From: a virus
Direction: 5' to 3' (one strand)
DNA length: 64,000 nucleotides
IMG/VR virus record: IMGVR_UViG_3300010399_000001
Span: 32,001-96,000 of that record
The notes under the pieces were generated by a model. The model saw nothing but the letters and a program-made list of their open reading frames with translations. It did not search any database and was not told the origin of the DNA. The position numbers and the translations under genes were made by a program. Of this stretch, positions 1 through 64,000 are shown piece after piece; the stretch's first letter is position 1; each line of letters starts with the position of its first letter.

Positions 1-434
1 CTGAGAAAATTGCCGAGGGCGAACAGTTCTTCGACCAGTGATGAGGTCATCTCGGGTCCCAGCGCATCGCGGATCGACTTATCCAGAACGCGCATCCGCC
101 CTTCCGCCTGGCGCAGGGCCGCGAGTCCATCGGTCGTGATTTCGACCGAGAGACGGTTGCCAGATCCAGGCGTCCAGGAGCGACTTACAAATCCTGCGCG
201 CTCTAGTCGGTACATCACCGGCAAGATGCTCTGTGCTGTGACCCTCAGAGTGCGCGCTATCTCCGCTGCGGTGATGTCGCCGACGTGATCGATCAGTTGC
301 ATAACCTCGAACTGGGCCTGAGTCAGCCCGCAGTCCGTCAGGACCTCATCGCAGCGCACACGCAGAGCGCGAGATGCCTGCATCAGGACGCGCGGCAATC
401 TACCGCGCGCCGGATCGTATTCGTGCTTGGTCAT
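1..434 (-). CDS. MarR-family winged-helix transcriptional regulator (3' end runs off window)
   Basis: Manual translation MTKHEYDPARGRLPRVLMQASRALRVRCDEVLTDCGLTQAQFEVMQLI...AAEIARTLRVTAQSILPVMYRLERAGFVSR...VEITTDG; absent from ORF track because truncated. Confidence 0.8.
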   Translation of the reverse strand, partial: MTKHEYDPARGRLPRVLMQASRALRVRCDEVLTDCGLTQAQFEVMQLIDHVGDITAAEIARTLRVTAQSILPVMYRLERAGFVSRSWTPGSGNRLSVEITTDGLAALRQAEGRMRVLDKSIRDALGPEMTSSLVEELFALGNFL

Positions 435-715
435 CTATAGACCTTTCCGTAGTGCTTCTCGCACAGCCCGTCGTAGACGTGCGTACGCGCACACCGCAAT
501 CGCCAGCGCTGATATATGCATCTGCCCTGGTTCGCTTCCGACTCGCTCAGGCCTAGCGCCATGTCGTAGCGGCAGCACGCCCAGGAGACGATCGGGCCCG
601 GCATCAGGTGGATGTTGTGATGCCATCGATGCCGGTAAGCCCTGCGACCTAGACCGGTCGGCTCATAGAGGAAGTGGCTGAGCGAGTCGATGCGGCCCCA
701 CAGCCTCGCCCTCAC
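431..715 (-). CDS. hypothetical protein
   Basis: 4-nt overlaps with both neighbours. Confidence 0.45.
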   Translation of the reverse strand: MRARLWGRIDSLSHFLYEPTGLGRRAYRHRWHHNIHLMPGPIVSWACCRYDMALGLSESEANQGRCIYQRWRLRCARTHVYDGLCEKHYGKVYR

Positions 716-903
716 GGCTTCAGGCCCGTGCAATGACGAAGGCTGATCAGTCCGATGACGTGGGCCAAGCACGTCTCATACGAGCCGAATCCGACGAACA
801 CCGGATCTGCTTTGGGGTCATGAGTATCCACCTCAAAGAGATTCCAGTGATAGCCGGGATGGGTCGCGCGGTCCCGGTCATGCTTGATCTGATAGCGCCT
901 CAT
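712..903 (-). CDS. hypothetical protein
   Basis: Operon-like packing. Confidence 0.5.
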   Translation of the reverse strand: MRRYQIKHDRDRATHPGYHWNLFEVDTHDPKADPVFVGFGSYETCLAHVIGLISLRHCTGLKP

Positions 904-906
904 GGC

Positions 907-1227
907 TCACCCGTACCAAGAGACGATCCACCAGCCGGGCTGGTTCTCACCCTCGGGAGGCTCGATACCGTTGCGCTCCAGCTCCTCCTCCAGCCTGTCC
1001 TCCCAGGCCAGCGGTACGGAAGTGCTCGGTAGCGGCTTGGGATAGCCACGCCACGCAGTCACCTTGCTGTCCTCGATGGCCAGGTAGCGCATGGGTGATG
1101 CATCAGAGCAGTGCCAGCTCCACTCCACACCGTCGATCGGCTTGGTGTTATGACCGGCCTTACGCTGTTCCCCCTCCTCGCCCCAGCAGTAGCCATAGAA
1201 GACGATCGCATCAGTCGAAACGCTCAT
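907..1227 (-). CDS. hypothetical phage protein
   Basis: ORF with AAGGA RBS and ATGA coupling. Confidence 0.6.
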   Translation of the reverse strand: MSVSTDAIVFYGYCWGEEGEQRKAGHNTKPIDGVEWSWHCSDASPMRYLAIEDSKVTAWRGYPKPLPSTSVPLAWEDRLEEELERNGIEPPEGENQPGWWIVSWYG

Positions 1228-1502
1228 TGCAGTTCCTTTCCTAGATAGAAGTGCGCGCCGGTGATCGCCGCCATGTTCACCAGGCCGTTGACTGTCATGC
1301 CGTCGTCGATCATCGATGCGCCGAGGGACGACAGGATGAGCAGAGTCGCACCGATGTGCTCCGGTGGAATACCTTCCAGCTCCTTACTCATCACCTCCAT
1401 GCACGCGCTGCCGATCAGCACTGCACCTGGCTTGGTGGCGCGTTGCAGTGCCAGTTGCTTGTCGGCATGGGTTGCCAGCTGGTCCAGCAGTCCCACATCC
1501 AT
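1224..1502 (-). CDS. hypothetical protein
   Basis: AGGAG RBS before ATG at 1502. Confidence 0.55.
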   Translation of the reverse strand: MDVGLLDQLATHADKQLALQRATKPGAVLIGSACMEVMSKELEGIPPEHIGATLLILSSLGASMIDDGMTVNGLVNMAAITGAHFYLGKELQ

Positions 1503-1510
1503 GTGCGCTC

Positions 1511-1819
1511 CTATGTCAACTGCGGCGCTGCGCGCCGAACGGGTGAGAACTTGCGCGCCAACTTCTTCAGGCGCTTCTTGGTCTTGTCGCCACCGCCACC
1601 GTTCCACCACACCCACAGATAGAAGGCGGTCCAGATCGCATCCCACACTGCGCCCCATCGGTCATGCTCCATGACCGATGCGATCAGGAAGTTGCCACCT
1701 GACAGCGCGTACCAACCGCACGCTCGCCAGAAGCCGAATCTGCGCAGCCATATCAGTAGCCCGATCCACTGGCTGAGCATGCCCGCCCACATGAAGATCC
1801 CTTCTAGGGCATCTTTCAT
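1511..1819 (-). CDS. membrane protein
   Basis: About three hydrophobic Trp-rich segments and a basic tail; ATGA coupling. Confidence 0.6.
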   Translation of the reverse strand: MKDALEGIFMWAGMLSQWIGLLIWLRRFGFWRACGWYALSGGNFLIASVMEHDRWGAVWDAIWTAFYLWVWWNGGGGDKTKKRLKKLARKFSPVRRAAPQLT

Positions 1820-2691
1820 GGTTCGACCAGGTCGATCACGACCTTGCGAGATTTGCGACGGTAGATCTCCAGTCGATCGTGCACGCCCCACCAGGACACG
1901 TGGGCAGCGCAGTAGTCCTCCAGCTCCCAGTTCTGCTCCAGCTCGACGAACAGGTCGTCATCGCCGCAGCAGCCCTCCATGCCCTCGCCGATGTAGACGA
2001 AGGTGTCACCCCCGTAGATCTGGAGCGCCTTCGTGGCGTAGTCAGCTTCATACACCGGCCAACTGATCATCAACGCGCGGTCGGGATAGCCCGCAGCGAC
2101 CTGCTGGTCACCATCTTTCACGGGGTGGTAGAGCTTGTGGGTATTGAAGCCGTTTCCTTCACCGGGCGGCCTCGGATCGTAGGCGTCTACCTGCATGCCA
2201 GCTTGGGTCAGCTGCCACGCCCAGTAGCCGGAGCCTGCCCCGACCTCCACTATGTCCTGACCCATGAGCCTGTCCTCCAGCCACTTGATGTCGCCGCTAG
2301 TCGGTATCGCCCAGCTGTAACGGGCGCACAGGTGGAAGCGGGTCAGCCCGGCATTCGCCGCTTCTATCATCGCCTCGGGATGCAGAGTCCAGGACCAGTA
2401 GCCGTCCGGCTCGATCATCGGGTTGAACAGATATGGCCGTCCGGGGATGCGCCGCACGATGTCCCAGTAGGGATTGTCGATGCCATTCGGAATCGGCTGG
2501 TCGAAGTCGGAACGGATGATGGGTTTGTTCTCGTAACGCGAACCTGGTGTGAAAGCACCCAGGAACGAGGTTCGAGAGTCGGCCCGCTCATACGGTGCGC
2601 TGGCCAACCTGTCCGCGAGGCGTATCAGTTGCTCCTCGGGAAGGTAGGCCAGCGGGGTGCCGTCGAGCAGGTAGGGCTCCCCTTCGCTCAT
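1816..2691 (-). CDS. class I SAM-dependent methyltransferase-like protein
   Basis: YSWAIP...IVEVGAGSGYWAWQL...DAYD motif I; ALMISWP; YIGE. Confidence 0.7.
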   Translation of the reverse strand: MSEGEPYLLDGTPLAYLPEEQLIRLADRLASAPYERADSRTSFLGAFTPGSRYENKPIIRSDFDQPIPNGIDNPYWDIVRRIPGRPYLFNPMIEPDGYWSWTLHPEAMIEAANAGLTRFHLCARYSWAIPTSGDIKWLEDRLMGQDIVEVGAGSGYWAWQLTQAGMQVDAYDPRPPGEGNGFNTHKLYHPVKDGDQQVAAGYPDRALMISWPVYEADYATKALQIYGGDTFVYIGEGMEGCCGDDDLFVELEQNWELEDYCAAHVSWWGVHDRLEIYRRKSRKVVIDLVEP

Positions 2692-2879
2692 GCCGCCGGA
2701 CACCAGACGACTTCGCACGCGTGACGCACCGGGTCCCAGATCTCAACCTGAGTGCGCAATCCCTGCGCGCACCCCTCCAGGAAGTACTGGTCCTTCACCG
2801 CCTCAGTCTTCGCGACGCGGTGATGGGAGCTATGAGCGCCATCGTCGTACGTGGAGACCATCCAAACCGGGTGCATCAC
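2688..2879 (-). CDS. hypothetical protein
   Basis: Coupled overlaps. Confidence 0.4.
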   Translation of the reverse strand: MMHPVWMVSTYDDGAHSSHHRVAKTEAVKDQYFLEGCAQGLRTQVEIWDPVRHACEVVWCPAA

Positions 2880-3103
2880 AACTCCATTCCACATGGCGCG
2901 ACTTCGAGCATCGCGCTGTCGCCTATGCGCATCACGTACTTACCGCCGGGTAAGCCGCCGGGTACCTCGTCGTCTATGTAGTAGGCCGCAAGGGCTGGGC
3001 AGGGATCGTCCAACGTGCAGCCGCAGTCCGGGTTGGGTCTACCGGCGGACCATCTCTGCCCATCGTCATCGCCGACTTCCAGCTCATGCCACAGACCAGC
3101 CAT
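2876..3103 (-). CDS. hypothetical protein
   Basis: Coupled overlaps. Confidence 0.45.
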   Translation of the reverse strand: MAGLWHELEVGDDDGQRWSAGRPNPDCGCTLDDPCPALAAYYIDDEVPGGLPGGKYVMRIGDSAMLEVAPCGMEL

Positions 3104-3390
3104 CAATCATCCGTCTCATTGATCAGGCCGTTGTCGTCCAACAGCCAGAAGTCGGTGACCAAATCGGCAATGCGCGCCGCCTTCAGCCCGTCGCAGGTTC
3201 CAGATTCAAGGGCGCGGAGATCTCGGGCCAGTCTTATCCGGCGCACGACGTAGCTCACCGTTCCTAGCCCGTACTCGATGAACAAGACGATCCCCAGGGT
3301 CGCGGTGGCGATGCCGATGCAGGCCAGAAGCCCGATCTCGCCCTTCGTCAAGTGCGCTCCCAGTCTCAGGAAGTAGTAGATCAACGACAT
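3103..3390 (-). CDS. membrane protein
   Basis: TM segment; directly downstream of promoter motif at 3417. Confidence 0.5.
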   Translation of the reverse strand: MSLIYYFLRLGAHLTKGEIGLLACIGIATATLGIVLFIEYGLGTVSYVVRRIRLARDLRALESGTCDGLKAARIADLVTDFWLLDDNGLINETDD

Positions 3391-3581
3391 TGGTGCTCTC
3401 GCATGGGTCGGATTTTGAGTATTGTAGCATGTTCCCGAGGGCATGAGCAATGCCCGCGTAACCCATGACGAGCCCGCCGATGATGGCGACCACTGCCACC
3501 GTGATGGTCAGATAGACCATCTGGTGCTGGAAGTTGATGAAGACGCCGTAGTGCCGCACCCTGGGAACCATCTTGATCACG

Positions 3582-4229
3582 TCAGTCGCTGAACAGGGTC
3601 GAACTCTGCGCAACGGATGACGGCTTCGCGCCAGCGGCGAGGTTCAGCTTGACGGTGTTGGACAGGTTCTCCAGGCGCGCGTCCGCATAGAGGACCGGGC
3701 CGTCCCAGTAGATGTACACGCCGTCCGGGGTGAAGAAGAACTTGCCCATGTCACCACCCTCGTTCTTCCCGAACGAGAGGTCGTCACCCGGCAGCTCCAC
3801 CGTGAGGTTGCCGCCGCCGCTGGAGCCAGTCGAGGAGTACACCCCGACAGCGGTGGTCATGGACGACTGGGTGGAGGAGACCTTGCCGAGGACCGGCACC
3901 TCCATGATCAGCTCGCCGTTCGGGCTGAACAGATACGCCCAGCCGGTCTTGGTCTTCTGGTTGAACCGCAGGAGCTTCTCGCGCTGCTGGTGAAGCTCCA
4001 GCGAACTCTTCATCAGCGAGAGCGGGTACGCCTGGCTGGGGTCCGCCTTGACCTGGTTCCACGCCTTGTAGGACAGCTCACCCTGCTGCACTACCAGGTC
4101 GTTGACGCTACCGGCGTTCTGCGTCAGGTCCGTGCCGGTGTTGCCGCCTGACGAGCCAGAGCAGGCTGCGGCTGTACTACCGAGCGCTGCCACCGCTACC
4201 CCGCCGGTCAGAAGCTTGCGACGATCCAT
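3582..4229 (-). CDS. Tat-exported lipoprotein
   Basis: MDRRKLL twin-arginine motif, hydrophobic core, lipobox-like AAAC, GS linker. Confidence 0.75.
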   Translation of the reverse strand: MDRRKLLTGGVAVAALGSTAAACSGSSGGNTGTDLTQNAGSVNDLVVQQGELSYKAWNQVKADPSQAYPLSLMKSSLELHQQREKLLRFNQKTKTGWAYLFSPNGELIMEVPVLGKVSSTQSSMTTAVGVYSSTGSSGGGNLTVELPGDDLSFGKNEGGDMGKFFFTPDGVYIYWDGPVLYADARLENLSNTVKLNLAAGAKPSSVAQSSTLFSD

Positions 4230-4254
4230 ATTCCCCTCGTTATCCCTGTTGTCG

Positions 4255-4680
4255 TTACTGGCACACGTCGACGCTGAAGCTCGGCGGATCGTCCGCCGGA
4301 CGCCAGTCCTTCATGTTCATGTCGCCAGCATCCTTGTTGTACTCCTCGACCGCCTGAGTGCAGACGCTCTTGTCGAGGGCGAGCTGGGCCCTATCACCGG
4401 TATCGGTCGGCCGATCTCCGAACTGATCCTTGTCCGAGCGGATCTTGATGATGTCGGCGGTGATCTCGCCGTTGAGCTGGTTGAACGCATCCTGCGCCGT
4501 GGCGCGGTTGGTGGCGTCGTTGTTCTGGATCTGCTGCTGAGCCGCACCGCGCGCCGGAGCGAGCGCGGCGTCGATCTTCCAGCCGATCAGAGACAGACCG
4601 CCAGCCACACACATGACCACCACCACCGCGATGATCCATGCGGTCACCACGCCTACGGCGTCACGCAACGCATCGAACAA
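4255..4680 (-). CDS. membrane-anchored coiled-coil protein
   Basis: N-terminal TM helix; adjacent to lipoprotein gene. Confidence 0.65.
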   Translation of the reverse strand: MFDALRDAVGVVTAWIIAVVVVMCVAGGLSLIGWKIDAALAPARGAAQQQIQNNDATNRATAQDAFNQLNGEITADIIKIRSDKDQFGDRPTDTGDRAQLALDKSVCTQAVEEYNKDAGDMNMKDWRPADDPPSFSVDVCQ

Positions 4681-5089
4681 GTTGACCCCCTGCTGGTATG
4701 GAAATTCGTTGAGGGACCACGCGGGCGCGTGGTCTCATCCGGTTCGCGATCCTCGCCCGGTCGACCATGATCGACGCCAGCTGAGCGGGACTCACCGAGC
4801 CGATGCCGAGCATGCCCGCGTCGTCGTAGAACCGCTGGACGAACTGTTGCAGTTGAGCCTTGCGCCTCTTCAGCAGCTCCAGCCAGTGCCTGTGGAAGTC
4901 GTACTCGAACTCCAGCAGCCACTCATACACCGGGTGCCCCGGAGCGATCATCTCGCCGCGTACGGTGAAGACCCTGACAGTACTCGGTTCCGCTGATGGC
5001 ACATGCGCCGGGCTAGCGGTACCGTCCTCGGGATGCACGTAGGCATGACGCGCCTGGTGCTTACTGCGTCCCCATCCCATTTCTTTCAC
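4661..5089 (-). CDS. hypothetical protein
   Basis: First ORF after promoter motif at 5126. Confidence 0.5.
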   Translation of the reverse strand: MKEMGWGRSKHQARHAYVHPEDGTASPAHVPSAEPSTVRVFTVRGEMIAPGHPVYEWLLEFEYDFHRHWLELLKRRKAQLQQFVQRFYDDAGMLGIGSVSPAQLASIMVDRARIANRMRPRARVVPQRISIPAGGQLVRCVA

Positions 5090-5178
5090 CCTTCCAGTCG
5101 ATGCGCCGCTGCGCCCGGAGCCTGCGAGCAGCGTAGCACATTGCGCGCGCTATGGCACGCTGTTGCTATGCGGCTTTC

Positions 5179-5460
5179 CTAACCCCACAGAGTGCAGACC
5201 CATTCGGGCTTGCTCTGCGTTTTGCCGTTCACCAGGGTGGGGGCGTTGCGCAGTTCGATCTTGATGCAACGCCCCCACGCCGGGTCTGGATGCAGCCGGT
5301 ACCAGGTGCCATACGCGGCCATTGCGATAACGAACGTCATCATCATCACTCCGCCGAGGGCGGCGAAGAACCTGATGCCGATATCCAGGCGGAACGTGAA
5401 GAACGAGCCGATCGCAAGCCACGCGGTACCGACACCGACCAGCACCCAGAACAGGGTCAT
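5179..5460 (-). CDS. membrane protein
   Basis: Two TM segments; ATGA coupling. Confidence 0.6.
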   Translation of the reverse strand: MTLFWVLVGVGTAWLAIGSFFTFRLDIGIRFFAALGGVMMMTFVIAMAAYGTWYRLHPDPAWGRCIKIELRNAPTLVNGKTQSKPEWVCTLWG

Positions 5461-5936
5461 GCGATCTTCACGCCCATGTCCCACAGCGCGCGCAATTGAC
5501 CGGCGGTCATCTTGAACATGGTCGTTATGCATGTCGCGATGTGCTCCGCGCCGCCCTCGACGGCCGCATTGAACAGGGCTATGCATGCGTCCGGATCACG
5601 GTTGGCGTAGGCGATGCCGAAGCGTCCTGCGAACAGGAAGTCCTCGGGCGGGTCGTCCATGGCCTTGCCCGTGGTCGTGTCGACGACGCTCTCGAACCCG
5701 TAGAAGGCACCCTCTGGCAGCTTGCCGATCGTCTGCCTGTAGTACGTCTCGGCGATACTGCCTAGACCGAACAGGCAGATCAGACCCTGGGCGCTGCTGT
5801 CACCCAAGGCCTCAGCCAGTGCGTGACCTCCACCCTCCAGGTTGCCGGATGCCGCCATGGCGACTGCGCGGTGCACCTCGCGGATGCGCTCGCGATAGCC
5901 AGAGACCTTCTCGCACGGGCCGTTCTCGTCACACAT
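5457..5936 (-). CDS. hypothetical protein
   Basis: GGAGG RBS. Confidence 0.6.
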   Translation of the reverse strand: MCDENGPCEKVSGYRERIREVHRAVAMAASGNLEGGGHALAEALGDSSAQGLICLFGLGSIAETYYRQTIGKLPEGAFYGFESVVDTTTGKAMDDPPEDFLFAGRFGIAYANRDPDACIALFNAAVEGGAEHIATCITTMFKMTAGQLRALWDMGVKIA

Positions 5937-6156
5937 CGGCCGCCTCCGATGATGAGGAGCGGCCCAGTACGGCTGTGACCTGGCTACGCGCAGCGCGGTG
6001 CATGGTGCCGAGCCTGTCCTTCAGGACCAGCTTGCCGTCCTCGAACCGCTCGATGATGCAGGTGGTCTCGTGCCGGTCTCCATTGAACTGAACGGAGACC
6101 TTGTCCCCCTGCGTGAGGGATTCCAACTGAGTTGATGAAAGACCGCTCCCCATCAT
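5929..6156 (-). CDS. small beta-barrel-like hypothetical protein
   Basis: Operon packing, RBS. Confidence 0.5.
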   Translation of the reverse strand: MMGSGLSSTQLESLTQGDKVSVQFNGDRHETTCIIERFEDGKLVLKDRLGTMHRAARSQVTAVLGRSSSSEAADV

Positions 6157-6172
6157 TGGGGCTACTCCCGTT

Positions 6173-6769
6173 CTATCGCTGGGCGCACTGAGCCTGACTG
6201 AAGCGGATGGTGGGACCGAAGTTCTCGATCACCTTCACGCCGTCGTGGAACATGGCCATGTAGATCTTGTACTGGCCGGGCACGCAGTACGCGAATGTTG
6301 TGTAGTGGCTGGTGTCCGGGAATTGCAACGGAGCGCCCGGGATGACCTTGATCGACTCCGGCGCCTCGAACCAGATGGCGTGCGTGACGTTGAAGGTCCA
6401 GATCGACAGCTTGAACGTGACGCCGGTGGGTGGGGTGCCGGTGCAGTATCCGAACACGTCGGCATCCACCTTGCCGCCGCCAGCGATCAGGCCGCTGACG
6501 CTCTCCAGGTAGAGATTGCAGTCGTAGACTCCGACGCCGATGATGATGTGGTTCGGCAGGTTGGGTCGCGGCTCGGCGTCGACCTTGGGACTTGGTGCGG
6601 AATTGCCGCACGGGTTGAAGCTGTAGCCGCAGTCACTGCCGCCCGAACCGCTGTTGCTGCCGCTGTTGCTGCTACCGCTGCCGCTCTTGCTGTCGCAAGT
6701 CGAAGCCATGGTCAGCGGTAAGATCGCGCAGGCTGCGATAGCCGCCAGAGCGCGCTGGTACATCTTCAT
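6173..6769 (-). CDS. secreted/lipoprotein with Ser/Gly linker
   Basis: Signal peptide, SG-rich linker, Cys-containing beta-rich domain; AGGAGG RBS. Confidence 0.65.
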   Translation of the reverse strand: MKMYQRALAAIAACAILPLTMASTCDSKSGSGSSNSGSNSGSGGSDCGYSFNPCGNSAPSPKVDAEPRPNLPNHIIIGVGVYDCNLYLESVSGLIAGGGKVDADVFGYCTGTPPTGVTFKLSIWTFNVTHAIWFEAPESIKVIPGAPLQFPDTSHYTTFAYCVPGQYKIYMAMFHDGVKVIENFGPTIRFSQAQCAQR

Positions 6770-6795
6770 GGTTCCCTCCTTCTACATGAGTTCGT

Positions 6796-6827
6796 GCGCC
6801 GGGCTCGGGGGAAGGCGAGCCCGGCGC
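6796..6827. terminator. GC hairpin (terminator-like)
   Basis: gcgccgggctcg / cgagcccggcgc 12-bp intergenic inverted repeat. Confidence 0.55.
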
Positions 6828-6836
6828 GTTCGGTCG

Positions 6837-7046
6837 TTACTTCTGCGACTCGGTCTGATCCGCGCCCGACTCGTCGATGAACTTCTTGACGCTCTCGGCC
6901 AGGGCGGTCATCGCAGTCGCGACACCGAGGCCGAACACGGCCGGGTGCTGCTTGTCCTTGACGACCTTGACCAGCCCGAGACCGGTGCTGATCAAAGCCA
7001 CTCCGGCGACGCGGATCAGCTCCAGCGTCTCCCTCTTCTTATCCAC
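6837..7046 (-). CDS. small membrane protein
   Basis: GAGGAG RBS before GTG at 7046; the longer ORF-track start lies inside the tRNA-like gene. Confidence 0.55.
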   Translation of the reverse strand: MDKKRETLELIRVAGVALISTGLGLVKVVKDKQHPAVFGLGVATAMTALAESVKKFIDESGADQTESQK

Positions 7047-7090
7047 GGTCCTCCTCAGTTGTGGTGCCACCCGCAGCGGATCGTGCGGGC

Positions 7091-7172
7091 TGGTGCCGGG
7101 GACGGGGTTCGAACCCGCACTGGGGCTGTGGCTTTTGAGACCCGCCGCCTCTGTTAGTTGGGCCACCCCGGC
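7091..7172 (-). tRNA. tRNA-Leu(CAA)-like gene with mispaired anticodon stem
   Basis: Acceptor GCCGGGG/CCCCGGC + ACCA; T arm GCGGG-TTCGAAC-CCCGT; loop CTCAAAA flanked by only about 3 pairs. Confidence 0.65.
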
Positions 7173-7179
7173 TGCCTGG

Positions 7180-7539
7180 CTACAGGGCGATGAGGCGCAG
7201 GTTCTCTACCTCGCGACGCAGATGGCCCTTCGCGAACAACTCCGTAGCCAAATCATCATTGGCGAACGTGATGATGAAGTCGCCAGCGCCGAGGCAGCGG
7301 ATGATCCGGATCTCGAAACCGATCGAGAGTTCCTCCATCTCGTCGGCCGTCTCCGGCTCCGGTACCGGCCTACCGTCCGAGTACTCGATGCGCGCCAGCA
7401 CCATGCTGTCGATGGTGCTTGCGGCGTCAGCCCTCGCGAGTAGGGCATTGAGCCAATTGGTGGTGTGCGTGTTGAATCGCTCGGCCAGCACCCTGCGTCG
7501 CAGGCCCATCTCAGCCGCCATGGAGTACCCCTCTCTCAT
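7180..7539 (-). CDS. hypothetical protein
   Basis: ORF after promoter motif at 7560. Confidence 0.55.
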   Translation of the reverse strand: MREGYSMAAEMGLRRRVLAERFNTHTTNWLNALLARADAASTIDSMVLARIEYSDGRPVPEPETADEMEELSIGFEIRIIRCLGAGDFIITFANDDLATELFAKGHLRREVENLRLIAL

Positions 7540-7595
7540 GAGCGCGCTCGCGCTCTTGCGAGCATCGTAGCATAGCGCTGAGCGGAAGGGCACTG

Positions 7596-7955
7596 CTAGC
7601 GAGCGCGCACGCGGATCTCTATCCCGGTCTTGGGCCAGCGCACTCCCTCGACGTAAGACACCCTCAGCAGGTGTCTGGAGTTATCGTCAGGCAGGACGCC
7701 AGCATCGACTATCCCGTCGATAAGCGGCTTGGCCGAACTGGAGTAGTTGCTCGGGTCCAGACGGCGGGTGCGATTGCCGGGGTGCACGATGACCTCGATC
7801 TCCGCCTTCTCCAGCGGCGGTATCTTGCGCACCTTCGCAAGGGTCATACCCGTAAGGCGCAGAGCTTTGACCCGCTTCATCTTCACCGCCCAGTGCAGCC
7901 TGTCATTGCTGCTCAGCAGCGGCATCTGCGGTACGGCTAGAGTCCACTCACGCAC
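7596..7955 (-). CDS. rusA: RusA-like Holliday junction resolvase
   Basis: LLSSNDRLHW...RRLDPSNY...KPLIDGIVDAGVLPDDN motif. Confidence 0.8.
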   Translation of the reverse strand: MREWTLAVPQMPLLSSNDRLHWAVKMKRVKALRLTGMTLAKVRKIPPLEKAEIEVIVHPGNRTRRLDPSNYSSSAKPLIDGIVDAGVLPDDNSRHLLRVSYVEGVRWPKTGIEIRVRAR

Positions 7956-8562
7956 GTATCGCCACCGCCAGGGATAGCCAGCGGTCTTGACCCCATTCCG
8001 TTCCGCAGGTGCGGCAGCGGATAGAGGTCGCATAGGGGCTGGCCCATAGCGGAGTGCCACATGGCTTGCCGCTTACATCCTCCGGGCACAGACCGATCTG
8101 ACGCGAGTCGCCCTTGCCGTCGATCTCGGCACGGCACGTCTGGTGCAGGTCTCGTATCTCGCTGACGAAGTCCTGCGGGGCGGGATGCTTGTCTGCCGCC
8201 CATGGCCAGTTGGCTCGCAGGAACTTGCACGCGCCCACCACGGACTGCTCGATGGTGCCACGGAACGGTCGCCTAGACCAGGCGAGGATCTCGCGCCAGT
8301 CGTCCTCCCAGGAGTGCAGGATCGCAACCATGCTGCCGCCGGATCGCAGGGCGAGAGGGCCGAGGCGAACGGGTAGCGGAGGAGTCTTGGAGCCGGAGAC
8401 CCTATCGCCCGAGCCCGAGCCGGGAGCCAATACGGCTTCGAGAGAACGGTAAAGCTCCGGCAGCTCGGAGATGTTGCGGTCCGTCACCTCGGCGCAGCGG
8501 TTGCAGATGCGAAGCCTGCTCGGGCGAGAACACGAGAGGCAGGAGGTGACCAGTTGGTCCAT
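7948..8562 (-). CDS. Zn-binding actinophage protein (DUF7341-like)
   Basis: CxxC pairs at both ends; RVSGSKTPPLP. Confidence 0.6.
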   Translation of the reverse strand: MDQLVTSCLSCSRPSRLRICNRCAEVTDRNISELPELYRSLEAVLAPGSGSGDRVSGSKTPPLPVRLGPLALRSGGSMVAILHSWEDDWREILAWSRRPFRGTIEQSVVGACKFLRANWPWAADKHPAPQDFVSEIRDLHQTCRAEIDGKGDSRQIGLCPEDVSGKPCGTPLWASPYATSIRCRTCGTEWGQDRWLSLAVAIRA

Positions 8563-8570
8563 AAGAAAAC

Positions 8571-8615
8571 TCCCCGGTATGGATGACCTCTCACGAGAGT
8601 ACCGCCATACCGGGG
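8571..8615. other. intergenic inverted repeat
   Basis: tccccggtatgg ... ccataccgggga (12 bp). Confidence 0.5.
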
Positions 8616-8640
8616 AATATCTACCAGTTGGTCTCTGGAT

Positions 8641-9522
8641 CTATGCGTCTGGGCTGTATCCGGCATCCTTGGCGAGGTCCTTTGCGGCGGCCTCGGCGGC
8701 TGCCCACGGGTCCTCATCCACGATGTGCTCCTCGACGACCTCGCCCTCCATGGTCTCGGTCACCTCGATAGGATCAGCCTTCGGAGTCAGATCCAGGCGC
8801 ACGCCGCCATCCACGGACATGCCGATCATCAGCTCCGGCGACTTGGGCAGCAGCTTGGCCAGGCGCAGCACCGTGGTCTTCTTGGCCATCTCGTCGAAGT
8901 GGTCGCGCCACGGGCCGAGGATCACGCCCTCCTTGGTCTTGGCCATGGCGAACTTGTCGCGGTGCTTCTCCGCATCGGACTTGCTCAGCACCTCGAACTT
9001 CACGCCGTTCGGATTCATCTGCGCCACCGAGTAGTACGCGATCGGCTCACCGCGATCGCCGAACAGCATCGGCTTGTGCTTGAGCTTCGGCTTGAGACCG
9101 TAGTCCACATCGAACTTGTCGTTGGCGTAGACGGTGTACGCATCCAGGGTCGCGATGCGACTGGAGCGGTACGCCAGCTCCGCATATCCCTGATAGCCGA
9201 TGATCAGCTGAGCCTGGAACGAGCGCGACTTGCCGTTCCATAGCGGCAGCAGCCATGCCTGGCCCAGTACAGCCGGACGCAGGCCGAGCTGCGCGCAGGT
9301 CATCAGGCCACCCATGACACTGGTGGCGTCGCACTGGGCCAGCTTCGGAGTCTTACTCAGGCACGTCAGTGCATCGCGCACAAGCTGCGCTGCCTCGAAT
9401 CCGCGCGGCATCGCGGCCTGGAACTGCTCGGTCATCGTCTGGATCTGCTGACGCAGGGTGATGGTCGGGCGCTGAGCAGGGTCTGACTGAGCCGCCACGC
9501 GAGAGGCGAGATCGGTACCCAT
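8641..9522 (-). CDS. recT: RecT-family recombinase
   Basis: CAQLGLRP..LGQAWLLP...AQLIIGYQG...HFDEMAKKTTVLRLAKLLPKS; GGAGG RBS. Confidence 0.92.
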   Translation of the reverse strand: MGTDLASRVAAQSDPAQRPTITLRQQIQTMTEQFQAAMPRGFEAAQLVRDALTCLSKTPKLAQCDATSVMGGLMTCAQLGLRPAVLGQAWLLPLWNGKSRSFQAQLIIGYQGYAELAYRSSRIATLDAYTVYANDKFDVDYGLKPKLKHKPMLFGDRGEPIAYYSVAQMNPNGVKFEVLSKSDAEKHRDKFAMAKTKEGVILGPWRDHFDEMAKKTTVLRLAKLLPKSPELMIGMSVDGGVRLDLTPKADPIEVTETMEGEVVEEHIVDEDPWAAAEAAAKDLAKDAGYSPDA

Positions 9523-9529
9523 GATCCTC

Positions 9530-10546
9530 CTAGATCTTGTGTGCGGGAAGGAAACGTCGCGACCGGAAGGGAGTGACCTGATCGCCTTGGGCAGAGAACA
9601 GCGCCGCCGTGTCCAGCGCGGGGCGAAGGATCGTGTAATGATCCGCGACTTCCGGCAGGGCGGACCGTAGAGATACCTCATCCACGGGGCCTGTATTGCG
9701 CCAGGAGACCACGGGGCGGCTCTGCCATGTACCGATCACGGCATCGCCGAGTTCGGCCGCTACGCGGGCGCGCAGCTCCTCTCTGGCGGCACCGATCTCC
9801 CGCATCTGCCTGGTCATCTTCTTGTACTCCGCCAGAGCGGCATAGGCGTCAGCGGACAGCTCCACCGATGCGTTCGGATCGCCGTGCGGGTGCAGATGGT
9901 CGAGGATCGCGCTGTCCAGCGGATGCGATCCCAGAGGGGGAGGCGTCGCCGTCTCGACCAGAGACCAGAACTCAGCCTCGATCTTGGTCAGGTCATCGAT
10001 CAGGGCCTCGTCACGCTCCACGATGCGCATCTGCGGCTCCTGGCCCCAGATGCCGACCACCACGTAGGCGCGGCGCTTACCGGTAACGGACATGCCGTGC
10101 TGGACCTGAAGTTCGGCATGGTCGGAGACCTTGCCGTCCCCCCATTCCTCGGCGTTCCAAGGGCTGGTGGTCTTGAACTCCACCAGCGAGTCATCCTCGG
10201 CCAGACGGTCGGGGGTGTAAAGCTGCCAGGGCAGGTCGGGGTGGCCGAGCATGCCGCACCGATAGGCGGGAATACCGGTCTGCTCGGTGAACCAGTCCGC
10301 CAGGGGCTGCTCCAGGATGTGACCCCAGCGCATCTGCGGAGTCTCTTCGACCTGCGGAGCATCGGGGTGGCCGACCTTCTCCAGCCATACACCCATGGGG
10401 GAGCGCCACGGGCTGAGACCCGTGACTGCGAGAGCATCGGAGCCTCCGAGTCCCGAGCGGCGCAGCTCCAGCCACGCCGCTCGGTCAGTCTCGGGCTCAC
10501 TCAGGACGCGTACGCCCTGCGGTATGAGAGAGACGGGGTTCGGCAC
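9530..10546 (-). CDS. YqaJ-like viral recombinase exonuclease
   Basis: WLELRRSGLGGSD...SPWRSP..VWLEK...WGHILE...TPDR...EFKT...QVQH. Confidence 0.92.
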   Translation of the reverse strand: MPNPVSLIPQGVRVLSEPETDRAAWLELRRSGLGGSDALAVTGLSPWRSPMGVWLEKVGHPDAPQVEETPQMRWGHILEQPLADWFTEQTGIPAYRCGMLGHPDLPWQLYTPDRLAEDDSLVEFKTTSPWNAEEWGDGKVSDHAELQVQHGMSVTGKRRAYVVVGIWGQEPQMRIVERDEALIDDLTKIEAEFWSLVETATPPPLGSHPLDSAILDHLHPHGDPNASVELSADAYAALAEYKKMTRQMREIGAAREELRARVAAELGDAVIGTWQSRPVVSWRNTGPVDEVSLRSALPEVADHYTILRPALDTAALFSAQGDQVTPFRSRRFLPAHKI

Positions 10547-10554
10547 ACTACTCC

Positions 10555-10779
10555 TCAGTGCCTGGCTGCAAGCTCGACGCGCCTGCGGTGATTCTGTCGC
10601 AGGTCAATGCCGGTTGTCAGCCGGATGTCGCGGATGGTGTTCTGTCGCCATCGCCAGTCACTTGGAGTGTACGGCAGGGTACCGACGCGCCGATCTCCGA
10701 TCCAGAGTCCATAGTGCGTGCCGCCGTCGATGCGCGCGTCTATGCCAGCACCGCGCAGCACTCGTATGAACTGCTTCAC
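10555..10779 (-). CDS. HicA-like small protein
   Basis: GGTHYGL...TLPYTPSDWRWRQN motif; AGGAGG RBS. Confidence 0.6.
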   Translation of the reverse strand: MKQFIRVLRGAGIDARIDGGTHYGLWIGDRRVGTLPYTPSDWRWRQNTIRDIRLTTGIDLRQNHRRRVELAARH

Positions 10780-10835
10780 ATCGCTCCTCCTACTCGTGAG
10801 TACCACCTCCTCGGTAGGAGCATCGTAGCATATTG

Positions 10836-11357
10836 CTACTCGGTCTGCACGTTGGGCGTGCTCTTTGGGTTGTTGATGTCCACCCCCTCCCATGCCTCGG
10901 GTCCGAGCCAGCCGAGCTTGGCGGCGCGGGTCGCCGTCTGCGCGTCCGATCCCTTGCGGTCCTTGTGCTTGGCGTAGTACGCGTCGATCTCTTCGTCGCG
11001 GGCCTTGAGTATGTACCGCTTATGGCCGCGCCGCACGTCGCTCATGTACCCCTGCGTCGCCATCGGTATGTCTGCGGCTATGGTTCGCAGGCTGTAGCCC
11101 TGCACTGCGAGGGCCATCAGCTTCCGTCGCGCTCCGGCGGCGGATCGCAGTGCGCCGATCGGCGGCTTCTTGATGGCCAGGATCTTGTCCTGGGTCTCCC
11201 GCAGGATCAGGTCGCGATCACCGCGCTCGATGGCGCGCACGACGGTCGGAGCGACGCCGCACGCGTCCGAGATGGACGTGCTGTTCGCGCCCTGGGCGAT
11301 CAGGTCCTTGATGTGGGCTTGAGTCCTATCCGCCCGGACCGTCTTGGATCTAGCCAT
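10836..11357 (-). CDS. tandem HTH DNA-binding protein
   Basis: Two HTH-like segments; RRKLMALAVQGYSLRTIA. Confidence 0.65.
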   Translation of the reverse strand: MARSKTVRADRTQAHIKDLIAQGANSTSISDACGVAPTVVRAIERGDRDLILRETQDKILAIKKPPIGALRSAAGARRKLMALAVQGYSLRTIAADIPMATQGYMSDVRRGHKRYILKARDEEIDAYYAKHKDRKGSDAQTATRAAKLGWLGPEAWEGVDINNPKSTPNVQTE

Positions 11358-12099
11358 TGATCGCTCGCTTCGGCAGGCTCGCCTTGACGCGAGCGACGAC
11401 AGCGGCCAGTGCTTCGAGGGTCAGATGATGCCCTCCCGTTGTAACCATCCTGGCGAAGTCCTCTTCCGTGAAACGATGTCCGCTCTTGGAATGCGCGGGT
11501 TCACCCGTGAACGCGGTCATGTCCCGATCGAACCGGACCTCGCCGTTCGCGACAGTCCAGGTGCCCCACACCCTGCCCATGGTGATCGGGTACTCGTTAT
11601 AGTTCCCGTCATAGAGCATGCTCACCACCTGGCAGTGCAGATCGAGGAACGGGAAGGCCTGCGCTATCGCCTTCCAGTCCTCCGTGATCTCATCGCAGCT
11701 CGGCCACTTGCCGATGTTGTAGTCGGCGCAGCCGATCTTCCCGTTCCAGTCGCACCAGCCATGCGAGCCGCCTATGTAGGAGGTGGCGATGCGGCTGTTG
11801 TCCAGGTAGTGAAGGCGCAGCATGCCCAGCTCATCCATGGACCGATCCTGCCGGTCGAACAGGGAGGAGAGGTAGCCCCTCTCGTCTCGCCGCCCATCGT
11901 CTAGCTCGACGAACGGGTCGAATATCCCCAGAATCTCGCGGGCGGCCTTCTCCCACTCCTGATCGTTGCAGTGCAGGTAGCCGCCGTTGGTTCGGATGAT
12001 GATCTGCTCGGCCTGGTCCCTGGTCACATCCTTGCCATCGACCACGAGGCGTGGCCACTTGTCGTCGTAGTGATCCGGGCGAGCGGGTAATCCGCTCAT
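11350..12099 (-). CDS. hypothetical phage protein
   Basis: Long ORF, GAGG RBS. Confidence 0.7.
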   Translation of the reverse strand: MSGLPARPDHYDDKWPRLVVDGKDVTRDQAEQIIIRTNGGYLHCNDQEWEKAAREILGIFDPFVELDDGRRDERGYLSSLFDRQDRSMDELGMLRLHYLDNSRIATSYIGGSHGWCDWNGKIGCADYNIGKWPSCDEITEDWKAIAQAFPFLDLHCQVVSMLYDGNYNEYPITMGRVWGTWTVANGEVRFDRDMTAFTGEPAHSKSGHRFTEEDFARMVTTGGHHLTLEALAAVVARVKASLPKRAING

Positions 12100-12572
12100 C
12101 AGTCCCCCTCCTTCCGGTACGGCCAGTGCGGATCATCGGTGAACAGCACCGAGCCGTACGTTTCGTTACCCCAGATGGTGACGTGCTGCGAGCCGCACCG
12201 GCAGTCGATGATCGAGCCGGTAATGCCGACCACATCATCCTCGCTGGTGATGTGACCCACGCAGTCATTGCGCATATCCCTGTCGTCGCATGGCGTCAGC
12301 TTGAAGCCGCCTTCACGCAGGGTCCGCAGAGCCGCCTTCACCGTCTCCAGCGCGTCCAGGAGGGTCGGCTTCGGCTTCATGGCATAGGTTCGCGCCTGCT
12401 CTAGAGTCAGCCCCGTGATGCACGGACCGCCAGCCTCGTGCCGGATGCGGTAGGTGCCGTAGTCCGGGTGTGAAGGATTGCGCACGCGGCTCTTGTGCAG
12501 GATGTAACCCCTACTGCGCACGAGGCGTCGGATTCGGGCCTCGTGCGCAGTAGGGGAGACGGTCTCAGCCAC
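12099..12572 (-). CDS. hypothetical protein
   Basis: Coupled ORF. Confidence 0.55.
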   Translation of the reverse strand: MAETVSPTAHEARIRRLVRSRGYILHKSRVRNPSHPDYGTYRIRHEAGGPCITGLTLEQARTYAMKPKPTLLDALETVKAALRTLREGGFKLTPCDDRDMRNDCVGHITSEDDVVGITGSIIDCRCGSQHVTIWGNETYGSVLFTDDPHWPYRKEGD

Positions 12573-12924
12573 CGATCGCCTCGCGGATGTTGCTCAGGTC
12601 GGTGAGCAGCTCGTCTCTGACGCGATCGACAAGGCCCACCGTGTCCGCCCCCTTGCGGGCCAGCAGCAGCGCCTTGCCGTAGTAGCGCTGGGTTGCTACA
12701 CCCATCGCCACCGCGAGCGCTGTGGCCACCCGATTGACCTGCGGCTCGTCGGTGTTCAGACCCTCGTCATCGATCCACATATCCAGCTCGTCGTCGAGCT
12801 GAACGCAGTCCAGCAGGCTGCATTCCAGGTAGCCGCGCATAGAGGCGAGCTTGTTGGCCTCCTCTACCTCGACGGTGCTGACCGCATCGAAGTCGAGTGT
12901 CGGATTGATCAGGATGCCCTGCAT
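12565..12924 (-). CDS. DUF3846-like protein
   Basis: DMWIDDEGL...VNRVAT...YYGKALL. Confidence 0.7.
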   Translation of the reverse strand: MQGILINPTLDFDAVSTVEVEEANKLASMRGYLECSLLDCVQLDDELDMWIDDEGLNTDEPQVNRVATALAVAMGVATQRYYGKALLLARKGADTVGLVDRVRDELLTDLSNIREAIGG

Positions 12925-12935
12925 GGTTCCTCCAT

Positions 12936-13925
12936 CTAGATGTGTACGTCCACGGCGATGAGGATTGCATCGCCGGGTAGGTTCTCCAGGTACTCGTTGA
13001 CGAACCTGCGGAAAGTCTCGCGACTGTCCTCGGTGTCGCTAGACATGCCCCACCAGCCCATCTTTCCCGCCTCGCGCCAGACGCCATCGGTACCCAGAAG
13101 CGCGAAGCCGGGGACCGCCCCGGTCCTCGCGATGCGCTCATGCTCGTATCGACTGGCGCTGAAGGTGTCCAGCGGGCACTCCAGCCCGTAGTACAACTTG
13201 CGCTCCCTCAGCTCGGCCAGTAGCGGCTGCTCACGGTAGGCCTTGCGCGCCGTATCGATATCCAGCTCGTTGGAGTCGATCATCTTGCGGAAGTGCGACC
13301 AGGGCTTGCTATCCGGGAACTCCCTGGCGACGGCATGGAACTGGTCATACTCCGCAAGCCTCTCGGCGGCTACCCGATCGCGCTGCGCCTCGAAGTCCAG
13401 CAGGCGCCTCGGCCCACCGTCGCAGCGGTAGGGATCGGAGTTCGCCTCGGTCATCAGGCCTGGCGAGCCGTAGATCAGCTCACCGGAGCCCAGTGCGGAC
13501 GGGATGCAGTTGAAGTATCCAGTCCACCGGCCGCCGATGCTCCACCAGTCCCACCGCGCCCCGGCGATGATCCCGCTACCGTCCTCGCTGGGCACGTCAC
13601 GCGGGTAGGTGCTCCAGGTGAAGGCGCGAAGCCCATCCCCAGTCACTTGCAGCCCCTCCTCCGGGTCGTCCTTGCAGTACTCCGAGTTGTACGCCGCCGC
13701 CACCTCGTGCCAGGTCAGCGTGCCGCCACGCAGCTTCCCCGCCTCGCGCAGTTCCTTCACGCACCAGTGGCTGTCCGCAGTCCCGCCCTCGTACTCCTCG
13801 TACTGCTCATCCCGCTTGTTCTCGTCGAACGGCGCGAGCGCCTCGGTGAGACGATCCTCGACGGGAGTGTCGTCATCCTCGTCGGTGACGGGTGGCAGGC
13901 AGACGATGGTCACTGAATGGGACAT
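12936..13925 (-). CDS. hypothetical phage protein
   Basis: LAPFDEN, ARWDWWSIGGRW, GKMGWWG, terminal VDVHI motifs. Confidence 0.75.
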   Translation of the reverse strand: MSHSVTIVCLPPVTDEDDDTPVEDRLTEALAPFDENKRDEQYEEYEGGTADSHWCVKELREAGKLRGGTLTWHEVAAAYNSEYCKDDPEEGLQVTGDGLRAFTWSTYPRDVPSEDGSGIIAGARWDWWSIGGRWTGYFNCIPSALGSGELIYGSPGLMTEANSDPYRCDGGPRRLLDFEAQRDRVAAERLAEYDQFHAVAREFPDSKPWSHFRKMIDSNELDIDTARKAYREQPLLAELRERKLYYGLECPLDTFSASRYEHERIARTGAVPGFALLGTDGVWREAGKMGWWGMSSDTEDSRETFRRFVNEYLENLPGDAILIAVDVHI

Positions 13926-13939
13926 GCGGACTCCATTTG

Positions 13940-14242
13940 CTACGTGGCGGGATCACCCGCCTTCAGATAAGGGGTGCCGAGAATCGGCAGTAGCTTGTCC
14001 AGGGATTCACGCAGACCGTCCATCCGTCCGCTCACATTGAGCGCGAGGAGCTGGCCCGTGGTCCTGGTGGGGTTGGCCCTGTTCTGTTCACAGAGCCACA
14101 GATAGTTGACCTTGAGGCGGTTGAATTCCTCGATCAGGTCCCACAGGGTCCTGGCGGTCAGATCTTCGAAGACATCGAAGACGTAGGTCTGGTCGTTGTA
14201 CTCGCTCTCGACCTTGCCGTCCGTAGCAAGCTTGGCGTCCAT
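13940..14242 (-). CDS. hypothetical protein
   Basis: ORF after promoter motif at 14274. Confidence 0.6.
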   Translation of the reverse strand: MDAKLATDGKVESEYNDQTYVFDVFEDLTARTLWDLIEEFNRLKVNYLWLCEQNRANPTRTTGQLLALNVSGRMDGLRESLDKLLPILGTPYLKAGDPAT

Positions 14243-14324
14243 GGCTCCCTCTCTCGCGCGCTCGCGCTATTGAGAGCAGCGTAGCATATGCCAAGCGCTT
14301 GACACACGCGAGAGAGGGTCGCCA

Positions 14325-14972
14325 CTAACGACCGCTTCTTGCCGCTTCCATCACCTCGGTCCACAGTCCGAGATCCAGATCATGCTTACCGCCATCCAGG
14401 TCCTTCATGTCGTCATCGGTGAGGTGGGGAAGCTCATCGAAGTCCCAGAAGGCGATCAGCCGAACTGGGTAGTAGCGATCTTCCTCCTCACTTACGTTGC
14501 TCTCCTCTCCGCCGAGGAAGGCGAAGCGACCTGCTGCATGGGGGGTTTTCTGAAAGCCCTTATAGACCTCCAGGATGCGCGCATCGAAGTCGACCAGGTA
14601 TCCCCACTCGCAGAACAGCGAGTCGATCGGGAAGGTGCTGGCGTCCTCGTAGAGACCTGCATCCAGCATCGCCTGCGGATCGCCCTGGGTGTGGCGCAGC
14701 AGTTGGTACCAGCTGATGCGCCCGGTCGGAGTGGGACCTCCGACGCCGGGATCGAGATACTCGTGCAGACACCGAAGCTCCTCGTCGGTCGGTGGGGTCT
14801 CGTCGTCTACGGCGCGCAGGGCTGCCGCCGCGACCTTTGCCTGCGCAAGATCCGCAGTGCGCAGCCATCCCAGTACGTTGCAACCAAGAAAGCTCGGATA
14901 CGAATCGTAGTGGTTGTATGCGATGGAGGTCTTGCCATCGGCCGTGAAGCCTAGGAAACCGCGAGTACCCAT
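14325..14972 (-). CDS. hypothetical phage protein
   Basis: MGTRG...YNHYDSYPSFLG...DSLFCEWGYLVDFD...LEVY. Confidence 0.75.
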   Translation of the reverse strand: MGTRGFLGFTADGKTSIAYNHYDSYPSFLGCNVLGWLRTADLAQAKVAAAALRAVDDETPPTDEELRCLHEYLDPGVGGPTPTGRISWYQLLRHTQGDPQAMLDAGLYEDASTFPIDSLFCEWGYLVDFDARILEVYKGFQKTPHAAGRFAFLGGEESNVSEEEDRYYPVRLIAFWDFDELPHLTDDDMKDLDGGKHDLDLGLWTEVMEAARSGR

Positions 14973-15000
14973 ATCAGTCCTCACTCTGGGAGATGTTGCG

Positions 15001-15132
15001 CGGGCTGGGCAGGACTCGAACCTGCCTAGGCGGGCCGTCGCCCTATTTGGCCACCCTGGTAGTGGGGAATCGAACCCCTCCTGCTCGCCGAGAGCACGCC
15101 GGAATCGAACCGGCTACCTTTCCATTCAGCCC
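15001..15132 (-). ncRNA. tRNA-like structured RNA with three T-loop hairpins
   Basis: Ends GGGCTG/CAGCCC; hairpins CCGG-TTCGATT-CCGG, GGGG-TTCGATT-CCCC, GCAGG-TTCGAGT-CCTGC. Confidence 0.7.
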
Positions 15133-15135
15133 TAG

Positions 15136-15227
15136 AGCCCATGGCAGGATTCGAACCTGCGATGAGGGGTCATGACTTCCCTCTCGGCACCGGGGACCCG
15201 ATGCCCGACCGCCTGCGGTCCATGGGC
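15136..15227 (-). ncRNA. aberrant tRNA-like RNA (no canonical anticodon loop)
   Basis: Acceptor GCCCATG/CATGGGC, T arm GCAGG-TTCGAAT-CCTGC, three non-canonical internal hairpins. Confidence 0.7.
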
Positions 15228-15254
15228 GTGAATGCGCGCTGTTTCTGCACACCG

Positions 15255-15327
15255 CGCTCCTGGCGGGATTTGAACCCGCGGCCACCGCCGTGACAGGGCG
15301 GCGCTCTGACCTCTGAGCTACAGGAGC
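15255..15327 (-). tRNA. tRNA-Asp(GTC), CCA not encoded
   Basis: GCTCCTG acceptor, D arm, CCGCC-CTGTCAC-GGCGG, GCGGG-TTCAAAT-CCCGC, G73. Confidence 0.92.
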
Positions 15328-15339
15328 AAACCTTTGGGG

Positions 15340-15543
15340 CTACTCGCCATTCATGATGCGCTCGATCTTGGCGGTATCCTCGACGCTCACCCAGTCATCG
15401 CCGAACTTCACGTACATCAGCTTGCCCCTGATGCGGTGCTCGTGATCTCTCGCCGCCTCCTCGATGAACGCACGGGCATCATGACCGGTCCTGCGCTTGC
15501 CCGGCGTGGTCGCGTTGGGCGTCGATTTGTTCTTTCCGAACAT
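15340..15543 (-). CDS. hypothetical protein
   Basis: GGAGG RBS. Confidence 0.55.
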   Translation of the reverse strand: MFGKNKSTPNATTPGKRRTGHDARAFIEEAARDHEHRIRGKLMYVKFGDDWVSVEDTAKIERIMNGE

Positions 15544-15546
15544 AGT

Positions 15547-15930
15547 TCACCTCCTGCCAGCGTTGCATGGCACTTCCAAATGGTCGGTCAGATCCCACGC
15601 ATGGGTCCGATCACCCTCACGGGCCATCGGGTCGCGCTCACACGCCTCGATGACTTTGTGATAGCGCGTCATAGCCTCGACGCGCGAGTCGAATGCAACG
15701 ATGATCGTCTCGTGCTTGCCAGCCCCGAGGGCGACCAGGGCGTAGCCGGGACCGAAGCCCGAGTCGAAGAACGGATGAACCCGCAGATCCGCATAGACGT
15801 GGCCGCTGGCCTGGTCGAATGTGACGCTGCGGGCTATCGGTGAGGTCCTGCCGACCGACAGCATGATCCACTGCCTCTCGACTCCATCGATATCCGGGGG
15901 CACGTTGGGGTGCGATATCAAGCGCTCCAT
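15547..15930 (-). CDS. hypothetical protein
   Basis: AAGGAG RBS after promoter motif at 15968. Confidence 0.55.
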   Translation of the reverse strand: MERLISHPNVPPDIDGVERQWIMLSVGRTSPIARSVTFDQASGHVYADLRVHPFFDSGFGPGYALVALGAGKHETIIVAFDSRVEAMTRYHKVIEACERDPMAREGDRTHAWDLTDHLEVPCNAGRR

Positions 15931-15998
15931 GTCAAGCTCCTTGCATCTGCGAGGCTTTCCTGCATGTGAGCATCGTAGCACATGCGCGCGAGAGAGCG

Positions 15999-16373
15999 CT
16001 ACTCCCAGAGCGCTTTGTATGAGCCCTCGGATGTAAGGAGCCTGAAACCCTTGCCGTGGATACGGGCAGGTATGGCTCGTGAGTCCTGACCTGAATAAAG
16101 AAGGTAACCGTCCTGGTATGCCTGACTCCTGTTGGATTCCAGAGCGCCATGGCAGCCGGTGGTACCGCTGCCGCATACCAGCATCAGGTTGGAGGGATCA
16201 TTGATCATAGGATCGGACGTGCCGCCCATCCTTCGCGGCTTGCGATGGTGGACGGAGACCATACCGATGTTCACGTCCTTGCCGCATATCTCGCAGCACC
16301 CCATCGCGCGTCCCCATACAGACGAGCGCACCACCTGACTCGGCCCTGTGGGTGCCTTGCGACGCCTCAGCAT
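15999..16373 (-). CDS. HNH endonuclease
   Basis: CEICG...HHRKPRRMGG...NLMLVCGSGTTGCHG. Confidence 0.85.
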   Translation of the reverse strand: MLRRRKAPTGPSQVVRSSVWGRAMGCCEICGKDVNIGMVSVHHRKPRRMGGTSDPMINDPSNLMLVCGSGTTGCHGALESNRSQAYQDGYLLYSGQDSRAIPARIHGKGFRLLTSEGSYKALWE

Positions 16374-16651
16374 GCGGTCACCGCGCGAGTGCCGCCCTTG
16401 CGCTCGCTACCGCGCCATATGTGACCGCCAGCTATCCCCTCGAAAGCGCGGTCGGCCTTGGCCCAGGCGTAGCACTCCCTGCGCACTTCGCAACGCGAAC
16501 ACATCTCGCGCGCCTGGACGTACATCGAATCGGTCTTACAACTCGGTACATCGAACATCTCCGGATAGGCGATGCCCGCGCACGCCGCTCTCTCGCGCCA
16601 GTAGGTTCCGGTCATTACTGTCGCAACCTGGTCGCGGGATAGCGCGTGCAT
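16367..16651 (-). CDS. WhiB-family transcription factor
   Basis: WRERAAC...MFD...AREMCSRCEVRREC...GIAGG. Confidence 0.8.
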   Translation of the reverse strand: MHALSRDQVATVMTGTYWRERAACAGIAYPEMFDVPSCKTDSMYVQAREMCSRCEVRRECYAWAKADRAFEGIAGGHIWRGSERKGGTRAVTAC

Positions 16652-16659
16652 GAGTTCTC

Positions 16660-16932
16660 CTAGGCCGTGTACCGCATCTGCCTCTTCGCGCCGCGCACCG
16701 CCTCGCGAGCGGCTGCGGCCATCTGAGAGCGGAAGTACGGATCGGCCACGGAGCCATGCGGCGGGGGCGGGCGGCTATCGCGTGGCAGCGGTACCCGCCA
16801 ACCCTCCGCGCGCATGGCATCGATGATGATGGTCGCCCGTCGACCCGGTTCGTCCACTCCCCATAGATCGTAGACTTCTTCGAGGTGACGAGCTAGAGCG
16901 CCCCATGCGGCCTCTACCTCGGGAGCGCTCAC
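16660..16932 (-). CDS. hypothetical protein
   Basis: GTGA coupling. Confidence 0.55.
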   Translation of the reverse strand: MSAPEVEAAWGALARHLEEVYDLWGVDEPGRRATIIIDAMRAEGWRVPLPRDSRPPPPHGSVADPYFRSQMAAAAREAVRGAKRQMRYTA

Positions 16933-17324
16933 ACCATTTCCAGCCCAGCGGACTTCAGTGCGGCCTGATACAGCTGGCCGTATTCGTCGCGGTGGCGCTC
17001 ACGCAGCTCGGCGAGGGCGCGATACTGGGCAGCGGAGCGAGCGGATCGCCGCTCGCGCACTTGATCATCGGTGGCGTACATCGCCACCCGATCGGCTTCC
17101 TTCGCCCGCGTCTTTACGGTGGAGGTAGCCTTCCGGCGGTTGCGCTGGTGCTCCTGCTGGCAGGGGATGCACCACGAGTGACGGCGAACCTGGCCGGTCT
17201 TGCGGTCCTGAATGGTCCTGAACATCTTGAGCGGCTTAGGGTCGCCGCACTTGGTGCACTTCTTCTTCGCGCCCTTACTCTGACTATCAGTCAGATCCTG
17301 GGTGCGATCCAACACTTCGGTCAT
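16929..17324 (-). CDS. Zn-finger protein
   Basis: KKCTKCG..KPL..F...SWCIPC. Confidence 0.65.
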   Translation of the reverse strand: MTEVLDRTQDLTDSQSKGAKKKCTKCGDPKPLKMFRTIQDRKTGQVRRHSWCIPCQQEHQRNRRKATSTVKTRAKEADRVAMYATDDQVRERRSARSAAQYRALAELRERHRDEYGQLYQAALKSAGLEMV

Positions 17325-17401
17325 ACGGCCTCCTCGGCGGTAGGTAGCCCCTCCGAGTAATGTAGCTCATTATGATCTAAGTCCGATATCTACCTTTCGA
17401 T

Positions 17402-18787
17402 CTAGCTCTCTCGGCATACCCGGCAGACCCCACTGGCGGGACCGATGCCGTCTACGAACGGAGCCTCGCACTCCCGGCAGAGAGCGCGAGCCCTAGGAGC
17501 CACGCTGAGGGGCTGGCAGCGCTGCCCCTCGCTATGCCCCGCAATCGCTGCCTTGAAGCGCTCAGCATCGCTCTGAGCCGCTCTCTTGGCAGCAGCGCGG
17601 GCGAGCCTGCGCTCTCGGCAAGCGGTGCAGGATTCGCCGGGGCATCGGCGGGTGTAATCCCACTGGAGCCCGTCTTCGCAGCCCAGGTCTGCGCACCCAT
17701 CAGGGCGGCGAAGGGCGAAGCGCAGGAATCTTGCCAGGCCATCAGCTCCGGGCTTGCGGTACAGCTCTCCGCACTCCAGGCGCAGCACCGCATTGGAGAC
17801 CCGGTAGACCAGGCGTTCCACCGGGGTACCCCGATCGATCTCGCGAGCTATCCAACCGTTCGCGCAGCGCCCCATACCCGCAGCCGCGACCTGCTCCCCG
17901 ATGTTGGCCCCGAATGCGCGGCGAACAGAGGCGACATCCTTGCGATCGATCGATGGCATTGCCCGTTCGCCTCGCGCACGCGTCCGAGAAAGCGCACCTG
18001 CGGTGCGAACGGGACCATCGCATCCATCCTTAGAACGAGAGAGATCATCAGAAGGTGAGATAGAGCTATCTAGGGTGTTGTCTAAGGCTCGTGCACCAGC
18101 TTGCGGCATCTGCGTCTCCACCTGCGCGTTTGCGGGATTATGCTGCGGAATCGAGCTACTAAAAGCGTGGCTAGAAATGTTCTGAGCCCTCATCAGGGCG
18201 GCAAGATCCGAGGCGATCCATCCGCGCTGAGTCATCGATGCCAGGCTCTTGGCGACGGTCGCGGCAGACACGGAGCGACCAGAGCAAGTGCGGGTGAGTG
18301 CCGCCATCGCCTCGCAGTCCAGGGCTGGGGCGCCCGCCAGCTCGCGATGCAGGCCGATGGCCAGAAGAAGATACTCGCGAGGGGTCAGGGCTGGGGCGTC
18401 GTCCGCTCCACCGAGCGGACCGAACGGCAGCGGGCACCAGCGCTCGGTGGAGGCGACGCGCACACCGTCATCGCTGATCTCTACGTAGGGGGAAGCCAGT
18501 GCCGCACGCACCAGGGGAACGGATACCTTCAGCTGCCTTGCGATCTCAGTCGGTGGCAGCGAGCACCAATCACGAATCCACTTGCCGCCGCTGCGGACGA
18601 TGGAGCGCTGACCGATGAGGGCGAAGACCATCAGAGCGCCCTCGGGAAGATCCCGGTCGTAGATCGCAGCGGTCGGAGCCTTCACGAACCGATGCGACTG
18701 GTAGGCGTCCTGACGGTAGCCGCACTTGGAGTACCGGGTCCTGCGGTCACGCAGGATGGACACCCTCCGTGGTCGACTCGCGGCCAC
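17402..18787 (-). CDS. putative replication initiator (HTH-containing)
   Basis: Two HTH-like segments, low-complexity AT-richer linker, C-terminal Cys clusters; position typical of actinophage rep genes; start uncertain. Confidence 0.55.
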   Translation of the reverse strand: MAASRPRRVSILRDRRTRYSKCGYRQDAYQSHRFVKAPTAAIYDRDLPEGALMVFALIGQRSIVRSGGKWIRDWCSLPPTEIARQLKVSVPLVRAALASPYVEISDDGVRVASTERWCPLPFGPLGGADDAPALTPREYLLLAIGLHRELAGAPALDCEAMAALTRTCSGRSVSAATVAKSLASMTQRGWIASDLAALMRAQNISSHAFSSSIPQHNPANAQVETQMPQAGARALDNTLDSSISPSDDLSRSKDGCDGPVRTAGALSRTRARGERAMPSIDRKDVASVRRAFGANIGEQVAAAGMGRCANGWIAREIDRGTPVERLVYRVSNAVLRLECGELYRKPGADGLARFLRFALRRPDGCADLGCEDGLQWDYTRRCPGESCTACRERRLARAAAKRAAQSDAERFKAAIAGHSEGQRCQPLSVAPRARALCRECEAPFVDGIGPASGVCRVCRES

Positions 18788-18889
18788 GGGAATGGATAGT
18801 ACGGCGGGGACTGGAGGTGGAAAGGGTCTGCATGCTAACCTCCGATTACACGTTTGGTTGCGCTCTCCGTTGGGCTCGGACAGTGCGCG

Positions 18890-18917
18890 GAAAGCCCCCT
18901 GGCAATAGGGGGCTTTC
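18890..18917. terminator. intrinsic terminator-like hairpin
   Basis: gaaagccccct-ggcaat-agggggctttc. Confidence 0.6.
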
Positions 18918-19035
18918 TGGTGTCTGGAGCCGGAGCGCTAAGCGAGCATAACCCGCTGAGCATCAAGGGCGCACTCTCCACCCCCTTCCATGCATTTTCG
19001 CAGGTGGGAGCTTGTTTTGGAGAGTGCGCCCTAGC

Positions 19036-19536
19036 TTACGCCGCCTCGGCCTCTCGCGCCAGGCCGCGCTCATTCCGGCCATAGACGCGCTGAGACTTCT
19101 TCTTGGCTAATGCCCTTAGCCCATTGGCTAGGACCTCTAGCGCTTCGGACTTGCGGCTTGCGGGGCGGCAGCAGCCGTCGCAGCCGTGGACCTGCCAGAC
19201 ATCGCGCCTGTCGTACCGCGCGAGCCAGTCCAGAGAGTCCGGGTCGGGATGACCCACCCCGTGCGGGCAGATGCGCTCGCTCAGGGTCAGCTTCATCCCG
19301 TTGCGTACCACCTGGCGATCCATGCGGTGAACCAGCGGCCAGTGGTTCATGTGGTGATTGGAGGGATTGTGGATGCAGCATCGCTGCCCCGCGCAGACCG
19401 AGGGGCTGTGGGTGTGCAGGACCGGACGACTATGGATCTCCTGATCCGGACCATCCTTGCCGAGGATGGCGCTGATTTGATAGTCGTCGAAGATCATTGC
19501 ATTGGCGATCCTGATGCCATCCCATGAACCGGACAT
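19036..19536 (-). CDS. Cys/His-rich actinophage protein
   Basis: CCIHNPSNHHM...ERICPHGVGHPDPD...HGCDGCC. Confidence 0.7.
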   Translation of the reverse strand: MSGSWDGIRIANAMIFDDYQISAILGKDGPDQEIHSRPVLHTHSPSVCAGQRCCIHNPSNHHMNHWPLVHRMDRQVVRNGMKLTLSERICPHGVGHPDPDSLDWLARYDRRDVWQVHGCDGCCRPASRKSEALEVLANGLRALAKKKSQRVYGRNERGLAREAEAA

Positions 19537-19538
19537 GC

Positions 19539-20075
19539 TCACTGCCTGCTCCCCTCCGCCCATCGGCGGACGTTGCCGAGGTGCTTATCGGTGATACCGG
19601 TGCGAGGACTGACCGGCTCGTAGAGGGTCGGCGCGATCATACGGTCCCGCATTCCGGCCTCGGTCAGATCCATCGGGGTGAACTCGTCATCCAGCCATGC
19701 GTACGGGCGATGGCGGACATACTCCTCCACGCTCGGCCGCTTCCAGATCCGCAGGGGATCGCCCCGCTGCCACACGCACTCGATGGTCGGTAACTGCGGC
19801 AGACCCAGGATGGGGGCGATCAGCTTGTTTGCCAGATCGTTCCACGCGGTAGCCCAGACTAGATCCACAACGTCGGTCAGCTCAAGAAGCTGCCTGCCGT
19901 GATCGGGATTGAGCCACACCCGGATGCCACCCTTGACCCACGGGCGGCCGAGTGGATCGGTGAATGCCCCGCTGAGCAGGCGGTGCGTCTGGAATCCCGG
20001 CGGCCTGCGGGTCGGCTTGGCCGCGTAGGGGTTGAGCGGACCGTCCACATCGATCAGCAATAGCGGCTTGTTCAT
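19539..20075 (-). CDS. HAD phosphatase, Swiss-Army-Knife RNA-repair-like
   Basis: PLLLIDVDGPLNP, LVWATAW, WK, YAWLDDE motifs. Confidence 0.8.
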   Translation of the reverse strand: MNKPLLLIDVDGPLNPYAAKPTRRPPGFQTHRLLSGAFTDPLGRPWVKGGIRVWLNPDHGRQLLELTDVVDLVWATAWNDLANKLIAPILGLPQLPTIECVWQRGDPLRIWKRPSVEEYVRHRPYAWLDDEFTPMDLTEAGMRDRMIAPTLYEPVSPRTGITDKHLGNVRRWAEGSRQ

Positions 20076-20076
20076 C

Positions 20077-21039
20077 TCAGAAGTCTCCGTACTCGACCTG
20101 GTGGCAGGGCAGCTTGTAGACCAGCCGCCACAGATCGACCACCTGGTTGCGGTCGTCATAGACGGCCTCGACGTTGTAGCGGCCTCGGATGTTCTGCTCG
20201 AACAGCTGCGACTTGACCACGAAGTCCGGCCGCCTGTCCCCAGTGGGGCGCATGTGCAGGTCGCTGTACTTGATGTTGTGGGCTCGCAGCCACGCCTCGG
20301 TCTGCCTGCGGTACTCCTCCTGGCGGCCGGACAGAAGGATGATCTTGATCTCGCCGTCGACGTACGGGTAGATGTCGATCAGATTGGCAACTGCCTCGTT
20401 CAGGCTGTCGGTCTCCAGCTCCTCCAGGTCGTAGGGACCCCTATCCGCATGCTTCGCCAGGGTGCCGTCGATATCGAACAGCACGCACCAGGGCAGATCA
20501 TCGTCGATAACGCAGGGCTGAACTGGGCGGATCAGGTCACGCCACTCGTTCATCCACTCATCGGTCAGCTTCCAGCCGTCCTTGCGGGTGGACTGATGGC
20601 GCTCCCACATACCCCGGATGACCGACTCGCCCACTCGCTCCCCATCGCGCCGCCCGGCGTCCACGGCGATGCACTCCTCGACCGTCATATCAGTCAGGTC
20701 GTGAACCCGGAAGATCACATTGCGGGTGGAGAGGGTCGTGCGGTACCGATTGGGCAGCTTGTAGCCCATGTGGGTGTTGTCGATCACCACGTCGTATCCG
20801 GCGTCCACCGCGCTCATGACGCCGCGCAGCATGGCCTTCTGAACCACCTTCTCGATGGCGTCATCCCATCTGGGGATGCTCATCATCCGGCGGTAGTCGT
20901 CCAGATTGAAGCGCATGGCCGAGATGCTGCGAGCGTACGTGCTCTTGCCAGAGCCGGGCAGGCCGTGCATCACATGGATCACCACCTCCTTACTGGATGG
21001 ATCGTGACGCGGATCAGCCGCGAGATCGTAGACGCGCAT
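20077..21039 (-). CDS. polynucleotide 5'-kinase/3'-phosphatase (T4 PNKP-like)
   Basis: P-loop GLPGSGKST, DDYRRM, VVIDNT; HAD FDIDGTLA, LSGR, MRPTGDRRPD..VK, YDDRNQVV. Confidence 0.92.
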   Translation of the reverse strand: MRVYDLAADPRHDPSSKEVVIHVMHGLPGSGKSTYARSISAMRFNLDDYRRMMSIPRWDDAIEKVVQKAMLRGVMSAVDAGYDVVIDNTHMGYKLPNRYRTTLSTRNVIFRVHDLTDMTVEECIAVDAGRRDGERVGESVIRGMWERHQSTRKDGWKLTDEWMNEWRDLIRPVQPCVIDDDLPWCVLFDIDGTLAKHADRGPYDLEELETDSLNEAVANLIDIYPYVDGEIKIILLSGRQEEYRRQTEAWLRAHNIKYSDLHMRPTGDRRPDFVVKSQLFEQNIRGRYNVEAVYDDRNQVVDLWRLVYKLPCHQVEYGDF

Positions 21040-21127
21040 AGGTGTCTCCCGTCAGATGCAAGCGCTAGAGCGCTCCTAGCTTTATATAGAGTATTGTAGC
21101 ATGTGCTTTAGATGAAGCTTGGATGTG

Positions 21128-21167
21128 CAGCTGCCCCGCTCTCAGGCCTGCGAGAGCGGGGCAGCTG
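21128..21167. terminator. hairpin downstream of Ro60 gene
   Basis: 16-bp inverted repeat cagctgccccgctctc/gagagcggggcagctg. Confidence 0.7.
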
Positions 21168-21178
21168 TATCAGCTCTG

Positions 21179-22843
21179 TTAGAAAGGCCAGCTACCATCA
21201 CCGGCAGACAGCGAGGCCAGCATCGTGAACACCTTGTCGGAGAACCCGCCGATCTCGTACCGGTTCGGCTTGCTCGTGTCGATGCTGGATGCACCGTAAC
21301 CCGAGGTGTTGATGCCGAACATCGGCACGCGGTCCGGAATGGCCTCCGACACGCTCATACCGCGCACCTTGCCGATCGCATCGTAGTAGCCGACCGAACC
21401 ACCACCGGGGTAGTGGAACGCCTGCATGTCCGAGACGATGACCACCCGATCATGACCGGAGTAGCTGGCCTTGAGGGCGGCGACCGTCTCGGTACCGTGA
21501 CCGACCGAGCCGACGCGCTTGCTGAATCCCTCGATGTCGCGCAGCAGGCTGCCGCCGTTCTTGAGCGGGTACTGGAAGACTCCGTTGGCGAAGCCGACCA
21601 GGTCCACATTCTTCGGACCGCACTTACGCGCGATCGCCACGCCGATCAGAGCGCCGATATCGACATGACGGATGCTCGACTTGGCCGAGACGTTGCTGTG
21701 CATCGATCCGGAGGTGTCTACCAGGACCAGGGTGCGGCCCGGCAGGTTGGGGATGTTGGCGCATGCGTGACCCAGCGCCTCCTCCAGCGGCTGACCCCAG
21801 CGCAGCGAGTTGAGCGAGCGGTAAGCCGACAGGAACCGGTACGGGAACTGGCGGGACTTGGCCACCTGAGCCGGGTCGCTGATGCGCGAGGCGACCTTCT
21901 CGTAGACCTCCTTGCCAAGCTTGGCCTCATCGAAGTTGCGCAGGTTGCGCAGCAGCGCCATGTAACCCATCGACGGGATGATCGCCTCCCAGGCGATGCG
22001 ATCCATCGGGCCCTGGAGCCAGCCGGACAGCGCCTCCCAGGTGATGCCAGCCTCACGCAGCCGCTCCGCTGCACCGGAAGCCTTGACAAAGCTCCGGCGC
22101 TCAGCGAGGGGGAGGGACAGCAGCTCCTTGCGCTTGCGCAGCATCGTCAGCGACTCGGGGATCTCCTTGCCGCGCCCGTGCCTCTCGTCGATGATGTGCT
22201 CGAACAGGTCCCCCTGCTCGGGCGTGACGAATGCGGCGTTGAACCGGTCGACAGGGTGCACCATCTCGATCACGTCGGCGAAGCGCACACTCTTGTCCGG
22301 CGAGTCGTACTTGGAGTACGAGTACTCGCTGTAGAGGCGGCGCACCGCATCACCGGTACCGCGCTTGATCGAGATCGGGATGCGGTTGCGGCCATAGTTG
22401 GCGATCCAGTAGGCCAGCAGCTCCCCCGGCTCGTCGGCGCGAGAGCACGCCAGGGAGATCAGGCGGCGGTTGATGCCGACCGGCACATCGTTGCGGATAT
22501 CGGTCGGAGCCATGAGCGTGCGGGTACGCACCGCCTCGGCGGCGATGACGATAGACGCGGTGCGCATGTTGGCCTCGTTGCGCAGCCACGGGATGAAGCC
22601 CAGCAGCCACTGCGGGTCCTCGCGCGCAACGGCGGCGGCCAGCTCCTTCAGGCGCTTGGCCTGGTCGCTCTTGGACTCGTAGAACTTGTCCTCGCCCATG
22701 TAGGTGACGGCCAGGATGAACAGGTCGCTCTTGGCGTCACGCTTGAACGCCGCCCCACTCTCGAAGGTGGTGGTCTTCTCCCCCGTGGTGCGCACCGGCC
22801 CGAGGGTCGCAGTGCCACCCGAACGCTTGTTGAATCCAGACAT
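21179..22843 (-). CDS. rsr: Ro60 / Rsr TROVE + vWA RNA-binding protein
   Basis: TROVE motifs (WLRNEANMRT, SRADEP, YSKYD, ITWE, MGYMALLRNLRNF, SRQFPYRFLSAY) and MIDAS LVDTSGSM; VIVSDMQ; GGFSD. Confidence 0.95.
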   Translation of the reverse strand: MSGFNKRSGGTATLGPVRTTGEKTTTFESGAAFKRDAKSDLFILAVTYMGEDKFYESKSDQAKRLKELAAAVAREDPQWLLGFIPWLRNEANMRTASIVIAAEAVRTRTLMAPTDIRNDVPVGINRRLISLACSRADEPGELLAYWIANYGRNRIPISIKRGTGDAVRRLYSEYSYSKYDSPDKSVRFADVIEMVHPVDRFNAAFVTPEQGDLFEHIIDERHGRGKEIPESLTMLRKRKELLSLPLAERRSFVKASGAAERLREAGITWEALSGWLQGPMDRIAWEAIIPSMGYMALLRNLRNFDEAKLGKEVYEKVASRISDPAQVAKSRQFPYRFLSAYRSLNSLRWGQPLEEALGHACANIPNLPGRTLVLVDTSGSMHSNVSAKSSIRHVDIGALIGVAIARKCGPKNVDLVGFANGVFQYPLKNGGSLLRDIEGFSKRVGSVGHGTETVAALKASYSGHDRVVIVSDMQAFHYPGGGSVGYYDAIGKVRGMSVSEAIPDRVPMFGINTSGYGASSIDTSKPNRYEIGGFSDKVFTMLASLSAGDGSWPF

Positions 22844-22844
22844 G

Positions 22845-22873
22845 AAAAAACCCCTCTCGTCTTGACGGAGGGG
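22845..22873 (-). terminator. intrinsic terminator overlapping the rsr ribosome-binding site
   Basis: Minus strand CCCCTC-CGTCAAGACGA-GAGGGG-TTTTTT-C-ATG. Confidence 0.75.
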
Positions 22874-22880
22874 AAAGGCA

Positions 22881-23033
22881 TGGTAGCGCCCGAGATCAGA
22901 AGTCGGTGGCGGTGTTTTCAGTCTTATGCTCTACCTGACTGAGCTACCCCACCCGAAGGCGGGGGCAGGATTCGAACCTGCGACCGTAAGATTAGCAATG
23001 AAGTATCCGTCACCTGCGCTTCGGGCGCTGCCA
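22881..23033 (-). ncRNA. Y RNA-like (YrlA-type) with permuted tRNA domain
   Basis: CCCGAAGCGCAG...GATACTTC, T arm, acceptor-like stem closed by TTCG, D arm TAGCTCAGTCAGGTAGAGC, ...TGATCTCGGG. Confidence 0.85.
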
Positions 23034-23040
23034 AAACCTT

Positions 23041-23127
23041 TCCCGAGATCAGTGTGAATGGCGGTATTATGCCTCGAACTACCATGTGAAGGTTATTGAG
23101 AAGTAACCGTCATTCTGCGCTTCGGGA
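23041..23127 (-). ncRNA. Y RNA-like, short, with Val(CAC)-like anticodon hairpin
   Basis: Same scaffold; insert AATAACC-TTCACAT-GGTAGTT. Confidence 0.8.
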
Positions 23128-23140
23128 TGAAGCCTTTGGT

Positions 23141-23250
23141 CCCTCCGAGATCAAGATGGCGATGGAGAGCGGGACTTGAACCCGCAGAATTCCGTTGCTT
23201 AGACAGAATCATTCAACCAATGAAGTAACCATCACCTGCGCTTCGGAGGG
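23141..23250 (-). ncRNA. Y RNA-like with anticodon-like hairpin and T arm
   Basis: Same scaffold; ATTCTGT-CTAAGCA-ACGGAAT then GCGGG-TTCAAGT-CCCGC. Confidence 0.8.
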
Positions 23251-23262
23251 TGAAGCAGTAGA

Positions 23263-23417
23263 TATGGACATCCCCGAGATCGAGTCGACCAAGGTAACGT
23301 TAGGCGCTTTAGGCCACTAAGCTACCCCCGGATGAGCCCAGGGGGCAGGATTCGAACCTGCGATCTCCCGCTCCCAATGCGAAGTAACCCTATGTCTGCG
23401 CTTCGGGAATGTCCATA
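23263..23417 (-). ncRNA. Y RNA-like (YrlA-type) with permuted tRNA-Pro-like domain
   Basis: TGG-GA-GCGGG-AGATC-T arm; D arm TAGCTTAGTGGCCTAAAGCG. Confidence 0.85.
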
Positions 23418-23428
23418 ACAAAGCAGGG

Positions 23429-23576
23429 GATGCGGTCCCGAGATCAATTCGGCTGGGAGGTGTTTAACGTGCTGCCATTGCACCACCGGCCCAGGAGTGG
23501 ACCGGACAGGATTCGAACCTGCATCTCTCCATTAGAAGTGAAGTAACCCCTTATGCCTGCGCTTCGGGGCCGCATC
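23429..23576 (-). ncRNA. Y RNA-like (YrlA-type) with permuted tRNA domain
   Basis: CT-TCT-AA segment, T arm, closed acceptor, D arm TGGTGCAATGGCAGCAC. Confidence 0.85.
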
Positions 23577-23605
23577 TTCTCATTCTCTATTCAGTTGTGA
23601 AAAGC

Positions 23606-23738
23606 ATCCCGAGATCAAGCCGGTGAACGAAAGCGCATTGGACCACTCTGCCACGACCTGCCTGCACTAGTCAGACAGGCGCTGGGATTCGAACCCAGGT
23701 TCTCTGTGAGAAGTAACGCTCAACCTTCGCTTCGGGAT
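23606..23738 (-). ncRNA. Y RNA-like (YrlA-type) with permuted tRNA domain
   Basis: T arm CTGGG-TTCGAAT-CCCAG, closed acceptor, D arm TGGCAGAGTGGTCCAATGC. Confidence 0.85.
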
Positions 23739-23749
23739 ATGAAGTTTGA

Positions 23750-23830
23750 CAGCTCCGAGATCAAGTCGATGCCAGGCGTTGGTGTCTAATTTACAGTTAG
23801 AAGTAACCCGGCTTCTTCGCTTCGGAACTG
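23750..23830 (-). ncRNA. Y RNA-like, short, with Tyr(GTA) anticodon stem-loop
   Basis: Same scaffold; TCTAA-CTGTAAA-TTAGA. Confidence 0.8.
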
Positions 23831-23835
23831 AGACT

Positions 23836-23864
23836 AAGCTACCGTGCTCATCGGCTAAGTGCAA
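23836..23864 (-). promoter_or_regulatory. sigma70/HrdB-type promoter for the Y RNA array
   Basis: TTGCAC-17 nt-TAGCTT ending 5 nt before the first Y RNA stem. Confidence 0.7.
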
Positions 23865-23867
23865 GTC

Positions 23868-24647
23868 CTAACTGATGTGCCTGGCGAAGAACGCGGCGAT
23901 CTCGTGGGTGTCCTCGTCCGGTACCGACGCCAGGAAGCATCCTGCCACAGTGAGGGCTGAGTCCAGATCGTCATTAGCCAGAGCCGTGGCGATCTCGTAC
24001 CCGGTAAACGAGACTCCGTCGATGCTCAGACCCCCATACGGAGCGGGCCCCGAGCTGGCGATCGCCGCCTTGGCCAGGCTGATCAGAACGCCGAGCTGGG
24101 TGTTCATCAGCCCGTCCGTACCAATCAGCGCCCTCCAGATCTTCTTGAAGGACTCCATGTCGTCCTTGGCCGACACAAGCTCCTGGTAGGCGATGTTGGA
24201 GGTCTCGGCGGAGTTGTGCGCGACCTCCTCCATGATCGGGCGCAACATGCTGATCAGCGCACCGAACAGCAACCGGGCGTTACCCTGCGGGTTGGCCTCG
24301 ACATACCGCCAGATCATGTCGCCGAACACCTTGCTGTTCTCGGGCGAGGGCGTATTGCGCGCCATGTCTAGGAACGGCGGCACGTCCTTGGCGATCTGCG
24401 AGTAGTGCGCCTGATCCTGATTCAGGAACTCCACCGCCTTCTCGTTTGTATAGTCCTTGCCGACCCATACGCACAGCGCGCCGATAGAGCCCATGACCTT
24501 GAACTTCGCGGCCGGGTCCCCCTTCAGGGCGTTCGCCTCATTCAGGCCCCACCATGCAGAGCAGGCGAGCATCCCTTCGTCGCCGCTGTAGAAGCGGTAC
24601 ATGAGAGAACGTATCTCTTCGGCGAGATCTCCATGCGTCGTCCCCAT
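23868..24647 (-). CDS. hypothetical protein
   Basis: Long ORF with AAGGA RBS. Confidence 0.65.
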   Translation of the reverse strand: MGTTHGDLAEEIRSLMYRFYSGDEGMLACSAWWGLNEANALKGDPAAKFKVMGSIGALCVWVGKDYTNEKAVEFLNQDQAHYSQIAKDVPPFLDMARNTPSPENSKVFGDMIWRYVEANPQGNARLLFGALISMLRPIMEEVAHNSAETSNIAYQELVSAKDDMESFKKIWRALIGTDGLMNTQLGVLISLAKAAIASSGPAPYGGLSIDGVSFTGYEIATALANDDLDSALTVAGCFLASVPDEDTHEIAAFFARHIS

Positions 24648-24711
24648 GAGGACCCATCCTTTCGAAGCGCGGCGGACCGATGCGTACACCGGTCCGCCGC
24701 AAAGCCGGTGC

Positions 24712-25572
24712 CTACCTGCGAGGCTGGGGGAAGTTGTCGTTGGACAGTCCACCCTGCGGGAGCTGGAGCTTGTACCGCGACGCCTTAGAGCGGTACGCGT
24801 TCCATGCGTAGATGATGAATGCGATGTACACGTCGGACGGGATGCGCCGGTGCTCCTTCTGGCGACGGTCGTTCTCGCGCCGGATGCGGTCGCGCAGCAC
24901 CAGGATCGGGTGATTGGCCTCCAGCCCCGCTCCGTCGCACAGGCGCTCCAGGAAGTACGTGCCTTCCACGGGATTGCTGTTCATCAGCAGCCAGTGCACG
25001 AAGGACAGGATGGAGGCGTGCACACCAACCTTGCGGTAGTTGGTGATGCCGTAATCCACCGACACCCGCAGGTGCGGGTACCGGGCGAGCACGTCCTCCA
25101 GTTCAGAGTGGCTGGGGCGCAGGCCACTACCGCCCTGGACGTAGCACCCAACCTCCCATAGGGCGATACGCCGCAGCGCCGCCGACAGGGTGGAGTAGTG
25201 CGACTCGCCAGCCAGGTTCAGCTGGTCACGGAACGCCCTCGGGCGGCCCGTATCGATCACCTTCTGGTCTTCGATCGAGGCTCCGTAGTGCACCAGAAGC
25301 TCTACGGTCGCACCAGACTGCGCGATAGCTGCCAGCCGGTGCTGACCATCCACGATGACAAGGCCGCCATCCTGGGTCCTGGCGAACTCGACGGCCTTGG
25401 CGATGCGACGCCAGCGACCAGCGAGCATGTCGCGGGCGTACTGATCCACGACGGACTGGGAGATCGTGCGGTTGTGGCCGTTGCGCGTCTCCAGCCACAG
25501 CTTCGCCATGGCGGGAGTGACCTTCACCCACTGCGGGGCGGTCGGAGGTTCAGATTGAATGGCCTTGGGCAC
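24712..25572 (-). CDS. ParB/Srx-like (DGQHR) phage protein
   Basis: VTPAMAKLWL..NGHNR...YARDMLAGRW...IVDGQHRLAAI...IDTGRPR. Confidence 0.8.
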   Translation of the reverse strand: MPKAIQSEPPTAPQWVKVTPAMAKLWLETRNGHNRTISQSVVDQYARDMLAGRWRRIAKAVEFARTQDGGLVIVDGQHRLAAIAQSGATVELLVHYGASIEDQKVIDTGRPRAFRDQLNLAGESHYSTLSAALRRIALWEVGCYVQGGSGLRPSHSELEDVLARYPHLRVSVDYGITNYRKVGVHASILSFVHWLLMNSNPVEGTYFLERLCDGAGLEANHPILVLRDRIRRENDRRQKEHRRIPSDVYIAFIIYAWNAYRSKASRYKLQLPQGGLSNDNFPQPRR

Positions 25573-25629
25573 GTCATGCCTTTCTAGTGATGCTCTCGGC
25601 AAGCTCAGCATGTCAATCCCTGAGCATGT

Positions 25630-25738
25630 GAGCATCGTAGCATAATGAATATCACCGGGCAAACATCTGAGCGCATCTTTATCTCTAGCTATTGATATCG
25701 CAAGGTGTGCGCTATGCGCGCAATGTGCTACGCTGCTC
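25630..25738. promoter_or_regulatory. divergent promoter pair separating the two early arms
   Basis: Minus: TTGCCC-17-TACGAT in motif 25630-25643; plus: motif GTGCTACGCTGCTC 25725-25738; AT-rich spacer. Confidence 0.7.
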
Positions 25739-25741
25739 TCA

Positions 25742-25934
25742 GCGCTCCCGCTCATGCTTCCCCGCCCCCCAGCGGAGCGGGGGCGCGCTGCCTCCGCCCT
25801 CGCTCGTTGCCCCACGCTGCGAGCGAGGGCGGCTCCAGGGCACCCGGGTTCGAGACCTAATCGCCCGGGAGATCGGCCGTCGCTGGGGGCGGCCGATCTG
25901 CGACCCCGCCCTCACCGCACTGGGGGCGGGGTCG
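25742..25934 (+). ncRNA. putative structured RNA (four long hairpins)
   Basis: Inverted repeats at 25742-25786, 25794-25832, 25870-25899, 25901-25934 between two promoter motifs. Confidence 0.5.
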
Positions 25935-25981
25935 TCTGCATGTAGGCTACAATGCTCATAGCGATCGGAGAGGAGGTCTCC

Positions 25982-26578
25982 ATGTTCCACCCACTATCCC
26001 AATTCGGCTCCGTGGTCGGTGTCGACTGCGACGAGATCACTGTCGCAACCGATGCAGCACTACATCCCGGTCGCGGGGTTCAAGGGCTGGCATTCCTGGC
26101 CAGCAATGGCAAGTACGGTCTCGCCCTGCGCGCCATCAACCCGAGAGATGGGTCCGATCGCACCACCGTGGCGGAACTCAAGGCCATCTCCTACGCCCTG
26201 GAGAAGCTGAGCAAGACTGCGCGCATCACGATCCTGAGCGACTCGCGCAATGCGTTGCGGATGATCGAGCGCTGGATATCCGGCGAAGAGGTCTACCCAG
26301 ACGGTTACCACGCGGGTATCCGCGAGAACGGTGACCTGCCACGGCTGGTGGAGATGCGCGCGCTGATCCTGCGCGACCCTTCTCGTCTGACCCTGATCTG
26401 GCAGCAGGGGCATGAAGGGCACCCGCTCAATGAGTTTGCGGACTCGGCAGCAAAGCTGGCGCTGCGTACCGGCAAGGACGCGTCGCGCCTGGATGTGAAG
26501 ACCCTGCCGAAGATCTGGGCCGCGACGCGCCTAGCCGATTGGCGCGCGCTACGCTCTGGAGCATGCCGAGCCGCGTAA
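25982..26578 (+). CDS. RNase H-like nuclease
   Basis: VATDAA, AELKAI, ILSDSRNA, WQQGHEGHPLNEFADSAA. Confidence 0.85.
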   Translation: MFHPLSQFGSVVGVDCDEITVATDAALHPGRGVQGLAFLASNGKYGLALRAINPRDGSDRTTVAELKAISYALEKLSKTARITILSDSRNALRMIERWISGEEVYPDGYHAGIRENGDLPRLVEMRALILRDPSRLTLIWQQGHEGHPLNEFADSAAKLALRTGKDASRLDVKTLPKIWAATRLADWRALRSGACRAA

Positions 26579-26832
26579 CACAGCCCCTGCTGGATACCGA
26601 GGATGTCTGGTACCTGGAGTACTTCGACGTTCAGGTAGAGGAGTGGACGGGGCTTTACCCATACACCGAGTACCACTCAGAGGTCGCGGCGTGCCGCGCC
26701 CACCTGGAACACAAGAAGAAGGTGCCCGGCGGTAACGCTCGGGTGGTGCGCGAGACCCGGCAGCGCTATCTGGTGACCGGACCGCTGCAACCTAAGCGGC
26801 CGTTATCTCGCCGTAATCGAAACGATAGGTGA
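26563..26832 (+). CDS. hypothetical protein
   Basis: GGAG RBS. Confidence 0.5.
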   Translation: MPSRVTQPLLDTEDVWYLEYFDVQVEEWTGLYPYTEYHSEVAACRAHLEHKKKVPGGNARVVRETRQRYLVTGPLQPKRPLSRRNRNDR

Positions 26833-26850
26833 GGCAGGTAGCATGAGCCC

Positions 26851-27459
26851 ATGGCTACCTTCCTTGGGTTCGAGACTCTCAAGCTCGACGAACTGATTCC
26901 CTTCCCCGGCAATGCGCGTCGCGGTGACATCGACGGCATCCGCTCCTCGGTGCGCGCTCACGGCCAGTACCGCTCCCTGGTCGTTAGGCGCACTCCTGGT
27001 GGGGATGTGGTGCTCGCTGGCAACCACACGCTGCGCGCCCTGATCGCCGAAGGATTCACCGAGGCGCGCTGCGAGGTCATCGAGTGCAGCGAGGCTGACG
27101 CTATCAAGATCAACGTCGGAGACAACGGCTGGGGCGACAAGGCGACCAATGACGAGAGCGCGCTGGCCGACCTGCTGGAGCTGCTGAACGGTGACTTTGA
27201 GGGCACCAGCTACACCCAGCAGGACTTCGAGGACATGCGCGGGCTGTGGGATGCGGATGAGAACTCCACGCCCGATCTGGACAAGCTGGCGGACGAGCTG
27301 GGAGATCCGGTCGACTCGGATCTGTGGCCCACGCTTCGCTTCAAGGTCCCCCCGCAGGTGCGCGACGACTTCTATGACCTGACGAACAATTGCGCCAATC
27401 CGAATGACGACAACAATCGGTTCATGCACCTGATCCAGAAGGTTCGGAGTGCAGAGTGA
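26851..27459 (+). CDS. ParB-like N-terminal domain protein
   Basis: LIPFPGNARRGD...HGQYRSLVV...VLAGNHT...DN. Confidence 0.85.
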   Translation: MATFLGFETLKLDELIPFPGNARRGDIDGIRSSVRAHGQYRSLVVRRTPGGDVVLAGNHTLRALIAEGFTEARCEVIECSEADAIKINVGDNGWGDKATNDESALADLLELLNGDFEGTSYTQQDFEDMRGLWDADENSTPDLDKLADELGDPVDSDLWPTLRFKVPPQVRDDFYDLTNNCANPNDDNNRFMHLIQKVRSAE

Positions 27460-28565
27460 CCTTCAGGTTCCTAGTCTCGTTCCACTATCACGAGAAGACG
27501 GACCTACAGGCGATCGTCGATGCCTACAACGGCCCATGCGAAGTGTTCGCCGACTCCGGCGCGTACTCCGCCGCCTCTCTCGGTGCGACGATCAAGCTCG
27601 CCGACTACGCCGCATGGCTCAAGGATTGGGAACACCTTCTGACCATCAAGGCGACGCTGGATGTGATCGGGGACCCGCAGGCCACCGCCCGCAACACCCG
27701 CACGCTGGAGCGCCAGGGCATCAACGTGCTTCCCGTCTTCCATGTAGGCACCCCATGGGGCGAGCTGGAGAAGATGGTCAAGCAATACGACTATCTGGCC
27801 CTCGGGGGAATGGTCCCGCACAGCGGCAAGGCCGATGCGGTGATGCGCTGGCTGGTGAAGGCGTTCCAGGTGGCAAGGGAGACCGGCACCGTCTATCACG
27901 GCTTCGGTCAGACCAGACTGGAGACCATCAAGAAGCTGCCGTTCTATTCGGTGGACTCCTCGGCATGGTCATCGGGGATGCGCTACGGCACGATCGTCCT
28001 ATGGGATGAGAAGTCATCGAACTTCATCAAGCTACAGGCGTCAGACCCGGCTCAAGCGCGCCGCTATGCAGCTCTCTTGCGCTCTCATGGCGCTAATCCG
28101 TCCCTGGTCGCGAAGCCAGGCTTCGCGATGCTCTCGCGCCGTACGCCGGAGCAGTTCAGGCGTGAGGTCTCGATGATGCGCGGAGCGCCCGCCATCGCCT
28201 ATATGCGCATGGGGGAGTATCTGGCGCGGCGTCACAAGGTGCCCAGGCCCGCGAGCCTCGGCGATGGAAAGAACGGTACTGCCGTCTATGTGGCGGACGC
28301 CGCGATGAGGCATCTGGTGGACGCCGCACCCATCGTCAATGACGTTGGAACAGCTGTGTACCTGGCTGCGGATACCGGCGGCAGCTGCATGAAGATGGCG
28401 CTGGACCATATGCGCGATACCGGTACGCATGTCTATCTGGCCAACACGGCTGCCATCAATCTGCGCGGCGCGGCAATGGTGGCGGGTGGCGTAGACGCTA
28501 ACGAGGTAGACAAGAGTGTCTACATCGACGAGATCCGAAAGAAGAAGGATGGGGAGAATGAGTAA
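27456..28565 (+). CDS. dpdA: DpdA/TGT-like 7-deazaguanine transglycosylase
   Basis: FADSGAYS, LDVIGD, LPVFH, LALGGMV, YHGFG, YSVDSSAW; adjacent to queCDE-folE. Confidence 0.75.
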   Translation: MTFRFLVSFHYHEKTDLQAIVDAYNGPCEVFADSGAYSAASLGATIKLADYAAWLKDWEHLLTIKATLDVIGDPQATARNTRTLERQGINVLPVFHVGTPWGELEKMVKQYDYLALGGMVPHSGKADAVMRWLVKAFQVARETGTVYHGFGQTRLETIKKLPFYSVDSSAWSSGMRYGTIVLWDEKSSNFIKLQASDPAQARRYAALLRSHGANPSLVAKPGFAMLSRRTPEQFRREVSMMRGAPAIAYMRMGEYLARRHKVPRPASLGDGKNGTAVYVADAAMRHLVDAAPIVNDVGTAVYLAADTGGSCMKMALDHMRDTGTHVYLANTAAINLRGAAMVAGGVDANEVDKSVYIDEIRKKKDGENE

Positions 28566-29253
28566 GCCGCTTGCGGTGGTGTCCCTCTCGGGCGGGATGG
28601 ACTCCACGACCCTGCTGGCCCACCTGCTGCAAGACAATGAGGTGCTGGCTCTATCGTTCGACTACGGACAGCGCCACCGCAAGGAGCTGGACGCGGCCAG
28701 GGATGTCTCGCAGTACTACGGCGTCGAGCATCACGTGATCGATCTGACCTCGGTGGGCAAGCTGCTGACCGGCTCGGCTCTTACCGACAGCTCGGTAGAG
28801 GTTCCCGAGGGTCACTACGAGGCCGAGAACATGAAGGCCACCGTCGTGCCGAACCGCAACGCGATCATGGCCAGCATCGCCATCGGTATTGCCAGTTCGC
28901 GCAAGGCGAAGTTCGTGGCTCTCGGCATCCATGCCGGTGATCACGCGGTCTACCCGGACTGCCGGCCTGAGTTCGTCGAGGTGCTGCGGGAGCTGGCCTC
29001 TGTGGCGCTGGACGGCTTCCATGCCCCACGCATCGAGACTCCGTTCGTGCTGTGGTCCAAGACTGGCATTGCGCGTGAGGCTGGACGCCTCGGGGTCCCG
29101 ATCGAGCGCACGTGGAGCTGCTACAAGGGTGGCGAGAAACACTGCGGCCGATGCGGTACCTGCGTCGAGCGCATCGAGGCGATGCGGGACGCAGACGTGG
29201 CAGATCTGACCGAATACGAAGATAAGGCGTTCGCCGAGGGGGTGCTGGCCTGA
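28558..29253 (+). CDS. queC: 7-cyano-7-deazaguanine synthase
   Basis: SGGMDS, FDYGQRH, VPNRN, YPDCRPEF, TWSCY, CGRCGTC. Confidence 0.97.
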   Translation: MSKPLAVVSLSGGMDSTTLLAHLLQDNEVLALSFDYGQRHRKELDAARDVSQYYGVEHHVIDLTSVGKLLTGSALTDSSVEVPEGHYEAENMKATVVPNRNAIMASIAIGIASSRKAKFVALGIHAGDHAVYPDCRPEFVEVLRELASVALDGFHAPRIETPFVLWSKTGIAREAGRLGVPIERTWSCYKGGEKHCGRCGTCVERIEAMRDADVADLTEYEDKAFAEGVLA

Positions 29254-29687
29254 TGTATGAGATCGCGGTACGGCATAACTTCGAGACCGCACATCGGCTA
29301 CCGCACCTTGAGGGCAAGTGTCAGTCTCTCCACGGGCACTCCTGGTGGGCTGAGGTCACCGTTGCCGCACCTGTGCTGCGCGGCGGCATCCTAGTTGAGT
29401 TCGGACCGTTCAAGAAGGCCCTGCGCGAGTGGATCGACACCAACCTCGATCACGGTGCAATGCTCGGCTTCGATGATCCGCTGCTGCCGATCCTGCGCGG
29501 CCACGGCAGCAAGGTGTATGAGTTCACCCACTGGCCAACGGTTGAAGAGGTCGCATCCGAGATCGGCTTCAAGGCTCAGGAGATACTCACCACAATCACG
29601 CGCGCACCGGGAGCGGCGGTCATCCGCTGCGATGTGCAGGAGACCCACGTCAACCGAGCATCTTGGACGCCGCCGCATGATGCCTGA
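29253..29687 (+). CDS. queD: 6-carboxytetrahydropterin synthase
   Basis: FETAHRL...KCQSLHGHS...LDH...PTVE...ET. Confidence 0.93.
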   Translation: MYEIAVRHNFETAHRLPHLEGKCQSLHGHSWWAEVTVAAPVLRGGILVEFGPFKKALREWIDTNLDHGAMLGFDDPLLPILRGHGSKVYEFTHWPTVEEVASEIGFKAQEILTTITRAPGAAVIRCDVQETHVNRASWTPPHDA

Positions 29688-30384
29688 GAAGTCGCTGATG
29701 GTCAGCGAGGTATTCGGCCCCACCTTCCAGGGGGAGGGGCCGAGTACCGGACGTAGGGCGGTATTCATCAGGCTAATGGGCTGCAATCTGACCTGCAAGT
29801 GGTGCGATACGCCGTACACCTGGGACGGCAAGAGGTTCGACCTGCGCGCCGAAGGCAAGCGGATGCAGGTCGCTCGGATCATCCGCAAGATCAGCGGTAA
29901 GCCGGAGCTGGCGGTTATCACCGGAGGCGAACCTCTGCTGCACCAGGAGCAGAGTGGCTGGATACCACTCCTGGATGAACTGGTCGCACATGGCCTGAAG
30001 ATCGAGATCGAGACCAACGGTACCCAGCTACCCACGACGCAGACGGAGATGCGGGTGGCCCGCTTCAATGTCTCGCCGAAACTGGCGCACGCGGGCGACA
30101 AGGAAGATAAGCGCCTGAAGTACGACGTGCTGCGCGCGCTGGTGGTGACTGGAGCGGCGATCTTCAAGTTCGTCGCGCGCACCGCCTCCGATCTGGACCA
30201 GGTGGAGCGCATCGTAGAACGGGCTCAGATCCCTAACGAGCTAGTCTGGATCATGCCCGAGGGTACCGATGCCGAGACCCTGACCCGGGGCATCCAGACG
30301 CTAGCGCCGCTCGTCGTGACGCGCGGATGGAATCTCACTACGCGTCTGCATGTGATCGCGTATGGCGATAGAAGAGGTGTATAG
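29680..30384 (+). CDS. queE: 7-carboxy-7-deazaguanine synthase (radical SAM)
   Basis: TFQGEG...GCNLTCKWCDT, ITGGEPL, IETNG, VSPK. Confidence 0.95.
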   Translation: MPEKSLMVSEVFGPTFQGEGPSTGRRAVFIRLMGCNLTCKWCDTPYTWDGKRFDLRAEGKRMQVARIIRKISGKPELAVITGGEPLLHQEQSGWIPLLDELVAHGLKIEIETNGTQLPTTQTEMRVARFNVSPKLAHAGDKEDKRLKYDVLRALVVTGAAIFKFVARTASDLDQVERIVERAQIPNELVWIMPEGTDAETLTRGIQTLAPLVVTRGWNLTTRLHVIAYGDRRGV

Positions 30385-30960
30385 ATGACCGATACCGCTG
30401 CCGCTCAGGCTGGCGTGCGGGCGCTGCTGCTTGGCATCGGAGAGAATCCGGACCGGCCTGGCCTGAAGGAGACTCCGCGCCGGGTGGCGAAGGCGCTTAT
30501 CGACTTCACGACACCTACCGGTCCAAGTCCGCAGGAGCTTCTGGCCGTCACATTCAACGACGCCGATCCCGCACCGGACCAGATGATCACAGTAGGGCCG
30601 ATCGAGTTCGCATCGCTCTGCGAGCATCACCTTCTACCATTCACCGGGCACGCGTATGTCGGCTACATCCCCGGCGCGGCCGGGGCGGTGGTGGGCCTGT
30701 CCAAGCTGGCACGCCTGGTGGACTGGTATGCGCACGGCCTCCAGATCCAGGAGCGCCTTACCGCTCAGGTGACAGGGGCGATCGACAAGTACCTCGATAC
30801 CCTCGGCTCGGCCTGCACGATCCACTCGTCGCATTCCTGCATGACCTCTCGCGGCGCTCACAAGCCTGGTGCGATCATGCGTACCACCTCTCTAACTGGA
30901 GCGTTCCGGGATCAGGATGCGACCAGGGCAGAGTTTCTAGCCCACACGCGCTGCTGCTGA
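30385..30960 (+). CDS. folE: GTP cyclohydrolase I
   Basis: ETPRRV, SLCEHHLLPF, GLSKLAR, QIQERLT, HSCMTSRG. Confidence 0.97.
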   Translation: MTDTAAAQAGVRALLLGIGENPDRPGLKETPRRVAKALIDFTTPTGPSPQELLAVTFNDADPAPDQMITVGPIEFASLCEHHLLPFTGHAYVGYIPGAAGAVVGLSKLARLVDWYAHGLQIQERLTAQVTGAIDKYLDTLGSACTIHSSHSCMTSRGAHKPGAIMRTTSLTGAFRDQDATRAEFLAHTRCC

Positions 30961-31078
30961 GGGGTGTGCCCGAGCGCGCTCTTATGCTACGCTACTCAAG
31001 GCAGATGCACGCGAGATCTATCACCCTCGTGAGATGCATCAACACATTGAGTCCCTACCCCCGGGAGAAGGGAGTGGC

Positions 31079-31327
31079 ATGGCCAGCAAGCTTTACCGCG
31101 TCAAGACTCTGACGCTAGGCGAGGTATCCATCGAGGAGGGTTCCGAAGCCAAGGAGCTGGAGGAGGCGATCGCCAAGGGCGAGGAAGCCGTCTTCGACCT
31201 CTTCAACGAGTACGAGATCGGCGTCGATCTGGATGACGCAGAAGTCGTCGGCGTGGAGATCATCGACGCCGATGGCAAGGTCATCGCCAAGAGAGGCCAG
31301 GAGTTGCCCGGAATCGTCCGGGTCTAG
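31079..31327 (+). CDS. small acidic protein
   Basis: GGAG RBS after promoter motif at 30984. Confidence 0.6.
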   Translation: MASKLYRVKTLTLGEVSIEEGSEAKELEEAIAKGEEAVFDLFNEYEIGVDLDDAEVVGVEIIDADGKVIAKRGQELPGIVRV

Positions 31328-31338
31328 AACGGAGCAAC

Positions 31339-31518
31339 ATGCCCAGGCAGAAGAGGTCGGTATCCCCGAATCCGGGTAGGCGCAGCGGCGAGCCGTCGAA
31401 GCACCAGCGGCGCGTCAAGGCGAAGCTGGCCGAGCGCACCGCGCGCTACGAGGCCGTGCCTGCCCCGATCAAGGGCGGCTTCAGGAAGCCGGGTTCGCAG
31501 AACCTGCACCACCAGTAA
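31339..31518 (+). CDS. small basic protein (59 aa)
   Basis: GGAG RBS; MPRQKRSVSP...GGFRKPGSQNLHHQ; below ORF-track cutoff. Confidence 0.55.
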   Translation: MPRQKRSVSPNPGRRSGEPSKHQRRVKAKLAERTARYEAVPAPIKGGFRKPGSQNLHHQ

Positions 31519-31558
31519 CCCCTACGCGGGAGGGAGTCCACCACCCCCTCCCGCACCC

Positions 31559-31626
31559 GCCCCTGTCGCCCAATTGGCAGAGCATCCGGTGCACCGGAGA
31601 TCGAGGTTCAAGTCCTCGCGGGGGCT
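31559..31626 (+). ncRNA. tRNA-like RNA with 4-nt anticodon loop
   Basis: GCCCCTG/CGGGGGC acceptor, D arm, TCCGG-TGCA-CCGGA, CGAGG-TTCAAGT-CCTCG. Confidence 0.75.
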
Positions 31627-31660
31627 CTCTGCGGCCGACCGGCCGTGAGAGGAGGAGGTT

Positions 31661-32137
31661 GTGGATCTCAGTGGGGAGGCCAGACGCATCGGAGACGCAC
31701 TCCGGCTGCACTGGCCTGAAACGAAGTTCTACGTCTCAACCCAGCCGTCCGAGGGTGAGCATTGCGCTCTGGTGATCGTCGAATGGGAAGACGCACCGCG
31801 CGCCACCATGGTGCGACATGTAGCCAGGGAGGCTGCTGACTTCTCCACCAGCAAGAGGCCGGGATGGAAGATCGCCTTCCGTCACCGCATCTCCCGCGAC
31901 CTGCGCCTTCGGGTGCGCGAGGTGATTCTGGCCCAGTATCCGGGCTATGACTACATCACGCAGACCGGTGATCTGAATCCGGATGCCGTCTGGCGCTACC
32001 TCGCACCGCCGATCGTGATCCCGGTGGATGAACTCGGTGAAGAATCCACGGTCAAGTGCAAAGACCGTGATGGCAACTTCCTGATCAAGGCGGTCGCCTA
32101 TGCGATCCTGCGGCGCGAGGGCGCGAAGGATGTCTAG
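31661..32137 (+). CDS. hypothetical protein
   Basis: GGAGG RBS. Confidence 0.6.
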   Translation: MDLSGEARRIGDALRLHWPETKFYVSTQPSEGEHCALVIVEWEDAPRATMVRHVAREAADFSTSKRPGWKIAFRHRISRDLRLRVREVILAQYPGYDYITQTGDLNPDAVWRYLAPPIVIPVDELGEESTVKCKDRDGNFLIKAVAYAILRREGAKDV

Positions 32138-32163
32138 CCATATCCGGAGGGGGGTGAAGAAGG

Positions 32164-32421
32164 GTGAGAAGACCTAACTGGCTCAGGGACATCATCGAAG
32201 GCATCCGGGAGGGACTCGAAGAGGGTCACGAGAGCGCACATACGCGCGTGGTGATGCAGATGCCGCTGGATTGGCCGTGCACGACGTGTAGCGGTAGAGG
32301 TAGCGGGCCCAATCAAGATGCGTGCACCAGGTGCGACGGCAGCGGCTATGCGTTATCACCGCGCGGCGAGGAGCTGGCCTCCTTCCTGAAGCGGCATGGT
32401 TTCACGCGCTCGATCCGATAG
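32164..32421 (+). CDS. DnaJ-like CxxCxGxG zinc-finger protein
   Basis: CTTCSGRG...CTRCDGSG. Confidence 0.6.
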   Translation: MRRPNWLRDIIEGIREGLEEGHESAHTRVVMQMPLDWPCTTCSGRGSGPNQDACTRCDGSGYALSPRGEELASFLKRHGFTRSIR

Positions 32422-32537
32422 AACCCCGCGATGCAAGCGGCTGCGTCACAGGCGCAGCCGCTTGCTGCTTGTGCGCTGATCTTGCGCACATGCTACGCTA
32501 CTCGCGCGCAAGAAAGCGCATAGAGAGGAGCGCACCC

Positions 32538-32747
32538 ATGGACGAGATCATCATCGGGGCGGGCTGCAAGATCGAGTGCGGCGAGAGCTTCGGCCGGACG
32601 ATCATCGACCTGATCTATCCGGGCGACACGGTGACCCTCAGCTTCGAGGGTACCGACGAGGAGATTCGCGACTGCGCCATGCGGCTGACCCTGGCTGCGG
32701 CGGAGGTCTACAGCGACGCCAGTCGGCGCATTGCGGGCCGTGGCTGA
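32538..32747 (+). CDS. hypothetical protein
   Basis: GAGGAG RBS after promoter motif at 32490. Confidence 0.55.
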   Translation: MDEIIIGAGCKIECGESFGRTIIDLIYPGDTVTLSFEGTDEEIRDCAMRLTLAAAEVYSDASRRIAGRG

Positions 32748-33511
32748 TGTTCATCGAGCGCAGCGGTAAGAGGGGCAGAGAGCCGCAGTATCTGATCTGC
32801 TACCCGTCCGTGACCGACGTGGGCGATCGTTCGATCCTGATCGACAACCTGCGCGCTATAGAGGCTGGCGAGGTGGATGTCGAGCCGACCGTCTATCACT
32901 CACCCTCGGGCAGCTCCGAGTTCATCGAGGTTGAGTGCAAGACGAGCCTGATCGATGACCAGCCAGGCAGACGCGAGACCAGAGTCAAGACCCTTCAAGG
33001 GGATCTTGTCGACGAGCTGGAGTGGTGGATCGAAGGGGCTGGTAGCCCGAAGAAGGCTGGCAAGAGGAAGATCGGAAAGAAGCCGTGGCGGCCCAAAGCG
33101 ACCTTCTATCTGCTAGCCGAGGTCTTTCCGCTTCCCGGCGGCGAACGGCGCTTCACGCCGATCGGGATCTTCTTCAAGCTGGCCAAGGCCCAGGACTGGG
33201 CGCAGGAGATGACGAAGGACTACGAGCAGTCCGCAAGCCAGTTCGACGACCCACCACACCCCCTGGAGTTCTGCTGGTCCACCGATAAGAAGACCGGCGA
33301 GATGTCGCTGCGCACCTCGATCAACGGTATGGGTGTAGGCATCGTGCAGTTCATCATCCAGGGGATTCCCTGCGATCCTGCACTGCGCGACACCTATAAC
33401 GAGATCAGGGCGGTCGCAGCAGAGCGCGCTCGTGCGGCAGGCGACGAGAAGTCGGCGCTGGATATCGAGGCCAGCAAGAAGGGCCGCAGAAGGGTGCATC
33501 GTGGCGACTGA
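32747..33511 (+). CDS. hypothetical protein
   Basis: TGATG coupling. Confidence 0.6.
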   Translation: MFIERSGKRGREPQYLICYPSVTDVGDRSILIDNLRAIEAGEVDVEPTVYHSPSGSSEFIEVECKTSLIDDQPGRRETRVKTLQGDLVDELEWWIEGAGSPKKAGKRKIGKKPWRPKATFYLLAEVFPLPGGERRFTPIGIFFKLAKAQDWAQEMTKDYEQSASQFDDPPHPLEFCWSTDKKTGEMSLRTSINGMGVGIVQFIIQGIPCDPALRDTYNEIRAVAAERARAAGDEKSALDIEASKKGRRRVHRGD

Positions 33512-33716
33512 CGGTCCGGATCGAATCACCGTTTGCCTGGACGCAGACGCCAGGGCCGCCCTGGCTCGCCTGCTAGGCCGTACTGATCACTCCAAGACGG
33601 AGGTCACGCAGCGCGCGCTGAAGGTCTACGACCTCGTGGACGATTCCATCCGCAAGGGCGGCAGGGTCTACGTCGAGGATGCAGACGGCAAGTTCATCGA
33701 GGTGAGAATCCTATGA
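33501..33716 (+). CDS. ribbon-helix-helix-like DNA-binding protein
   Basis: RITVCLD...ALARL...SKTEVTQRALKVY. Confidence 0.6.
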   Translation: MATDGPDRITVCLDADARAALARLLGRTDHSKTEVTQRALKVYDLVDDSIRKGGRVYVEDADGKFIEVRIL

Positions 33717-35408
33717 GCGACGTGGCCCAGGCGCGGCACGTGATCGACCATTGGGATACGGCCGCCAAGATAGGCGATGACGAGTGGGAGCTGGACGGTC
33801 ACGAGTTCACCAGGCAGGAGGCGCTGGATAAGGTCGCCAGACTGCGCTCGATCGTGCCAACGATGGATCACCGCCCTGTGCACGTGACCGGGCACATCCA
33901 GTTCACCGAGGAGGCTCCGTGAGCAAGGAGCCGCTGCAAGGTGAGACTTCCGAGGACTACTGGGACCTGATCGCGCCGACCGGCATCGGCGGCGGCTGGG
34001 AGCTGTTCGGTAAGAGGCTGGATAAGCAGTCCGCCAAGAATCAGGCTGCCAATGCCAACGGCATGTTCCCGCTTGCCGATGTGCGCGCAGTGCACGTCAC
34101 CACGTCTATGCGCTTCACCGAGGAGGACTAGTGGAGCCTCTATTCGAAGTCATGGACTGGGTGATGCTCCAGAACTGCCCCAGCCCCGGCATGGTGCTGG
34201 ACCGCCAGGTGCGCGAGGGTGACTTCCATTACCGGATGGACTGGCCGGATCACCCGAAGGATCACAAGTACTACCCGCAAAGCGATCTACTGCCGACCCG
34301 TGCGCCCAGTGAGCATGGGGCGCAGAGTGATGTCGGATAACGAGAGGAGCAGGTCATGAGGGGTTTCTTCGCAGCACTGATCAGCGGTGCAGTCGTGCTC
34401 ACCGGTCATGTGGTCGGGTTCCCCATGTGGGAGGACTTCACGGCCGGAGTCGTGCTGGGCTCCCTGCTCGGCGGACCGACGACCACGATGCTGTGGGATG
34501 ACGGCCATAAGCGCAAGAACAAGAGACTGCCGAAGTAGATGGCAGTCGACGGTAGACGACGATGAAGGGATCGAATGATGGGGGTCTTCCAGAAGCGGGG
34601 CGGCTCGGCATGCATCGTGACGGGCTGCACGGACCCGATGCTGGCACTGGTGCTCGCGATGGCGCTGGTGAAGGTCGCGCCGAAGGTGCGCAAGAGGCGG
34701 GCGAGGTAAGCCGGGAGAAGACGAAGCTGTCGCCGGAGAGGTGGGCTGCAACAGTCACTTTCGTACTGGCGAATCAGCCGGAGCTGGCTGGCGTGACGGT
34801 GCAGGCGATGCAGGAGGGAATCCTCATCGCCAATGACCGCCTGCGCGACCGCGTTGCTGCCGTCAGCCTGGGGTTGGTCGAGGCCATGAACACGAGGCTG
34901 ACCCACAAGAAGCGGCGGCATGACGTGATCATCCGCGCGATCAAGGCCAGCGTCGTGTTCGGCTCGAAGTGGTCCGACGACATGATCGCCAGCGAGAGCG
35001 AGGCGCAGAAGGAATGAGCGCCGCAGATCTCGCCAGGGCTCATCCCGCAGCAGCGCAGGTCGTCCTCGGGGTCTATGTGACCTTTCTGGTCGGCGCTGGG
35101 ATCTGGTTGGTTATTCAGTTATGGAGGCGCAGGTGAGCGACCAGCCAAGCTTGGGGCCGGAGCAGATCGACAGGGTCGGCTGTACCTGCTACGGGTGCAT
35201 CCTTGATCGGAACGTGCCCTTGGATCGGGCGACCGTGACGCAGGTGCACGACATGCTTCAGGGTCGGCTCATCAATGCCACCGGCATCGACAGAAGCGAG
35301 TTCCTGACCGTCTGTGACGGCACCGGCAAGGTCGTACGGGTGATCAAGCCGGAGAGCAACGATGAGTTTCTCGACGCGATAAACACGAACAACTGGAGGA
35401 TCAGATGA
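33713..35408 (+). other. run of small coupled hypothetical ORFs (33713-33922, 33919-34131, 34131-34340, 34356-34538 and others)
   Basis: Short ORFs with RBS and overlapping stop/starts; no recognisable families. Confidence 0.5.
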
Positions 35409-35635
35409 TGGACGAGCAAGGACCCGCCGAAGTCTCAGTCGAAGATCCGGATGAGCTGGACTGCGCACCGCCCGGCGCGAAGCTGGTGGTGTATCCGATC
35501 CGCTTCCCGGCCGATCGGGTCGAGCAGCTGCGGCGGGTCGCGGAGTCCAGGGATGTCAAGCCCACCGTCCTGGTGCGCGACTTCACCCTTATGATGCTCG
35601 ATGTCGTCGATCGCAAGGGTGCGGAAACCAGGTGA
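35405..35635 (+). CDS. RHH/CopG-like protein
   Basis: VYPIRFP..RVEQLRRVAESRDVKPTVLVR. Confidence 0.55.
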   Translation: MMDEQGPAEVSVEDPDELDCAPPGAKLVVYPIRFPADRVEQLRRVAESRDVKPTVLVRDFTLMMLDVVDRKGAETR

Positions 35636-35982
35636 GCGCACTGCTCGGCGGTATCATCGATGCCGCTGCTGGCGGCCTTGGCGGTTACGTGTTCGGACGC
35701 ATTCGCGGTGCGATGCTCAAACCGAAACCGAAGCCGGACCCGACGCCGATCTGTCTGTGCAGTCACGCCATCTCGTTCCATGAGGACAAAATCGGGCGGT
35801 GCATCAACGTCGACCTGAAGAAACTCAATACCGAGGTGGCCGCCCTCGACGGCAACGGTGACGTGATCTTCGATGATGACGACTATCCGGTGTTCAATGT
35901 CACCGAGTCATTCGTCGAGAAGCCGTGCGGCTGCCTGCACTACGTCGGTCCAGATCCGATACCGACGATGATCGCACTCTGA
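35632..35982 (+). CDS. membrane-anchored Cys/His protein
   Basis: TM + ICLCSH..FH...C...PCGCLHYVGP. Confidence 0.6.
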   Translation: MSALLGGIIDAAAGGLGGYVFGRIRGAMLKPKPKPDPTPICLCSHAISFHEDKIGRCINVDLKKLNTEVAALDGNGDVIFDDDDYPVFNVTESFVEKPCGCLHYVGPDPIPTMIAL

Positions 35983-35995
35983 GGGGGTGAAATAG

Positions 35996-36256
35996 ATGAG
36001 TGGACAACTCATAGAAGGTGCCGTGATCGCATTCGCGGCAGTCGGCATCGGCTTCAGCCTGCCAAGTAGGCGCAGGAGGCCGAACCCGAAGAAGGCGATC
36101 TGTGGCTGCACACACCACCTGGCCCTGCATGATCCGGAGACCAGGGAATGCAGCTCCACCGTACCGGTGCCGATTTACGACAGCACTGGTGAGGTGAGAG
36201 GCTACGAGCGCAAGCCATGCGCCTGTAGGCAGTACATCGGGCCGCCTGCGGCCTAG
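35996..36256 (+). CDS. membrane-anchored Cys/His protein (paralog of previous)
   Basis: TM + ICGCTH..LH...C...PCACRQYIGP. Confidence 0.6.
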   Translation: MSGQLIEGAVIAFAAVGIGFSLPSRRRRPNPKKAICGCTHHLALHDPETRECSSTVPVPIYDSTGEVRGYERKPCACRQYIGPPAA

Positions 36257-36264
36257 AACGACAA

Positions 36265-36300
36265 AACAGCCCTCCGGCCCCGAAGGACCGGAGGGCTGTT
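36265..36300. terminator. terminator between convergent early and late units
   Basis: aacagccctccgg...ccggagggctgtt with flanking A tract. Confidence 0.8.
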
Positions 36301-36319
36301 GCCATCTCCCGAGATGATC

Positions 36320-37300
36320 TTAGTTGATGCCGAGTGCCGCACTGGTACGCGGACCGGCGATGCCATCGGCCACAAGGCCTCGGGTCATCTGGAAGTGCAC
36401 TAGCGCAGTCATCGTGAGCGGGCCCGCCATGCCATCGATGGCCAGGCGCGAGCCGTGCCCATTCAGAGCGCCCTGTACGAGCTTTACGCGGGCCACCAGA
36501 GCACCCCACGTATGCGGGCCGCAGATGCCATCGGCAGCGAGCCCATGAGCGCTCTGGAAGGCTCGCAGGGCTGCCAGGGTGCGAGGCCCGAAGGTCCCAT
36601 CCTGAGCCCCCGGAACCTGCCCGGCGAGCATGAGTGAGCGCTGCATCAGGATCACAGCGGCTCCGGTGCTGCCCTCGCGCAGGATGGGCAGATTGGCGGG
36701 CTGCGGCACGGTAGAGGCAGCGGGCCACTGCCCGTACTCGTCGGTCATCGCTTCATCCAGATCGACCTGCACGCCGCCGATGTAGTTATCGACAGCCGTC
36801 TGGCGGATGGAAGCCGACCCATGCCACTTAGTCGGATTGCCGGACCAGGCGAAGGTCTGCCATGCGTACCTGAATCCCGCTGCGAGGGTGGCTGCAACGG
36901 TGTCGTACCCACCATAAACGCCGACCAGATCCTTCGATCCCTCGGCGTCCGCCACGCCATGAAGATAGTCGAGCACCGTGGAGATCTGGGCGAGAGTGGC
37001 GTCGAAGTCGACCGAGTAGTAGATAGGCACGCTTGCCGGGGCTCCGAGCGCCTGAGCCTGTGCGCGGGCCGTCCTGCCATCCGCTAGGCCGCCCTGATAG
37101 CCGCGCAGAGCCATCTGGGCGGTCGTCTCCCAGTTGAGAACGACCGAGATGCCAGCGCCATGCAGTGCGGAAAGCTCAGTGGCGGTCAGATTCTTGGAGG
37201 GGTCAGTCGACAGGTAGCGGCAGACAAACCCGATACCGGCGGACTTCAGGGATGAGGTGTCCGGATGGGTGAATGCGTAGTCGGCACCGGCAGTGGTCAT
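36320..37300 (-). CDS. endolysin (DUF1906 glycoside hydrolase + peptidoglycan-binding domains)
   Basis: FVCRYLS, LNWE, IYYSVDFD, GVYG, WQT; repeated DG..GP.T..AL..FQ. Confidence 0.9.
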   Translation of the reverse strand: MTTAGADYAFTHPDTSSLKSAGIGFVCRYLSTDPSKNLTATELSALHGAGISVVLNWETTAQMALRGYQGGLADGRTARAQAQALGAPASVPIYYSVDFDATLAQISTVLDYLHGVADAEGSKDLVGVYGGYDTVAATLAAGFRYAWQTFAWSGNPTKWHGSASIRQTAVDNYIGGVQVDLDEAMTDEYGQWPAASTVPQPANLPILREGSTGAAVILMQRSLMLAGQVPGAQDGTFGPRTLAALRAFQSAHGLAADGICGPHTWGALVARVKLVQGALNGHGSRLAIDGMAGPLTMTALVHFQMTRGLVADGIAGPRTSAALGIN

Positions 37301-37764
37301 GAGCTTGCCTCCGGGGGAGATGGGGCTAGTTGAGATAGGTGCTCGATGATCTTCTCGATTCGGTCATCCTGAGCGGTCAGATGCGACTGTATCTCCAGAG
37401 CCTCGTGCAGCGCGGCGGAGGCATCCTTGAAGGTCTGCTCCGCTCGCGCGTCCGAGGCCTGGGCCTGCACGTTCTGGCCGACCATGATGATCGAGAGAAG
37501 GACCAGCTGGAGGAAGGTCTGCGCGATCCACGAGATGATCGCAGCCGTGCCCAGCCGGATAGCGGACGGTAGGGAGATGCAGTCGAACAGCGCGAACGCA
37601 TAGGCGCACCACATGCTGCCGACTATCTTGGTGATCACCAGGGCAAGGCGGGTGTTGAAGCGGGTGATCACACTGCCGGTCGGGTGCTGATCTGCGACCT
37701 TGACCGGGCCCTCTTGCCTGCGCTGTTCGATGTGAGGGTGCGGCATGTGCTCATAGGTACTCAT
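37297..37764 (-). CDS. DUF1003-like membrane protein (lysis module)
   Basis: VGSMWCAY...WIAQTFLQLVLLSIIMVGQN. Confidence 0.75.
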   Translation of the reverse strand: MSTYEHMPHPHIEQRRQEGPVKVADQHPTGSVITRFNTRLALVITKIVGSMWCAYAFALFDCISLPSAIRLGTAAIISWIAQTFLQLVLLSIIMVGQNVQAQASDARAEQTFKDASAALHEALEIQSHLTAQDDRIEKIIEHLSQLAPSPPEASS

Positions 37765-38099
37765 CGGTGCGTCACCAAGAGTGTGACGACGATGGCCATG
37801 GCTGCGATCAGCAACCCAGTGGCGGTACCGAGGATCGTGATCAAGAACCGACTGCGGTTGGTGTCCTTCTCTTCCACTCTCTCCTCCGTCTCCTTCTCCT
37901 TCGTGATGGCGTTCACCTTGATTTCGACTGCACCGACGCGGTGCTCAAGATTGTTCACGTCAGCTCTATCCGCCTTACCGGTCAGGACGTTCATCATCAA
38001 GTCCAGCTTGCCGTCCAGGCGCGATATCAATTCCTTGACGGAGAAGACGATTGCCGGTTCCTCAGCCACTAGTGACCTCCAGTATTCGGCCATGGGCAT
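37761..38099 (-). CDS. coiled-coil protein with C-terminal TM
   Basis: Holin/accessory position. Confidence 0.6.
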   Translation of the reverse strand: MPMAEYWRSLVAEEPAIVFSVKELISRLDGKLDLMMNVLTGKADRADVNNLEHRVGAVEIKVNAITKEKETEERVEEKDTNRSRFLITILGTATGLLIAAMAIVVTLLVTHR

Positions 38100-38150
38100 C
38101 ACGGGCGCCGTCCGCCACACCTGATAGGGCCGCTAGGGCGAGGATTGGCA

Positions 38151-38591
38151 TCATGCGTCCTTGGCCGGAACGAACTCAGCGGCGGGCTTGGCCCCGGCGC
38201 GATGCCAACGTAGGGTCTCCCAAAGGGCTGAGGGAATGACGTGAACCCCGTAGTGCGTGCGGTGGTGGTTGGTGCACAGGACTTCCAGGTTGCCGGGTGA
38301 CTCCACCCATGCCTGGAAGTCCTCATCGTTCTCGAAGTGCAGTCCAAGCCCCTGCTCGACCCGATGAGAGTCCACCGCGTTGATCTGCGAGAACTCCACG
38401 TGGCTGTGATGCAGCTCGGGTCCACCACCACACAGGTCGTCGTTGATGATGCACTTCCACAAGCCCTGACGCTTGAGCCGCGCCTTGGCCTGCTCGAACA
38501 GATGGTAGTGCGGGTCGTCCTCGCGCGGCTCATGCTCGGGCACATGCGCGAGGATGTGCAGGGTCATCGACTGATCATGCTCTGCCGTCAT
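38151..38591 (-). CDS. HNH-like protein
   Basis: ELHHSHVEF...NLEVLCTNHHR...GVH. Confidence 0.6.
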   Translation of the reverse strand: MTAEHDQSMTLHILAHVPEHEPREDDPHYHLFEQAKARLKRQGLWKCIINDDLCGGGPELHHSHVEFSQINAVDSHRVEQGLGLHFENDEDFQAWVESPGNLEVLCTNHHRTHYGVHVIPSALWETLRWHRAGAKPAAEFVPAKDA

Positions 38592-38599
38592 AGCTTCTC

Positions 38600-39313
38600 C
38601 TAGACCAGAAGGGTGATAGCAAGCGATACGTGACCGCCAGTTACGTTCACTGCCGCAGCGGCCTCTGCGTATGCGCCTAGCTGGATGAGGTCGCCAGCAT
38701 TGAACTGCTGGATGTCCGCCACCTGGCAGTCCCCACCGTTTATCACGATGTACTCGGAACCCCGAGCAAAGACCGTGCCGTTCTTAGTGAGAACTGGAGC
38801 CTGGGAGAAGCTGGTGGATGCCAGGGTGGTGCCGATGGTCCCGTGAACCAGCCAGTACCCTCCGGAGAAGGGGATGGTGAAGCGGTGATTGGCGGCGGAG
38901 AACATGCCGTGCGGATCTTCTCCGGTCGCAACGCTGTTGAGGTTTAGAACATCGAAGCCGGACTGCCCCGAGCGGGATGTGAGCGTCTGAGATCCAGTCT
39001 GCGTCGCCCGGCCGTGATAGTTCCCACCCCCATGACGCCACCACGTGCCAGGCGTACCGGCAACCGCACAGATCCACACGAAGCCGTCTTGCGAGATGAT
39101 CATGTCGCCTTGCAGGAATGTCCCCGATGTAGGTGGCCCTGCGGTCGTGCCGCCTACATATCTAGACGCAGAGGGTGCGCCGACAGTTACGGCCTGGATG
39201 CCATTGGAGACCGTTACCTGAGTCGTAGGATCTGAACCATTGAGCAGGTTGCTGACCTGATTGATGTCCTGGGCATTGAGAAATGTACCAGTCGAGACGG
39301 TATACAACGACAT
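38600..39313 (-). CDS. tail fibre/receptor-binding protein paralog
   Basis: Shared N-terminus; beta-rich C-terminus. Confidence 0.7.
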   Translation of the reverse strand: MSLYTVSTGTFLNAQDINQVSNLLNGSDPTTQVTVSNGIQAVTVGAPSASRYVGGTTAGPPTSGTFLQGDMIISQDGFVWICAVAGTPGTWWRHGGGNYHGRATQTGSQTLTSRSGQSGFDVLNLNSVATGEDPHGMFSAANHRFTIPFSGGYWLVHGTIGTTLASTSFSQAPVLTKNGTVFARGSEYIVINGGDCQVADIQQFNAGDLIQLGAYAEAAAAVNVTGGHVSLAITLLV

Positions 39314-39321
39314 AGCGCCCC

Positions 39322-40068
39322 CTAGTTTCCCATGAACGTGCCCTGAAGGACGTTGTCGGTGTAGCCGAGAGTTACCGAGTATGAGCCCTCGCTGTAGATA
39401 CCGAGCTGAATGACATCACCGACGACAGTGGTCACCAGAGAGGAGACCTGGACGCTGGGCGTCCCGTAGCCGAGGAACTGGGAGCCAAAGCAATATGGCT
39501 GACCGTTCTTGAGCAGCAATATTCCGATGTCCTCACCAACGGTTCCACCGCCTAGCGAGATCGAACCGGAGAACAGGTAGGTGCCCGGATACTGAATGGT
39601 GATCGCCGATTGAACGGCAGAGCTGCCGGGGAAGTTATGAACCTTCTGCCCGATAACCTCATCGAAGTTGACGATATCGAATCCGGTGCGACCCGTTCTC
39701 GTGGTGAACACTTGACCGGTATTGAGTACTCGTATACCACCAGCCGTATTGCCGCCGCCGATGCGGTACCACGTGCCGGGGGTGCCAGCTGAGACGCAGA
39801 CCCAGAGGCACAGCAGCACTGGATCTGTCATCAGATCACCGACAGCCCAGGTGCCGGATGTCGGAGGCCCACCGGTCGCCGAGCCGATCGCTGCCGACAT
39901 TCCTACTAGACCGGTCGCAGCAGTAGCACCCGTAAGCTGGGCGCGGATACGATTGGCGATCGTTATGCCGCCCTGCATCGGCCCAGAGGTCCCGCTCAGC
40001 AGCATGATCGCCTGGTTCAGGTCTTGCGCTGCGGGTGGATAGGTGTTCTGCACCGTATATAGCGCCAC
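39322..40068 (-). CDS. tail fibre/receptor-binding protein paralog
   Basis: Shared N-terminus. Confidence 0.7.
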   Translation of the reverse strand: MALYTVQNTYPPAAQDLNQAIMLLSGTSGPMQGGITIANRIRAQLTGATAATGLVGMSAAIGSATGGPPTSGTWAVGDLMTDPVLLCLWVCVSAGTPGTWYRIGGGNTAGGIRVLNTGQVFTTRTGRTGFDIVNFDEVIGQKVHNFPGSSAVQSAITIQYPGTYLFSGSISLGGGTVGEDIGILLLKNGQPYCFGSQFLGYGTPSVQVSSLVTTVVGDVIQLGIYSEGSYSVTLGYTDNVLQGTFMGN

Positions 40069-40078
40069 GCGGTGCCCC

Positions 40079-40888
40079 CTATTCGACGTGCCAGACCGAG
40101 ATGTACGTACGATCCGGACCCGACACGTCTACATTGAAAGCCGCCGGGGCGGATGCAAGCGGACTCATCGCGAGTTGCATACCTGGTCCGGCGTTCATGA
40201 AAGCGCAGAAGTAGGTGCCGGTATACTTATGCGTATTGTCCTGCACCGCAGAGATCTGGATACCGGCCGGGCCGACGGTATTCATGGCTGTGAATAGCCA
40301 CGAGACATTCATCGAGTTGACGCCAGAACCATGCACTGCCGCTGCGATACCCCAGATGCCGTCGAATGGGATCTGGATTGCGATACCAGGGCCGAAGATA
40401 CTCGGCCTGATCATCCCTCGCGGATCGAAGTCGACAGTATCACCCGTGACGTATGTGATCAGAGTCGTAGAGACTGACACCGCAGCGGTCTGATGGATGC
40501 GGCATACGTATCCAGATACTCCCGTGGGGCTAGAGTCTAGCCCCTCATTCGTCACGTAGTTGTATACGCCGATTGGGCCGCCCGTGCTGGCCCAGGATAG
40601 ATCCCCGTTCTGATAATACGTACCCTGACCCATTCCCTGACCATCGAAGTCAGTCGGGAATGGAGAATCGGAGAACGTTGAATAGTTGAAGTTGAATGTC
40701 GGCTGATTCGGATATGGGGTACGGCCGCCGACATAACGCAGAGGGGCTGGGGCGGGGGAGAGCTGGGCGGAGATGGGGCCATTGACCGTCACCTGGGTAT
40801 TGGTCGTCGTGCCGTTTAGCAGATTGACTACCTGATTGAGATCGGCGGCGCTGCTCGTGTTGCCCTCGGTGATGAGAGTTAGCGCCAT
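40079..40888 (-). CDS. tail fibre/receptor-binding protein paralog
   Basis: Shared N-terminus. Confidence 0.7.
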   Translation of the reverse strand: MALTLITEGNTSSAADLNQVVNLLNGTTTNTQVTVNGPISAQLSPAPAPLRYVGGRTPYPNQPTFNFNYSTFSDSPFPTDFDGQGMGQGTYYQNGDLSWASTGGPIGVYNYVTNEGLDSSPTGVSGYVCRIHQTAAVSVSTTLITYVTGDTVDFDPRGMIRPSIFGPGIAIQIPFDGIWGIAAAVHGSGVNSMNVSWLFTAMNTVGPAGIQISAVQDNTHKYTGTYFCAFMNAGPGMQLAMSPLASAPAAFNVDVSGPDRTYISVWHVE

Positions 40889-40891
40889 CGG

Positions 40892-41671
40892 TCACATCCA
40901 CCCGTACAGATAGAAGCGCGATCCGGCGACGAAGTTACCGGATGCGGGGTACAGCTTGAGCGAAGTGACCGGACCTACGTTGGTCGTGCTACCACCGAAC
41001 ACGCCCGCAATACCCGTAGCGGAGTTGCCGAGATTCACGCAGGTCGCCACGATTGGAATATAGTTGGTGTCCTGCGCGCCATTAATATCGACAGTGCCGC
41101 TTCCGAAGTAGTTCGCGTTGCTGCTGGTGCCCGGTAGCGTACCGATCAGAAGATTTGCAGTAAGCGACAGAGCCCCGGCGACGGTGCTGTTGTTGGCGTC
41201 GATAAACTGCGACAGGTATGAGCTAGAGGTGACTCCGTTCACCTGCATGTTCATATTCTGCGTCACAGTGGCAGCATCCCCCTTGGCATGCCACTTGAGC
41301 GTGAGACAGTTGAACGCTGGAATGCTTGAGAAGGTGATCGATGCTAGTGAGCTGATCAGTGTCTGCGAGCTGATCAGCGTCGGGCCGGTGCTCCATGTGC
41401 CGGGACTGCCACCAGCCGTGCACACCCATTCCACCCCGAGGGTGCTATCGATGATGAAGTCACCGGCGACGAAGGTGCCGGAAGACGGTGGTCCGCCAGC
41501 GATCTGTCCGACGTACCCACCGGAACCGGCCGTAGCACCAGAGAGCTGGGCGCGGATACGACCGGAGTTGGTGATCTGAACGCCTGTAGTCGTGCCGTTA
41601 AGCAGGTTGGTGAACTGATTCACGTCATTTGGGGAGATGACGGAAGCGGCCTGCACCGCATATAGAGCCAC
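40892..41671 (-). CDS. tail fibre/receptor-binding protein paralog
   Basis: Shared N-terminus. Confidence 0.7.
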   Translation of the reverse strand: MALYAVQAASVISPNDVNQFTNLLNGTTTGVQITNSGRIRAQLSGATAGSGGYVGQIAGGPPSSGTFVAGDFIIDSTLGVEWVCTAGGSPGTWSTGPTLISSQTLISSLASITFSSIPAFNCLTLKWHAKGDAATVTQNMNMQVNGVTSSSYLSQFIDANNSTVAGALSLTANLLIGTLPGTSSNANYFGSGTVDINGAQDTNYIPIVATCVNLGNSATGIAGVFGGSTTNVGPVTSLKLYPASGNFVAGSRFYLYGWM

Positions 41672-41681
41672 GGCGGACCCC

Positions 41682-41891
41682 CTACTCGCTCAGTACCGCG
41701 ACGCGACTCTCCAGCTCGGCGATCCTCGCCTCGGCGGCCAGGAGCTTGTCATGGACATCGTTGGTCTCGGCTGCCCGCTGCTGGAGAACCTTGGTCAGTT
41801 GCTTGATGTATGCCATCGCCTTGCCGAGTTCCGCATAGGCGGTGTCGACATCCGGCTGGAACGGCGGGACGGCGGGGGGCAGATCGGTCAT
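41682..41891 (-). CDS. small coiled-coil protein
   Basis: GAGG RBS, heptad pattern. Confidence 0.6.
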   Translation of the reverse strand: MTDLPPAVPPFQPDVDTAYAELGKAMAYIKQLTKVLQQRAAETNDVHDKLLAAEARIAELESRVAVLSE

Positions 41892-41899
41892 CGACTACC

Positions 41900-42670
41900 T
41901 CATGCTGATTGCAGGGTCATGGAGAAGTTGAGCGTGGCGGTCTGAGCGCTCGTCTTGGTCACCGAGGGCGAGAGCAGCGCGTGATCAAGCAGGGTGCCGG
42001 TGTTATAGGCCACCGTCGTGCCGATCGCGAACGAGCTGACTGCGGTGAACGAGCTGACGTTGATAGTCGTCGAGCCTGCGGTAGTGATGCCGGAAGTCAC
42101 CACGCTCTGCGTCTGTCCGGTGCCAGCGCCGTAGTTGATGATCAACGTAGAGCTGGCAGGGATAGTGGCAGTGGTGGCGCTGACGGCGAGCGAGGTGTAG
42201 GTCTGGTTCAGCGTGAGGCCGCTAGAGAGAGTGACTTGCTGGGTGGAGGCCTGCACGAACACACCCATCTCGGTGACCGTGCCGTTGCCTGCGGTGGTAG
42301 GAAAGAAGAACTGATACGTCAGCACATTGGCGCTGTCGGTGCCGGTGGTCACCAGCTCTCGGCCGATCTCATTACCGAGGGCGATATCCCCTGCTACCGG
42401 AGTGGCTACGCCAGTGCCGACCGCGCCATAGATGTCGCCGAGGTTGCCAGAGGTCGAGGCGAAGGGGCTACCCCATCCGCTGTTGTAGTTCTGAATGAAC
42501 GCCCAGTTCAGCGCAGAGGCTATGACGTTGAGACCGGAGGTGACGATCAGGTTCTTCGAGGAGCGCGAGTCCACCAGATCACCGGACTCGGCGTCGAAGA
42601 CATCCAGCCGCAGAACGCCGAACATGCCGAAACGATCCCGATGGCTCATTTCCACTGGAACGTCCCCCAT
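41900..42670 (-). CDS. minor tail protein
   Basis: KNLIVTSG...AVGTG...NGTVTEMG. Confidence 0.7.
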   Translation of the reverse strand: MGDVPVEMSHRDRFGMFGVLRLDVFDAESGDLVDSRSSKNLIVTSGLNVIASALNWAFIQNYNSGWGSPFASTSGNLGDIYGAVGTGVATPVAGDIALGNEIGRELVTTGTDSANVLTYQFFFPTTAGNGTVTEMGVFVQASTQQVTLSSGLTLNQTYTSLAVSATTATIPASSTLIINYGAGTGQTQSVVTSGITTAGSTTINVSSFTAVSSFAIGTTVAYNTGTLLDHALLSPSVTKTSAQTATLNFSMTLQSA

Positions 42671-43644
42671 TGCGTGCTCGTGCCGTTATAGGTGGCAACC
42701 GTGGGAGCAGAGTAACCCGGATATGGGGTGATGCCGTACTGCGTCGCTCCACCGCCATACGCCTCGGCGAGCGCATCGGAAGCGATGCCCCAGTTGTAAT
42801 GCGTGCTCACCTGGGTTGGCGTAAGCGGCTTGCGGTAGATCGCCACCTCGGCCATGGACATCTGGCATGTCTGAAAGACGCCATAGTTTCCAAGGACCAC
42901 ATTATTGGCGGTGTTGGACGGTACTGTCGTATACGTCTGGCTGCCGACCTGCGAGCCGTTGATATAGACCTTGATGGCCTTCGCGCTGCCATCTCTGGTC
43001 ACTACCACGTGATACCAGTTGTTGAGCGACATGGAGCCGGAAGCGAAGGCAGCGAGCCCGTTCTGCGCGAAACCGATCTGACCGACCCCAGAGTTGTTGT
43101 ATAGGTATACCTCGAACTCTCCGGTGGAGCCTCCGGTGTTCGCCTCCTTCACGATCAGGGAGTACAGACCGCCAGTGGTGTTGAACGAGGTGAAGAAGAC
43201 CCAGAACTCCACCGAGAGGTCGCCGGTGATCTGTAGTGAGGAGTTGTTGTTGAACACGATATTGCTTGCGGTGAAGCTGGTGAACTGGGACGCATGAGAG
43301 TGGGCGAGAAAGCTACTGGCATTCTGAGTGATGCCAGTCATAGACGATGATGCGATGCGCGGATAGATCGAGAAGTAGCCCTGATTCGAGTCGTACGCCA
43401 CGCCACCAGAGGACTCGGCGAGACGCCAGTAAGAGGTTGGCATGTCTCCGGAGGCGTTCGTTGGATAGATCGTCGAGGTGGTGAACGTGGGCGCAGAGCC
43501 GCTCACATTGAAGTTCAGGGCCTCGATATCCGAGTAGAACTGATTGAGGACCTCGGTAGAGTCAAGCGGGATGTTCTCGGTCGAGTTGTTCGCGAGCTGG
43601 GCGAACAGATCCTGCATGGTCAGCGCGCGCCCCGGAGTCGGCAT
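42646..43644 (-). CDS. LamG/concanavalin-like tail protein
   Basis: SYWRLAE...SVEFW...WYHVVVT...VYING...EVAIYRKPLT. Confidence 0.8.
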   Translation of the reverse strand: MPTPGRALTMQDLFAQLANNSTENIPLDSTEVLNQFYSDIEALNFNVSGSAPTFTTSTIYPTNASGDMPTSYWRLAESSGGVAYDSNQGYFSIYPRIASSSMTGITQNASSFLAHSHASQFTSFTASNIVFNNNSSLQITGDLSVEFWVFFTSFNTTGGLYSLIVKEANTGGSTGEFEVYLYNNSGVGQIGFAQNGLAAFASGSMSLNNWYHVVVTRDGSAKAIKVYINGSQVGSQTYTTVPSNTANNVVLGNYGVFQTCQMSMAEVAIYRKPLTPTQVSTHYNWGIASDALAEAYGGGATQYGITPYPGYSAPTVATYNGTSTQWGTFQWK

Positions 43645-43652
43645 CGCACCCC

Positions 43653-45065
43653 CTAGAAGATTCCGGCCGGACCGTTGGCCCTGGCGGCAGTGATCTGGTA
43701 AACGCGATATCCAGCGCCCTTGTCGGATGCCTGGATCGTAAGCTGCACCACGATGAAGGTGTCGTTGATGCCGACCGAACCGCCGTTATAGAAGTCCGGC
43801 GTGGAGGAGTTGATGAACGTGAACAGCTCTCCCGCTCGGATGTGACCCGGCCAGTCGTCAGTGGTGTAGAACTGAACTCGATCCTCTGGATAGCCGAAGG
43901 TGTGCACCTCAGTCTGGCCGCGAAGCTGCGCGGCCTCCAGCGACTGAAGGTTGGTATCTGCGATGTAGACGGAGAAAACGCCCCGGTTCGGCAGGGACGC
44001 GTACTTGGCGATCGAGGCTGGGGCGGTGACCTCTGCGATGTTCGGAGCCACGTACTTGTACTTTATCACGATCGAGGCACCGGCTCCAGGGATGGAGCCG
44101 AAACTGCCATTGACCTGGAGGAACCACTGACCCGACAGGTTCGGCTGAATAACGAATGCCGTGGTCTGGCTGGTGCCGAGCTGAGCCGATACCGTCTGGG
44201 TTACTCCCGCGACCTTGAGGTTGATGCTGGAGATGGCAGTAGTATCGGGGGCCTGCGTCAGAGGCCAGGCCGTCTGTGAACCATTGCCGACGAATGTGTC
44301 CACCTGTGCCACGAAGTACGTCGAACCGCGCACCACTGCGCGGTTGCGCATCTGCGTGGCGTCCCAGCCGTACATGAAGTTGTCCACGTCATAGAAGCCG
44401 AATGTCGTGGAGACTGGGCTATTGCCGCCGATCTGCGCGGTGAGGTTGTCGCTGAAGGTGATACCCGATACCGGAGCATTGGCCAGCGGGTAGAAGTGCA
44501 GATTGCGATTCTCGTCGATATACCAGCCCCAGCTGGTGTAGGTCGCAGCGAGCTGGACGGTGTTGGTCAGTGCGGCCGAGAGGGTGTTGAAGATGTACTT
44601 GGCGCGCACCACCAGCGGTCCCGGATAGACGAATCCGGCCGGAGCCAAGGCCGCATTGATGCCGCAGTTCGCATTGGCCACTGCGGCAAGCACGATCTGG
44701 TCGGTGGTCATATTGGAGGTGTCGAGCTGAACCAGGGCGCGATCAGACAGATACGTCCAGTCAGTGCACTGAAGCTCCCAATAGGCCAGGTTTGGACCGG
44801 GGCGGGTCAGCTCTGGGTATGTACACAGCCCGGAGAACAGGGTCACGCCGAGAGTGTTGTCGACGAAGACAACCTGAGAGAGGGGCTGGACCGTGAAGGT
44901 CAGGGAGACACCGCCCTCGGTGATCGAGGGGTGCTCGTCCACCAGATAGAAGGTGGCGGTGTCTCCCTGGCGCGACCACTGCTGCGTGATGGTCCAGGTG
45001 TCCTGTTCCAGATACTGAGTCAGATCGACTCCGTTGACGAGGAACTGGACAGTATTGGCCATCAC
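43653..45065 (-). CDS. minor tail / baseplate hub protein
   Basis: Directly after tape measure; WYIDENRNLHF. Confidence 0.7.
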   Translation of the reverse strand: MMANTVQFLVNGVDLTQYLEQDTWTITQQWSRQGDTATFYLVDEHPSITEGGVSLTFTVQPLSQVVFVDNTLGVTLFSGLCTYPELTRPGPNLAYWELQCTDWTYLSDRALVQLDTSNMTTDQIVLAAVANANCGINAALAPAGFVYPGPLVVRAKYIFNTLSAALTNTVQLAATYTSWGWYIDENRNLHFYPLANAPVSGITFSDNLTAQIGGNSPVSTTFGFYDVDNFMYGWDATQMRNRAVVRGSTYFVAQVDTFVGNGSQTAWPLTQAPDTTAISSINLKVAGVTQTVSAQLGTSQTTAFVIQPNLSGQWFLQVNGSFGSIPGAGASIVIKYKYVAPNIAEVTAPASIAKYASLPNRGVFSVYIADTNLQSLEAAQLRGQTEVHTFGYPEDRVQFYTTDDWPGHIRAGELFTFINSSTPDFYNGGSVGINDTFIVVQLTIQASDKGAGYRVYQITAARANGPAGIF

Positions 45066-45071
45066 GATCTC

Positions 45072-48000
45072 CTAGTAGGTGGCTCGCGGGATCTGGATAC
45101 CGGCAGTCGGCACTGCCTTCTGCACGAACTGCTTGTTGATCTGCTGCATGATCCAGTTGATCGAGTTAGGACCGGCGATCTGCGAGTTGGGGAACGAGAA
45201 GTTGACCTGTACGTTGCCCTGATTGCGCGCCGATGCCACCGAGGACAGCGAGCTATTGCCGCCGCTGACCACAGGATTGATGGAGGTGGTGACGGTGCCA
45301 GTGACCTGACTGAGCTTCTTCTTCAGGGTCTCGATCTGAGAGTCGATACCGGTGATGAAGCCCTGCATGACCAGCTGGCCGTTCTGCACCAGAAGGATCT
45401 TGTCCTTGCTGGGCGGGCCCTTCCAGCTGGTGATGGCGCTGGTGATATCGCTGAAGAAGCCCTGCACGTCGCCCCACATGGACTTCAGGCCGTTGATGAA
45501 GCCGGTGAGGATGTCCCGCCCGGCGTTGTAGAGCCAGGTGCCAGCATCCTTGAAGAACCTGATGAACGTGTTCCAGAGCTCTATCAGGGCGTTCCAGACC
45601 CCACCGAGAGCATCGTTGATGCCCCTGATGAACGATCCCCAGATGTTGCTCACCAGACTGACGACGAAGTTGCCGATGGTCGAACCGATCGACTTGAGGA
45701 ACGACCAGATGTTGTTCCACGCGTCCTTGAAGATCTTTTCGAAGTCACCCCATAGCTTGCCCCACTGACCGGTCACTAGGTCGGCGAAGAACTTGAGGAT
45801 GTCCTTGACGGCGTCCAGCACGGTGTTGATGGTCGTCTTGACCGCTTCCCAGACGATCTTGATGACCGCAAGGATGGCGTCCCACGCAGTCTGGAGTACG
45901 CCCATGATCACGGTAAGCGAGCCCTTGATGATCCCGTAGATGATATCCCAGGCCATCTTGACTATTCCGGAGATCAGATCCCAGGCCACATGGAAGATGC
46001 CCTGGATGATGTCCCAGCCGCCCTTGACGTAGCCGGAGATCATAGTCATATACGACTTGAACCAACCGGCCATCAGGTTCCAGACCAGGCGTACGCCATC
46101 TTTGATCTCATCCCAGTGGCGGGCGATCAGAGCGACCAGCTTTCCACCAGTCGCATTCCAGATGGTCGTCAGCGAGTCCCAGATCGAGGACAGATCGTCG
46201 GAGATATGCTTCCACTCATCAGTCAGAGGCTTGGATATATCTCCCCAGATACCCTTGAAGAAGTTGGCGACATCCTGCGCGCCACCCTTGATGTCCTTCC
46301 ATAGCCCCTCGAAGAACGCCTTGACCTGCTTCCAGTGCATGACGATCTCAAGAACCAGCGCGATCAGCATGCCGATCGGACCGCCGAGCAGGGCCAGTGC
46401 GCCTGCGACCATGTTGACGTGGGACTTGATGAAGTTCCACGCCTCCTCTGCGGTCTTCTTCAGCCAGCCCCAGAACTCCTCGATCCACTTCTTGACGGTG
46501 GACCAGTGGGTGATGATCAGTAGGGCTACGACGGCGATGAGGGTGATTGCTGCGACGACCGGATTGAACTCGGTGGCCTCGGTGATCGCGGTGAAGGCGA
46601 TCCACGACTCCTTCAGCAGGGTGATGACCTTCATCACCGCGATGAACGTGGTGATCACCACGCCGATGACGCCGATGATGGCAAGGAGCGTTGCTGCCAG
46701 GGTCTTGTTATGTCCGATCCAGTTGGCGATCGGCTCCACGATCTTCATGACCCAGTCCAGCAGCTTGGTGACCATCGGCAGCAGTGCGGTGCCGAGCTGG
46801 ATTGCGGCGACGTTGGCGGAGGCCTTCAGCTCGGCGAGCTTCTGGTTCATCGTCTGCTGGATCAGAGCCCAGCCGTTCACGTCGCTACCGGTCTTCTGGG
46901 ATGCGGCACCGACCTTACCGACGATCGAGTTGAGATCCTGGCCCTGATTGGCCGTGAGCATCAGCGCGGTCTTCAGCGACGTGGAACCGCCAAGCATGGT
47001 CGATAGGGCGGCATTGAAGGTCATGGCGTCCGGATTACCGGCCTTGAGCATCTGGTTGAAGCCGTTGGCCTTATCCGCAAGCGTCATGAACTGCGTCATC
47101 ACATTGCGCTGGAGCGGCGGCATCGCGTACAGATCGTTGCGGTATTCCTTCGCCGTGATCGATCCGTTCATGAAGGCGTTGGCGACCTGCTGCATGGCTG
47201 GTGTCATATCGCCGAGCATGACCTTCAGGTCCTTGGCTGCGGCCGAAGAGTTATACCAGTCTTGCAGCATGATCTTGCCGTTGTGGGTGTTGTTCGCGAT
47301 GGCCTGGAGCAGGGTGTTCATCGTCCCCGTCAGGCCGTTCTTGCCGAGGTCGTTCGATAGCTTGTTGGAGTCGACGCCCATCTGCTGCATCATCTGGATG
47401 GCCTGCTGGTTGGGCTTCTGGAGCTGGCCGATCATGTGAGCCAGGTCCTGCGTGGACTGCTGAGCGCTCATGCCCTGGCGGGTCATGGTCGCGATAGCGC
47501 CACCGACCTGCTCGAAGCTAAGGCCTGCGGAGTGTGCGATCGGTAGGACGGCGGAGAGGGATGAAGAGAGATCCTGCGTGGTCATCTTTCCGTTCTGGAC
47601 CACGGTGATCATCTCGTTCATGGCCTGGATAGGACCACCCTTGATCTTGTCGCCATAGTTGACCATGATCGTGGTCAGAGCATTGGCGACAGTGCCAAGG
47701 TCCGCATTTTCGGCCTTCGCGCCCTGGGCTGCGGCCTTGAGGGTGTCGTACTGCTGCGAGGTCTTAATGCCAGCCGAGCCGATCTGGTACATCGCGTTGA
47801 TCAGCTGCTGCGTACTGGTGCCGGTGCTAGCGGACAGGCTCAGAATGTCCTGTCTGGTCTTCTCGATCGTCGCCTGAGTCTGACCGCCAGAGGTCATCAG
47901 CACGGTGGTGGCAGCTTGGAAGTTCGCAGCCGACTTCACCGACTCATAGCCGATCGCGGCGACGGCTACAGAGGTCGCCATGGCGACCTTGCCGACCTGG

Positions 48001-48476
48001 CTCAGGCCTATACCGGTCGCATCGCTCTCTGTGGATGCCTTCTTCTGGGCGTCCGCCATATATGCGGCCCGCTCTGCTACCGAGTCTTCCGCCTTGCGCA
48101 CCGCATCGAGGGCGGCGACCTGATCGGCTGATGCGACCTGAACGATCTTCGCCGCATCCGATGCGGCCTTGGCGTCGGTCATATCGGTGGCGGCTAGCGC
48201 CTCCTGGGACTGGCGCAGGGAGGTGCTGGTGATTCGCAGCCGCTCCATCGCGGCATTCTGTTCGTCGAGAGCGGCGCGGTGGGCGTCCTCGGCTGCGATC
48301 GCCTTGAGCTGGGCGGCCTCCAGCTCATCGCCGGTAAGGACTGCGGTGCCGCCCATCTCCTTGATCTTCGCGCCGAGGTTGTCGAGGGTCTTGCCGAGAC
48401 CGCCGATAAGGCCGCTGGCCTTATCCATCGCCTCGATCATCAGCAGGACCGTGATCTCCGTCCTCGTAGACGGCAT
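45072..48476 (-). CDS. tail tape measure protein
   Basis: About 1134 aa helical, Trp-periodic repeats. Confidence 0.93.
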   Translation of the reverse strand: MPSTRTEITVLLMIEAMDKASGLIGGLGKTLDNLGAKIKEMGGTAVLTGDELEAAQLKAIAAEDAHRAALDEQNAAMERLRITSTSLRQSQEALAATDMTDAKAASDAAKIVQVASADQVAALDAVRKAEDSVAERAAYMADAQKKASTESDATGIGLSQVGKVAMATSVAVAAIGYESVKSAANFQAATTVLMTSGGQTQATIEKTRQDILSLSASTGTSTQQLINAMYQIGSAGIKTSQQYDTLKAAAQGAKAENADLGTVANALTTIMVNYGDKIKGGPIQAMNEMITVVQNGKMTTQDLSSSLSAVLPIAHSAGLSFEQVGGAIATMTRQGMSAQQSTQDLAHMIGQLQKPNQQAIQMMQQMGVDSNKLSNDLGKNGLTGTMNTLLQAIANNTHNGKIMLQDWYNSSAAAKDLKVMLGDMTPAMQQVANAFMNGSITAKEYRNDLYAMPPLQRNVMTQFMTLADKANGFNQMLKAGNPDAMTFNAALSTMLGGSTSLKTALMLTANQGQDLNSIVGKVGAASQKTGSDVNGWALIQQTMNQKLAELKASANVAAIQLGTALLPMVTKLLDWVMKIVEPIANWIGHNKTLAATLLAIIGVIGVVITTFIAVMKVITLLKESWIAFTAITEATEFNPVVAAITLIAVVALLIITHWSTVKKWIEEFWGWLKKTAEEAWNFIKSHVNMVAGALALLGGPIGMLIALVLEIVMHWKQVKAFFEGLWKDIKGGAQDVANFFKGIWGDISKPLTDEWKHISDDLSSIWDSLTTIWNATGGKLVALIARHWDEIKDGVRLVWNLMAGWFKSYMTMISGYVKGGWDIIQGIFHVAWDLISGIVKMAWDIIYGIIKGSLTVIMGVLQTAWDAILAVIKIVWEAVKTTINTVLDAVKDILKFFADLVTGQWGKLWGDFEKIFKDAWNNIWSFLKSIGSTIGNFVVSLVSNIWGSFIRGINDALGGVWNALIELWNTFIRFFKDAGTWLYNAGRDILTGFINGLKSMWGDVQGFFSDITSAITSWKGPPSKDKILLVQNGQLVMQGFITGIDSQIETLKKKLSQVTGTVTTSINPVVSGGNSSLSSVASARNQGNVQVNFSFPNSQIAGPNSINWIMQQINKQFVQKAVPTAGIQIPRATY

Positions 48477-48751
48477 CGTGAACGCCTCCCTGCTGTCGCA
48501 GCGCCTGGAAGGCCGCCTCGGTGTCATCTATGGATTGCGACGAACCAGAGGATGATCCGCTGTTATTGAGTGCGGCCTCTATCTCCCACAGCTTCATCGC
48601 CCGCTCGAAGTCCGCATGCGTGTAAAGCGCACGAGCCTGCTCAGTAGTCAGGCCCGTGCGCGTCCACCATGCCTCTCGCATCCATAGATCCATGATCAGC
48701 GGATGGTTGGTCCGCTTCATGCGGACTGCGCTAGTCGCCCGAGCTACGAAA
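48421..48751 (-). CDS. tail assembly chaperone C-terminal (gpT-like) frame
   Basis: Open +1 frame between chaperone and tape measure. Confidence 0.5.
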
Positions 48752-49231
48752 GTCGGCCTTGTCATCCGACCCCTTGGAGTCGTCGGCATTCTTCTCGACG
48801 CGGGTGACCAGCATGTCGTACACACCCGGCGGTAGGCGCTTGATGGAGCGGCGCTTGGCGTCCAGTGGCGCTAGCGGCAGCTTCTGATCCATCTCGTCGG
48901 TCAGATTCCAGTCGACGATGGCAAGCGCCAGAAGCTCCAGCCGGTATGCAGCGGTATCCATGCGCACCTGGGTGCGGGTACCGGAAGTCTGCTCCTCTTC
49001 CGGCTCGACCGGAAGGCCGAGCATCTGGCGCTTCGCGCGCTCCTTGGCGGCGCGAACGGCGCTTGCATCATCGTTCGCCATTGCGGTCATCTGGAGCTTC
49101 TTGCCCTCGGCGATGTCTAGCTCGGCCCCTGAGAGCGTCTTCTTGATGTCAACCCACCAGTGCCCATCCGGGTCTGCGGGTTCGGTGATGTCGATGCGGA
49201 CCGTGCCGCCGTAGAGCGAGAGAAAGCCCAT
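48731..49231 (-). CDS. tail assembly chaperone (gpG-like)
   Basis: AIVDWNLTDE motif; between tail tube and tape measure. Confidence 0.75.
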   Translation of the reverse strand: MGFLSLYGGTVRIDITEPADPDGHWWVDIKKTLSGAELDIAEGKKLQMTAMANDDASAVRAAKERAKRQMLGLPVEPEEEQTSGTRTQVRMDTAAYRLELLALAIVDWNLTDEMDQKLPLAPLDAKRRSIKRLPPGVYDMLVTRVEKNADDSKGSDDKADFRSSGD

Positions 49232-49240
49232 GAGCGATCC

Positions 49241-50461
49241 TTACAGGGGAAGGTAAGACTGGTTGATGATGGTGGCGGAGATGGTCTGGAGAGTCGCGAG
49301 GTTCAGGAACACCTCGTACTCCAGGGAGGTCATGATCACGTCTTCGAACTTCACCGAGTCGGCAGCCTTCTTCAGCAGCACCTTCGGCATCGTGAACGAC
49401 ACGGAACCGCCCGATGCCGGATGGGTGAGGCTGAGGGTCAGAGTGCCGCTGGTGCCAGCGACCATCTGGTTGAAGTAGCCCCAGGTCGCATCGTCAAGCG
49501 AGGTGAAGACCACATCGATCTTGCCGGAGACGTGCCGGGTGACCGGAGTCAGGAAGTTGAGATTGTGCGTGGTGTTCATCGTGTACGTCGACTTCAGGCC
49601 GTTGTCGATATCCAGGGTGAAGCTGGAGGCCTGGAGGACGTTCTGGCCGAACAGGGAGACGGACGCCTCGGCGAAGACGAACGGCGATTCGTTGGTGATC
49701 GTGATCGCGGAGGGGGAGGCCAGAACTGCGACCGACTTGGCCACCGCGTCCACCGACATGGTGGCTTCGGCATCCGTGGATGTAGCGGCGATCGACAGCT
49801 TGCCCACGCGGGAACCGGCGAACTGGAGCGACTCGAAGGAGCCAAGGTTCTTCTCGATCGTGAACGAGGAGAGCTGGTTGGCCTGCTGCACCGAGTGCGT
49901 ATACGGAGCGACGACTCCGATCACATTCACACCGGAGGCATGGTTGTAGCTTATGGCGGAGTCGATGGTGAGCGTATTGGTGACGATGTTGGTGATCTTG
50001 CGGCACTCGGCCGTCGTCGGACCGACAGTGTTGTTCACGTCGATCTGGATGACCTGCCCCTGAGTGAAGCCAGCGGCGGAGGTGACATTCACCGTGGTGG
50101 TACCTGCGGTCAGGGTGCCGGAGGTGGTGGTGGAACCGGTACCGACCGTCCCGATCACGCCGAAAGACGCCTGCGCGTCCGGACCGATAGCGCCAGGGAT
50201 GAACAGAGCACCGTTGGTCGGGAACAGGGCGGCCGCCAGACCGCCGGAGTTCTTGTACTGGCCGAACAGCGGGAAGGTATTGACATCCCTCTGGCCGAAC
50301 ATGACCTTCGGGCTGAACAGTCCAGGGTCCAGCTGAAGCTCGTTGCCCGTCATGGGCAGGAAGGTTGTAGGCACTACGGGAGTACCGAAGGTGGTAGCCC
50401 CCTCACGGGCGGCACCGGTAGCGGACAGGGACCCGTACCGCTCAACAACGGCAGTAGTCAC
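49241..50461 (-). CDS. major tail tube protein
   Basis: Position; SFTIEK, FTLDIDNGL, RHVSGKI. Confidence 0.8.
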   Translation of the reverse strand: MTTAVVERYGSLSATGAAREGATTFGTPVVPTTFLPMTGNELQLDPGLFSPKVMFGQRDVNTFPLFGQYKNSGGLAAALFPTNGALFIPGAIGPDAQASFGVIGTVGTGSTTTSGTLTAGTTTVNVTSAAGFTQGQVIQIDVNNTVGPTTAECRKITNIVTNTLTIDSAISYNHASGVNVIGVVAPYTHSVQQANQLSSFTIEKNLGSFESLQFAGSRVGKLSIAATSTDAEATMSVDAVAKSVAVLASPSAITITNESPFVFAEASVSLFGQNVLQASSFTLDIDNGLKSTYTMNTTHNLNFLTPVTRHVSGKIDVVFTSLDDATWGYFNQMVAGTSGTLTLSLTHPASGGSVSFTMPKVLLKKAADSVKFEDVIMTSLEYEVFLNLATLQTISATIINQSYLPL

Positions 50462-50484
50462 ACAGCTCCTATGGGGTTAAGCGA

Positions 50485-50823
50485 TCACGGGTGGCGAATC
50501 GCGTCCTGGTCGACAGGTTCGCCGGCATAACTGACGAATCGTCCAGTACGCAGAAGAGACTCGACGAGATAGTCGGGAGCAGCGACGATTTCGCCCGCGT
50601 GCAGCTCGCCGAACGGCGCAATTACCAGATCGTCACCCCGGTACGCCAGCAGAGTGCGCGGCCCCTGCTCGCTGGGCATTTCCAGCGAGATCTCGGGTGC
50701 CTCGGGAGCGCTCGGAGCGGCCTCCTGAGCGCTTTCGATCATGCCTTCGGCATCCGCGCTAGCTGCGGGTGCCTCGGGCAGCTCAGCATCGCTCTGCGCG
50801 CTTTGCTTACGGGTGGCGGGCAT
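50485..50823 (-). CDS. hypothetical virion-module protein
   Basis: RBS, position. Confidence 0.55.
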   Translation of the reverse strand: MPATRKQSAQSDAELPEAPAASADAEGMIESAQEAAPSAPEAPEISLEMPSEQGPRTLLAYRGDDLVIAPFGELHAGEIVAAPDYLVESLLRTGRFVSYAGEPVDQDAIRHP

Positions 50824-50825
50824 CG

Positions 50826-51293
50826 TCAGATCCTCTCGAACAGCGCAGCGAACGACGAGGAGATCATGGGGAGCATCTTCTCCATCGCCTTCTGGTGGAA
50901 GGGGTTGGCGTGCGCGCCCTTATGGAAGGTGTGATTGCGGAAGATCATCGTTCCGCTCGCGTCCGGGAAGTGCAGCGCCAGACCGTTGGTCGGGGTGATC
51001 GCGTGCGGCCTGGTGCCTTCGATCACATACTTCGCAGCCGGATCGGTGCTGTGGAAGGTCAGAACAACTCCGCCGACAGAGGTGCGGCGCTGATAGTTGA
51101 TCGAACCTTGCAGGCGGCCGGAACCTTGACGGCCCCGCTTGTCCACGGGAGCCTGAGACTTGAGTTCATGCTCCATGGCCAGGCCCACCTTGTCGGCCCA
51201 GGAGACCATTCGCAGGGTGGCGTTGAACCTTTCCATGCGCGACGCAGCACCGGAGTCGCCGCCCATTCCGAAGGACAGCAGCGGATTGGCCAT
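50826..51293 (-). CDS. HK97 gp10-like tail completion protein
   Basis: APVD..SGRLQGSI...YVIEGTRPH...ANPF. Confidence 0.75.
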   Translation of the reverse strand: MANPLLSFGMGGDSGAASRMERFNATLRMVSWADKVGLAMEHELKSQAPVDKRGRQGSGRLQGSINYQRRTSVGGVVLTFHSTDPAAKYVIEGTRPHAITPTNGLALHFPDASGTMIFRNHTFHKGAHANPFHQKAMEKMLPMISSSFAALFERI

Positions 51294-51301
51294 GGGTTCT
51301 C

Positions 51302-51802
51302 CTATGCCTGGATGATTTCCTTCACATCGACCGTGAGCCTGGCGGTGTAGCGCAGCATGCGCTGGTCCTCCAGTGAGTGAACGGGGGCATAGTCCCAGCT
51401 CATAGTCTCGCCGATCATCTCCACCGTGGACTTCATGCCGGTGACCGGATCGATGATGGGTACCTGCATTTGTGTGTCTCGCAGAATCGCCATGACCGAA
51501 TCGATGACGGCTGGAAACGACGAGTCCACAGCCTCATCATCCGCATAGGCGCAGAAGATCAGCCACAGATCGATCGTGTGCTCGATCCACTTGAAGCCGC
51601 CGGAAGAGTAGTTGCCTGGCGCGTGGCGAGGCATGCTCTGGCGCTTCTCATGGGCCACCGATCCCCAGATGTAAACGGTCGGATCGATGCCCTCGCCGGG
51701 ATCTGGCGGAGTGATGAAGGCTTGAAGGGTGCCCAGTCCCAGCGGGAGCTGGGCACCGTCCAGGAGGCCCTTTACGTAGGTCTGAATGCTGGCAAGCGGC
51801 AT
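51302..51802 (-). CDS. tail terminator-like protein
   Basis: Position and size. Confidence 0.6.
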   Translation of the reverse strand: MPLASIQTYVKGLLDGAQLPLGLGTLQAFITPPDPGEGIDPTVYIWGSVAHEKRQSMPRHAPGNYSSGGFKWIEHTIDLWLIFCAYADDEAVDSSFPAVIDSVMAILRDTQMQVPIIDPVTGMKSTVEMIGETMSWDYAPVHSLEDQRMLRYTARLTVDVKEIIQA

Positions 51803-52770
51803 TAGACGACCCTCCGGTACGGATGCAGTATCTCCCTGGCGGCCTCGATGAACTGCTTGGAGCTTGCACCGGGGCCGACAGAGGTACCGGGCACGGCTTG
51901 AACTGTGGTGGCGGTAGCACCTCGGGTCAGAGCCTGCGCCACCGCGTAGAGGATGACCGCCTGCTGGATCGAGCCGGGGATGGTGGAGACCATCGTGCCG
52001 TAGCCGTGCGCATAGCTAAGCGCCCTGCTCAGGGTCAGAATGCCTGGACCCGAGATCGCGGACGACGCAGTGCAGGTGATCGTCTCCTGCTGACCGCCGT
52101 CGTATATCACCCCGGTCGCACCTGTGATGCTCGTGCCGGTGGGAGCCCATCCGGTGCAGTCATCGATCTGTATCGTGCTGGAGCCAGCCGATACCGGGGC
52201 GGTGAGCGACCCGTGCGGCCAGCCGTTCACGTAGGTGATCTGGAGGTCGTACGCATTGCGGCCGAATCCCCAATTGGCGATACCAGGAGCCATCACCACC
52301 GTCTGACCGCCATCGCCGGAGCCACCGGGGGAGGTGGTGCCATACACCCCGATAACCGGCTGGTATACGCGGAACTGATTGGCGTTGATCGTAGTCCACT
52401 GCGCCGGGAAGGCGGTTGCGGGAGTGATCTGGCCGCCGAGCACCGAGACGATCGGAGAGCGCGAGAGCAGCAGCCATGCTCGCTGGTTACCGTTCTGGAG
52501 CTGAAAGCGGAAGTCTCCCGGACCGGTGAGCTGCTCGGTATCGATGGTCGCATGGATGGGCTGATTGAGGTATCCGGCCGCCATGGATGACGCGCGCTTG
52601 CAGATGTTCAGCTGCTCGGAGTACTGCTGCTCCACCGTGGGGCGGGAGTTACCCGGACCGCCGACAGTGGACCACTGGATTCCGGTTGCGGCCGACAGCA
52701 GGATCTCAGGGGTGATATACGGAGTGCCAGGTCCGATTACCGGCACATCCTCCGGCGAATAGACCGGCAT
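51802..52770 (-). CDS. head-tail adaptor
   Basis: IPGSIQQAV...ILHPYRR. Confidence 0.7.
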   Translation of the reverse strand: MPVYSPEDVPVIGPGTPYITPEILLSAATGIQWSTVGGPGNSRPTVEQQYSEQLNICKRASSMAAGYLNQPIHATIDTEQLTGPGDFRFQLQNGNQRAWLLLSRSPIVSVLGGQITPATAFPAQWTTINANQFRVYQPVIGVYGTTSPGGSGDGGQTVVMAPGIANWGFGRNAYDLQITYVNGWPHGSLTAPVSAGSSTIQIDDCTGWAPTGTSITGATGVIYDGGQQETITCTASSAISGPGILTLSRALSYAHGYGTMVSTIPGSIQQAVILYAVAQALTRGATATTVQAVPGTSVGPGASSKQFIEAAREILHPYRRVV

Positions 52771-52952
52771 GACCTACCCCTTTCGCGCGCACCTGGTGCA
52801 GATCTCGGCTCCGGCCTCGCTGTCCCACACCTTGTGTCTAAGGCATACGGGGGACAGGCAGCGGTGGCAGTATCCGGCGATGGCTGCCCGGCGGCCCGCG
52901 CGTCCCCGCTTAGGGCCTCCGCAGAGGGCGCACACGCCGCCGGGACGGCCCA

Positions 52953-53453
52953 TTACGACTGCTTCCGAGGGCGACCCGGAGAACGCTTGATCGGAGTCTG
53001 CGGCTTGTCACCATCATCTGCCGTTGCATCCGAGGCGAGACCGGCCCGCTTGAGCAGGGCGGCGAGCTGATCCTGCGGCAGATCGTCGAGGGCGGCCAGA
53101 ACATCCTCCGTGGCCACCTCGACCTTCTGCGCCTTCTGCTCGACCCTGGGCTTGTCGACCATAACCAGCTCGGCGATCTTCTCGCCGATAGCCTTGGCCG
53201 CGAGGGACTGGGCCGTAAGACCGGTAGCCTTGGCCTCTTCCAGCGCTGCATTCTCATCCACCGTGAGCTTCACTCCGTGCGGAGTGCCAGCCCAGCCCAG
53301 CGATGGGATGTCCAGCAGAGCAATGGCGCACATCGGGCAACTGATGCCCCTGCCGCCAGTGTCGGCCTCGATGACCTTGTGGCTATCACCACAGCCGCCA
53401 GAGACGGTGATGCTCTGCACGTCGGTAGGTGCGTACGCGGCAAGACTTGCCAT
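52953..53453 (-). CDS. hypothetical protein
   Basis: TAATG coupling; C-terminal PGRPRK. Confidence 0.6.
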   Translation of the reverse strand: MASLAAYAPTDVQSITVSGGCGDSHKVIEADTGGRGISCPMCAIALLDIPSLGWAGTPHGVKLTVDENAALEEAKATGLTAQSLAAKAIGEKIAELVMVDKPRVEQKAQKVEVATEDVLAALDDLPQDQLAALLKRAGLASDATADDGDKPQTPIKRSPGRPRKQS

Positions 53454-53731
53454 TAACTTTCTCCTTCGATGGTTGGCTCGCCGCAACGCGGACAAGTCAC
53501 GCTCCATGCATTCCAGGCACGCTTACACGGGGTACACAGCTTGGTCTTCTTCGTTCCGAAGGAGAGGGACTGGGAGTCCGCCATGACGCCGCTCTGTCCA
53601 TACCAGCTCGTCTTCAGATACTTGGCATGCTCGCTGGACATCTCCACGCGGCCTGTACCGTCCGCGTTGTACTTGGTGCCATCGGCCATATCGAGGCCGG
53701 AGCAGCCCGAGGGGAGCGTGACCTTTGCCAT
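53453..53731 (-). CDS. small Zn-ribbon protein
   Basis: CTPC...CPRCG. Confidence 0.6.
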   Translation of the reverse strand: MAKVTLPSGCSGLDMADGTKYNADGTGRVEMSSEHAKYLKTSWYGQSGVMADSQSLSFGTKKTKLCTPCKRAWNAWSVTCPRCGEPTIEGES

Positions 53732-53741
53732 ACGCGGCCTT

Positions 53742-54020
53742 TCAGGTCTGGAGCACGGATACGACGCTGCTGGTTGCGCAGACGGCGTAGATGGAGTCCC
53801 CAGGGAACAGGGGGACGGTGAAGTACGTGGTCGCGGAGGTGGCGACGGCTAGGCCATTGGTGGTCGAGACGTTCGCTCCGCCGAGATAAACCGTCGCGCC
53901 AGTGTTGTTGATCACCACCGAGCCCACCTGGCCGTAGCCAGGGGAGCCGGTGGTGGGTGGCGCGGAAGCGATCAGTACGGCGGTGGTGGTCACCGTGTAC
54001 TGCGCAGATCCGGCAGCCAT
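53742..54020 (-). CDS. virion structural protein
   Basis: beta-rich, after capsid. Confidence 0.6.
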   Translation of the reverse strand: MAAGSAQYTVTTTAVLIASAPPTTGSPGYGQVGSVVINNTGATVYLGGANVSTTNGLAVATSATTYFTVPLFPGDSIYAVCATSSVVSVLQT

Positions 54021-54022
54021 GA

Positions 54023-54550
54023 TCAGCCCACGCGACGGCAGATGATCTGCGCGTTATACGACGAGGATGCGGTCGCGCTGGCGATCGCCTTGATGTTCAC
54101 CGTGTCCGCGCCGGAGAGGTTGAGAACGACCGGACCGAAGGACCAGCCGACAGTTGAGCCAGTGGTGCCGGGCACCGCGATCTGAAGCACCTGGCGTGAG
54201 GTGCCGGTCTGATGCAGGCCCATGTTGTTCGAATCGGTAGCGGCGACCGTAGTGCCGGTGATGGCGATAGAGCCCTCGACCTCCCACAGCCCTGCGGTAC
54301 CGGGAGTGCACGTGGCTACAACGGTGCCAGCGGTAGGGGCCGCCTGAATACCGGTCGCCTGAACCGTGACGACGGAATCGCGGAAGTTGGCGGTCTGAAG
54401 GTTGGCGACGCCACCGGAGGCTAGAGATGTCGCATAGGCATTACCGGACGGGTCTGCCGGAGTCTCGATCTGCTCGGTGATGCCGGATGCGGGCTGGGCA
54501 TAACCGCCGGGGACCGGAGTGCCCTGCTGACTGAAGTTCGGATTGGGCAT
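54023..54550 (-). CDS. virion structural/decoration protein
   Basis: T/A/G-rich, AAGGAG RBS. Confidence 0.6.
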   Translation of the reverse strand: MPNPNFSQQGTPVPGGYAQPASGITEQIETPADPSGNAYATSLASGGVANLQTANFRDSVVTVQATGIQAAPTAGTVVATCTPGTAGLWEVEGSIAITGTTVAATDSNNMGLHQTGTSRQVLQIAVPGTTGSTVGWSFGPVVLNLSGADTVNIKAIASATASSSYNAQIICRRVG

Positions 54551-54566
54551 GGTCTCTCCTTAAAGG

Positions 54567-54594
54567 GGAAAGCCGCCCCGAAGGGCGGCTTTCC
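54567..54594. terminator. terminator-like hairpin after capsid block
   Basis: ggaaagccgccc-cgaa-gggcggctttcc. Confidence 0.7.
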
Positions 54595-54596
54595 AA

Positions 54597-54905
54597 CTAC
54601 GACAGGGTGATCTCAGTGAAACACTGGATGTTGGTCACCGGGGCGTTGAGAGAGGCCTTCAGGTTCACCAGCTCGGCAGCAACGAAGTCGCGAACCAGCT
54701 CGCGGGCGATCTTGATGCCCGACTCGGGCCACGAGATCGTGACGGCTGCGCTTGAAGCCGTAGCGGTGGCTGCGGTCAGAGATACGGCCGGAAAGACTGC
54801 ACCGTTGAAGGCTGCGGCGATCAGAGTCGCATCACCGTTGGTGTTACCCGGCGCGTTCAGGGTGACGTAGGTGTAGTAGGTAAGCGTACCGGCAGGAGCC
54901 GCCAC
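54597..54905 (-). CDS. virion structural protein
   Basis: GAGGAG RBS. Confidence 0.6.
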   Translation of the reverse strand: MAAPAGTLTYYTYVTLNAPGNTNGDATLIAAAFNGAVFPAVSLTAATATASSAAVTISWPESGIKIARELVRDFVAAELVNLKASLNAPVTNIQCFTEITLS

Positions 54906-54956
54906 ACAGTCTCCTCACGTGAGGGAGGGGGGCGCTTGATAGCGCCCCCCAGCCGA

Positions 54957-56798
54957 TTAGGACCAGGTGCCGGTAGAGCCGGAGCGGTCCGACTTCTGGA
55001 TGCCCTGCATGATGCCGCAGTACTGCGGGGCGTTGGCCACCAGGGCTCCATACATGAACATGGAGAACCGGAAGGTGGCGTCGATCACGGGCCAGCTGAT
55101 GCTCAGGTAGTCCTGAACGGCCACGAACTCCCACACGTTGGACACGTTGGACCAAGCGAACGGGAGGGTGTAGCTCATCGCCATGACGGTGCCCTGCGGC
55201 AGCCACGGGTGGACCAGGAGCTTGAGGATGCTGCGGGTGATCGGGTTCTGGAACTCGGAAACCGCAGCACCGGCGCGCACGCCAGGAACCTCGGACTGCT
55301 CCACGAACAGGCGGTAGTTCGTGGTGGTGCCCGAGTTCACGATGTCGTTGCTCAGGCGCATCAGGTCGCCACCCTCACCGATCAGCTCGGCGGGGTCGGC
55401 GCGGTAAGCGCCGGGCGCGTCCCACAGGCCCTGAAGCATCGTGTTGATGTTCGAGATGTGCAGGGTGTCGCCGACGTTCTGGTTGACGTAACCGCCCTGC
55501 CAGTTGGCCGGGTAGACCTGGCCGGAGCCCTGAGAGTGACCAGCGAGCACCGGGATGATGCCCTCCTGGCCATTGGTCGAACCAGTACCGGTGTCGGCGG
55601 CCGGAACGACGGTGCCAGAGGTCGGCAGAGCGCCCTGGAGGGTGAAGTTCAGACCACCCACCTGCGACTGCATCAGGTAGTAGGTACCGGCGGAAGCGCC
55701 CGTGGTGACGTACAGGTTGTACCACTGCGCGCCAGGGACCGGAGAGATGGTCACGTCCACGACATTGCCGTTGGAGGTGGCGACCGAAGCACCGGATGCG
55801 GCGGCGGTCTCACCGAACCAGTTGGCAGCGGTGACCTTCACGAACACGTTGGTGGTGACGCCGGACAGACCGGTCTCACCCGAGTTCGCGGAGCGCGCCG
55901 TCAGAGTCGCAGTGGCAGGGGTGCCGAGGTTCGTCGAAGTGGAGGCAAGGTGCATGGCCTCTTCCGACAGCATGAACTCCTGAAGCAGGATCAGGTTCGC
56001 CAGGGCCGAGATGTCCTCGAAGCCCTGACCACCGAACTGCGCGAGCCACGAGAGCGACTCGCTCAGGCCCCAGAACTTGTACGGGACGTTGAGGTCCACG
56101 GCGTCCTGAGCACCGCTGCCCGGCAGGTTGAGCGGCCAGTTCTGCATCGAGCCGGTGCCGGAGACCAGCTCCGGAATACCCAGGTTGACGAACTTGCCGC
56201 CCGAGGTGCCGGTCTGCGAGCCGGAGATGCCGGTCACGACCTTGGTGCGGCGGGAAGTGCCCTGGCCCGGAACTCGCGCCAGCTTGTTGCGAATCGGGCT
56301 GTAAACCGGGTAGATCAGGCGGCTCGGAGCCACCAGGTCGAACGGCACCAGGCCCGACGCCAGCGGCGAGGGCAGGGTGAAGTTCTTCGACACGTCCTTG
56401 CCAAGCAGATCACCGATCTGCGAGGTGATCGAGCCGAGGAACTGCGTCATGGCGTAGTTCTGCGGCGTCGAACCCAGGAAGGAGCCGAACTGGTTGGCGA
56501 ACTCCGGAGAGAGGCCCTTGATGACCTCTGCGGGCCGGTTCAGGCCGTCCTTGACGGCCTTGGTCAGCAGCTTCTCGGCGCGCATCGAGCGGGTGAAGAC
56601 CTGCTCGTCGTCCATAAGCGGCTGGTTGCCACCGGCCTTGGCGTAGCCCACGCCCTTGACCAGGGGCTGCATCTTGCCCGCGAGCATCTTGTTGATGCCC
56701 TCGGGGTTCTGCGCGGCGGACTCTACGTCAGACCACGCACCTGCGAAGTACTGCTCATCCGCGACATCGCGGACGTTATCAAGCACGGTGTTACCCAC
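54957..56798 (-). CDS. major capsid protein
   Basis: Follows protease; FDLVAPSRLIYPVYSPIRNKLARV; VHPWLPQGT; strong codon bias. Confidence 0.8.
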   Translation of the reverse strand: MGNTVLDNVRDVADEQYFAGAWSDVESAAQNPEGINKMLAGKMQPLVKGVGYAKAGGNQPLMDDEQVFTRSMRAEKLLTKAVKDGLNRPAEVIKGLSPEFANQFGSFLGSTPQNYAMTQFLGSITSQIGDLLGKDVSKNFTLPSPLASGLVPFDLVAPSRLIYPVYSPIRNKLARVPGQGTSRRTKVVTGISGSQTGTSGGKFVNLGIPELVSGTGSMQNWPLNLPGSGAQDAVDLNVPYKFWGLSESLSWLAQFGGQGFEDISALANLILLQEFMLSEEAMHLASTSTNLGTPATATLTARSANSGETGLSGVTTNVFVKVTAANWFGETAAASGASVATSNGNVVDVTISPVPGAQWYNLYVTTGASAGTYYLMQSQVGGLNFTLQGALPTSGTVVPAADTGTGSTNGQEGIIPVLAGHSQGSGQVYPANWQGGYVNQNVGDTLHISNINTMLQGLWDAPGAYRADPAELIGEGGDLMRLSNDIVNSGTTTNYRLFVEQSEVPGVRAGAAVSEFQNPITRSILKLLVHPWLPQGTVMAMSYTLPFAWSNVSNVWEFVAVQDYLSISWPVIDATFRFSMFMYGALVANAPQYCGIMQGIQKSDRSGSTGTWS

Positions 56799-56823
56799 AC
56801 TTAGCCCTTTCGGGTAGGGGTTG

Positions 56824-59433
56824 TCAGGAAGCCAGCACCTTTTCCAGGACGGCTGCGGCCTTCTCGCGGTCTTCGCCGCGAGGAGCGTGATCGCGCGCCT
56901 TTACCAGGTAGGCGATCAGATCGCGCCGCTCCTGGGCTTCGATGTCGATGGGTGCCTTAGCGGACTTCTCCACGGGAGAAATCGGTTCGGCGGGCTTCCG
57001 GACTGCACCCCTCGGCGGGGCCTGAGTCTCATCGGCCTGTGAACCCAGCTTGTCGATCTCCGCCTGCATCTTGGAGATCGTCTGCTCATACTCGCTGCGC
57101 AGGCTGCTGACTTCCTGCGCCACGAGAGACTTGATCAGTTGCGGATCGACCGTCTTCTCTCCGGGGGCACGGCCCTGGGCCGGAGCATTGACGGGCGTCG
57201 GCGTTGCGCCGCTGTTCATGCCTGCGGGCGGAATCGGACCGGAGGCAGGGGCCAGCGCGCACATGTCAGGATACGTCTTCGCGATCTGGTCGTGAAGATT
57301 CTGGAGGGCGTTACGCGTCGCTTCGCGAGATGCGGACGGGTAGAACCCGCGTGCACCGCTGTGCGCCCCGAAGGTCGGATTGTTGCCGCTCTTGTTGCCG
57401 GGGCTCGGGCGCTCCTGGCCAGCGGTGAGCGGACCACGGGAGAAGTCGTCCGGGTCCGGGGTGTGAGTGCTGGACGGGATGCGCGGAGAACCGCCGGGCT
57501 TCATCAGAGCGTGACCGGTACCAATGAACGGGCGGCGGAACTGGCCCGGCTGCGGGGGGGCGGCCGGAGTGAGGTGGATGTTCGGGTAAGAGTCCATGAA
57601 CATCTTGCTCAGTTCGGCGCGCGCATCCGATAGCAGGTCGCGATCAACGCTCTTGATTGCCTCGGCGGTGTCGGCCAGAGAGCGAAGACGTGCGGTCTTC
57701 TTGGCCTTACCTGCACGATCGGCCTCGGCTGCGGCGTCGCGCCAGAAGTTCGGGTCGATAGCATCGGCGATCGTATCCAGCGACGGGTAGACGCTCTTGA
57801 CCGAGTTCTCGTGGTACGCGGCGCACAGGGCGTCGTGCATCCGGCGAGTGCCATAGCTCGGCCCGCTCTTGACTGAGGCGGGTACCTTGTCCGGCGTCGG
57901 GTCCGGATCGGTGGCCATGCCTGCGTCACTCTCGAACGGCTCCACGGTGCTGGTCCCATCCGGCTCGCGGTGAGTACCGGCAGGGGCGATAGCCGGGTCG
58001 GTGTTGCCACCCTGCTCGCCGAGACTGACCGGCTTGGTGTTGCCCGGACCGGCATCCATGGCGGAACCCGGCATCAGGGAGTCGCCCTTGGCCAGGGCGC
58101 GTGCATCCTCGATGGACACAGCGCCTGCGAGGATGTCAGCCAGGAGCTTCTCGGCCTTGTTGCTCTTGGTGGCCTTCAGCTTGGTACCGCAGCTCTCGCA
58201 GCGCTTGGCCGGGGAGTCCGCATCGTAGTCGTGACCGCACTTCGGGCAGTCCTTGGCACCCTTGGTGGCGGCAGGCTTCTCGTCCACATCCTTGCCGTCG
58301 CCATCAGAGTCCTTGCCGTCAGCATCCTCCTTGCCGAATGGCTTGGCGGCACCGTTGAACGGCTTCTTCTTGCCCTTACCCTTGGCCTTCTCGATCTCTG
58401 CCTCGTCCATCTTCCAGGTATCGGGCAGCTTGGCCTCGAACGCCGCGCCCTTGCGCTTGGCGATGCGGATCAGGTTGGCCTTGATCTGCTCAGCCGAGTA
58501 GTTGTCGCTGCCAGCGCGGCCCAGAGAGCGGGCGGCGTCGGCGATATCCTGCGGAACGACGATCGGGAAGGAGCGATCCTTGCCAGCGAAGTCCTCGGCC
58601 GGGATCTTGTCGCGGTCTACGCCGCCTCCGACATTCGGGTCCATCTTTCGCTTGGCGACCCAGATGGTGAAACCCTCGTCATCGCCACGCTCGAAGCCGT
58701 AGTCCTCACCGAGCTGCGACCACTTCTGCCATGCGGCGCGGGCGATCAGGTAATCGGTGCCGGAATGCGACTTCTCGCTCGTCGGCTCAGAGTCGAGCCA
58801 GACCTTGCGATCTTCCCAGTACATCTCTCGCGCCGACTTGAGAGCCACACCTGAAGCGGGGACCTCATCCTGCGGCTCGGCCTCAGCCTTGGCGAGCATG
58901 TCATCGAGATCGCCATAGGTCCACTCGTCATCGCCGAGCTGCTTGTCGGCGCTCTTGACCAGAGTGATACCGCAGTTGCGGTTAGCCGGACGGTCCACCA
59001 GGGAGATCTCGCAGATCTCGGTGTTGTCGCCGAACTTGATGACGCCACCACGGGCCTTGCCGGAGATGTCGCGCTCGATGATCGGGTGGGCGATGCCAAC
59101 CGAGTAGGCGCGCAGGACCCCGGCCTTCACGAGCTTCTTGGCGGTGTCTTCGACCACCAGAGACTTCACGAAGTGGCCATCTGCGGTGGTCTCAACCTCA
59201 AGACCTCGGCCAGCGGGGTAGAGCTTCGGGTTGTGCTGAACGCGGACGTTGCCGCCGGTGTCCAGCCACTTGCGCAGTGCGTCCGCGCTGCCCTGCGGAT
59301 CGACGATCTGGAGGTCTGAGTCGATAGAACCATCCGTCGCCTTGCCGTAGACGATCAGATTCCCATCTGCATCCTCTTCGGACTTGATGATGGGAAAGGA
59401 CGCGTAGATAAGGTTGTCGCTGGTCGTAGCCAC
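56824..59433 (-). CDS. prohead protease / scaffold fusion
   Basis: VYGKAT..IDSDLQIV...VRVQH...AYSVG...EISLVDRPAN; long C-terminal extension; GGAG RBS before GTG 59433. Confidence 0.85.
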   Translation of the reverse strand: MATTSDNLIYASFPIIKSEEDADGNLIVYGKATDGSIDSDLQIVDPQGSADALRKWLDTGGNVRVQHNPKLYPAGRGLEVETTADGHFVKSLVVEDTAKKLVKAGVLRAYSVGIAHPIIERDISGKARGGVIKFGDNTEICEISLVDRPANRNCGITLVKSADKQLGDDEWTYGDLDDMLAKAEAEPQDEVPASGVALKSAREMYWEDRKVWLDSEPTSEKSHSGTDYLIARAAWQKWSQLGEDYGFERGDDEGFTIWVAKRKMDPNVGGGVDRDKIPAEDFAGKDRSFPIVVPQDIADAARSLGRAGSDNYSAEQIKANLIRIAKRKGAAFEAKLPDTWKMDEAEIEKAKGKGKKKPFNGAAKPFGKEDADGKDSDGDGKDVDEKPAATKGAKDCPKCGHDYDADSPAKRCESCGTKLKATKSNKAEKLLADILAGAVSIEDARALAKGDSLMPGSAMDAGPGNTKPVSLGEQGGNTDPAIAPAGTHREPDGTSTVEPFESDAGMATDPDPTPDKVPASVKSGPSYGTRRMHDALCAAYHENSVKSVYPSLDTIADAIDPNFWRDAAAEADRAGKAKKTARLRSLADTAEAIKSVDRDLLSDARAELSKMFMDSYPNIHLTPAAPPQPGQFRRPFIGTGHALMKPGGSPRIPSSTHTPDPDDFSRGPLTAGQERPSPGNKSGNNPTFGAHSGARGFYPSASREATRNALQNLHDQIAKTYPDMCALAPASGPIPPAGMNSGATPTPVNAPAQGRAPGEKTVDPQLIKSLVAQEVSSLRSEYEQTISKMQAEIDKLGSQADETQAPPRGAVRKPAEPISPVEKSAKAPIDIEAQERRDLIAYLVKARDHAPRGEDREKAAAVLEKVLAS

Positions 59434-59477
59434 ACCACTCCCGGGGTGTCGTCTGCCGGTGGGAAACGCGCCGCATA

Positions 59478-60236
59478 CTAGGCCTGGTTGACAAGCGCGG
59501 CGCGCACTAGCTCCCAGTCGTCGAAAATCCACACTCCGGGCGGAGGGTGGGAGGGGGTTTTCGGCAGGTGCGGTGTCCACACGCTGATACCTGGGCCTGC
59601 TGCAAGCCACTGCTGCGGCTTGTCGTCTATCAACACTGCCGGATTGTCCGGTCCATACCTACCGCGCACCCAATCGATCTTGCGGCCCCTGCCGACCAGG
59701 GCCAGGCCATCACGCGGTACGTTCCAGCGATCCAGCCAGTCATTGGTTACTGGGGTCAGAGACGGATCACGCGCGCTGGTGATGTGCACGTGGTAGCCGA
59801 TGCGCTTGGCGAAGCCGATCACATCTATGGCGTGGTAGTTCGGTGCGATGTTCTCGTAGATGTCGCTCTTACTCATCTGCACGGAGAGCCACTGTCGCTG
59901 GGTGCGGTCAAGGATCATGTCCCATTGCGCACCAGCGACATCGCTCGCCTTGTATCCGGTATCGAATGCTGCATTGATCGCAGTCATGGCCGACTCGCTT
60001 GAGAAGGCGATGGTGTCATCGATATCGACTATGAGGACTGGCAGCGCGAGAGCGGCAGCGAACTGCCTGCCGGGATCGGAGACCTGGACATCGTGGTAGG
60101 TATCCACCATATTGGCCAGAGCCTGATCTGGCAGGATGCCAGATGCAGTCGCGGCGTCCACTAGCTCGCTCAAAACGATATGCCGACCATCTCCATGAGA
60201 GTTGGTCGGCATATGGCAGCCGCAGTCGAGGCACAT
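59478..60236 (-). CDS. 5'(3')-nucleotidase NT5C-like HAD
   Basis: VDIDDTIA, ITSAR, TNDWL, LIDDKP. Confidence 0.75.
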   Translation of the reverse strand: MCLDCGCHMPTNSHGDGRHIVLSELVDAATASGILPDQALANMVDTYHDVQVSDPGRQFAAALALPVLIVDIDDTIAFSSESAMTAINAAFDTGYKASDVAGAQWDMILDRTQRQWLSVQMSKSDIYENIAPNYHAIDVIGFAKRIGYHVHITSARDPSLTPVTNDWLDRWNVPRDGLALVGRGRKIDWVRGRYGPDNPAVLIDDKPQQWLAAGPGISVWTPHLPKTPSHPPPGVWIFDDWELVRAALVNQA

Positions 60237-60245
60237 CTATGCCCC

Positions 60246-63200
60246 CTAATGATTGAGCTTGGCCTCGTTCATGATCTTGCCCCACGGTCCGGTCTCCGTG
60301 GAGACCTTCCCGATCCAGGCCTTGATGCTCTTGGCGCCCGCGTCATGGAAAGCGGCGAGGCGGTGATAGCCGTCAGCCACCTTGTACGGGGGGCTCGATG
60401 GCGTCTGCACCAGCACTACCGGGCTGTCGGGTGGGGTGCCGTCCTTGATGGAGTGGACCATCATCGACACCTTCTCCTCGTCGCGCGCCCCGCCGGGGCG
60501 GCGCTCGAATTGGATCTCCGAGAGATCTACCGACACCGGTCCGCGCCAGACTGCACCCTTGACCCACTCGATCACGTCGAGTGGGTAGTGGCGGGCCAGG
60601 TAGGCGTAGACATGCTCGGTCTCATCCGGCAGGTGATGATCGCCATGATCTTCATGGGTGACCTCGGTAGCGGACCCCTCTTCACTGAGGGCCGGTGGAA
60701 GCTCCGGAGCCGGATCGGCCTTCTTACCCTTCTTCTTACCCTTCTTCTTTTTCTTGCCGAGCACTGCGCGCCTAGCCTCAGCCATACCGCCGTGCTCGGG
60801 TGCGACGTGGCCACCCATTGATGCGACATCGCCGTGCAGGCGTTCGGCCACACCGGATACTCCGGTGGGCATCTCATCTTCGGCTGGAACCGCGTCATTA
60901 GGTGTAGAGGCCAGGAATGCCTCACGGGCTGCGCGGATGTCCTGTGCGATCTGGCTTGCGCGGTTCAGATCATCGCCGAATAGATCGTCGAGGCCACCGC
61001 CCGACATCGGGTTGATGCCGATCGAGCTTTGATCGCCCTGCACTGCTTCCAGGTAGCACTTGCAGTTCGGGCCGCCCATGCATAGACCCATGCCGGATGC
61101 GGACATACCGCCGAATCCACCATCCCCAGGCCAGCCGGGAAGCGTTGCAGCACTGTAGACCTGCCCGTCACGCGGTGCGCACAGATCACACGGCCTGGCT
61201 GAAGTGGTGTGCCAGATGATGTATGCGTCCGGATCGGCCGCGAACACGCTCATGCCGAAGCCCTGCTCGAACGCCGAGCGGACCTGAGCGCCGTACAGGC
61301 CGAAACGAGAGAGGAACGCATCGATCAGCAGGCCAGCCGTAAGCAGGTCCTGAAGCAGACCCTGGAGGAAGTCTGACTGCTCACCGCCGAGCTGATCGGC
61401 TAGCGAGGCCAGATACTCCCCATAAGGACCGTCAAGGATCGACTCGATGTCGTAGTCCTCACCGTCATCCTTGGTGACCGGATGGGCGGGGGACAGGGCC
61501 AGGCGTGCACCAGCGAACAGCCCAGAGCGGATGCCGCTGCGCATGAGCGCTGTGCCCTTGTCGATGAACTCCATGTGACCGATGGTGCCCTGCCGCACGC
61601 TCTGCGCCAGCGAGCCCAGAGTGCGAGCCAGGGAGGCGGCCTCTTCGTTCACGACGGCATCGCGAGCGGCCAGGCGGTCTGCGGACTTGATCATGGCCCG
61701 AGCCCGGTTGATAGCGGCTATCGGCTCGACGTGCTCGGCCTTGAGAACCTGCACCACATCATCGGGCACGAACTCGAATACCCAGTCATCAGTATCGCGA
61801 CCCCTGATCATGCGGCGGCGATATAGATCGATCTCCCGAAGGGCTGCGACCTTGCTGGTCGTCTTCTTCGGTGTGACTACCGCCCGTCCGGTGGACTGGG
61901 CGGGCTTGGTGCTCGCGCCCGAGGTGGCATGGGCGGGCGTGCCGGTGACTGGGCGGGTGGTGGATGGGGTCTTAGCGGGGGTTGCAGCAGGCTTGGCTGT
62001 GGGCTTTGCCGGGGTAGTAGCAGGCTTAGCCGGAGAGCCTGGCTTTGTCGGAGCAGGTGCGGGCCCTTGGGTGGCCACACCTGCCTGAGTCGGCAGGGCA
62101 AGCTGCTCGCCCATCGGGCGGCCAGTAGAGGGATCGATCGCGCCGACAGGGACGATGCCGGTAGCGGTAGCCCATACCGGATCGGAAGTCAGAGGCAGAC
62201 CCCACGGCTGCTCGCCAAGCTCGACCCTGGCCTCATCGATGCTCATCAGGCCATGCTCGACCTGGTTGATGAGGTTGTCGATCAGGGACTCGCGATCCTC
62301 GCCCTCCTCAAGCCCTTCCCAGGTGAACTGCATGTCCTCCTGGCCGCAGACCTTCTGGAGAACGAAGTCGAAGACGTTCTCCTTGAGCCAGAGCAGCAGC
62401 GGCTTGAGGGACTTGCGCTCATGGATGGACTGAGAGGCCTTGGCCATCTGGTTGCTTGCGCCGGGCGACATCGTGGTGGAGACCTTGGGTGCGATACCCA
62501 GCTCCATCGGCATGATGTCGAAGGCCATGCAGACCTGAGTCATGACGACTTCATCGAACTGATCGGCCAGTGGAACCGGCCGCATCGGCTCGATACGACT
62601 ACCGCCGGGAAGCACGATGATCTTGTGCTTCCATGCCGGGTCGCCAGCCATGGCGTTCAGAGCATCCTGGAGGGTGCGCAGCTGGTTGGGTGTAGCAGTA
62701 GAGTCACCGGAGGAGATGAAGATGCCGGGGATGGACCCTTCAGAGAAGTAGTCCAGCTGGTACTTCTGCTTCTGGAGGCCCGAGAGGATCGGGACCAGAG
62801 CCTTCTCGATGCAGGCGAATCCGTACGGAGTCCAGTTGCGCTGCTCGTAGGGCAGATACAGGAGCTGATCGCCCCGGTATTCGGCCTCTAGTGCATTCGG
62901 GTCGATGTCCTTGATGTCAGCCCCGGCGATCGCGGTGGTCATATCCACGCGCGGGATGCCGAAGTTGAAGATCTGATAGGCCACATTCGGTGGCTGCGGG
63001 GTACCGCCCATCACATCTAGCAGCGGACGCACCGTAGAGCCGTCGATCAGACGCAGCGATTGCAGATTGCTGCCCAGCAGCCCCTTGCCCGGTAGACGAG
63101 TGGGCTGGAGGTAGACCGAGAGGGCGTCGATGACCAGGATGTCTTCAAGTACCGCAGAGAGCCACGTGGTGAACGAGCGATACTTGCCGGGGTCCGGGTT

Positions 63201-63755
63201 CTCGAAGAAGGCGATCGCCTCTGCGCGCCGCTTCTCGAAGTCCTTGCGGGCGGAAGAGACGCCGCCGCCCATCTTCTTCTCGGCCTCACGGGTCGGCGCG
63301 ATGTTCCACGCTAGACCTAGGACCTCCTGCTTGCGTACGTTGATGCAGGCGCGGGCCACCGAGTAGGTATCGGCCATGGCGCGCAGGGTGGCAAACGGTA
63401 CGAGCTTGAGGCCCTCGTCACCTGGGGTGCCGACCGGCATGTTCCAGGCGACAGGGTAGGTGAAGCGGCGCGGCTCCGGACGGCCGGAGATCGGATCTGG
63501 CGTATCGATACCGACCGGCTCGATCGGCGCGAGAGGGCCGAACGAGCCAGACAGGAATGTCTGCCATTCACGCGGTAGCGGGTTGCCGTACGGGCGACCC
63601 TGAGTCCACTGCTGATAGCTACTGACCACGGGCGAGGTGCCGCCCAGGTTCTGAGAGCCGAACGTCGACTGCACGCCACCGAAGCCGCCGGGCGACATCG
63701 CTCCGGGGTTGAGAGGGGGTAGGGCGCGGGCGACATTGCGGGCGTTGGAGGCCAT
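60246..63755 (-). CDS. portal protein fused to MuF-like head morphogenesis and ParB-like domains
   Basis: Portal N-half (YFSEGSIP, SIDEARVELG), P/A/T linker, WHT..PCDLC...PNCKC, terminal VADGYHRLAA. Confidence 0.85.
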   Translation of the reverse strand: MASNARNVARALPPLNPGAMSPGGFGGVQSTFGSQNLGGTSPVVSSYQQWTQGRPYGNPLPREWQTFLSGSFGPLAPIEPVGIDTPDPISGRPEPRRFTYPVAWNMPVGTPGDEGLKLVPFATLRAMADTYSVARACINVRKQEVLGLAWNIAPTREAEKKMGGGVSSARKDFEKRRAEAIAFFENPDPGKYRSFTTWLSAVLEDILVIDALSVYLQPTRLPGKGLLGSNLQSLRLIDGSTVRPLLDVMGGTPQPPNVAYQIFNFGIPRVDMTTAIAGADIKDIDPNALEAEYRGDQLLYLPYEQRNWTPYGFACIEKALVPILSGLQKQKYQLDYFSEGSIPGIFISSGDSTATPNQLRTLQDALNAMAGDPAWKHKIIVLPGGSRIEPMRPVPLADQFDEVVMTQVCMAFDIMPMELGIAPKVSTTMSPGASNQMAKASQSIHERKSLKPLLLWLKENVFDFVLQKVCGQEDMQFTWEGLEEGEDRESLIDNLINQVEHGLMSIDEARVELGEQPWGLPLTSDPVWATATGIVPVGAIDPSTGRPMGEQLALPTQAGVATQGPAPAPTKPGSPAKPATTPAKPTAKPAATPAKTPSTTRPVTGTPAHATSGASTKPAQSTGRAVVTPKKTTSKVAALREIDLYRRRMIRGRDTDDWVFEFVPDDVVQVLKAEHVEPIAAINRARAMIKSADRLAARDAVVNEEAASLARTLGSLAQSVRQGTIGHMEFIDKGTALMRSGIRSGLFAGARLALSPAHPVTKDDGEDYDIESILDGPYGEYLASLADQLGGEQSDFLQGLLQDLLTAGLLIDAFLSRFGLYGAQVRSAFEQGFGMSVFAADPDAYIIWHTTSARPCDLCAPRDGQVYSAATLPGWPGDGGFGGMSASGMGLCMGGPNCKCYLEAVQGDQSSIGINPMSGGGLDDLFGDDLNRASQIAQDIRAAREAFLASTPNDAVPAEDEMPTGVSGVAERLHGDVASMGGHVAPEHGGMAEARRAVLGKKKKKGKKKGKKADPAPELPPALSEEGSATEVTHEDHGDHHLPDETEHVYAYLARHYPLDVIEWVKGAVWRGPVSVDLSEIQFERRPGGARDEEKVSMMVHSIKDGTPPDSPVVLVQTPSSPPYKVADGYHRLAAFHDAGAKSIKAWIGKVSTETGPWGKIMNEAKLNH

Positions 63756-63772
63756 GGCCTACCCCCTTGCGT

Positions 63773-64000
63773 CTATCTGGTCATGATCCGTGACGCATCA
63801 AAGTAAGCGTCATAGGTATCCGGCAGGGTCGGGCACAGCGCCTCGTGCGCATCCCGAGAGCGGATGCCGGTCTTCCAGCCATCACCGCGATTGACCGTGC
63901 GCGTCCAGCCGCAGCGCGCTGCCGAGGAGCGGCAAAGCAGCACATAGGGCAGATGGCGCGGGATGCAGTCCTCATCCTGGATCTGGATGGGCGCTATGGT
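63773..64000 (-). CDS. 3' end of hypothetical protein (truncated)
   Basis: Open frame TIAPIQIQDEDC...SRIMTR-stop upstream of portal. Confidence 0.4.
   Translation of the reverse strand, partial: TIAPIQIQDEDCIPRHLPYVLLCRSSAARCGWTRTVNRGDGWKTGIRSRDAHEALCPTLPDTYDAYFDASRIMTR

What the first reader, a model, noticed from the sequence alone, without database searches (positions are those of the whole stretch)
22881..23864. Tandem array of seven diversified Y RNA-like genes directly upstream of a phage Ro60 (Rsr)
Seen: the 1-kb gap upstream of the TROVE gene consists of seven units (22881-23033, 23041-23127, 23141-23250, 23263-23417, 23429-23576, 23606-23738, 23750-23830). On the minus strand each reads [stem]-CCGAAGCG(C/A)AG-[stem]-G(T/A)TACTTC-[variable insert]-[stem]-GATCTCGG-[stem]. 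The outer and inner stems differ in sequence between units but stay complementary, which indicates selection on structure. One TTGCAC-17-TAGCTT promoter precedes the array. Established: bacterial and some phage Ro60 orthologs are flanked by Y RNAs (YrlA/YrlB) with a CGAA-containing Ro-binding helix and, in YrlA, a permuted tRNA-like domain. Inference: a constant protein-binding scaffold with interchangeable inserts, repeated seven times, is a modular RNP library rather than the one or few Y RNAs usually described.
Basis: partly seen in the sequence, partly recalled or inferred. Interest (0 to 1): 0.95.

Follow-up and report, generated by a model that had tools for sequence, protein, structure and literature searches.

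The report
Seven Y RNA genes before phage Ro60
An uncultured 115-kb phage of actinobacteria carries seven back-to-back small RNA genes that share one docking stem for the phage's ring-shaped Ro60 protein but have different tRNA-like heads. It is a large example of an arrangement that is common in related phages and soil bacteria and has barely been described.

Summary
A covariance model built here finds exactly seven adjoining units on the minus strand (22880-23834, 30.7-125.5 bits). Nothing else in the region exceeds 8 bits, and the phage genome has no further match.

All seven share CCGAAGCG(C/A)AG, G(T/A)TACTTC and GATCTCGG. Their outer and inner stems differ in sequence but pair best with their own partner. 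Four units are YrlA-type, with a permuted T arm, closed 7-8 bp acceptor-like stem and D arm. One carries a differently arranged tRNA-like body, and two are short hairpins.

Across 53 homologous units, 29 of 32 pairs show compensatory changes (91.7% paired against 40-47% when slid).

Such arrays are not rare. Counts are 1-8 per locus in 74 viral Rsr loci (8 in L044) and 1-4 in 79 cellular actinobacterial loci. Earlier reports of this scan note the same arrangement on other DNA, with up to ten units.

The docking scaffold is alike within a genome, whereas the heads match counterparts in other phages. This supports the "constant scaffold, different payload" reading.

Expression, Rsr binding and the purpose of seven RNAs are untested. 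I rate it an expanded member of the known Rsr/Y RNA kind, of moderate interest.

The parts
23836..23864 (-). Promoter-like site: TTGCAC (23864-23859), 17-nt spacer, TAGCTT (23841-23836), ending 5 nt before the first paired base of unit 1
   Evidence: Sequence read. Not called by the E. coli-type scan. A TANNNT hexamer at this distance precedes 33 of 64 first units but only 12 of 96 later units in related arrays, and in the window precedes unit 1 only.
23745..23834 (-). Unit 1: short Y RNA-like unit (YrlB-like). It has the scaffold plus a 5-bp hairpin with 7-nt loop CUGUAAA and no T arm.
   Evidence: R1 44.7 bits, E 1.3e-11. Fold -27.2 kcal/mol, z -2.2. Motifs.
23599..23744 (-). Unit 2: YrlA-type unit with a T arm (CTGGG TTCGAAT CCCAG), an 8-bp closed acceptor-like stem and an atypical D arm
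   Evidence: R1 83.6 bits. Aligned in A2.
23428..23576 (-). Unit 3: YrlA-type unit with a variable-loop hairpin (loop CUUCUAA), T arm, 7-bp acceptor-like stem and D arm
   Evidence: R1 111.1 bits. Rfam YrlA 25.4 bits. The Rfam tRNA model scores 30.6, above its cut-off of 29, on the 5' part. The payload is 0.73 identical to L019:2013-2159.
23264..23415 (-). Unit 4: YrlA-type unit with a T arm, 7-bp acceptor-like stem (loop GCTCAT) and D arm
   Evidence: R1 125.5 bits. Rfam YrlA 27.9 bits. The payload is 0.88 identical to L040:3632-3782, although that genome uses another scaffold variant.
23135..23255 (-). Unit 5: scaffold enclosing a differently ordered tRNA-like body. It has a small D-like hairpin, a 7-bp stem with loop CUAAGCA, then a canonical T arm (GCGGG TTCAAGT CCCGC).
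   Evidence: R1 49.5 bits, matching the scaffold only. Rfam tRNA 19.4 bits, below its cut-off. Fold -43.2 kcal/mol, z -3.3. No second example of this order among 176 modules.
23034..23134 (-). Unit 6: short Y RNA-like unit with the scaffold plus an interrupted hairpin (loop UUCACAU) and no T arm
   Evidence: R1 30.7 bits, E 4.9e-8; 33.4 bits in the whole-genome search. Fold -27.0 kcal/mol, z -2.3.
22880..23033 (-). Unit 7: YrlA-type unit with a T arm, 7-bp acceptor-like stem closed by UUCG, UA linker and D arm GCTC AGTCAGGTA GAGC
   Evidence: R1 117.6 bits. Best Rfam YrlA match in the window, 50.2 bits, E 5.7e-10, full length, below the cut-off of 69.
22844..22873 (-). Hairpin (CCCCTCCGT ... 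ACGAGAGGGG) followed by U6, ending 1 nt before the rsr start codon. Its 3' arm holds the only Shine-Dalgarno-like sequence.
   Evidence: Fold -16.8 kcal/mol, z -3.06. Not called by the simple terminator scan, which allows no bulge. A Shine-Dalgarno-pairing hairpin is found before rsr in 38 of 51 viral and 53 of 60 cellular loci.
21179..22843 (-). rsr: Ro60 ortholog, 554 aa
   Evidence: Pfam TROVE 1.8e-14. PDB 9KOP/9L5Y phage phiLo Ro60 3.5e-23. 55-59% identical to Streptomyces and Catenulispora TROVE proteins.
20077..21039 (-). Polynucleotide kinase-phosphatase (T4 Pnkp type)
   Evidence: Pfam HAD_PNKP 1.8e-46 and AAA_33 4.6e-12. phrog_505 polynucleotide kinase 5.3e-76.
19539..20159 (-). Possible second HAD-type phosphatase (weak)
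   Evidence: Pfam HAD_SAK_2 1.1e-5, 26.3 bits, just under the cut-off of 27.5. No PHROG match.

Best explanation
The 1-kb gap is one small transcription unit encoding seven Y RNAs for the phage's own Ro60 (Rsr) protein.

Shown from sequence and comparison:
- There are seven units with one shared scaffold. An outer stem is formed by the two ends. A conserved 5x5 internal loop (5' AGCG(C/A) against 3' strand UGAUC) sits next to CCCGA/UCGGG and carries the CGAA motif. An inner stem follows, then (G/A)UACUUC.
- The heads differ: four are permuted tRNA-like domains, one is another tRNA-like body and two are hairpins.
- The family is conserved, with compensatory changes, directly upstream of rsr on the same strand in about 150 viral and cellular actinobacterial loci.

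Inferred:
- Transcription starts at the promoter-like site just before unit 1.
- Most transcripts end at the hairpin-U6 that also covers the rsr ribosome-binding site. Read-through yields rsr-pnkp mRNA.
- The precursor is cut in the short spacers, several of which carry an ACAACUUCA-like motif, into RNAs of 90-155 nt.
- Each RNA docks on the outer face of the Rsr ring through the shared scaffold.
- Each head tethers or gates the ring towards a different partner. By analogy with known Y RNAs, this could be PNPase or a tRNA-recognising enzyme.
- Units with 7-bp acceptor-like stems (3, 4, 7) may also be nicked by RNase P and given CCA, as M. smegmatis YrlA is.
For: - Exactly seven adjoining matches to R1, all on the rsr strand, and none elsewhere in the 115-kb genome.
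- Cognate stem pairing beats non-cognate pairing: 19 of 5040 and 1 of 5040 permutations.
- Family covariation: 29 of 32 pairs carry double changes, 91.7% of cells are paired against 40-47% when slid, and the covariation score is 0.663 against about 0.13, with 0 of 500 shuffles reaching it.
- All 229 (viral set) and 166 (cellular set) R1 matches lie on the rsr strand, almost all within 1-2 kb upstream.
- Unit 7 matches Rfam YrlA end to end at E 5.7e-10.
- Unit 3 shares CACUUCUAAUGGA with the sense of the published M. smegmatis YrlA 5' probe (PMC4201824).
- Published work: Rsr-bound YrlA/YrlB in M. smegmatis and RNase P cleavage of a 7-bp acceptor stem (PMC4201824). Phage phiLo Ro60 binds two phage-encoded Y-like RNAs, and each CGAA base contributes 3-4 fold to affinity (PMC12135203).
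- The scaffold is genome-specific while payloads are shared across genomes.
- A TANNNT hexamer is enriched before first units only: 33 of 64 against 12 of 96, p about 1e-7.
- The spacer motif ACAACTTCA occurs before about 50 of 130 units.
Against: - There are no expression, end-mapping or binding data for this uncultured phage.
- No unit reaches Rfam's YrlA gathering score.
- The published GNCGAAN0-1G motif is only partly met: CGAA-G is present, but the position two bases upstream is C or T, not G.
- The promoter hexamers match the E. coli consensus at only 3 of 6 each.
- The hairpin-U6 was not found by the simple terminator scan.
- The spacer motif is missing before units 4 and 7.
- What the heads bind is unknown even for the studied YrlA RNAs.
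Confidence: 0.82

Rival explanations
1. The array is chiefly a cis-acting leader of the rsr-pnkp operon. In this reading the structured repeats, together with the terminator that covers the ribosome-binding site, sense something (for example free Rsr or tRNA-related enzymes). They set how much rsr mRNA is made or translated, rather than yielding stable trans-acting RNAs.
For: - Same strand, directly abutting rsr.
- The hairpin-U6 ends 1 nt before the ATG and pairs the only Shine-Dalgarno-like sequence.
- A Shine-Dalgarno-pairing hairpin before rsr is widespread.
- Only one promoter-like site serves the whole block.
Against: - Homologous RNAs in M. smegmatis and Salmonella are stable, Rsr-bound small RNAs (PMC4201824).
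- Each unit closes on itself with its own end-to-end stem, which is the form of a released RNA.
- A leader role does not explain seven different tRNA-like heads that are conserved type by type in other phages.
- The two roles are not mutually exclusive.
Confidence: 0.08
2. The units are decayed or rearranged tRNA genes, remnants of a phage tRNA cluster such as the one around rsr in Streptomyces phages BRock and GiJojo, with no tie to Ro60.
For: - T arms, D arms and acceptor-like stems are present.
- The Rfam tRNA model scores unit 3 at 30.6, above its cut-off of 29.
- Unit 7 matches a tRNA-Ile/tRNA-Tyr junction in Bacillus phages at 84.5% over 55 nt.
- In BRock and GiJojo, rsr sits inside the tRNA cluster.
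Against: - ARAGORN finds no tRNA here.
- The conserved, covarying outer and inner stems and the CGAA loop have no counterpart in tRNA.
- Two units have no tRNA part at all.
- The family follows rsr, not tRNA clusters, in 79 cellular loci.
- Descent from dimeric tRNA transcripts is the published model for the origin of YrlA (bioRxiv 10.1101/312249). It explains the likeness without making these tRNA genes.
Confidence: 0.03
3. The array is a set of decoys or spare parts against host tRNA-cutting defences. Each head would present a different tRNA-like surface or anticodon-like loop to soak up, or be repaired after, anticodon nucleases, with Rsr and Pnkp acting in the same pathway.
For: - Pnkp lies next to rsr.
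- Phage arrays are larger than cellular ones: mean 2.68 against 2.10, maximum 8 against 4, p 0.0026.
- 96 of 114 YrlA-type units have a hairpin with a 7-nt loop in the variable-loop position, and 56 of these fit YU-NNN-R-N against 7% in shuffles.
Against: - The loops are dominated by one conserved word, CUNNUAA, which contains the UA that is conserved in YrlA. They are not a spread of anticodons.
- No RNA ligase (RtcB or Rnl2 type) is found in the genome to complete a repair path.
- Pnkp is not regularly linked to large arrays: it is present in only 2 of 5 checked.
- No defence or nuclease data exist.
Confidence: 0.07

Closest known systems
YrlA and YrlB of Mycobacterium smegmatis and Salmonella Typhimurium, with putative YrlAs in 254 bacteria and 22 phages (Chen et al. 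2014, PMC4201824; Rfam RF02553; structure in bioRxiv 10.1101/312249)
   Same: - Encoded next to rsr on the same strand.
- The ends pair into a stem with a CGAA-containing loop.
- Permuted T arm, closed acceptor-like stem and D arm.
- 7-bp acceptor-like stems as in M. smegmatis.
- Short partner RNAs without the full domain, like YrlB.
- Unit 7 aligns to RF02553 end to end.
   Different: - Seven genes in one block, against the one or two studied per species.
- All units score below Rfam's cut-off.
- Both strands of the docking helix are recognisable (CCGAAG with UUGAUCUCGG), whereas Chen et al. say only the 5' strand is recognisable in Salmonella and M. smegmatis.
- There is a hairpin in the variable-loop position.
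- One unit has a non-permuted order of tRNA-like hairpins.
Yrl1 and Yrl2 of Thermus phage phiLo with its Ro60 (NAR 2025, PMC12135203; PDB 9KOP, 9L5Y)
   Same: - A phage Ro60 with phage-encoded Y-like RNAs beside the gene.
- A CGAA motif in a stem-bulge-stem, shown there to matter for binding.
- The protein is a detectable homologue (3.5e-23).
   Different: - Two RNAs there, seven here.
- The phiLo RNAs were picked by CGAA motifs upstream of the gene and have no described tRNA-like domain.
- My model instead finds two weak scaffold-like matches downstream of the phiLo gene.
Deinococcus radiodurans Yrn1 and the other small RNAs upstream of rsr; the Rsr-Y RNA-PNPase complex (RYPER)
   Same: - Several small RNAs are encoded in a row upstream of rsr.
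- The Y RNA docks on Rsr and tethers an effector.
- It is the model for how the heads here may work.
   Different: - It is a separate lineage with another order of tRNA-like arms (PMC4201824).
- No link to PNPase is shown for this phage.
Metazoan Y RNAs (hY1, hY3, hY4, hY5)
   Same: - Two to four paralogous RNAs share one Ro60-binding stem and differ in the loop.
- The docking helix reads alike: CCGAAG on the 5' strand and UUGA(U)CU on the 3' strand. The hY1 sequence is from my memory.
   Different: - Separate genes and promoters, with no tRNA-like domain.
- The Rfam Y_RNA model gives no match here at E up to 10.
Larger phage arrays of the same family (L044 with 8 units, L007 with 6, L019 with 6)
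   Same: - Same scaffold plan, the same mix of long tRNA-like and short units, and the same place before rsr.
   Different: - Each genome has its own scaffold variant. Examples are CGAAGTG...GTTCTCG in L044 and CGGTGCC...CAAYCTCGG in L007.
- None is a close relative of this phage; Rsr identity is at most 56%.

Membership tests
Y RNA (Ro60-associated small RNA) | Encoded beside a Ro60/Rsr ortholog, on the same strand in bacteria and phages | tested here: met
   The array ends 36 nt before the rsr start codon, on the same strand. The same holds for the R1 matches in the viral and cellular sets.
Y RNA (Ro60-associated small RNA) | The 5' and 3' ends pair into a long stem that holds the Ro60 site with a CGAA motif (GNCGAAN0-1G in Chen et al. 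2014) | tested here: inconclusive
   End-to-end stems and CGAA-G are present in all seven units. The G two bases before CGAA is C or T here. In the wider family CGAA itself varies (CGGTG, CGATG, CGTTG).
Y RNA (Ro60-associated small RNA) | Stable RNA of about 80-150 nt physically bound by Ro60 | not testable with these tools
   Predicted unit sizes are 90-154 nt. No RNA or binding data exist for this uncultured phage.
YrlA (Rfam RF02553) | Score at or above the family's gathering threshold (69 bits) | tested here: not met
   The best is unit 7 at 50.2 bits, E 5.7e-10, full length. Units 4 and 3 score 27.9 and 25.4 as partial matches. The gathering-mode search returns no YrlA.
YrlA (Rfam RF02553) | Permuted tRNA-like domain: T arm, then acceptor-like stem closed by a loop, then D arm, joined to the Ro60 stem through the anticodon-stem position | tested here: met
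   Units 2, 3, 4 and 7 meet this. The helices covary across 53 homologues: T arm 100% paired, acceptor-like 90.6%, D arm 95.7%. Units 1, 5 and 6 do not have this domain.
YrlA (Rfam RF02553) | Conserved elbow nucleotides (T loop GGTTCGAATCC, D loop GG, UA linker between acceptor-like stem and D arm) | tested here: met
   GGTTCGAATCC is found in units 2, 3, 4 and 7. GTAGCT...GG...AG is found in units 4 and 7. Units 3 and 2 deviate, with a TG linker and an atypical D arm respectively.
YrlA (Rfam RF02553) | [quoted passage not shown] | not testable with these tools
   Units 3, 4 and 7 have 7-bp acceptor-like stems, the feature linked to RNase P cleavage in M. smegmatis (PMC4201824). That is a prediction only.
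tRNA gene | Complete cloverleaf with anticodon arm and free acceptor end, detected by a tRNA finder | tested here: not met
   ARAGORN finds none in the array. The Rfam tRNA model passes its cut-off only on part of unit 3 (30.6 against 29), with two mismatched acceptor pairs and a 16-nt insertion in place of the D arm.

The most novel reading that the evidence does not exclude
Phages of actinobacteria have expanded the Rsr/Y RNA pair into a multiplexed adaptor set. One ring protein would be paired with up to seven or more RNAs whose docking scaffold co-evolves with that genome's Rsr. Their heads would be distinct, anciently conserved tRNA mimics, each directing the ring (with host PNPase, RNase P, the CCA enzyme or other tRNA-binding proteins) to a different task during infection, possibly including defence against host tRNA-targeting nucleases. 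If so, the array would offer a natural panel for finding the long-sought partners of the YrlA tRNA-like domain.
Probability: 0.18. Interest if true: 0.8.

Novelty: new member of a known kind. Interest (0 to 1): 0.48.

Why it matters
Y RNAs and Ro60 have been known for forty years. What the tRNA-like head of bacterial YrlA binds is still unknown.

A phage that packs seven such RNAs on one scaffold is a compact natural panel. Four of the heads are different conserved tRNA mimics. A pull-down with each head could identify partners.

The genome-specific scaffold variants give a ready test of RNA-protein co-evolution at the Ro60 surface.

It also matters for annotation. These arrays are missed by Rfam's threshold. 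In deposited phage genomes they are sometimes called tRNA (GiJojo 'tRNA-Arg(cct)') or strings of tiny ORFs (Gordonia phage Neville gp86-90).

As a single instance it adds little beyond size. The arrangement is common, and this scan has met it many times.

Tried and rejected
The closest Rsr relatives (P0002 at 77% and P0003 at 75%, both on ~100-kb contigs) could not be fetched, so insert turnover among near relatives could not be examined.
- Single-protein locus searches found nothing in viral contigs and one distant locus (43%) in metagenome contigs.
- A DNA pattern scan for this phage's exact scaffold found only scattered single or double matches.
- Iterated nhmmer on the 5' half drifted and lost true units. 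I replaced it with a regex and then the covariance model R1.
- R1 with default filters misses the two short units in the window-wide search. Array sizes are therefore lower bounds, tallied by hand.
- The Rfam gathering search gives no YrlA.
- The sigma-70 scan gives no promoter and the simple scan gives no minus-strand terminator.
- I considered the 'library of anticodon loops' idea and largely set it aside, because the loops share one conserved word, CUNNUAA.
- I looked for a second example of unit 5's hairpin order and found none.
- No RtcB or Rnl2-type ligase is present in the genome.
- The reviews by Sim & Wolin (2018), Boccitto & Wolin (2019) and Sim et al. (2020) are not held. I therefore cannot rule out that they mention multi-copy phage arrays.
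- No Mycobacterium phage appeared among the organisms named in either tblastn search with phage Ro60 queries. R1 was therefore not tested on the phages in Chen et al.'s set.
Full report
**Where the window lies.** The window is bases 32001-96000 of a 115,046-bp IMG/VR virus record. The record has direct terminal repeats, is rated 100% complete, and has about 62% G+C.

**The protein genes (minus strand).**
- The ORF at 21179-22843 (554 aa) is a Ro60/Rsr ortholog. It matches Pfam TROVE at 1.8e-14 and PDB 9KOP/9L5Y, the Ro60 of Thermus phage phiLo, at 3.5e-23.
- It is 55-59% identical to TROVE proteins of Streptomyces and Catenulispora. It is about 40% identical to the Ro-like proteins of Streptomyces phages BRock, GiJojo and LuckySocke.
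- Downstream lies a T4-type polynucleotide kinase-phosphatase at 20077-21039 (HAD_PNKP 1.8e-46; phrog_505 5.3e-76).
- A weak HAD match follows at 19539-20159.
- No RtcB or Rnl2-type RNA ligase is found anywhere in the genome.

- On the minus strand the words CCGAAGCG, G[TA]TACTTC and GATCTCGG each occur seven times in the gap, in register. Elsewhere in 64 kb they occur 1-8 times each on both strands together.
- The pieces between these words differ. The outer 5' arms are 27% identical on average. Even so, each arm pairs best with its own partner.
- Only 19 of 5040 partner permutations reach the cognate mean duplex energy for the outer stem, and 1 of 5040 for the inner stem.
- Single units fold better than shuffles, with z from -2.2 to -3.3.

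**Family context and the model.**
- I collected Rsr loci from annotated phages, from IMG/VR (80 loci) and from one genome per species of bacteria (80 loci).
- BRock, read by eye, has four units of the same plan in the unannotated gap before its Ro gene, with its own scaffold words GATGCGNAG ... NTACTTC ... TTTTTCTAG.
- An alignment of 53 long units from the window and 33 other loci (A2) gives a consensus fold with seven helices. These are the outer stem, two segments of the inner stem, the T arm, the acceptor-like stem in two segments, and the D arm.
- 29 of 32 pairs show changes on both sides. 91.7% of cells are paired, against 40-47% when partners are slid by 1-3 columns. The covariation score is 0.663 against about 0.13, and 0 of 500 shuffles reach it.
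- The covariance model R1 built from this alignment was run on the gap with filters off. It finds exactly seven adjoining units: 23745-23834, 23599-23744, 23428-23576, 23264-23415, 23135-23255, 23034-23134 and 22880-23033.
- These score 30.7 to 125.5 bits, and nothing else exceeds 8 bits. The rest of the phage genome has no further match.

**What the units are.**
- Units 2, 3, 4 and 7 have the YrlA order: variable-loop region, T arm (GGTTCGAATCC), an acceptor-like stem of 7-8 bp closed by a 4-7 nt loop, a two-base linker, then the D arm.
- Unit 7 aligns to Rfam YrlA over its whole length at 50.2 bits (E 5.7e-10). Units 4 and 3 align in part. None reaches the family's cut-off of 69 bits.
- Unit 3 shares CACUUCUAAUGGA with the sense strand of the published M. 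smegmatis YrlA 5' probe.
- Units 1 and 6 have the scaffold and a simple hairpin, like YrlB.
- Unit 5 has a small hairpin, then a 7-bp stem with a 7-nt loop, then a canonical T arm. This is the unpermuted tRNA order. I found no second case among 176 modules, so I treat it as a one-off.
- ARAGORN finds no tRNA in the array.

**How unusual seven is.**
- All 229 R1 matches in the viral set and all 166 in the cellular set lie on the rsr strand. Almost all are in the 1-2 kb upstream.
- Counts were tallied by hand from those two calls. They used default filters, so they are lower bounds.
- 74 viral loci: mean 2.68, median 3, maximum 8, with six loci at five or more.
- 79 cellular loci: mean 2.10, median 2, maximum 4.
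- The one-sided Mann-Whitney p is 0.0026.
- With filters off, L044 has 8 units, L019 has 6, and L010, L028, L040, L055 and L061 have 5 each. L007, a complete 111-kb phage, has 6 by default filters.
- The window's seven is therefore near the top of a continuum, not a thing apart.
- Earlier reports of this scan describe the same arrangement on other DNA, with nine and ten units in actinophages. I did not check those.

**What the literature says.**
- Chen et al. 2014 list 355 putative YrlAs in 254 bacteria and 22 phages, and studied one or two per species.
- The phiLo paper describes two.
- I found no paper that describes arrays of this size. Three relevant reviews are not held.

**Scaffold against payload.**
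- On the model-fitted alignment of the 150 best matches (138 distinct rows), the docking scaffold is 0.78 identical within a locus and 0.66 between loci. No permutation of locus labels out of 500 reaches that difference.
- The tRNA-like payload is 0.43 identical within a locus and 0.47 between loci.
- Each genome has its own scaffold word. The window has CGAAGCG...GATCTCGG, BRock has CGATGCG...TTTTTCTAG, L044 has CGAAGTG...GTTNTCG, and L007 has CGGTGCC...CAAYCTCGG.
- The window's heads have closer counterparts in other phages than in their own array. Unit 4 is 0.88 identical to L040:3632. Unit 7 is 0.76 identical to L006:3514. Unit 3 is 0.73 identical to L019:2013. They are at most 0.58 identical to one another.
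- So the units are old, distinct types, not recent duplicates. The scaffold tracks the genome, as expected if all units of an array dock on that genome's Rsr.

**Transcription and processing (inferred).**
- TTGCAC-17-TAGCTT ends 5 nt before the first paired base of unit 1. It fits the E. coli consensus poorly.
- However, a TANNNT hexamer at this distance precedes 33 of 64 first units against 12 of 96 later units (p about 1e-7). In the window it precedes unit 1 only.
- Units abut or are separated by 8-22 nt.
- About 50 of 130 units are preceded by an ACAACTTCA-like word. In the window such a word stands before units 2, 3 (as ACAACTGAA), 5 and 6.
- From memory, this word fits the RN|CNU preference reported for mycobacterial RNase E. 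That is a lead only.
- After unit 7 comes a hairpin of -16.8 kcal/mol (z -3.06) and U6, ending one base before the rsr ATG. Its 3' arm is the only Shine-Dalgarno-like sequence.
- A Shine-Dalgarno-pairing hairpin before rsr is general: 38 of 51 viral and 53 of 60 cellular loci. The U tract is not general. That count has no control from unrelated genes.

**The anticodon-decoy idea.**
- In YrlA-type units the variable-loop position usually forms a hairpin with a 7-nt loop (96 of 114). 56 of these fit YU-NNN-R-N, against 7% in shuffles.
- The loops are dominated by CUNNUAA. This word contains the UA that the YrlA structure paper notes as conserved.
- This looks like one conserved motif rather than a spread of anticodons, so I give the decoy reading low weight.

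**Verdict.**
- The finding is real and correctly named.
- It is an expanded member of the Rsr/Y RNA kind, in a family that Rfam's threshold misses and that genome annotators mislabel.
- Its function beyond docking on Rsr is not known.

Noticed in passing
window 14995-15230 (minus strand), downstream of tRNA-Asp 15254-15327: A roughly 250-nt non-coding stretch holds four T-arm-like hairpins (GCAGGTTCGAATCCTGC, GCCGGTTCGATTCCGGC, GGGGTTCGATTCCCC, GCAGGTTCGAGTCCTGC) but no tRNA by ARAGORN. Rfam tRNA scores 27.2 (cut-off 29) at 15136-15227, and R1 scores 19.4 at 15078-15202. It could be a decayed tRNA cluster or another tRNA-like RNA.
   Followed up: partly
window 7094-7172 (minus strand): A borderline Rfam tRNA match (31.6 bits against a cut-off of 29) that ARAGORN does not call.
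   Followed up: no
L003 2769-2843 (Streptomyces phage GiJojo, PP725410.1 9796-9870): The feature annotated 'tRNA-Arg(cct)' lies inside an R1 match (2759-2916, 83.3 bits) directly before the Ro gene. It is probably the 5' part of a YrlA-type Y RNA, not a tRNA. The Rfam tRNA model makes the same call on unit 3 of the window.
   Followed up: partly
L005 1982-2795 (Gordonia phage Neville, NC_060131.1 gp86-gp90): Five tiny annotated CDSs (105-201 nt) overlie the phage's Y RNA-like array before its Ro gene (regex matches at 2437, 2575, 2660, 2819; R1 matches at 2424-2563 and 2646-2804). They are probably not genes.
   Followed up: partly
L175 3469-3545 and 3659-3751 (Thermus phage phiLo, MH673673.1, just downstream of the Ro60 gene): R1 finds two weak scaffold-like units (19.8 and 10.6 bits) with GGGUACUUC and matching inner stems. 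They are on the Ro60 strand but downstream of the gene, overlapping hypothetical CDS phiLo_25. The published Yrl1 and Yrl2 were chosen upstream by CGAA motifs.
   Followed up: partly
Spacers before units, for example window 23735-23745 and 23585-23595; L006, L012, L033, L081 and others: A conserved word, ACAACTTCA(G/T)A, stands a few bases before about 50 of 130 units in viral loci. It is a candidate processing site between units.
   Followed up: partly
45 nt before the rsr start in L006-L165: A hairpin that pairs the Shine-Dalgarno-like sequence of rsr is found in most viral (38 of 51) and cellular (53 of 60) loci, mostly without a U tract. This suggests translational control of rsr as a general feature.
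   Followed up: partly
MT310898.1 (Streptomyces phage Kela) 84658-86379: In this 185-kb phage the Ro-like gene is annotated next to an RNA ligase. No such gene is found in the window's phage.
   Followed up: no
window 22927-22981 (unit 7: T arm, acceptor-like stem, D arm): This stretch matches the junction of adjacent tRNA-Ile and tRNA-Tyr genes in Bacillus phages BCU4 and TsarBomba at 84.5% over 55 nt. That fits the published idea that YrlA arose from a dimeric tRNA transcript.
   Followed up: no

What the first reader, a model, noticed from the sequence alone, without database searches (positions are those of the whole stretch)
23041..23830. Different Y RNAs present different anticodon loops: candidate decoy library against anticodon nucleases
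Seen (minus strand): unit 23750-23830 has a stand-alone hairpin TCTAA-CT GTA AA-TTAGA (23785-23801), a textbook tRNA-Tyr anticodon stem-loop. Unit 23041 has AATAACC-TT CAC AT-GGTAGTT (23077-23097, Val-like, one mismatch). Unit 23141 has ATTCTGT-CT AAG CA-ACGGAAT (23189-23209) followed by a T arm. The permuted units retain anticodon-loop-like segments at the junction: TGG-GA-GCGGG (Pro-like, 23263 unit), CT-TCT-AA (Arg-like, 23429 unit), and TT-GCT-AA plus TAAGA-CT-GAA-AA (Ser/Phe-like, 22881 unit). None has a free acceptor end, so they cannot be charged. Established: defence and toxin systems (PrrC, RloC, VapC, PARIS AriB) cut specific anticodon loops. Inference: Ro60-stabilised decoys that titrate or report on several tRNA-specific nucleases.
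Basis: partly seen in the sequence, partly recalled or inferred. Interest (0 to 1): 0.9.

Follow-up and report, generated by a model that had tools for sequence, protein, structure and literature searches.

The report
Phage Y RNAs carrying anticodon-arm mimics
Seven tandem Y RNA genes sit upstream of a phage Ro60 gene, and four or five of them carry a hairpin built like a tRNA anticodon arm, a feature conserved in many related Y RNAs of phages and bacteria, but nothing yet shows that they act as decoys for tRNA-cutting nucleases.

Summary
On the minus strand, seven Y RNA units (U1-U7, 23830-22882) share one Ro60-binding scaffold. They lie upstream of rsr, a T4-type Pnkp gene and a HAD gene, in a 115-kb actinophage-like genome that has only three tRNAs.

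- U1, U3 and U4 have perfect 5-bp stems with 7-nt loops carrying U33 and R37. U5 has the same arm but with C37, inside an unpermuted cloverleaf.
- U6 has an irregular hairpin with no homolog support. U2 has a triloop. U7's "loops" are open strands.
- In the window, three or more such modules arise in 0.55% of shuffles.
- In 146 homologous inserts from IMG/VR, the 5-bp/7-nt geometry is about 10-fold enriched. U33, R37 and A38 are at least 90% conserved, positions 34-35 are the most variable, and the stem covaries.
- The same arm occurs in chromosomal YrlA RNAs of many bacterial phyla.

So this is a family trait of YrlA-class Y RNAs (published as the "V arm"), not a phage-specific library. Most units in other arrays lack it, and 13% of triplets are ones tRNAs essentially never use. 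The decoy idea is untested and somewhat weakened. I call this a new variant of a known kind, of moderate to high interest. Earlier first-reader notes from this scan on the same stretch describe the same array.

The parts
23836..23864 (-). Promoter-like site upstream of U1: -35 TTGCAC, 17-nt spacer, -10 TAGCTT (inference only)
   Evidence: Read from the sequence. The consensus scan did not call it, because the -10 hexamer matches only 3 of 6 positions.
23750..23830 (-). U1, a short Y RNA (YrlB-like): scaffold plus one hairpin, UCUAA / CUGUAAA / UUAGA, at 23801-23785
   Evidence: pair probabilities 0.67-0.81. Short units in other phages have other stem sequences (read by eye) and loops CUGCAAA, CUCCAAA and CUGCUAA. 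One relative (VanLee unit 1) has a 5-nt loop instead.
23605..23739 (-). U2, a permuted tRNA-like Y RNA: hairpin UUCUC / ACA / GAGAA (23712-23700), T arm 23698-23682, long closed acceptor stem, D arm
   Evidence: Relatives with the same stem carry 7-nt loops such as CUUCCAA and UUUCCAC, so the loop appears shortened here.
23430..23575 (-). U3, a permuted tRNA-like Y RNA with a cis anticodon arm: CUUCA / CUUCUAA / UGGAG (23543-23527), 4-nt V loop, T arm 23522-23506, 7-bp closed acceptor stem, D arm
   Evidence: The Rfam tRNA hit (30.6 bits, 23498-23571) is a chimeric alignment that uses the scaffold strand as the acceptor. ARAGORN makes no call.
23266..23414 (-). U4, a permuted tRNA-like Y RNA with a cis anticodon arm: UUCGC / AUUGGGA / GCGGG (23383-23367), V loop AGAUC, T arm 23361-23345, 7-bp closed acceptor stem, D arm
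   Evidence: The likely counterpart in L060 is 92% identical over 75 nt. By eye in alignment A1, the two differ at 34-35, at one V-loop base and at what looks like one compensatory acceptor pair.
23141..23250 (-). U5, an unpermuted cloverleaf inside the Y stem: D-like hairpin, anticodon arm with loop CUAAGCA (23209-23189), T arm 23185-23169
   Evidence: pair probabilities 0.92-0.99. In this class, 5 of 6 units (U5 included) have the 5-bp/7-nt arm before the T arm, against 0.2 expected. U5 has C37, which is atypical.
23041..23127 (-). U6, a short Y RNA with an irregular long hairpin capped by ACC / UUCACAU / GGU (23097-23077)
   Evidence: No significant homolog. A shared ACC(A)UUCA motif in three related Streptomyces phages is within chance.
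22882..23032 (-). U7, a canonical YrlA-type unit: anticodon-stem equivalent formed in trans (22991-22987 with 22926-22922), T arm, acceptor stem closed by UUCG, D arm
   Evidence: Rfam YrlA 50.2 bits, E = 5.7e-10, below the gathering score of 69.
22845..22873 (-). Terminator-like hairpin plus U tract, between the array and the rsr start codon
   Evidence: -15.8 kcal/mol, z = -3.45.
21179..22843 (-). rsr, the Ro60 ortholog (TROVE domain)
   Evidence: About 40% identical to the Ro-like proteins of Streptomyces, Gordonia and Arthrobacter phages; 52% to IMG/VR locus L115.
20077..21039 (-). T4-type polynucleotide kinase-phosphatase (Pnkp)
   Evidence: Pfam HAD_PNKP 158 bits plus AAA_33. phrog_505, polynucleotide kinase, 257 bits.
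19539..20159 (-). HAD-type phosphatase-like protein (borderline match)
   Evidence: PF18143 HAD_SAK_2 at 26.3 bits, just under the 27.5-bit cutoff.

Best explanation
The region is a probably polycistronic array of seven YrlA/YrlB-class Y RNA genes that serve the phage's own Ro60 (Rsr).

Each unit has a constant module and a variable payload. The constant module is a lower stem, a CGAAGCG-type 5' strand, an upper stem that covaries between units, and an invariant GUUACUUC. The payload is built from tRNA parts.

The hairpin that follows UUAC is a true anticodon-arm mimic. It has a 5-bp stem whose 5' strand is the conserved UUC plus two free bases. It has a 7-nt loop with Y32, U33, R37 and A38, followed by a tRNA-type variable loop (NGGUY) and the T arm. 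This arm is an old, selected feature of a large subset of YrlA RNAs in phages and bacteria.

The arm completes the tRNA mimicry of the effector-binding domain. The Y stem is attached by single-stranded linkers near position 26.

The most likely role (inferred, not shown) is to let Rsr-bound RNAs be recognised by a tRNA-binding partner that reads the anticodon loop as well as the elbow. Candidates are a modification, processing or repair enzyme, or a nuclease. Positions 34-35 are free to vary, and 36-37 are coupled as UA or GG.

The phage has expanded the array to seven units with three payload topologies.
For: **Array and scaffold**
- Seven units share the motifs and fold with unit-specific, mutually complementary stems.
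- U7 matches Rfam YrlA; U3 and U4 match its T-acceptor-D core.
- rsr and Pnkp follow directly.
- Seven annotated Rsr phages examined (six actinophage lineages) carry 2-5 units with the same GUUACUUC upstream of rsr.

**Anticodon-arm geometry**
- Insert length between the motif and the T loop peaks at 22 nt, which equals 2+7+5+5+3.
- A perfect 5-bp stem with a 7-nt loop occurs in about 42 of 146 unique inserts, against 4.3 in shuffles.
- Loop composition: U33 52/54, R37 51/54, A38 49/54.
- This matches 542 real tRNAs from the same loci: U33 95%, R37 98%.

**Covariation and variability**
- The two free stem pairs show 12 and 26 double changes. Overall 92.4% of cells are paired, against 73.6% shuffled (0 of 500 shuffles as high) and 32-57% when the partner is slid.
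- Positions 34-35 have the highest entropy of the 45 aligned columns (34 ties with stem position 31). V-loop positions 45-47 are conserved.

**Other topologies and distribution**
- The strand that pairs with the bases just before UAC starts mostly 7-11 nt after the D stem. The Y stem is therefore not contiguous with the D stem in these units.
- The arm is also found in the unpermuted class (5 of 6 units, U5 included) and in some short units.
- It occurs in bacterial chromosomes of many phyla.
Against: - No expression, end-mapping, Rsr-binding or probing data exist for these RNAs.
- RNAfold does not favour the U3 and U4 hairpins.
- The published class-II reading also fits the numbering: Y stem as anticodon stem and the hairpin as a long variable arm, with UA as positions 44-45 and GUC as 46-48.
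- The counts are not corrected for shared ancestry.
- The effector is unknown, so "reads the anticodon loop" is inference.
- Only 24% of units in arrays of three or more carry a strict arm.
Confidence: 0.6

Rival explanations
1. The units are Ro60-stabilised decoys or sensors whose different anticodon loops titrate, trap or report host anticodon nucleases or tRNA-cutting toxins. Pnkp would heal the resulting ends.
For: - The anticodon-loop architecture is canonical and positions 34-35 are hypervariable.
- Every one of the 10 arrays with two or more arms has different triplets.
- U4 and its 92%-identical likely counterpart differ at positions 34-35, among few other changes.
- A T4-type Pnkp sits next to rsr.
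- The phage has only 3 tRNAs, so it cannot replace cut host tRNAs.
- Real phage tRNAs have been proposed to act as a decoy or supplement (PMC13096335).
- From memory, not tested: isolated anticodon stem-loops can be substrates of several anticodon nucleases. Cys-GCA and Trp-CCA loops, seen in short units of relatives, are targets of mycobacterial VapC toxins.
Against: - The arm is common in chromosomal YrlA RNAs, often with the same loop.
- 13% of triplets are A34 types that tRNAs do not use.
- Positions 36-38 are restricted to UAA or GGA in 69% of loops, against 36% in real tRNAs, so half of anticodon space is nearly absent.
- Most units in arrays lack an arm.
- No RNA ligase family (PF09414, RtcB) was found in the phage. 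The PF09511 search was uninformative because its control found nothing.
- Pnkp lies near rsr in only 2 of 158 loci, many of which are truncated.
- A competitive decoy would have to rival the cellular tRNA pool in abundance (inference).
Confidence: 0.15
2. The loops exist to be substrates or sponges of position-37 or position-34 tRNA modification enzymes (m1G37, t6A37, queuosine-type exchange). The modification, or the sequestration of the enzyme, would be the point.
For: - Positions 36-37 are tightly coupled as U-A or G-G. G36 is followed by G37 11:1, against 70:42 in real tRNAs. UAA plus GGA make up 37 of 54 loops.
- From established knowledge, G36-G37 and U36-A37 are the determinants of TrmD and of the t6A machinery.
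- S. Typhimurium YrlA is modified by DusA and TruB (PMC4201824).
- U33-G34-U35 occurs in 13 of 54 loops.
- The phage encodes QueC.
Against: - No TGT-family gene was found in the phage.
- The coupling could reflect descent from a few ancestors, or loop stacking.
- There are no modification data.
Confidence: 0.1
3. The arms are evolutionary leftovers of the dimeric-tRNA origin of YrlA and have no function of their own.
For: - The unit order (anticodon arm, V loop, T arm, acceptor 3' strand, loop, acceptor 5' strand, D arm) is what a tandem tRNA pair would leave. This is the model cited in 10.1101/312249.
- U7 keeps two heptamers flanking one anticodon stem.
- U2 has lost the 7-nt loop.
Against: Loop length, U33, R37 and A38 are conserved at 90% or more while positions 34-35 drift. 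The stem covaries, and the feature persists across phyla. That pattern indicates purifying selection, not decay.
Confidence: 0.08
4. After RNase P cleavage of the acceptor loop and CCA addition, the permuted units become two-piece, chargeable tRNA-like molecules with a working anticodon arm.
For: - M. smegmatis YrlA is cleaved by RNase P and receives CCA in vivo.
- U3 and U4 have 7-bp acceptor stems (read by eye from the sequence).
- U3 has A-C after position 72. U3 and U4 have a G3-U70 pair, read from the sequence and not computed for these units.
Against: - Most homologs close the acceptor stem with 4-6-nt loops, and G3-U70 is found in only 15 of 119.
- A34 triplets are frequent.
- A Y stem at the D/anticodon hinge is unlikely to fit the ribosome (inference).
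- No cleavage was seen for Salmonella YrlA.
Confidence: 0.05

Closest known systems
YrlA (Rfam RF02553): S. Typhimurium and M. smegmatis Y RNA-like A
   Same: It is encoded next to rsr. A 5'/3' stem carries a CGAA-type Ro60 site. The tRNA-like domain has the permuted order T arm, closed acceptor stem, D arm. The YUAY motif is conserved. U7 matches the model end to end.
   Different: No unit reaches the gathering score. U2-U4 carry a cis hairpin with anticodon-arm geometry where the Rfam consensus has four unpaired bases. The Salmonella structure is described as lacking the anticodon loop (10.1101/312249). Chen et al. drew this hairpin as a poorly conserved "V" arm. Here there are seven units instead of one or two.
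YrlB and other short Rsr-bound Y RNAs (S. Typhimurium, M. smegmatis; Thermus phage phiLo Yrl1/Yrl2)
   Same: U1 and U6 are short units with the Ro60-binding scaffold and a small payload, co-encoded with a YrlA-type RNA upstream of rsr.
   Different: U1 and some relatives cap the payload with a 7-nt, U33/R37 loop. No such feature is described for YrlB or for phiLo Yrl1/Yrl2 in the passages I read.
D. radiodurans Yrn1
   Same: It is the only Y RNA for which an "anticodon arm" has been drawn, with a 5-bp stem.
   Different: Its loop has 6 nt, its orientation differs, and its D arm is doubtful. Here the loop is 7 nt with the full U33/R37/A38 signature and comparative support.
Phage-encoded tRNAs and T4 Pnkp/Rnl1 as countermeasures to anticodon nucleases
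   Same: In both cases tRNA-shaped phage RNAs sit next to a Pnkp gene. Decoy or supplement roles have been proposed for real phage tRNAs.
   Different: These RNAs have closed acceptor stems and a Ro60 scaffold. No ligase family was found in the phage (the PF09511 search was uninformative). No nuclease link has been shown.
Circularly permuted and split tRNA genes (red alga Cyanidioschyzon, Nanoarchaeum), and viral tRNA-like structures with anticodon-domain mimics (TYMV TLS)
   Same: The 3' half of the tRNA lies upstream of the 5' half, and a helix holds the halves together. The mimicry is complete, including an anticodon-type arm.
   Different: There is no evidence of circularisation, splicing or charging here. 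The helix is a Ro60-binding stem and the break is near position 26.

Membership tests
YrlA-class Y RNA | Encoded adjacent to and co-oriented with an rsr (Ro60/TROVE) gene | tested here: met
   The array ends 39 nt upstream of rsr on the same strand.
YrlA-class Y RNA | The 5' and 3' ends pair into a stem carrying the Ro60-binding 5'-strand motif (GNCGAAN0-1G, the CGAA motif) | tested here: met
   All seven units have C(C/U)CGAAGCG and a complementary 3' strand ending in GAUCUCGG. The flanking stem sequences are unit-specific and mutually complementary by eye. The exact GNCGAA spacing is only approximated.
YrlA-class Y RNA | tRNA-like domain with T arm, closed acceptor stem and D arm, in that order | tested here: met
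   Present in U2, U3, U4 and U7. U5 has an unpermuted cloverleaf. U1 and U6 have none and are YrlB-like.
YrlA-class Y RNA | Score at or above the Rfam RF02553 gathering threshold (69 bits) | tested here: not met
   Best scores are 50.2 bits (U7), 27.9 (U4) and 25.4 (U3). The cis hairpin present in U2-U4 has no counterpart in the Rfam consensus.
YrlA-class Y RNA | Physical binding by Rsr | not testable with these tools
   Requires immunoprecipitation or EMSA.
Functional tRNA | Cloverleaf with free 5' and 3' acceptor ends, called by tRNA finders | tested here: not met
   ARAGORN calls none of the units. The single Rfam tRNA hit on U3 pairs the scaffold strand with the acceptor 3' strand. The same kind of unit is annotated as a tRNA in VanLee, GiJojo and LuckySocke.
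tRNA anticodon stem-loop (structural mimic) | 5-bp stem, 7-nt loop, Y32, U33, R37, followed by a 4-5-nt variable loop and the T arm | tested here: met
   Met in U3 and U4. Met in U5 except for C37. U1 has the stem and loop only.
Anticodon-nuclease decoy | Cleavage by, or inhibition of, a tRNA-specific nuclease | not testable with these tools
The indirect evidence is mixed.

The most novel reading that the evidence does not exclude
The array is a panel of Ro60-bound anticodon-arm mimics. They engage host tRNA-targeting nucleases or toxins as decoys, traps or sensors, or more broadly any anticodon-reading enzyme. Hypervariable positions 34-35 would track the host's repertoire, and the adjacent Pnkp would process the cut ends.
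Probability: 0.13. Interest if true: 0.9.

Novelty: new variant of a known kind. Interest (0 to 1): 0.62.

Why it matters
The partner of the tRNA-like domain of bacterial and phage Y RNAs is unknown. The field describes YrlA and other tRNA mimics as having given up the anticodon domain.

This work shows that a large subset of YrlA-class RNAs keeps a canonical, selected anticodon arm. Positions 34-35 are free and 36-37 are coupled. That narrows the search to proteins that read the anticodon loop and gives concrete mutants to test.

It also marks a practical annotation error. Several "tRNA" genes next to Ro genes in deposited phage genomes are Y RNA modules.

The seven-unit array, in a phage with three tRNAs and a Pnkp gene next to rsr, is a good test case for the decoy idea.

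Tried and rejected
- **Close relatives of the phage.** The search for related loci with Rsr found none. The nearest Rsr proteins are 40-52% identical, so strict ortholog comparison was possible only for U4, against L060.
- **U6 homology.** The ACC(A)UUCA loop motif shared with GiJojo, BRock and LuckySocke is one lineage and within chance, so I rejected it as evidence.
- **G3-U70 as a family trait.** It occurs in only 15 of 119 units.
- **Overlap between Y triplets and the tRNA anticodons of the same locus.** Only 8 usable cases, not informative.
- **RNA ligase in the phage.** PF09414 and RtcB are absent. PF09511 found nothing, but its control also found nothing, so it is uninformative. The 461-aa ORF downstream looks HTH_36-like, not like a ligase. 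The 294-aa ORF upstream has no match.
- **TGT family.** Absent.
- **Reviews.** Two by Sim and Wolin could not be read.
- **MFE folding alone.** It misleads for U3, U4 and U7, and for loop sizes in homologs.
Full report
**What is there**

The window is part of a 115,046-bp virus record with direct terminal repeats. On the minus strand between 23830 and 22882 lie seven tandem units, U1 to U7. Each begins with C(C/U)CGAAGCG, carries an invariant G(U/A)UACUUC 13-17 nt further on, and ends with GAUCUCGG.

Each unit folds so that its ends pair. The stem sequences differ between units but stay mutually complementary by eye. A promoter-like site precedes U1, read from the sequence only. A terminator-like hairpin (z = -3.45) separates U7 from the start codon of rsr.

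The downstream genes are:
- rsr, with a TROVE domain, about 40% identical to the Ro-like proteins of Streptomyces, Gordonia and Arthrobacter phages;
- a T4-type polynucleotide kinase-phosphatase;
- a borderline HAD_SAK_2 protein.

The whole phage has three tRNA genes: Asp, Met and Asn.

Rfam's YrlA model matches U7 end to end at 50.2 bits, below the 69-bit threshold. It matches the T-acceptor-D cores of U4 and U3. These are therefore Y RNA genes of the YrlA/YrlB kind. Such RNAs were described next to Ro60 genes in more than 250 bacteria and phages (PMC4201824).

**Checking the observation**

| Unit | Stem and loop | Coordinates | RNAfold pair probability |
|---|---|---|---|
| U1 | 5 bp, loop CUGUAAA | 23801-23785 | 0.67-0.81 |
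| U5 | 7 bp, loop CUAAGCA, then a T arm | 23209-23189 | 0.92-0.99 |
| U6 | 7 bp with one mismatch, loop UUCACAU | 23097-23077 | 0.95-1.0 (innermost 3 pairs) |

Three points need correcting:
- In U3 and U4 the Arg-like and Pro-like heptamers are loops of closed, perfect 5-bp hairpins (23543-23527 and 23383-23367). A 4-5-nt tRNA-type variable loop and the T arm follow immediately.
- In U7 the two heptamers are open strands on either side of a stem formed in trans. The 3' one corresponds in position (my reading, no alignment) to an A-rich linker in GiJojo, LuckySocke and BRock.
- U2 has a triloop where relatives with the same stem have 7-nt loops.

Four units therefore carry an anticodon-type arm (U1, U3, U4, and U5 with an atypical C37). 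One has an unsupported look-alike (U6). Two have none.

In 2000 shuffles of the seven payloads, three or more strict hits occur in 0.55% of trials. Four or more hits, with the R37 rule waived, occur in 0.2%.

**Homologs**

Seven annotated Rsr phages were examined (six actinophage lineages): GiJojo, BRock, LuckySocke, Atuin, VanLee, Neville and Quantum. They carry two to five units with the same GUUACUUC upstream of rsr, often embedded in large tRNA arrays.

Results on the 146 unique inserts:
- The spacing peaks at 22 nt. That is the sum expected for two free stem bases, a 7-nt loop, a 5-nt strand, a 5-nt variable loop and three T-stem bases.
- With the geometry fixed relative to the T arm, a perfect 5-bp stem with a 7-nt loop occurs in about 42 inserts, against 4.3 in shuffles. 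No other loop size is enriched to that degree.
- In the 54 loops that qualify, position 32 is a pyrimidine in 47, 33 is U in 52, 37 is a purine in 51, and 38 is A in 49.
- 542 real tRNAs from the same loci show nearly the same figures.
- On an ungapped 50-sequence alignment, the two stem pairs not fixed by the motif show 12 and 26 double-sided changes.
- Overall 92.4% of cells pair. This compares with 73.6% after shuffling (0 of 500 as high) and 32-57% when the partner is slid.
- Entropy is highest at positions 34 and 35 (34 ties with stem position 31). It is low at 33, 38 and the G45-G46-U47 positions of the variable loop.
- U4 and its likely counterpart in L060 are 92% identical over 75 nt. 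By eye, they differ at 34-35, one variable-loop base and an apparently compensatory acceptor pair.

The arm also appears in the unpermuted U5 class, in 5 of 6 units (U5 included) against 0.2 expected. It appears in a minority of short U1-like units, 7 of 113 against 1.0 expected. By eye, their stems differ in sequence but stay complementary.

**Not phage-specific**

Matches fell in Actinomycetota, Bacteroidota, Acidobacteriota, Bacillota, Pseudomonadota and other phyla.

The 22-nt mode is again present. So are the 7-nt enrichment (23 against 3.4) and the U33/A38 signature. Several genera of Actinomycetota and Bacillota share the loop CUGUUAA.

The arm is therefore a family trait of YrlA-type RNAs. 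Chen et al. drew it as a "less-conserved" V stem-loop that begins at the conserved YUAY. The Salmonella structure paper states that YrlA lacks the anticodon loop.

U7 corresponds to that canonical form. U2-U4 correspond to a widespread variant.

In the variant, the strand that pairs with the bases just before UAC begins mostly 7-11 nt after the D stem. The Y stem is thus tethered by linkers rather than stacked directly under the D stem. Together with the canonical 5-nt variable loop, this favours reading the hairpin as the anticodon arm, with the Y stem attached near position 26. The class-II reading (UA as 44-45, hairpin as a long variable arm, GUC as 46-48) is not excluded.

**What the loops say about function**

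Three patterns stand out:
- **Positions 36-38.** They are UAA or GGA in 37 of 54 loops, against 197 of 542 real tRNAs (Fisher p = 7e-6). G36 is followed by G37 11:1, against 70:42 in real tRNAs.
- **A34 triplets.** Triplets beginning with A, other than ACG, make up 7 of 54, against 7 of 542 (p = 7e-5). The triplet is therefore not held to real anticodons.
- **Arrays.** In arrays of three or more units, only 36 of 152 units have a strict arm. All ten arrays with two or more arms have distinct triplets, though that is expected by chance. The window's array of seven units is the largest seen, and its three strict arms tie with L060 and L115.

None of these counts is corrected for shared ancestry.

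**Interpretation**

The best-supported reading is that these are Rsr-bound Y RNAs. Their effector domain is a complete tRNA mimic, anticodon arm included, maintained by selection on loop architecture. I infer that the unknown partner reads the anticodon loop.

The decoy or sensor idea remains possible. In its favour:
- The mimicry is real.
- Positions 34-35 vary fast.
- Pnkp is adjacent.
- The phage cannot replace cut tRNAs with its own.

Against it:
- The arm is common in cellular YrlA RNAs.
- Unnatural triplets occur.
- Half of anticodon space is under-represented.
- Most units in other arrays lack the arm.
- Searches for two RNA ligase families found none in the phage; a third search was uninformative.
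- Pnkp is rarely linked to rsr elsewhere, in 2 of 158 loci, many of them truncated.

The claim that the units cannot be charged is unsafe. M. smegmatis YrlA is opened by RNase P and gains CCA in vivo.

**Verdict**

The decoy mechanism is untested. This is a new variant of a known kind, with a clear experimental path.

Noticed in passing
L006:3177-3248 (VanLee), L002:3269-3343 (GiJojo), L005:3274-3347 (LuckySocke): The GenBank features tRNA-Arg(tct), tRNA-Arg(cct) and tRNA-Ser(gct) lie directly upstream of the Ro-like genes. They overlap Y RNA units that contain the UUACUUC motif. ARAGORN likewise such motif-bearing units in the fetched loci as tRNAs (two further calls that merely contain the motif look like genuine tRNA-Thr). 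These are probable misannotations.
   Followed up: partly
window 23430-23575 and 23266-23414 (U3, U4 acceptor stems): Counting from the D arm, both closed 7-bp acceptor stems contain a G3-U70 wobble pair, and U3 has A73 followed by C. This was read by eye from the sequence, not computed. BRock and GiJojo units share the GUCCAC context. G3-U70 is the AlaRS identity element, but only 15 of 119 homologs have it.
   Followed up: partly
IMG/VR and genome loci L041-L280, loop positions 36-38: The anticodon-type loops of Y RNAs are strongly biased to U36-A37-A38 or G36-G37-A38, with almost no intermediates. This coupling is tighter than in real tRNAs. It matches the determinants of t6A37 and m1G37 formation. 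It remains unexplained.
   Followed up: partly
window 28573-29190 (+): A QueC (7-cyano-7-deazaguanine synthase) gene is present at 210 bits. No Pfam TGT-family match was found anywhere in the phage.
   Followed up: partly
window 7094-7172 (-): Rfam tRNA hit just above threshold (31.6 bits) that ARAGORN does not call. It may be a degenerate tRNA or tRNA-like element.
   Followed up: no
L064, L094, L147, L156 (IMG/VR): In some loci ARAGORN called whole tRNAs whose sequence starts at the conserved UACUUC motif, apparently as the 5' acceptor strand. I did not check for the Y scaffold or rsr there. If confirmed, this would be a further payload topology beside the permuted and U5-like forms.
   Followed up: no
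window 22845-22873 (-): The terminator-like hairpin ends one base before the rsr start codon, and its 3' arm contains the likely ribosome-binding purines. Read-through and rsr translation may therefore be coupled to this structure.
   Followed up: no
L168, L169, L181, L194, L206, L217 and other Streptomyces chromosomal loci: Many Streptomyces chromosomal YrlA candidates have an 18-19-nt insert, and several show a CUUC/GAAG-type short stem with non-anticodon-like loops (by eye). Other actinomycete genera keep the 22-nt anticodon-arm form.
   Followed up: no
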